Shown piece by piece: positions 1-18,251 of a stretch of 18,251 bases of DNA; within the stretch, counting starts at the first letter, position 1; each line of letters starts with the position of its first letter. The DNA lies in assembly GCA_051294375.1 (NCBI GenBank), contig JBJCIZ010000010.1, forward strand, positions 3,517 to 21,767, read 5' to 3'. The notes under the pieces were generated by a model. The model worked only from the letters and a program-made list of their open reading frames with translations. It did no database searches and had not been told where the DNA came from. The position numbers were made by a program, and so were the translations under genes. This DNA is from Paraspadella gotoi (taxonomy: Eukaryota; Animalia; Chaetognatha).

Positions 1-346
1 AATAATGGTTAAGTGACTATTAAATAATATGAAAATTAAAATAATTTTTAAAATTTAGATTATTAATAAGCACACGGAAGCATTTAAAGATTATTTTATT
101 ACTATATAAAGTTTAAAATGTTTTTTTAATTTTTTAATTTTTTTTATAGAATCTGATAGAGCTTTAAAAGTTTAACTTTTTAAGCTTTATAGGAATCCGT
201 TCATAAAAAATAAATTCTTTTGTCATTTGTTATATAATAATAAATATTTCAAAGCTTCAGTGCAACAAGCCAATGAACTATTTATAAAAGTGCATTGAAA
301 ATAATTAGTAGTAAAAGTAAAACGAGATTTTTTTGAAAGAACTAAA
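1..346. repeat. Direct-orientation copy of 14585-15106, lacking about 170 bp internally
   Basis: Long shared blocks such as AATAATGGTTAAGTGACT, CACGGAAGCATTTAAA, TATTTTATTACTATATAAAGTTTAAAAT and AAAGCTTCAGTGCAACAA. Truncated by the window edge. Confidence 0.85.
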
Positions 347-374
347 TATACATAATAAATAATAATAATAATAG

Positions 375-571
375 GGGTGTAGGAGCGGATTTACACGCAA
401 AGGTGGAAGTGTCCGAGCGGATTTCCATAGCAAAGGAGTTAGTGGCGGGGATTTCACCGCAAAAGTGGTGGAGACTGCGGATTCCACGGCAATGTTGTGG
501 GGCAGCGGATCAGACGGCAAACGAGGTGGAGGTGGTGGATCTTATGAGATCTTATGGCAAACGTGGTGAGG
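375..571 (+). repeat. ~30-bp G-rich minisatellite, left part
   Basis: Units resembling GGTGGAGNNGNNGGATYCCAYGGCAAAAGT; the array continues at 2220. Confidence 0.75.
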
Positions 572-2219
572 TAGGCATTTTAAACCGATAACGGTTAACG
601 GTTTATCACGATGAAAATAATTTTACTGATGATAAGTAATAAAGGAGAAAAATAATTTTTTAATTTCAAACCAAAAATTAAAATATATGATTATTAGCCT
701 TACTTCAGCCCAAATTTAGTTTGTAATTTCATAAAATATGAAATGAGAAGAGAGCTCTTTTTCTTTATATTTTAACCATATTTTTTTAACAGTGAGGAGA
801 AGAAATTTTTTCTTAACATGTTCGAGCAAAAAATTAATGATAAAATTATTTTTTTATTATTTTAAAAATATTTATTTTTGTACATATACAAGCAACACCA
901 TAAAATTTTTATCGTCGCAATTGCTTAGCGGTTTTGCCCATAAGTGGGCGTGTCGTTCGTTGTCGGCGTTCCAAATTATAGATCGCTTTTTTTGATTAAA
1001 TTTGGGTGTTGAAGCTGAAAATTTATATACAGCTTCTCATCATCGATGTGCTTAAATTTGAGTCTGGACAGTTATTAATGTTTGTTTACGTTTTAATAAA
1101 ACAAACAATTTTCTCTTTATTTTTATATTTCTTTTTCTCTCTCTTTCTCTTTAATTACATGTCTTTCTCCTCTCTCTTTTCCCTAGTCCCTGTCACTGAT
1201 TCATAGGGAAAAAAAAAGGAGTCTGCAGCATGGCTCTGCAGGGCTTATTCTTTTTCTCTCTTTTCTCCTGCTTTTCTGCTGTGCCTTTTGATTTTTTTTT
1301 CTGGTGCCTCTGCGCTGCCTCTTTGATTCGTCCGAAAACGATTTGGCTTCTCTCTCTCTCTCTGCGTTTTTATTAAAAAAAAAAATTGAATGTGGATTGA
1401 ACTGGCAACAATTAGGCTTTCGCATTTGTGGCATGTTATCATTTTGTCATTGCAACATCGGGTTTTTATTTCGTTATAGTCTTCTCGTCATCTTTATTTT
1501 TATTTTTTTACCTTTCTATTCTTTCTTATCCTTGCTATTCTTTCTTTCCTTTCTAATCTTCTTTCCTTTTTATTTTTCTTTCCTTTATTATTCCTTCTTC
1601 CTTTTTATTCTTTCTTCCTTTTTATTCCTTCTTTCCTTTTTATCCTTCTTTCCTTTTTATTCTCTTTCTCTTCTATCTTTCTTTCCTTTTATTTTTCTTT
1701 CCTTTATATTTTTTTTCCTTTTATTCTTTCTTCCTTTCTATTCTTTTTTCTTCTATTCTTTCTTCTCTTTCTATTCTTTCTTTCTTTTATTCTTTCTTTC
1801 CTTTCTTATTCTTTCTTCCTTTTATTCTTTCTTTCCTTTTTATTTCTTCTTTCTTTCTTTCTTTTCTTTCTTTCCTTTCTATTCTTTTTTATATTTATTC
1901 TTTTCTTCTTTTTCCTTGTTTATAAATTTTTTTTTCTCAAATTTGATTTTTTTTTAGTATAAAAATTTGTCGTCAATCCAGATTTTTCTTATGCGATTGC
2001 GACGATCCTTATGCTTTTAAGTCTCGGATTCGATTTGCTTTTGGTGGCTTGATACTCCTGCGATGATATATATAGTATATTATTAAAAATAAAAATATTT
2101 TTTATTTATTTTTATTATAAATGTTGACAAATTAACCTATTTTAACGGTTAACCAGTTAAATTTTAGCATTTTCACCAATGATTAAAATTTTTTAAATTA
2201 ACTATTTTTTTCACGCCTA
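572..2219. mobile_element. Non-autonomous hAT-like element
   Basis: Termini TAGGC(572)...GCCTA(2219), subterminal TAACGGTTAAC motifs at both ends, and it cleanly interrupts one minisatellite. The 8-bp TSD is only degenerate (TGGTGAGG vs GGTGGAGA). Confidence 0.55.
1490..1935. repeat. Polypyrimidine low-complexity tandem repeat (~18-bp unit like TTCTTTCTTTCCTTTTTA)
   Basis: About 440 bp that are almost entirely T/C on the + strand, with recurring TTCTTTCCTTTT. Confidence 0.85.
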
Positions 2220-2330
2220 GGTGGAGACGGTAGATCCTACGGAAAACGGGGTGGAGGGGGTGGATCCCACAGCAAAAGCGGTGCTGACGCTGGATCCCAT
2301 GGCAAAAGTGGCAGCGGCAGCGGACGATTC
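2220..2330 (+). repeat. ~30-bp G-rich minisatellite, right part
   Basis: Three and a half units reading GGDGRSYGKR/GGGGGSHSKS/GADAGSHGKS/GSGSG in one frame. Confidence 0.75.
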
Positions 2331-3188
2331 AACAAGAAGTGGCGAAATGAGGGACTATTCATGTAAATATGATTGTTTGTGTTAATTATTTATACCCATC
2401 TCTTGATAGTAACGTCTGGCGAGATCCAAATAGTTCAAGCTGGTTGATTTTTTTATGTCAAAAAAGTCTTGCGTTGAAAAATCTGCATCCCATCTCTAAG
2501 TTTCTTTGATGACAAAGCGAGCTTTCATCTTGGATGGAATCGGATCAAGTGCACGGGCAAAAATGTTCTTTTCCTTTGACCTTGATTGCCGATTGGCCAA
2601 CGGCAATCATGATTCGCCGATTCAATTTTTGTAGAATTAACTCGAGCATCAGATCCGATTCGGTTTCATGAGGTTTCTGGGTCCTGCAATAAGAATTTTA
2701 ACGAAACTAGTTTTGTTAATTATGACTTTCATTGAAATTAATCAAGATTTGCCTATTTCTTTTCTTCAGATCAAAAGGATTCATCGGGACGATGCGCGTG
2801 ACCTTTGGGTGAGTGGAATTTGTTATATGTATTAAGGCATTGTGAAAGTTGCTCATGAGCAGTCTTGTACTAAAGAACATTGATATGTAAAAAAAATTAT
2901 TTTTAATTTCTCAATTTTCGCATTAGCCTCGTACTTACCATGGAAAATGTTACAATTTAAAAAGTTTTTTCTTAATTTTTAAAGCTGAGCCGAATTCCTC
3001 ATAAAAAGTTAATGGAAGCATATATAGGTCTTAATAAAAAATTATTTTATTAAGTTAGCTAAAAATTAAAGAAATTTAATTTTAGGTTAATTTCATCAGT
3101 TTTTAAAAAATTTGAACTACTTAATAGAAAAATTTTCTAAAAAGAGTTATATTTTCCTTTATAAACTTTTCCTGAGAAATTGGAATCT

Positions 3189-3388
3189 TGTGGAAGACGA
3201 TGCCGCGAGCAGTTTACCGTCCGTTGCACACAAGGTCCCGAACTTCGGATCGGGCTGTAGTCCGACACTACAGGTGGGTTAGACGCCCCGTCCCGCTTTT
3301 ACTTGTGTGAATCAGCAGGGCGCGAATCCGAGTCCTTTGGGTTGGGAGGAGCTCGTGCTACCTGCGGCGCCATAGGTGCTGCTGATTC
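3189..3388 (-). mobile_element. tRNA(Gly-like)-headed SINE carrying twister motif C
   Basis: Minus-strand head 3388-3309 has A-box-like TGGCGCCGCAGG, CT-CCC-AA loop and B-box-like GGATTCGCGCCC, closed by a GAATCAGCAG/CTGCTGATTC stem. Tail ends in TCCACA like copies H and F. Confidence 0.7.
3227..3309 (-). ncRNA. Twister-like ribozyme, P5-type (copy C, best preserved)
   Basis: Minus strand: CACACAAG-UAAAA-GCGG-GA-CGG-GGCGUC-U^AA-CCC-AC-CUGUAGU[GUCGG]ACUACAG-CCCGA[UCCGAAGU]UCGGG-AC-CUUGUGUG. 8-bp P5, 7-bp P3, 5-bp P4, T1 CGG/CCG, T2 AC/GU. Confidence 0.75.
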
Positions 3389-4035
3389 TCGGACGAGTAG
3401 CAGGGTATGAAATACTACCGCTACAATCTGCTCTTTAAATTAAGAAATAACTGTGTTCATTCGAGTTACCTCAAAACCATTTTAAAATTTTGACATTTTC
3501 TATGCATGAATATGGGCTAAAATTTAACAGGTACAGGCCTGTTCAAAGTGTTCATGATCTATTATTCGAATTTTGATTCTATTTGATTTTAAAAATTTAG
3601 CTACGTATTCTATGTAAAGAAACAAAGAAAAAGCTATTTTATTGTACCGTATTGACTCTGACGAATTAGACTTTTATAATTGGTTATGATAATATTTATT
3701 TACAAAGAAAATTGTTTTTTCCCACCCTTATTTGTTTAGAAGACCCAACAACCGACGCTGCTACTTGTGCGGCGTCGTCGGACATTTAGCCAAACAATGT
3801 AAAAATAAATAAAGTGAGTGTTGATTATAAAACTATTTTGAATTATAACCTCGCACTTCGTTACGACTTCAATATTGATAACATCCAGAAACGAACGTCT
3901 CGCGGCTCGTGTTTGGCGTCGGTCCACGCCACCAAGAAGACAAGACTCGATTTGGAAGCCGAAAATTGACTCGGATATATTTTTCATCAAAAGTCGAGAG
4001 ACTTGTTCTCAACCTTGTTGTTGTTTTTTTCATTT

Positions 4036-4241
4036 TGAAGAGACAGTAATGATTGTTGTATGTTAGTGACAGAACCGTTCAATATAAACAGTCCCTGAGC
4101 TTCGGATCAGACTGTAACACCGTGTTACAGGAGGGTTAAGCGCTCAGTCCCTCTTAACTGCTAGGCGGCCACCGGGCTAGAACCCCGGACTTCTAGGTTG
4201 GAAGACGAATGACTTGCCGTTGCACCAATGGCCGCTTATGA
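4036..4241 (-). mobile_element. tRNA(Gly-like)-headed SINE carrying twister motif A
   Basis: Head 4235-4165 has a 7-bp acceptor-like stem GCGGCCA/TGGCCGC, T-arm CCGGG-GTTCTAG-CCCGG and CT-TCC-AA loop. Aligns along its full length with 17350-17556. Confidence 0.75.
4088..4161 (-). ncRNA. Twister-like ribozyme motif (copy A, partly decayed)
   Basis: Minus strand: GCAGU-UAA-GAGG-GA-CUG-AGCGCU-UAA-CCC-UC-CUGUAAC..GUUACAG-U-CUGA[UCCGAAGC]UCAG-GG-ACUGU; one mismatch each in T1 and T2. Confidence 0.6.
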
Positions 4242-4297
4242 GTCCACCATACTTTTATATTAAAAGTAAATGCAAATAGTCGGAGGCTGGTCTTTTT

Positions 4298-4685
4298 AAA
4301 ACAAGTTTAAGCTGGATCTGCCCACGATCATTAGCGGTAAGCAGCTGATCAGATAATTAATTAATAAGTTAACCAATTAATATTAATTTTTTATTTGCAT
4401 CAAAAATGTTTTTTCAATATGTCTCACCTCTCAATCACAAAACAAGACTTGATTTCCTTCTCAATCACACACTTTCCTACCCACATACAAAATTTCAAGT
4501 CTGTCGCACCATCCACTCATGATTAATTGGCGTTCAAAGCTAACGGGGAAACGGACGAATGAACAGACGGACATTTTTGATGATGATGATGTAGGTTACA
4601 TACGACAAGATTTAGAGGTGGGACGGACGGACCGATAAATTGAATTATAGAGCCAGAATCTGCTGTAAGCAAATCCGGCTAAAAA
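4298..4685 (-). mobile_element. DINE-1/HINE-like non-autonomous Helentron-type element
   Basis: Minus strand starts TTTTT-AGCCGGATTTGC (subTIR 4680-4669) with a nearby inverted copy (4663-4651), then a (GTCC)n microsatellite, a distal subTIR partner at 4310-4321, and terminal CTTGTTTT. Confidence 0.65.
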
Positions 4686-4805
4686 CTATTTAATTATTTA
4701 CCATTTTTAACTTGACTTCTTTGATTAAATTCATTGACCCATTGGCTGCTCGGTATACATTTATTATGTATGTTCATCAATTTAGGAATTTGTATATTTC
4801 ATAAA

Positions 4806-5031
4806 ATGGATATAATAACTAAAGGAATGATGTTGGAATTGTCTAAAGGGTTGAGTGAAAAAGCAAGTTGGCTCATTATCAAAAGTAAATATCCAACAAT
4901 CAGCATCTCTCTTGAAAAATTTCAATCCAAGTTGAGGAAACTGAGATGGAAACGGAAGCATTTAAATACGTGCACAGAAACGGCGAAATCATTCTTAGAT
5001 GCCCCCTTCTTTTCTTCAGGAGATTTCGCAG
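4806..5031 (+). CDS. Exon 1 (predicted) of DDE transposase-like gene: MDIITKG...SSGDFA
   Basis: ATG at 4806 in AAAATGG context within ORF 4734..5078. Donor GCAG|GTATTT at 5031/5032 is phase 1 and joins in frame to the acceptor at 5865/5866 (G+AT = Asp). A possible acceptor TTTAG at 4781-4785 suggests an upstream UTR exon. Confidence 0.6.
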
Positions 5032-5053
5032 GTATTTTTTTTTTAGATAGATC

Positions 5054-5260
5054 ATTAGTAGAGAACGCAAAGTTTTAGCATTTTTACAACGAATTTATTT
5101 TGGTTTAAAATACGGACATGATTCGGCTTGCTGGTTTTAAGCCTTCATCAGCGCTGATGTCCGTATTTAAACCAAAATAAATTCGCTGTAAAAATGCTAA
5201 AACTTTGCGTTCTCTACTAATACACCAACAACGAAAAAAGAAAGGATTATTACAACATTA
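5054..5260. mobile_element. Penelope-like pLTR remnant as a head-to-head inverted duplication with a hammerhead at its centre
   Basis: Arms 5054-5119 and 5157-5221 are inverted repeats (1 mismatch, 1 indel). The centre on the minus strand reads CUGAUGA-A-GGCUU..AAGCC-GAAUCAUGUC (GAAA changed to GAAU). The arm extended to 5260 aligns loosely with 12525-12612, next to the other hammerhead. Confidence 0.75.
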
Positions 5261-5364
5261 GACGATCTTAAAAAGTTATTTCAAAAAAATAATACTATAT
5301 TCTGAATCTGTAGTTGGGCATTGCCTAGGTTCACCCCGCCTAGAATCATGAAACTTTAAGTTGT

Positions 5365-5593
5365 GACCCGGTGGCTCATTGAGTAAAGCCATCAGCTCAT
5401 GACCACTAGGTACCGGGTTCAATCCCAACCCGGTACCTACCCTGCGGGAAGCGTGAGGACGGCCGTAAGCCGCCTTGGGGCATGGCAAACCCTCAAGCCT
5501 GGTTCCAAGCCCTGGGACCTGTCCATGGCTGCAAGAGGTGGGTTATAGAAGTTACGGACAGTCAACTTCAGCCCACGGAGCGCCTTATCCACA
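5365..5593 (+). mobile_element. tRNA-headed SINE carrying twister motif H, in predicted intron 1 of the transposase-like gene
   Basis: A-box TGGCTCATTGAG 5372-5383, CT-CAT-GA loop, B-box GGTTCAATCCC 5416-5426, then the twister motif, a GAAGTT/AACTTC hairpin and tail ...TATCCACA. Confidence 0.75.
5444..5522 (+). ncRNA. Twister-like ribozyme, P5-type permutation, palindromic P1 (copy H)
   Basis: GCGGG(P5)-AA-GCGU(P2')-GA-GGA(T1')-CGGCCG(P1)-U^AA-GCC(P2)-GC(T2)-CUUGGGG..CCUCAAG(P3)-CCUGG[UUCCAAGC]CCUGG(P4, one U-U mismatch)-GA-CCUGU(P5). T1 GGA/UCC and T2 GC/GC both pair. Predicted cut at 5466/5467. Confidence 0.75.
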
Positions 5594-5865
5594 AATCTAA
5601 TTTTGAATACATATGATTAAGATTTTTATTTTCATTTGGCATTTATGATAGTTGTTTTTATGTTTAACTCATTACCTGGTCAAAGAATCACAATTATGGC
5701 CTGCTTTTGGGCTTAATCCTGCTAAACCTGATTACTCCATAATACTCCAAAAATATTTAAATATAAGTAGATTAAAAAAAGATTAAAGGTTTTCATATTA
5801 ATCTCTTAGCAGATGACCTACATGATTATTAGAAGGTGTTTTTAACCTTTTTTTTGTCTATTTAG

Positions 5866-6915
5866 ATAGAGGCATTCAAATTGAAGTGGGATCGACAGCA
5901 AATGACCTTGAAATGGAATATGTTGACGAGCCGATCGTCACAGATCCGTCTGAAGAATCTTCTGTCTCAGGATTGATTCATTTAGAAATAAATAATGGGC
6001 CATTGCTACAACCCGAACTTGTTCCTCCAAATAGAGAAGAGGATAACTACGATTTTCCTGCTCCATTGATTTCAGTTGAGAAAGAACCTGAAGTAGATTT
6101 AAACAGAGATAAGCCTATAATTTTTTTAGGCAGATCTGAGGACTCAGATTATAGCAATGAAAACGGATCAATTGAAAATAGCATCACAAGTCTGTTAACA
6201 GACAAAAAAAGCCTTGTAAGGCAAGTGCAATCATTAAAAAAAGTTATAACAGTTATGAATAAACGAAAGGCTAAAAAAGTTATACAGAAAAAAGAGGAAC
6301 TTAAACACTGTAAGAGAATGATCAATCATCATAAAAAAATTGGAAAGAACAAAGACAAGCAAATACAAAAACTGTCAATTTTGCTAAAACAAGAGAAAGA
6401 AAGAAATCGAAAACTTCAGCTGAAATTGGCGGCGAAAAAATTACGTGAGAAACGGTATAAGGATAAAGTACTTGAAGATAACGAAAAACAAAAAGATGCC
6501 ATGAAGCAGCTTCGTGATTTGTATAAAGAGCAGTCTAATGAACTTGCCGCTTTAGAAGAATTGAACGAGTCTTTAAAAGAACATGAGCTTACGATTTTCC
6601 ATAAAGGGAAGTTTAACAATGAAATCCGAGTATGTGCTTGGGAACTTCTTCAACTTGGGATTTCAGCAAGAAAAATACCACTGGCAATGAAATCTGTTTT
6701 AAAAAGACTCGCTGGGAAAGAATTAAGCAAATGTCCATCAAGAAGCTTTGTATCTAGACTTGTAACTGAGAGCCATTCTTTGTTGCAAACACAGATAAAA
6801 GAAAAAATTGAATCTGAACAGGACGCAACTTTGGCAATAGATTCTGCTACCCACAAAGCAATGAGTTTTCTAGGATCGCAAATTCATTTTAAGGATGGCT
6901 CATCCTATACGCTAG
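5866..6915 (+). CDS. Exon 2 of DDE transposase-like gene: acidic linker, Lys-rich coiled coil, helical domain and first catalytic Asp (ATLAID)
   Basis: Polypyrimidine tract plus TTTAG acceptor ending at 5865; open frame of ORF 5886..6932; donor CTAG|GTGAG at 6915/6916 (phase 1). TLAIDSAT followed by beta-strand-like segments resembles the start of an RNase H fold (Asp codon 6840-6842). Confidence 0.85.
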
Positions 6916-7004
6916 GTGAGAATTATTTTTAAGGATTGCTGAACTAAATTCAATTTATTAAGCACTTTGCTATGTGAACCTTTTTTTTCCTTTTTTTTCA
7001 TCAG

Positions 7005-9022
7005 GTCTGAGAGCCATCTGTAAAGAAGATGCAAAATCATTGCTGGGTTATATTCATGACAGGTTTCAACAAATTGCTAAAAACGGATTGAAAGCGGAAG
7101 AAAATGAATTGGAAAAATTAGCAGAAATAATTTGTAAAGTTGGCAATACCATGACGGATCAAGCACCTGTAAATGGAGCTTTTGCCAGAGAACTTGCACA
7201 TTTGAAAGAGCAGTTGTTGCCTACAATTCGGGCTAATAATGAGTTATCCCCTGACCAAATGAGAAGTTTATCAACAGTAAACGTCTTTTATTGCCAACTC
7301 CATTTAATCAGTAATCTTGGGATTTCTGCCATAAATGCTCTGAAAAAGATGGAATCAAAAGAAAAGTTAATTGATAATCCTTATGCTTTTAGTCAGGAAA
7401 AACCGTCAGTTCAACGTTTCAACCGAAATATTTCTGCAGTTTTCCACCCACATCAAACTGAAAAAAATTGGCGATTGGTTCAAGTATGGGAAGCATTTCG
7501 AGAAGAAAAAAAAATTGAAAACGCTGTTTATCACGAACACAGTAGAGCAGGAATTGAGTTTCCAGCTTCAACAAGAAACCTTATTAATTTTGAACATCTC
7601 AAAGAATTTTTTGAATTTGAAGATGGTACGCTGATATACAATTCCATTAAATATGATCTAAATCATCCTCTAGTCTTACATCAATTAAGGGCATTGAGTC
7701 TTTATGATGTTCTGATCATTGCTCCTTTGTGGAGAATTCTTTATGGAAAAGAACAAAACCATGAATATGCAAAAGTGAAAATCCATATTTTGGAAATAAT
7801 ACCTCACTTGCAGAGTCTTCAAAATTACTTAAATGAAATTACTGAAGGTAGCTCTAAATTGCTTGAAGGAGAATCGCCATTTCCAAAAGTATTTTTAGAC
7901 AAAAGTCGACTTTCCTCTGTTATGGGATTAATGCCAACTGATCATTTTAACAGAAAGCAAATCTTGAAAATCACCAAACTTATTGGTGAAGCAATGCTAC
8001 TCACGTTGATGACTCAGGCAAGAGATTTTTTGTCAGGGGGAAAACATGATGCTCTTCAAGATGATCCAAGTTTTGTCAATGCGACTACCAGTGTACCGAC
8101 CACAAATCAGAAAGGAGAATCAATTTTTGGATTATTGCGGTATTTAAAAGATTCTAAACCGACTGCAAAACCTACTACCTTGGAAGCTAATGCAATGTTA
8201 CAGACGAATAATCTCACAGCGTACATTGATAGCAAAAGTATAGAAGAACAGAATTATCTTATTGAATCTGCACGCAAGTCATACACAGGCAGAAAAAGAG
8301 AAGAGAAATTGATTTACCAAAATTATAAGAAACAGTTGTTGGAAAAACGACGCCAATCAAATAAAGCTAAAATGGAAAAGGATAATGAGAAAGCAAGAAA
8401 AAAAATAGAAATTGTAAGAAAGTTTACTGACAACTATGGAACTCCGTGGCTACAAGATGAGATTCCTACCAAGTTGGGTTTGTTACAGAGTGAAAAAGAA
8501 AAACTTTTTGCAGTTAACTTATTGATCGAATTTTTGCACAAAATTGGTGACGCAACCTGTTCAAACAAAAACGTATTTAATAAGACCAGTAACAAAAAAG
8601 AATTCACTTTGTGTGAAAAACTTGAGCATTTAGAAAAAATTTATGAAGAAAATCCGCAATTGAAAGAATTAGATTTCATTGAACAGGAAAATCCTGACGT
8701 TGATGTTACTGAAGCGGCTGAAGTTGTTACAGCAGAAATTAAGGAAAAACTGCAAAGAGCAGTCAAAAAGCAAGCTGTAAAAAGAAGTCAAGAGTTATAT
8801 AGTTCTTTAATTCAGGAACCTGAAAAATTAGTTAATTGTGAGTTTGAAATTAAAGTTAATGGCGGTTGGCAAAACGGTAGGGTGACAAATATTGTCAAAC
8901 CTATCAAAAAATTTTTGTATTTTGACACTGAAATTGATGGAAAAATTTTAAAAATAAGGATTCTTCAAGAGCTAAAAAAAGGCAATTTGATAATTTTAAG
9001 CCACGGTATTTTACATGAGTAG
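7005..9022 (+). CDS. Exon 3 of DDE transposase-like gene: second Asp (NTMTD), CxxH motif (FYCQLH), Glu (PTTNQKGES), coiled coil, small C-terminal beta domain
   Basis: 89-nt intron 6916-7004 (GTGAG...TTTTTTTTCATCAG) joins in frame to give YTLG|LRA. Asp codon 7157-7159, CQLH 7292-7303, Glu 8117-8119, stop TAG at 9022. The D...D...CxxH...E layout is characteristic of the hAT/P/MULE/Kolobok group. A Kolobok-like subgroup assignment is from memory and tentative. Confidence 0.85.
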
Positions 9023-9199
9023 CATTTATGGCTTTAGGTTGCTACACATAATTAGATAATACTTTAGAATTCTCTATAATATATTTTTTTAATCTTTTTA
9101 CGTACCAATACTTTTTAAAAGTCGATTGCGAGAATTCAGAATTTTTGTCTGTGGTAGTAAAATAATGACTTGCACTCAAGTTTGTACAACGCACATAAT

Positions 9200-9550
9200 A
9201 AGTCTTTGTGACAATTTTGCATTGCATATGAATCTAGTCTTTGTGACTGTCATCTCTCAATAGCTCTATCACGAGCCCTATTGAGAGTAGCATTGAGGGT
9301 AGAACTTATGATCTGGCTGTTGATTCATACCTTTGGTAGTTGAATTAGCCCGTCACTTTTTCACAAATATCCTCAATGCATCTTTATAGAAGTCTTTGTG
9401 ACTTACTCAATCTTGAAAGTCTTTGTGACAATTATGTGATTCATATACAACTAGTCTTTGTGACTGTCATTACGCAATGCTTCTTTGTAATAACCAACGC
9501 TCAGGTTATTAATAAATTTTATAACAGAACTTTGTATCTGGTTGTTTACC
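9200..9550. repeat. Diverged tandem duplication with five exact AGTCTTTGTGAC motifs
   Basis: Motif at 9201, 9236, 9391, 9418 and 9453. 9200-9253 resembles 9417-9470, and an AGAACTT..ATCTGG.TGTT segment recurs downstream of each. Confidence 0.75.
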
Positions 9551-9605
9551 CTCACTACTTAAGTACTTATGGTTTTAATATTTATCTCAAACAGATTACA
9601 GTAAT

Positions 9606-10341
9606 ATGCAAGAAAAACGCGCTACTTTTTTTAGTTATGTCTTGAGTACTGGCGGAGCAACTCTTATAATTCATTTGTCGGTCGGTATGTATGTCCGTCG
9701 GTCTGTCGTTTGGTTGCTCATTTGTTAAAACGGGGAAAAACCCCAATGCAAGCGCCGCCTTCAGGAAATCTTTAAACTATAAAGAATAAAATACAGAATT
9801 TCGATATAGTGGGTTTCATAAATACATGGGTTAAGAAAGTTAATGCGATGCAACACATTGGATGGACCAATCTTGTTTTAACTTTAAATATAAATAAAAG
9901 ATGAAGAGTTTGGTATATCATAAAAATTAGGCAGTTTGGAAACCGTGATTTTTTAAAAACAAAAGACTTTACAACAAAGCTAAATGTAAAAAACATTTAA
10001 TTTTTTTATGATTTTTTTTTCAATCTTTTTAGTAATTTAAAAATACAAAGATGGATTGGACATTAGGTTAGATATTTAAACAACCGGCTTGACCCAGATC
10101 CCTAAATAATAATTTTAAGGTTATTAAAAAATAAAATTAATGATATGTCAATGATTCAAAAGCTTTAAAAAATATTTAATTATCCCTTTGTTTTGGAACA
10201 CTTGATTGTAATAAAATTTATATACTAAGATTCCTTTTTCAGAAAACTTTATTATTTAGTTAAATTTTTGTCAAACAAATTCGTTAAAATTTAAAAGTGT
10301 CTGTAATTTAAAGTAATAAAGTGGCGCGTTTTTTTTCACAT
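9606..10341. mobile_element. Old MITE-like element hosting the 9626-9879 insertion
   Basis: Imperfect inverted repeats: ATGCAAGAAAAACGCGCTACTTT (9606-9628) vs reverse complement of 10318-10341 (ATGTGAAAAAAAACGCGCCACTTT). Confidence 0.45.
9626..9879 (+). mobile_element. DINE-1/HINE-like non-autonomous Helentron-type element
   Basis: Starts in a T run; TATAATTCATTTGTCGGTC is shared with the 4298-4685 element; GTCG/GTAT/GTCC microsatellite; ends with hairpin ATTGG-ATGGA-CCAAT plus CTTGTTTT. Confidence 0.55.
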
Positions 10342-10605
10342 GAGTTTAATAACTTAGTGGTAAAGTGTAAAGTCCTGTAATAATATTTATTTGGAAAGCA
10401 TAATAGACGATTTTATAGCATTAAATTAGGTATCAGAATGTATTTTATAAAAATTAATACATAAAGTTGAAGAAAAAACTGAAGATAAATTTATGATATA
10501 TAGTGCATTTTTAAAAAAATTGTACTAACATATGTTTACCTTTCTGTAAAAATTGAGCATGCAGATTGCACAATTAAGGTATTTTGGCTTCAAATATGTC
10601 GTTAC

Positions 10606-10651
10606 CTTGTAAGAGTGATGGAGGCCTTAAACCACCAAAGTCGGGGGCAAG
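10606..10651 (+). ncRNA. Internally deleted twister-like motif (copy I)
   Basis: CUUGU-AA-GAGU-GA-UGG-AGGCCU-UAA-ACC-AC-[P3 and 5' P4 arm missing]-CAAAGU-CGGGG-GCAAG. Retains palindromic P1, bulged P2, P5 and the T2 AC/GU match. Confidence 0.5.
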
Positions 10652-10992
10652 TTAGCTTATTTAGTAGATGAATGAAAAATTCTTATATTGCTTGCACCAA
10701 TTTCATAGCTAGGAAGTTAGGCATTTTATTATTAGTTGTGCCGCAAGCAATTGAATTTTTAATCTCTTCTGATTTTAATGCTTGGGTTGAGATAATGTAT
10801 TAGTTCTGCTTCATAGTAAAAACCTCGTCGGTGTTGTCATTCTTCATCCCACTTTTTAAATATAATATAAAAGTATGTAATAATATAAAGATAAAAGTTT
10901 AAATATCGTTTTTCATCGGTCAATTTTTTTGAATTCATAATATCGTTTCTTCTAAATAAGAAAAATTATGATACTAAAAATGTTAAAGAGTT

Positions 10993-11029
10993 CTGTAGTG
11001 GCAGACTACAGTCAGATCCGAAGTTCTGA
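10993..11029 (+). repeat. P3+P4 fragment of the twister-like SINE motif (copy D)
   Basis: CTGTAGT-GGCAG-ACTACAG-TCAGA[TCCGAAGT]TCTGA: same loop as copy C with a compensated P4 stem. The 5' half is not recognisable. A weaker fragment lies at 12742-12795 (-). Confidence 0.55.
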
Positions 11030-12603
11030 AACTAGCAAAAAATAGGCGGTAATTGGTCCTGTCTCTGTAGCACTTAAGGTTAATTTTATTTGTAAAATTA
11101 AATTCCTGTTAAAAGCTATTAAATGAAAATATAATAAAAGTTTGTACAATATATATATAAATATATATTGTATTTTTTTTTAATAAATATTTTTAATAAT
11201 AAAGATTTTTAATCTGTTTTTTCAAAGTATTCAAACTTAAAAAAAATCTTTTGTAATCTGATGATCATTTTGAAAAAAATACCTTTGTGAAAGCAAAAAT
11301 ATAAGCTAAATTACTGGAATATCCGAGTATAATATAATTTAAAGTTGTCTTATTTAGAGTAATATGGTGATGTTTAGGGTAAAAACTTTGTTTCTCCCCA
11401 AATTTGGCAATTGATTGTTAACATATTGATTTTTTTGTATTTTGATTTGAAATTCATATTTACTTTCAGGTTAAATGGTAATTCAGTTTTAAAAACGTAA
11501 GCTTTTGCCACACACTTTTGACTCAAACTTTGTGTGTGTGTGTTTATAATGACGTCTTCTGTCTTTCCCAATGATTATTATTATGAGTTATTACGGAATA
11601 GCCACCAATAACCAATATAGGGGCCATATTTCTTTGTCAAACCCTGCAATAACTTGCAAATAGACAAATTAACAAAGAGAATCTTACAAAATTGGAAAAA
11701 GCTTGGAAAGCTTGGAAAAAGCCAAATTTGGTATGCCTAAATACTCATGAAAATATTTATTATAGTAATGATATTTTTTAATTTAACTATGTATTGTTTA
11801 GATTTTATTTTAAAGTTAAGCAAATAATATTTTTATTACATTAGTTGGCTTCATTATATAGTTAAAAGTAAAATTGTTCAAATTAAAATATAAAAAATAT
11901 TTAAAAAATAATTTCATGAATAGCTTGGCATATGGATACTGTTAAAGGTGGTTCATGGCATTTGTTCTTTATTTGTAATATTATTGGCGCCGTCTCCTAA
12001 TATTGCCCGATCAAAATTATTCCAGATTACAGGGTCAGATTCCAAAAAAAAAGCTTATTGGATTCTTGGATTTTGTTCCATAGACTGATAGAGTGAAGTA
12101 TAATGTTGAAAAATCAAGTTAAAAATAAATTATCAAAGTTAAGTATTTATTATTGCCCTTTTTTTCTAATATTATTCATGAGTTTAATTGATTTTTAAAA
12201 ATATAAAAGTTGAAACATTTATTTCACTCTTAACAATCTTTAATTTCAACAAAAATAGGTCAAAGAAAAAGTTTAATTTTTAAATTAATATCCCTGGTCA
12301 CCGAAATAAAGTAAGAATAGAAATTAAAGTGTCGCGCTCCCAGTGTCTTAAACCAAAAGACAAACTCGTGAAAAAATTTAAAGAACTGTTCATTATTTTT
12401 CATAGTTTTTGTTTGACTTTTTGTACTTATGAAAATATGAATTTGTGATTATCAATATGCTAAATATCACCATCTTGCTCCGTCTTACTGACTTTAGCAT
12501 AAATTTTATAAGATTAACATGTATTATATTATTTCCTTTCTTTTTGTTGTGTATAAATAGAGAAATCAAAGTTTGTTTGTTTGATAACAACGATTTTTAT
12601 TTA

Positions 12604-12657
12604 CATTGGACATGTTTCGGCTCTTGCTTTAAGCCTTCATCAGCGTTTGTCTCAATA
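12604..12657 (-). ncRNA. Minimal type I hammerhead ribozyme of Penelope-like element type
   Basis: Minus strand: UAUUG-AGACAAACG-CUGAUGA-A-GGCU[UAAAGCAAG]AGCC-GAAAC-AUGUC^CAAUG. Intact CUGAUGA/GAAA core, stem II, palindromic ACAUGU stem III, GUC cleavage triplet. Stem I pairing is short and offset. Confidence 0.8.
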
Positions 12658-12684
12658 ACAATTTTTTCTCTTTAACATTGAGTT

Positions 12685-12707
12685 AGAGAGAGAGAGAGAG
12701 AGAGAGA
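12685..12707. repeat. (AG)n microsatellite
   Basis: About 11 AG units directly visible. Confidence 0.9.
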
Positions 12708-13318
12708 TTAATATGTAAAATAAATGGTATAAACAGTTTGTTTCAGAACTTTTGATCTGATTTTCTTATTTTTAAGCGGTTTATCCGGCCTTGTATTGTT
12801 AAGTATTGTAAATCATGGTTGTATATCTGCCCGCTTGGTGGAGCCAAGAAATCTTCACATTCTTGCATTCGATGTTCGATTCAAATTGTGGTTTCTCATA
12901 GGTTCAACTTGGGTTTTTATTGTACTATTTTTATTGGATTCTTGTGTATCAAGTCTTCTGGCATTCTTAAAACCTGTATTATTATTATATTGAAACGTAT
13001 TGATGGTCAAAATTTCGTCTCATACAAGTTTGCCCTAGTCACAGATATTTATGTGCTGACCAATTCAATATGTATATTGCATATGTAGTTTGGATGATCG
13101 CAGCCTTATATGAAAACGTCAATTTTTTGGTAATTTTATTCTAGTGGAAACACATTTTAGGGCCTTCACAAGGACTTTTTTGAAATGTTGCATTGATTTA
13201 TATATGCCCACATTTGATTTAATTGTACATTTTGCAGATTTCATTTTTTGAGTGATGTTGAAAAAATTATTAGTAATGATGGTTTATTTCCAGAGACAAA
13301 ATTATTAACGCTGACATA

Positions 13319-13930
13319 ATGAGCGCCCTGCTGTTTTCAGACAGTATCATGAAGAAATTGAGCAAGAAACATTTTGAAAAACTTACTTCTAATTCTGGAA
13401 TTAAGGATATTGAATTGCACGCTTTTTCTGGGGCTCTTGTTGATGACCTAATTGGCCCAAATGGATATATTAACTATCATTTGAGCTCAAAGTACTCAGT
13501 TTTACTTCTAAGTGCAGGCCAAAATGATGTCAGTGCATTAGTTAAGTCGACTAATGATTTGCCATCAAAATTGGCTGAGAGGATTACCATAAAAATAAAA
13601 ACATTAACATGCAAAATTGCGGAAAAATTTCCCAACCTCAAAATATTTTTTATTCCCCTCTGTCCTCGGAAAATGAATTTGGATCAAAAGACAAGGTTTC
13701 CAGAATCACTAAGCCCTGATTATATTTCCGATGTGAACCAAGTTATTCAAAAGGTCAACAAGTCCTCCATCTCTTGCAGTTGTCATCCAAATTCAGTTTT
13801 CAAAATCTGCCATGAAATCTTTGATAAAGACAAGGACTTGGTGGTTTACGACGGATTACACCCTAGTAAATTGGGGCTTGATCTTTTAGTTGGCGCCATT
13901 TGTGACTCTTTTGATGCACATTTGAATTGA
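13319..13930 (+). CDS. SGNH/GDSL hydrolase (esterase) domain protein, retroelement ORF1-esterase-like
   Basis: All four SGNH blocks are present: LFSDS (block I Ser), FSG (II), AGQND (III), DGLH (V). Possible splice acceptor TTTCCAG ending at 13293 with an open frame into the ORF; AATAAA at 14225-14230. Confidence 0.85.
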   Translation: MSALLFSDSIMKKLSKKHFEKLTSNSGIKDIELHAFSGALVDDLIGPNGYINYHLSSKYSVLLLSAGQNDVSALVKSTNDLPSKLAERITIKIKTLTCKIAEKFPNLKIFFIPLCPRKMNLDQKTRFPESLSPDYISDVNQVIQKVNKSSISCSCHPNSVFKICHEIFDKDKDLVVYDGLHPSKLGLDLLVGAICDSFDAHLN

Positions 13931-13968
13931 GACCGAGAAGAGAGAGAGTCGCCGTGCTTCTCTGAAGG

Positions 13969-14163
13969 TGTGGATAGCCCCAGTGGATCTTTGAGATTTT
14001 GCCGCCAGTTACCTTGCTATCCGGAACTTTGGAACCGGCGGTAGGTTTGCTACCGTTGGTTTAACCGGTCCGTCACACTTTTGCAAGCTCCATTCCGACC
14101 TGGGCTAGAACGCAGAAGCATCAGGTTTGAAGATGAAGCGTCAGCCCAGTCCAATGTTATGGC
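13969..14163 (-). mobile_element. tRNA-headed SINE carrying twister motif F
   Basis: B-box-like GCGTTCTAGCCC (14113-14102), matching the GTTCTAGCCC of copies A and B. Tail CCACTGGGGCTATCCACA resembles the copy H tail. A related head remnant lies at 15192-15225. Confidence 0.65.
14013..14087 (-). ncRNA. Twister-like ribozyme motif (copy F, partly decayed)
   Basis: Minus strand: CUUGC-AAAA-GUGU-GA-CGG-ACCGGU-UAA-ACC-AA-CGGUAG[CAAAC]CUACCG-CCGGU[UCCAAAGU]UCCGG-AUA-GCAAG; single mismatches in T1, T2 and P4. Confidence 0.6.
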
Positions 14164-14548
14164 ATTAATGGAAGGAACGGTCGTATTGAACGTGTAGTGT
14201 GATATTAAGTCACTACACATTTGCAATAAAGTGTTTGACGTAGATTAACATAGGAGGACTCACTTGTTGCAAGTGCAAGTTACAACCTGACAGATTCAAT
14301 TAAAAAAATTATATAATTAGTTTTAGGGACAAAAATTTATTTAGGTTTTATCTTAATTCTCGCAATCGACTTAGTATTCGCGATAATTTTTTGATGGATT
14401 TCCTTTTATTTTACTTCATTGGTGTAACCAAATTATTCATCAAACATAAGTTACAGAAAGTAGCAGGGGTTGGTTATCCATCCCCTCTGGGTTGGCTTTT
14501 ATAGCGTGCATAGGAGGTCCATCAGCTTGGAATCCGGCTGTAGTTTAA

Positions 14549-15137
14549 CCGGCCCAGGTTGAAAACTAGAAGTTCTTTCAAATAAATAATGGTTAAGTGA
14601 CTGTTAGAGATAATGAAAATGAAAATAATTTTTTAAATTTATCTTATTAATTAGTGCACGGAAGCATTTAAATATTATTTTATTACTATATAAAGTTTAA
14701 AATTTTTTTTTAATTTTTTTTAATAGATTCTGATAGAGCTTTAAAAGTTAGATAAAGGTTATTAATACAAATTTTTAAAAAATCTTTTGTTTTATTGAAA
14801 ATTTAAAAAACTATGAAATTCAGCCAATGATGATGAAGATGATTATTTTTTAAGGTTTTTTCTATTTTTAACCAATTTATTGTCAAAATTTAAAAAAATT
14901 GTAGTACTAACCTTCATTTAACTTTTCAAGCTCTATAGGAATCCGTTATTAAAAAATAAAATTTTTTTAAAAAAATTTTGTTATTTGTTATATATTAATA
15001 AATATTTAAAAGCTTCAGTGCAACAACCCAATGAACTAATTCAAAAAGTTGCATTGAAAATCGATTTAGTAATAGAAGAGAAAAAAAAAATTTTGAGAGA
15101 ACTAAAAGTTATAAAAAGTGTTCAATTTTGGCTCGGC
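14549..15137. mobile_element. TTAA-flanked non-autonomous TIR element (589 bp)
   Basis: TTAA at 14545-14548 and 15138-15141. Degenerate TIRs: CCGGCCCAGGTTGAAAACT..AGTTCTTTCAA vs GCCGAGCCAAAATTGAACACT..AGTTCTCTCAA. Its interior aligns with 1-346. Confidence 0.55.
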
Positions 15138-15223
15138 TTAATGCATGTGCAATAACCGCCTAAAATTTGACTAAAATCAGAGATTTTTAGATTTGGAGAT
15201 GAAGCGTTAGCCCACTGTACTAT

Positions 15224-16130
15224 GGGTATCCCCACTCAATGAGGTGAGTCAAAAATTTAGAGTGAGTACATGCTCAAACAAAAATTTATACATTTTTAAG
15301 TATAGTTTAAATGTCTCTATACCCTAGTAATTAATTTTTATTATAGATAGGAAAGGCCAAAAAATTTTTAAAAAAGATTTTTATGATAAGTAGGTCAAAA
15401 ATAAGAAAAACTGTAATAATTTTAATTAGGCAGAGACCTTCAGAAAAAAACCTTTTTGATAAAAAATATTTTAATACTATAATCTATGCTCATGATAGAT
15501 TATTTTAATGCTAAATACTTTACCATTTAAATTTCATTGTATCATGTAGAGATAGCCATAGCCCATGAAATTTAAATTCTAATGTATTCAGCATTAAAAT
15601 AATCTATCATGAGCATAGATTATAGTATTACAATTTTTTTGTCAAAAAGTTTTTTCTGAGGGTTCTAGCCTAATTAAAATTATTATTTTACTTAAATAAA
15701 AAAAAATTAAATGTTAAAATTTTTTGATGGATTCTGATTGAGCATAAAAAGTTAAACAAGAAATATAATACAGCTTTTAAAAATTTTTACGTTTTTTCAG
15801 TAAAAATAAAAAAAAAACGATAAAATCATTGAAAGATGATGATTTTTTATAGTTTTTTTGACCTATTTATCATAAAAATATTTAAAAAAGAATTATATTT
15901 TATGTAGACAACTTTTTATGAGCTATCTGAATCTGGTCTTAAAATTTCTTTTAAAAAATTTTGGCCTTTCCTATCTATAAATAAATAAATATTAAAAAAT
16001 TAATTATTAGGGTATAGAGCCATAAAAAAGATTTTTTGTTCTTTGAAAGTATATTTAAAAATGTATAAATTTTCGATTGAGCATATACTTACTCTAAATT
16101 TTTGACTCGCCCTATTGAGTGCGGCTACCC
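15224..16130. mobile_element. Foldback/MITE-like element with long nested inverted repeats
   Basis: Termini GGGTATCCCCACTCAAT.../...ATTGAGTGCGGCTACCC, with arms pairing inward to about 15537/15565. Includes a perfect 41-bp inverted repeat 15472-15512 / 15590-15630. Confidence 0.85.
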
Positions 16131-16496
16131 CTCACAATGGTTTTAGTAACGGTAACAGTCTTTTCAAAGTAGGATCGCTTTACTTACTTAGCAAAAATTT
16201 GAATTTAATTGTGGGTTCATGTATTTTTTCATGATTTGAAATTTGTTTCTTATTCGAAATTCAGATTTTTTATTTTAACATGGAAAAAAATATTGTCGTT
16301 ATCTATCGCTGTCATAAACAGTTTTTGTGCTCTTCAAAATTTTTCAATGATGCTAGCGGCTGGCTGAATAATAATATTACAGGTAATATAGAACTAAATA
16401 CTGCCATTTTAGGATACATTGGTTTAATTTCAAATTTAAGTTTGAATTTGAATTAATGCTGGAAATTTTTACGCTGCTGTTTAAGAAATAATTTTT

Positions 16497-16664
16497 GGTA
16501 AAATTTTACTTTTGCCAATGGGGTTTTTAGTGTCTTTTGAAAAACCATTTAAAATATTTATTTAAAAAAAAAAATAATTATTACCTAATTACCCTAACTC
16601 TAAATCCTTTTAACCCTAACCACCCTTAACCCTAAACTCCAGTCGGCGAAAGTAAAATTAATCC
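16497..16664. mobile_element. Small MITE-like element with internal telomere-like (TAACCC)n
   Basis: Inverted repeats AATTTTACTTTTGCC (16502-16516) / GGCGAAAGTAAAATT (16645-16659), 14 of 15 matching; degenerate TAACCC units at 16589-16635. Confidence 0.6.
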
Positions 16665-17349
16665 CAATTTTTAATAAAATGAATCTTTCATCATCGACAG
16701 CATACGACGACGCTTAGTACGAGGGCAGCAACAACTGCGATCAGCGATTCTCCAGATACTTTAGGATTACTTTTTTCAATCTGGTAAAGATTTTAAATCG
16801 CTGTAAATATTTTATAAAGTGATTTTGTTTCTACTTTTTATAACTTTCAGAATCAATCGCCAGTCCTGTGTGGTCAACGTTATCATCGTGGTTGCAGTCG
16901 TCAAGCACAGATTGTTTTTTTAGATATTATTTCCCCCTTTGTCAATTTATAATAAATAATTTTTTTCTTGACTTTAACATTGAAAACCGGCGAAGGGGTA
17001 TAGAAGTATTAATCACTGAATTTTTGCTCTCTTTCTTTATTTAATCCTGAAGATGGATCATAATATTTATTGTTGAAGAATGCAACAATTTTTGTTTAAT
17101 AGAACTTCAATACAAATCAATTCTTTTACTCTAAATAAACGAATATATTTGTAGGAGTAGTACATTCATAGGAATCAGCTTAAATGTCAATTTTCCAGAG
17201 TATGTTATCATTTATTAGTCGATAAAAAGTTAGTATGGTAGTCAGCGGATTAGTTCAAATGTTTTGAAATGTATTTTTAGCAAAAGATTATGTATTTGTA
17301 GAAAAGATCTCATGTAAAATCCTCAACTTGACATAGAAAATGATAAACA

Positions 17350-17556
17350 TGAAGAAACAGTAATTATTGATAAATGTTAATGACAGAACCTTTTAATATG
17401 AGCAGTCCCTGAGCTTTGGATCAGGCTGTAACACAGAGTTACAACCGGGTTAAGCGCCCCGTCCCTCTAAACTGCTAGGCGCCCACTGGGCTAGAACCCC
17501 GGACCTTTGGGTTGGGAGGCGAATGACTTGCCTCCGGCACCAATGGCCGCTGATGA
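17350..17556 (-). mobile_element. tRNA(Gly-like)-headed SINE carrying twister motif B
   Basis: Head 17550-17479 (GCGGCCATTGGTGCCGGAGG...TTCGCCTCCCAA...GGTTCTAGCCC) resembles tRNA-Gly; dispersed paralogue of 4036-4241. Confidence 0.75.
17401..17476 (-). ncRNA. Twister-like ribozyme motif (copy B, partly decayed)
   Basis: Minus strand: AGCAGU-UUA-GAGG-GA-CGG-GGCGCU-UAA-CCC-GG-UUGUAAC..GUUACAG-CCUGA[UCCAAAGC]UCAGG-G-ACUGCU; close relative of copy A. Confidence 0.6.
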
Positions 17557-17580
17557 ACGGTTGGTGGATTTTAGTCCTCC

Positions 17581-17944
17581 ATAAACATTTTCTACAGTAA
17601 AAATGATCATAATTGATTCTCTGGAAAAGGTATGGAACCTTAGTTTTTACTGTAGAAAATGTTTATTATTTTTTATGCCACGAGGGTCGCGCATTTGATT
17701 CGTCGGCCGTAGGTTAAACTGGCTTTAACATGGAATCAAAGGATTTTCTACTTAAATTTATAGTACATCATTAATTTCGCCATTTATTTACCTTTACAAT
17801 AAATAAACTTATTCACGATTTATTCGACATTTACGTCATTCGAGACTTAGAAAGCCTTGCTCCATGTTAAAGCCAGTTTAACCTACGGCCGACGAATCGA
17901 ACGCGAGAACCTCATGGCATAAATAATGATAAACATTTTCTACA
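17581..17944. mobile_element. Palindromic MITE-like element with an extra terminal inverted copy
   Basis: Arms 17651-17750 / 17846-17944, including a perfect 38-bp inverted repeat 17697-17734 / 17861-17898. Additional perfect 23-bp inverted repeat 17581-17603 / 17644-17666. Confidence 0.8.
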
Positions 17945-18251
17945 TATATTGTTCAATGTTCATAAATTAAAACTGCGGCATTACGAAGCTTACGACATTG
18001 TCGTCTTTTAATAAAGTTGTAAATGTGGAAGAAAATTCGCCCATCCACTAGCCTGTCGTTTTGGCCAAAGATATTAATATGAAATATATAACTCTCTCTC
18101 TCTCATTTAAACTGAGTTCATTGTTTACGTTATTGCCAATATTTTCTGTAAAATACAATCTTGAACATCGCAAATTTTGTCCGTTTTATCTCTAAAAATA
18201 AAAATTCCTATTTCTCTTCTTAAAAGTATTTGTTTTTACAAATATTCATGA

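Follow-up and report, generated by a model that had tools for sequence, protein, structure and literature searches.

To our knowledge, twister ribozymes are widespread in eukaryotes and have almost no assigned role. The closest described systems are the following. In animals, Helenus elements have LTRs with a tRNA-like part, TSDs of 4 bp and solo LTRs (Kojima 2024, PMC10886601), and plant LTR retrozymes combine a ribozyme in the LTR with a 4-bp TSD, solo LTRs and a proposed circular RNA intermediate (Cervera et al. 2016, PMC4918200). Dimeric action is described for Penelope hammerheads whose stem III is palindromic (PMC6765202); in these minimal hammerheads a short palindrome takes the place of the stem, and each of two copies supplies what the active site of the other lacks (PMC6765202; PMC7761336). 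With regard to the twister itself, P1 is dispensable in vitro and twisters without P1 cut at a near wild-type rate (PMC5408937).

The window, i.e. the whole stretch of 18,251 nucleotides that was analysed, contains five elements (E1-E5, Table 1), in which a tRNA-like segment is followed by a twister-type fold. All five locations and strands agree with the original prediction. The assumed single SINE lineage gives way to about four diverged families (E1; E2 and E5, 85% alike; E3; E4). The best explanation, to which we assign a probability of roughly 55%, is that the elements are solo LTRs left by miniature LTR retrotransposons of the Helenus type and that their ribozyme would cut as a strand-swapped pair. 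What the analysis shows is the anatomy, the ends, the flanking duplications, the high copy number, the pairing of the majority letters and the palindromes.

Table 1. Positions of the elements, their parts and related remnants in the window
Feature	Position	Strand	Details
E1, solo-LTR-like element, TG...CA	3189..3425	-	237 bp; breakpoints and fold descriptor
E1 tRNA-like part	about 3379-3310	-	
E1 twister core	3309-3227	-	GA 3292; 6-mer 3287-3282; predicted cut 3281/3280; L4 3249-3242
E1 flanking duplication ATCT	3185..3188, partner 3426-3429	.	4 bp
E2	4036..4249	-	214 bp; family of E5, shorter 5' extension
E2 tRNA-Gly-like part	4235-4164	-	
E2 twister		-	GA 4149; predicted cut 4138/4137
E3, TG...CA	5309..5593	+	285 bp; 56-nt 5' extension
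E3 tRNA-like part	5365-5437	+	exact B box at 5416
E3 twister		+	GA 5455; 6-mer CGGCCG; predicted cut 5466/5467; T1 GGA/UCC
E3 flanking duplication AATC	5305..5308, partner 5594-5597	.	4 bp
Held-out decayed copy	10605..10655	+	20.5 bits; outside the training set
Remnant, P3, P4 and L4 only	10993..11030	+	32.5 bits; 88% like E1 over 34 nt
38-bp repeated segment adjoining the E4 3' end	13931..13968	-	common to related elements with differing interiors
E4, TG...CA	13969..14217	-	249 bp; older low-copy family; without flanking duplication
E4 twister		-	GA 14074; predicted cut 14063/14062
Decayed remnant	14520..14560	-	palindromic 6-mer, UAA, L4-like loop; by eye, not a model match
Fragment of E4-type tRNA-like head	15189..15214	-	88% over 26 nt
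E5, TG...CA	17350..17581	-	232 bp
E5 tRNA-Gly-like part	17550-17478	-	
E5 twister		-	GA 17463; predicted cut 17452/17451
E5 flanking duplication TAAACA	17344..17349, partner 17582-17587	.	6 bp, exact

The elements resemble Helenus TRIMs and TRIMp3 in their tRNA-like A and B boxes within a unit bounded by TG...CA, the sequence upstream of these boxes, their state as (here probable) solo LTRs and the several families per genome. However, in most published Helenus LTRs little follows the tRNA part, whereas here about 80 nt of twister and a tail of 50-80 nt come after it. Furthermore, one family has a 6-bp instead of a 4-bp duplication, and the PBS and PPT of full Helenus elements were seen neither in the window nor among the contig rows listed. 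The examined text of Kojima 2024 reports no ribozyme (the sole mention is in the title of a cited work), and a motif search of the supplement, combined with a check of part of it by eye, revealed no twister; two published wasp Helenus LTRs appear by eye to possess a hammerhead-like core at the same position. Plant LTR retrozymes (PMC4918200; PMC7761336) are likewise non-coding LTR elements with a self-cleaving ribozyme, which in our case is a predicted one. They differ in their type III hammerhead, their plant hosts and in being said to be promoterless, while the present elements come from an animal and combine a twister with a tRNA-like Pol III segment. Minimal Penelope hammerheads belong to a different ribozyme class and a different retroelement class. 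In Schistosoma, Sm-alpha also places a ribozyme behind a Pol III promoter, but this ribozyme is a hammerhead and the element a tandem non-LTR repeat (PMC6765202). The T-variants of Perere-3 are twister variants in retroelements, but derive from the P1 type and lie 5'-terminally in an RTE LINE (PMC8501958). Our literature searches turned up no description of a twister ribozyme in a tRNA-bearing LTR.

The claimed order of the fold (P5 - linker - P2' - GA - 3 nt - 6 nt - UAA - P2 - 2 nt - P3 - P4 - P5') is present in all five elements, together with an L4 of 8 nt (U-NNN-AA-G-Y) and the conserved GA and U^AA in L1. The cut sites predicted for E1 and E3 coincide with those proposed before, and three further ones are predicted for E2, E4 and E5. 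Part order, GA, U^AA, 8-nt L4, T1, T2 and P4 correspond to Rfam twister P5 (RF02684; review PMC5408937). In contrast to that family, P1 is loop-less, a P3 hairpin is present, and P2 consists in every copy of 3 bp with a 1-nt bulge (Rfam consensus: 4 bp), a bulge that had been missed; P4 has 5 bp. A descriptor modelled on the Rfam Twister-P5 layout (maximum 13) gave scores of 13, 11, 13, 11 and 12 for E1 to E5, which 0, 2, 0, 4 and 1 of 1000 dinucleotide shuffles of the respective element reached; antisense strands scored 0-7. In a five-row alignment, with the structure derived from those same five sequences, 91% of the cells were paired (slid controls: 26-52%) and 11 of 22 pairs changed on both sides; 0 of 500 shuffles matched this.

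In the letters of the window itself, 72 of 80 core pairs are intact, T1 and T2 are each broken in three of the five copies, and both pseudoknots (3 and 2 bp) are intact in E1 and E3, with few independent families behind this comparison. The described T1 covariation exists, but it is carried by one family only (E3 versus the rest), and the P4 pair UCAGA/UCUGA attributed to the five elements actually stems from the remnant near 11011-11028 (+). Single-strand MFE structures of these letters, computed without pseudoknots, contained the expected P3/P4/P5 fold for E1 and E2 and lacked it for E3, E4 and E5. The Rfam check that had been proposed did not bear out the assignment: RF02684 matched E3 alone, with 12.1 bits at a gathering cut-off of 37.6, and E1, E2 and E5 gave no match. 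E4 was covered by the whole-window Rfam search, which returned six chance-level matches and neither a twister nor a tRNA. Since this twister variant escapes Rfam, such ribozymes are probably under-counted.

Thousands of contigs are related to the elements, and the depth of E1 to E3 in run X1 is about 4,000-20,000 times that of single-copy DNA, a figure that gives no exact copy number; run X5 from a second study has the same depth pattern. Among the contig variants listed (40 of 124 rows, unphased), the commonest letter repairs five of the six broken core pairs of E2 to E4, and the sixth is repaired in 48% of the depth. In these rows, T2 is thereby restored in E2 and E4 and T1 in E2 (T1 of E4 in 48% of the depth), and the commonest letter also mends P5 of E2 and E3 and the B box of E1. 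Among the listed relatives of E4, 21% of the depth has another letter at the catalytic G of GA (X1). We regard it as highly probable that the fold is held under selection, and a catalytic function, as predicted from the fold, as quite probable.

Concerning the postulated Pol III head, A- and B-like boxes are indeed present, but the heads are degenerate. ARAGORN with default settings called no tRNA in the window, and at ps85 it made four calls, Gly-like ones for E2 and E5 among them. The 59 calls at ps70 were dismissed as noise, the best of them (5430-5525) being the twister region mis-folded as a tRNA. Scored against the general A/B box consensus, the B boxes have 0-2 mismatches and lie 43-52 nt after the A-like box; the A and B boxes as a whole are weakest in E4. 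The twister begins 24-28 nt behind the B box. The presence of a twister-type P5 fold downstream of a tRNA-like Pol III segment is upheld, with catalysis as a prediction.

The true 5' ends lie 8-56 nt beyond the limits given originally. Contig breakpoints set the ends of E1, E2 (3' end), E3 and E4 (5' end) independently; for E1, contigs start or stop at 3188-3193 and 3413-3427, and for E2, 106 contigs diverge at 4036, where the flank is not common to them. All five elements have TG...CA termini, and E1, E3 and E5 are flanked by exact duplications of 4, 4 and 6 bp, respectively. Exact duplications were found for 61 of 5729 random TG..CA pairs, which corresponds to a chance of about 1% per copy. 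The flanks of E2 match at only four of six positions, and no flanking duplication was found for E4. These ends fit the footprint of integrase-inserted LTR sequence, as known from Helenus solo LTRs (PMC10886601). The TG...CA ends and the short flanking duplications make it likely that the elements are solo LTRs from a miniature, non-coding LTR retrotransposon of the Helenus type and not SINEs, and we consider an LTR/integrase origin as probable. A two-LTR element, a PBS or a clear PPT was not seen in the window or the contig rows listed. The 38-bp segment beside E4 is possibly internal-region sequence; it has a depth of about 1800 versus 109, loose ends and a joint (13981-14165), and lacks a TGG-type PBS.

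In place of a P1 hairpin within one strand, every element carries a loop-less 6-mer, the self-complementarity of which had escaped notice. Including one held-out copy, six of six copies have such a palindrome, compared to 50 of 1192 6-mers within the elements (4%) and four of 64 other GA-N9-UAA sites. All three pairs of the 6-mer vary on both sides, even the innermost one (CG vs GC), for which intrastrand pairing is impossible. In nested folding, the swapped dimers of E1 and E2 lie 10-12 kcal/mol below two monomers, and the unconstrained dimer fold of both is this swapped dimer. The palindromes suggest that the two LTRs of a full element together build a strand-swapped double twister, which would release a unit RNA for circularisation in the manner of plant hammerhead retrozymes.

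A model built from the five copies was also run on the window, and matches to its own training copies were not counted. The held-out copy retains P2'-GA-UGG-AGGCCU-UAA-P2 and a loop with CCA, has lost P3 and the 5' side of P4, and displays with AGGCCU a new perfect palindrome; its T1 (UGG/CCA) could have arisen by two CpG decays and need not be compensatory. Neither a candidate duplication at the 10609 remnant nor a 14-bit match at 12742-12794 was considered strong enough. The window further contains a decayed end of the Penelope type that carries a minimal hammerhead. Homolog searches with two neighbouring ORFs were empty, and the ESM Atlas placed these ORFs only in eukaryotic, invertebrate-type clusters. 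A twister pattern scan of viral contigs gave no matches. The scan of metagenomes gave 120 loci from 18 of 64 parts, all of which were screened by script; we treat them as chance matches, since none of the 25 top-ranked ones has the full fold.

It is conceivable, that the same LTR-type elements carry a monomeric twister with the 6-mer as a mini-hairpin of 1-2 bp, which would trim the Pol III transcript by removing the tRNA-like head or setting the 3' end, followed by linear LTR copying without a circle. Since P1 is dispensable in vitro (PMC5408937), cleavage may proceed in a monomer that has no partner. The gap could be spanned by six nucleotides, and Schistosoma T-variants with an altered P1 are active (PMC8501958). 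However, this leaves both the covarying innermost pair and the excess of palindromes unexplained, and nested folding puts a 1-bp mini-P1 2-4 kcal/mol above an open loop, which makes the monomer unlikely in our view; that a dimer is needed or strongly favoured appears somewhat better than an even bet. A palindromic loop would also suit a catalytically dead relic that is retained as a dimerisation or packaging signal of retroelement RNA, and the low Rfam score and the atypical P2 are in line with this. Yet GA, UAA, the U/AA/G positions of L4 and both pseudoknots are maintained across four families despite different stems, which exceeds the needs of a kissing loop, so that we rate a dead relic as very improbable.

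With regard to the mode of insertion, tRNA-like A/B boxes, a size of 214-285 bp and a very high copy number would suit genuine SINEs of tRNA origin that a LINE copies and whose central domain is the twister. No sense-strand T4 run occurs in the five copies, which is not significant, the odds being roughly even per copy by chance. The element ends largely refute this reading: the repeat unit begins with a conserved extension 15-56 nt upstream of the tRNA-like part, the fixed CA end of the five elements lacks a poly-A or simple-repeat tail, and the duplications are short and of fixed length. Target-primed copying cannot rebuild sequence upstream of the Pol III transcript start, and the extension therefore counts for an LTR origin. 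A ribozyme so close behind the B box would, moreover, cut the promoter off a monomeric RNA. We thus consider the SINE label, which these features contradict, the least credible of all. Penelope/Naiad-type retrozyme-like units or short elements of DDE transposons (TGT...ACA), with a twister for end processing, would agree with the unseen internal region or PBS, with the Penelope-type end in the window, and with E4, which has no duplication and a 38-bp extension close to the PLE 'tail' of 30-40 bp (PMC8557442). Against them stand the exact duplications at fixed TG...CA ends in three of five copies and the lack of tandem or inverted partial copies and of microsatellite targets at the five elements. 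Moreover, the termini share an inverted similarity of only about 5 bp, less than a typical MITE would have. Such an origin is improbable, though less so than a dead relic.

For solo LTRs with a strand-swapped ribozyme, the following cycle can be proposed. A full element would consist of an LTR, a short internal part and a second LTR. Pol III would initiate at the tRNA-like box of the first LTR and read into the second one, and the 6-mers of both LTRs would pair with one another, so that each active site would combine the 5' half of either LTR with the 3' half of its counterpart. Cleavage at both U^A sites would yield an RNA of unit length whose ends, a 5'-OH and a cyclic phosphate, would be kept together by P2/P5, and a host RtcB-type ligase might close this RNA to a circle. 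With a single ribozyme copy, this circle would cut poorly. An autonomous LTR element would then supply the RT and integrase for copying the circle and for inserting DNA in full, multimeric or solo-LTR form; the partner might be Gypsy-like for the 4-bp duplications and possibly of another group for the 6-bp one. We give the circular RNA intermediate a little less than an even chance. More tentative, and rather doubtful as a whole, is an animal Pol III LTR retrozyme with an obligate double twister that fires only with both LTRs on one transcript, gives a circle that cannot re-cut itself and has seeded tens of thousands of insertions.

The fixed place of a twister in a high-copy element, in four diverged families, gives this ribozyme a testable job. 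If the proposed reading is true, it would join Pol III TRIMs with LTR retrozymes, two separately described classes, would extend LTR retrozymes to animals and would provide a natural dimer-dependent twister. It offers an answer to the question, how the short Pol III transcript of LTR elements with a tRNA promoter gets defined ends and rebuilds both LTRs. Together with the overlooked hammerhead-like core of wasp Helenus-2 LTRs, it would mean that different ribozymes were recruited more than once, and to one and the same position, by Pol III LTR elements.

The twister layout of the original prediction was confirmed in all five window repeats (E1-E5). Read in the same orientation as its tRNA-like part, each of them runs P5, linker, P2', GA, T1, a 6-mer, UAA, P2, T2, P3, P4 with an 8-nt loop, and P5', which is the order of parts in the Rfam Twister-P5 consensus. 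With Rfam itself, E3 was aligned at only 12.1 bits vs. a cut-off of 37.6 bits, with a P1 loop of zero nucleotides and P3 placed as an insert, and no twister match was obtained for E1, E2 and E5. With a descriptor derived from Twister-P5, E1-E5 score 11-13 out of 13; when 1000 shuffles were made of each element, 0-4 of them came up to its score. In the five-copy alignment, half of the pairs (11/22) vary in both partners, and pairing drops to 26-52% in slid controls, but these statistics are not independent, since the structure was derived from the same five sequences. The core pairs are mostly intact in the window letters (72/80), and in E1 (core 3309-3227, minus strand) every one of them is. 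The twister reading of the central fold is well supported, and cleavage at the U^A site is predicted.

Public contig sets under the same organism code were aligned to the window at 80% likeness for E1-E4. Contig depth, which does not equal exact copy number, amounts in run X1 to 86-112 over unique DNA, 4-5 x 10^5 over E1, up to 2.5 x 10^6 over E2 and 1.3-1.4 x 10^6 over E3; the pattern is the same in run X5 from a separate study, and the relatives of E4 reach a depth of about 30-fold. The commonest letter among related contigs mends the broken core pairs at 4132 (T2), 4146 (T1), 5513 (P4), 14034 (P4) and 14056 (T2), and at 14030 (T1 of E4) the pairing letter stands at 48%; the variant tables are unphased, and the letters of E1-E3 come from 40 of 124 rows. 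Related contigs also mend the P5 stems of E2 and E3, as well as E1's B box. For E4, the outcome of the repair had been predicted ahead of its contig comparison. However, the G of the GA motif differs in 21% of the depth of the E4 relatives, which counts against selection on the fold.

Coordinates of the five elements and of further features in the window
Feature	Position (strand)	Contig start/exit points	Flanking duplication or remark
E1	3189..3425 (-)	3188-3193; 3413-3427	exact, 4 bp
E2	4036..4249 (-)	4036	4/6 match
E3	5309..5593 (+)	5309; 5593-5594	exact, 4 bp
E4	13969..14217 (-)	14217	none in the flanks
E5	17350..17581 (-)		exact, 6 bp; ends placed by homology to E2
Decayed sixth copy	10617
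Two short arrays, GC-rich unit of ~30 bp	387-539; 2232-2324		either side of a CT-rich low-complexity stretch
Further repeat of very high copy	4330-4700		depth up to 1.7 x 10^6
Inverted repeat with minimal hammerhead	5036-5239		core 5151 (minus); repeated modestly
Two long ORFs	5826-9022 (+)		probable intron between them, ~6920-7005
GIY-YIG-like remnant, then minimal hammerhead	12570-13270 (-)		decayed, read by eye; core 12643, palindromic stem III
Weak twister-like match	12742-12794 (-)		14.3 bits
GDSL/SGNH esterase-like ORF	13280-13930 (+)		Pfam score below cut-off, Atlas 0.96
Long inverted repeats, nested, MITE-like	15224-16130; 15447-15655; 17651-17944

The ends defined by the contigs lie 8-56 nt further out than the 5' limits set originally, and at these revised ends all five elements have TG...CA termini. 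Of 5729 random TG..CA pairs taken from the window at a spacing of 200-300 bp, 61 are flanked by an exact duplication of this kind. The tRNA-like part begins 15-56 nt inside the element, its B box terminates 24-28 nt upstream of the GA, and E1-E5 have no 3' tail. Since a SINE begins where Pol III initiates and finishes with a tail, the elements are better read as solo LTRs than as SINEs. We replace the SINE label by probable Helenus-type solo LTRs, on the basis of the TG...CA ends, the duplications, the sequence upstream of the tRNA-like part and the lacking tail. No two-LTR copy with PBS and PPT was seen in the window; a 38-bp segment attached to E4, without a TGG-type PBS, may be internal-region sequence. 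The stop codon of the esterase-like ORF adjoins this segment, the final 30 bp of the ORF being single-copy.

The surrounding DNA is eukaryotic, AT-rich (32% GC) and repeat-dense. A homolog search by sequence found none for the neighbouring ORFs, whose only look-alikes are of invertebrate type (ESM Atlas clusters). The two long ORFs, for which neither a Pfam domain nor homologs were found, possibly encode a DNA transposase, which is a guess.

The 6-mer in the position of P1 is self-complementary in all five elements and likewise in the decayed sixth copy, which was found by a model trained on E1-E5 and not on this copy. The background is 50 of 1192 6-mers inside the elements and four of 64 other GA-N9-UAA sites. 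All three pairs of the 6-mer change on both sides, and the central pair cannot form within one strand. For E1 and E2, a strand-swapped dimer comes out 10-12 kcal/mol lower than a pair of monomers in nested folding without pseudoknots. This resembles the hammerheads of Penelope elements, which function as dimers owing to a palindromic stem III (PMC6765202). Activity of the E1-E5 twister as a monomer nevertheless stays a live rival, since P1 of twister is dispensable in vitro (PMC5408937).

The window also holds two minimal hammerheads of the Penelope kind. One follows the GIY-YIG-like remnant, and together they make up the 3' terminus of a Penelope-like element; the other lies in an inverted repeat, as is typical of an inverted Penelope end. 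The weak twister-like match falls within the Penelope-like remnant and has 19 of 21 nt in common with P4/L4 of the remnant at 10993-11030; it may be due to chance.

In Kojima 2024 (PMC10886601), Helenus, a miniature LTR retrotransposon (TRIM) of Pol III type, has tRNA-like boxes inside its LTR, 4-bp TSDs in animals and many solo LTRs; in this kind of LTR it matches E1-E5, which also hold tRNA-like boxes. No twister was seen in the portion of its supplement covered by a motif search and by eye. In Helenus-2_SyJa-LTR and Helenus-2_SyUm-LTR from gall wasps (DataS1), a three-stemmed hammerhead-like core of type III, its loops I and II complementary and 12 nt long, was seen by eye directly behind the tRNA part; it goes unmentioned in the paper. 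A full-text literature search, within a reach that leaves aside most subscription papers and Repbase/Dfam, turned up neither a SINE, TRIM or LTR that carries a twister nor a twister that is dimeric in nature, and the term 'twister' is absent from the part covered of bioRxiv 10.64898/2026.07.22.740005. Judged by their sequences, E1-E5 would join features of Pol III TRIMs and LTR retrozymes with an unusual, predicted twister with a palindromic P1.

For these elements we infer a cycle of two-copy transcript, cleavage, circle and copying. The Pol III transcript of a full element would contain two ribozyme copies, one in each LTR, and their swapped pairing on one RNA would be topologically nested. 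Cutting at both U^A sites would free a unit RNA with its ends held together for RtcB-type ligation, as PMC7229834 showed for animal hammerhead retrozymes. The resulting one-copy circle would resist re-cutting, and copying it could give DNA in solo, full or multimeric form, a scheme put forward for plant retrozymes (PMC4918200). Such copying of the circle could explain why solo units dominate.

Follow-up and report, generated by a model that had tools for sequence, protein, structure and literature searches.

Palindromic hexamers in place of P1 in twister-like motifs of candidate solo LTRs from Paraspadella gotoi

In the passages of the literature covered here, a pair-dependent design was found only for hammerhead ribozymes, and the twister counterpart predicted below from sequence would be new. 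The hammerheads of Penelope-like elements, of newt and axolotl retrozymes and of avocado sunblotch viroid have, beside the cleavage site, a helix of 1 bp with a palindromic loop, and their dimers are active according to passages of PMC4209133, PMC7229834 and PMC8865084. The axolotl hammerhead, with one pair and a palindromic tetraloop, is described as active as a dimer (PMC7229834), and double hammerheads as cutting oligomers and sparing monomer circles (PMC8865084, PMC4209133). Plant retrozymes carry their ribozymes in LTRs, have 4-bp target-site duplications (TSDs) and exist also as solo LTRs, as described in parts of Cervera et al. 2016 (PMC4918200). In passages of PMC10085705, PMC5786205, bioRxiv 10.64898/2026.07.22.740005 and the other papers cited here, dimers are likewise hammerheads and LTR retrozymes are hammerhead-bearing plant elements.

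What eukaryotic twisters do biologically is largely unsettled, and the importance of their P1 is debated. P1 is described as dispensable for twister cleavage in a passage of PMC6154101, and one of PMC8501958 describes cleavage in its absence as possible though inefficient. The Schistosoma Perere-3 twister variants (passages of PMC8501958) and the truncated RTE twisters (mentioned in PMC7761336) resemble the motif described here in their weakened P1 and retroelement context; unlike it, they lie at the 5' end of LINEs and have their P1 completed by the insertion site. Neither 'palindrom' nor 'dimer' appears anywhere in PMC8501958, and neither a palindromic-P1 or dimeric twister nor a twister in LTRs was found in the titles and opening abstract lines of the open-access papers listed by full-text searches.

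The DNA analysed here, an 18,251-nt stretch referred to as the window, holds six copies of a twister-like motif with a palindromic hexamer in place of P1. It was concluded, with a probability of about 0.5, that the carriers may be solo LTRs with a type-P5 twister-like fold which would cut efficiently as a swapped pair, formed most likely by the two LTR copies of one transcript. The predicted pairing shares with the dimeric hammerheads the helix of 1 bp plus palindromic loop beside the cleavage site; the two ribozyme folds are unrelated, and, since hammerheads need stem III to be active and twisters reportedly can do without P1, the gate may be weaker here. With the plant LTR retrozymes (passages of PMC4918200) the carriers share a ribozyme in a short LTR, a 4-bp TSD and solo LTRs, the primer site and purine tract being present here as hints only. 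Unlike the carriers, those plant elements contain a type III hammerhead and are described as lacking promoters, in contrast to the tRNA-like segment found in the LTR here, and metazoan retrozymes are described in parts of PMC7761336 as lacking LTRs, in contrast to the LTR-like carriers of this non-plant host.

If the reading is true, LTR retrozymes reach beyond plants and hammerheads, and two unrelated ribozymes have converged on the same design of dimer control. The diverged families found here keep a P1 that, as predicted, could be completed only between two copies, and their carriers offer a direct test of the role of twisters and of the importance of P1 with a 90-base RNA.

Copies of the motif and their fold

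Positions and strands in the window are as follows.

3189..3425, - strand: element D, solo-LTR-like, 237 bp, of a high-copy family, with an exact 4-bp TSD and all core pairs intact
3282-3287, - strand: hexamer GGCGUC of D; predicted cut at 3281/3280, tRNA-like segment at about 3310-3392
4036..4249, - strand: element B, 214 bp, TG...CA, without an exact TSD (4 of 6 flanking letters alike)
4139-4144, - strand: hexamer AGCGCU of B, private to this copy; T1 and T2 with a single mismatch each, tRNA-like segment at 4164-4236
5309..5593, + strand: element A, of 285 bp and solo-LTR-like, with the termini TGTAG...TCCACA and an exact TSD of 4 bp at 5305-5308 and 5594-5597
5362..5436, + strand: tRNA-like segment of A; at 5416-5426 it contains a B-box-like word, with no more than 2 mismatches to the B box
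5451..5515, + strand: type-P5 twister-like core of A, with arms of P5 on either side, as judged from RF02684 (12.1 bits, model 1-58) and pairing counts
Parts of this core, + strand: P2' 5451-5454, GA 5455-5456, T1' 5457-5459, P2 5469-5471, T2 5472-5473, P3 5475-5496, P4 5498-5502/5511-5515, L4 5503-5510
5460..5465, + strand: hexamer CGGCCG of A, in place of P1 and its loop
5466..5468, + strand: UAA of A, predicted cut between U5466 and A5467 (RF02684 alignment; analogy with the U-A site in a passage of PMC8501958)
10612..10636, + strand: fragment F, twister 5' half (P2' to T2), hexamer AGGCCU at 10622-10627
10994..11029, + strand: fragment F2, 3' half (P3, P4, L4), related to D, 34.7 bits with the model of the other copies
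13969..14217, - strand: element E, 249 bp, sharing its terminal words with A and D, its ends not flanked by a TSD
14064-14069, - strand: hexamer ACCGGU of E; one mismatch each in T1, T2 and P4
17350..17581, - strand: element C, of the family of B, 232 bp, exact 6-bp TSD
17453-17458, - strand: hexamer GGCGCU of C; one mismatch each in T1 and T2

In the core of A all pairs of P2 (3/3), T1 (3/3) and T2 (2/2) and four of the five pairs of P4 can be formed. The UAA cleavage strand and the GA on the opposite strand are present in all six copies, and the P5 duplex closing the ends and P4 with its conserved loop (4-5 of 5 pairs) in 5/5. In A and D, which differ in sequence at these places, P2 and the T1 and T2 pseudoknots pair in full; in B, C and E each pseudoknot contains one mismatch. 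The mismatches of B look like decay of that copy, since at one T1 and one T2 position B differs from the family majority (94-95 % of depth, X1). Fragments F and F2 may represent one copy split by 357 bp because L4 of F2 fits T1' and T2 of F.

The order of the parts, the UAA, GA and L4 words, and T1, T2, P3, P4 and P5 with their covariation agree with the type-P5 twister (Rfam RF02684, clan CL00120). Three features set the motif apart from that type. P2 comprises 3 bp and a one-base bulge, with all pairs kept and one covarying, in contrast to the 4-bp P2 of type P5. A P1 hairpin of at least 2 pairs and a loop is missing, as the linker of 6 nt in all six copies allows in cis at most 1 bp plus a tetraloop; P1 is thus 6 nt long and loopless here, where the model has 3+14+3 and twisters from phages have 20-26 nt. 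Finally, the Rfam score is low: copy A matched Twister-P5 (RF02684) over the full model with 12.1 bits, below the gathering cut-off of 37.6 and with P2 one pair short, element D gave no Rfam match at E<=10 and the whole window none at E<=1. Phage contigs used as a control yielded 14 distinct well-paired twisters of P5 order (22 of 58 loci), all with P1 segments of 20-26 nt, and an Rfam check of 10 loci confirmed two of these controls and two further loci as P5.

It is very probable that the motif has a twister-type fold. Despite the three formal differences (P2 length, P1 hairpin, Rfam score) it is probably a type-P5 variant that works like a twister. Such ribozymes are probably under-counted, since the Rfam model misses a repeat that thousands of contigs cover.

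Relatives were looked for with pattern scans. None was found among 113 loci from one scan of viral contigs and 120 of about 230 from another (10/13 pairs at best) or among 119 loci in prokaryote genomes (8/10 pairs at best, many being the end of one insertion sequence), and the only locus from metagenomes was judged to be a chance match because its P4 is unpaired. Short linkers in the loci L129, L155 and L167 proved to be parse artefacts, all three being read by Rfam as type-P1 twisters. The phage contigs L155 (130-229, - strand) and L167 (110-209, + strand) each hold two back-to-back compact type-P1 twisters, in which the 6-nt linker together with the U before the cut reads as the self-complementary AACGUU and P1 of the second copy is unpaired at three of four positions. 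A compact type-P1 twister-like sequence was also seen by eye in an archaeal MAG (Nitrosopumilaceae, L215).

The carrier elements

All five full copies lie in elements of 214-285 bp with TG...CA termini, and the terminal words TGTAG and TCCACA are common to A, D and E. TSDs of 4-6 bp are exact in three of the five (A and D 4 bp, C 6 bp); for A, whose terminal words are the same as those of D and E, a TSD was present at only 1 of the 40 TG..CA boundary pairs examined. Two repeats stand out in the sequencing reads over 3170-4300; their flanks are mixed, their sharp ends lie at 3189/3425 and 4036, and at all three ends the TG...CA boundaries agree with the read data. The summed contig depth of the repeats, which is not a copy number, exceeded that of the sequence between them by a factor of thousands (7622 contigs, X1).

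In family D the loose-end consensus has TGGTGA one base past the terminal CA (X2, X5) and a run of eight purines directly before TG (X5), both as plurality calls with an agreement of 0.44-0.46 over 14-30 contigs. This hints at a primer-binding site and a polypurine tract; the loose-end consensus of the B/C family gave no sign of either. Two LTRs flanking an internal region were not found within the window, which contains solos only. Taken together, the carriers are likely, as the simplest reading of their sequence, to be solo LTRs of several retroelement families, a point on which the original prediction was silent and which is new here.

Between the 5' end and the ribozyme, starting 13-53 nt inside the elements, there is a tRNA-like segment with A-box-like words in B, C and D and B-box-like words (within 2 mismatches) in 5/5, without a match to ARAGORN or Rfam tRNA. 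The segment of A (no strict A-box match, no call by ARAGORN or Rfam tRNA) may possibly contain an internal Pol III promoter. No TTTT occurs on the sense strand of any of the five elements. An HDV-like reading of the + strand beside B and C, made by eye, was dropped in favour of the tRNA-like reading on the ribozyme strand. In their possible internal promoter the carriers resemble Cassandra TRIMs, which have one of Pol III type within a short LTR; unlike the carriers, Cassandra TRIMs are 5S-derived and are not known to contain a ribozyme.

Element A seems to sit in an upstream intron of a gene at 5826-9022 (+ strand), where open frames of 368 and 686 codons are separated by an intron-like gap; the frames look transposase-like by eye and gave no convincing Pfam match. 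A 216-codon frame at 13280-13930 (+ strand), with weak, sub-cut-off GDSL/SGNH matches, ends 39 bp from E on the opposite strand. A search of proteins 118-378 residues long yielded no homologue for it at E<=0.001, and no tie to E was established.

Palindromic hexamers

The original prediction had placed six hexamers, all 6 nt long and self-complementary, between T1' and UAA, without giving their strands. All six were found where it had put them: 5460-5465 and 10622-10627 lie on the + strand, and 14064-14069, 4139-4144, 17453-17458 and 3282-3287 on the - strand. The constant length was borne out by a scan of the whole window for the 5' half of the twister core with the linker left open at 4-14 nt, as each of its six matches had a linker of exactly 6 nt. 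The same scan of block-shuffled sequence (n=200) returned 0.07 matches on average and 2 at most.

Self-complementarity held as well, in 6/6 hexamers, with 18 of 18 cells of the alignment of six copies pairing when G-U is permitted. Two-sided changes were seen at each of the three hexamer pairs, the adjacent 3-4 pair included, which is unable to form inside a single strand. The score for pairing and covariation was equalled by one of 500 shuffles, a control that disregards relatedness, and sliding the partner by 1-3 columns reduced the pairing to 11-67 %. By way of background, 4.2 % of 1192 hexamers within the five elements are self-complementary, as are 12.5 % of the 96 in which the inner four bases are all G/C and none of the 38 distinct 6-nt linkers among chance pattern matches in viral contigs.

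The copies at 4139 (B) and 17453 (C) are 85 % identical and constitute one family, which reduces the six copies to five families with 57-69 % identity between them. Permutation over the five families gave p = 0.002 for all pairs and 0.02 for the two inner pairs alone, ancestry being ignored in both. At place 4144, 98.9-99.8 % of read depth in 4/4 runs carries the base with which the word reads as in copy C. The perfect palindrome AGCGCU is therefore a private change of copy B, and the word of the B/C family has a G-U outer pair. The read data, over 3170-4300, provide population data for the places of D and B; among 40 of the 83 variant rows none concerns a hexamer position other than 4144. The proposal that palindromy is kept while the sequence changes between copies holds for palindromy and has to be narrowed for sequence, which differs between families and not from copy to copy. 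The inner four-base words comprise the palindromes GGCC, GCGC and CCGG and one wobble variant. The covariation signal thus appears to be real but rests on few events, in five related families with perhaps two or three independent inner changes.

A look-alike at 14548-14553 (- strand, hexamer GCCGGU) lacks P2', GA and P3, was missed by the model of the other copies and was excluded from the five-family count. The surrounding segment at 14525-14560 (- strand), with GCCGGU, UAA and an L4 word, is a doubtful seventh twister relic.

Pairing between two copies and its alternatives

The contrast drawn earlier between 1 bp plus a tetraloop in cis and a 6-bp helix in trans was upheld by energy estimates of -6.3 to -10.7 kcal/mol for the two-strand helix and +4.1 to +6.0 kcal/mol for one pair with a tetraloop. 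The hexamers rank 7-47 by duplex strength among the 216 self-complementary hexamers. None of the inner four-base words belongs to the GNRA, UNCG or CUUG loop classes. A swapped dimer was estimated to lie 10-16 kcal/mol below two monomers, a value for nested pairs only, with both pseudoknots and the kinetics left out.

Pairing between two copies is quite probably the reason for the palindrome. If the hexamer helix acts as P1, the halves must swap: T1' and GA of one copy would act with UAA and L4 of the other, the two being joined through a palindromic P1 of 6 bp. The RNA of a full element would carry two LTRs and, with them, two ribozymes. The swapped pair would, as described for double hammerheads, cut the precursor at both copies and spare the monomer circle; after the two cuts P2, T1 and P5 would keep the ends of the unit together in a state fit for ligation, and one weak ribozyme would be left in the circle. 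The palindrome would then serve as a check that two copies are present and not as a family label. These steps are inferred from the DNA anatomy and go beyond it. More tentatively, the elements might be regarded as an animal class of LTR retrozymes that use a promoter of Pol III type and whose double twister is obligate; from them a unit RNA would be cut out as a circle that does not recut. With LTR-like carriers and two ribozymes per RNA a copy-number sensor would not be needed, and two-LTR RNAs would cleave independently of concentration if the two-LTR model is true. Since other twisters are reported to manage without P1, the monomer itself may cleave, and the gating is less secure.

It is also conceivable, though unlikely, that the ribozyme cleaves well as a monomer and that the palindrome is preserved to serve a different RNA-RNA contact, for instance a kissing site through which genomic RNAs or circles would dimerise for packaging, on the model of retroviral dimer-initiation loops. 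LTR elements package two RNAs, a GC-rich 6-nt palindrome in an exposed loop looks like such a site, and the same covariation would be accounted for. The dispensability of P1 reported in passages of PMC6154101 and PMC8501958 fits as well. What speaks for a function in P1 instead is that the hexamer, constant in length, coincides exactly with the place of P1 in 6/6 copies, has no flanking stem of its own and adjoins the scissile U, for all of which the precedent of hammerhead stem III is the better fit.

As first proposed, separate transcripts would pair, and cleavage would sense abundance or family and remove the promoter-bearing head when copies are many. The dispersed solos with one ribozyme each, their very high copy number and the dimer energies, which would permit trans pairing at high concentration, agree with this version, which is nevertheless rather improbable. 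Its words are not orthogonal: those of families C and D cross-pair 6/6 at -7.3 kcal/mol, more strongly than D pairs with itself (-6.3 kcal/mol), and those of A and F, identical in the inner four bases, cross-pair 4/6. A swap in trans would moreover have to open P2, T1 and P5 already folded in cis, and an LTR element offers the second copy on the same RNA. Because hexamers of different families cross-pair, the idea of a subfamily self-recognition code is weak and found no support; of the earlier interpretation, the twister-type fold, the loopless palindromic 6-nt P1 and covariation pointing to pairing between ribozymes were supported.

Little credence can be given to the view that the palindrome arose by chance from shared ancestry and a high GC content, with a linker free of pairing constraint in a P1-less monomer or a decayed relic. 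The five elements are indeed related (57-69 % identity between families), both inner positions pair by chance in 24 % of all-GC inner words, and the inner-pair permutation p is 0.02; against this, GGCC, GCGC, CCGG and the wobble variant each need paired changes, and pairing in 18/18 cells contrasts with 0/38 control linkers. It is very improbable that the carriers represent, in place of LTRs, SINEs with a tRNA head or pieces of Penelope/Naiad origin, with pairing between tandem copies, for although the ribozyme is preceded by a tRNA-like segment, a trait of the Schistosoma hammerhead repeats too (passages of PMC6765202), the elements have TG...CA ends, short fixed TSDs and mixed flanks at the family ends, start 13-53 nt before the tRNA-like part, end in CA without a simple-repeat tail, show no head-to-tail joint among 15 of the 50 joints listed, and are full-length dispersed units with TSDs in contrast to the 5'-truncated partial tandems with 30-40-bp tails described in parts of PMC8557442.

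A hammerhead scan of the window found cores only outside these elements, the LTR-like carriers holding a twister-type fold in place of the hammerhead of LTR retrozymes. At 12600-12660 (- strand) lies a minimal hammerhead, of type I and like those of Penelope elements, whose stem III bears the palindromic tetraloop CAUG; it is the hammerhead version of the twister design in the same window. Just upstream of A, a 74-nt inverted repeat at 5036-5239 encloses a hammerhead-like core (5114-5151, - strand), also with CAUG. The presence of minimal hammerheads of metazoan type near the elements agrees with a host other than a plant. Nested long inverted repeats, fold-back or MITE-like, occupy 15224-16130 and 17651-17944, and GC-rich arrays of 30-nt units at 357-560 and 2220-2340, with the word GGAT in both, flank a 2-kb stretch.
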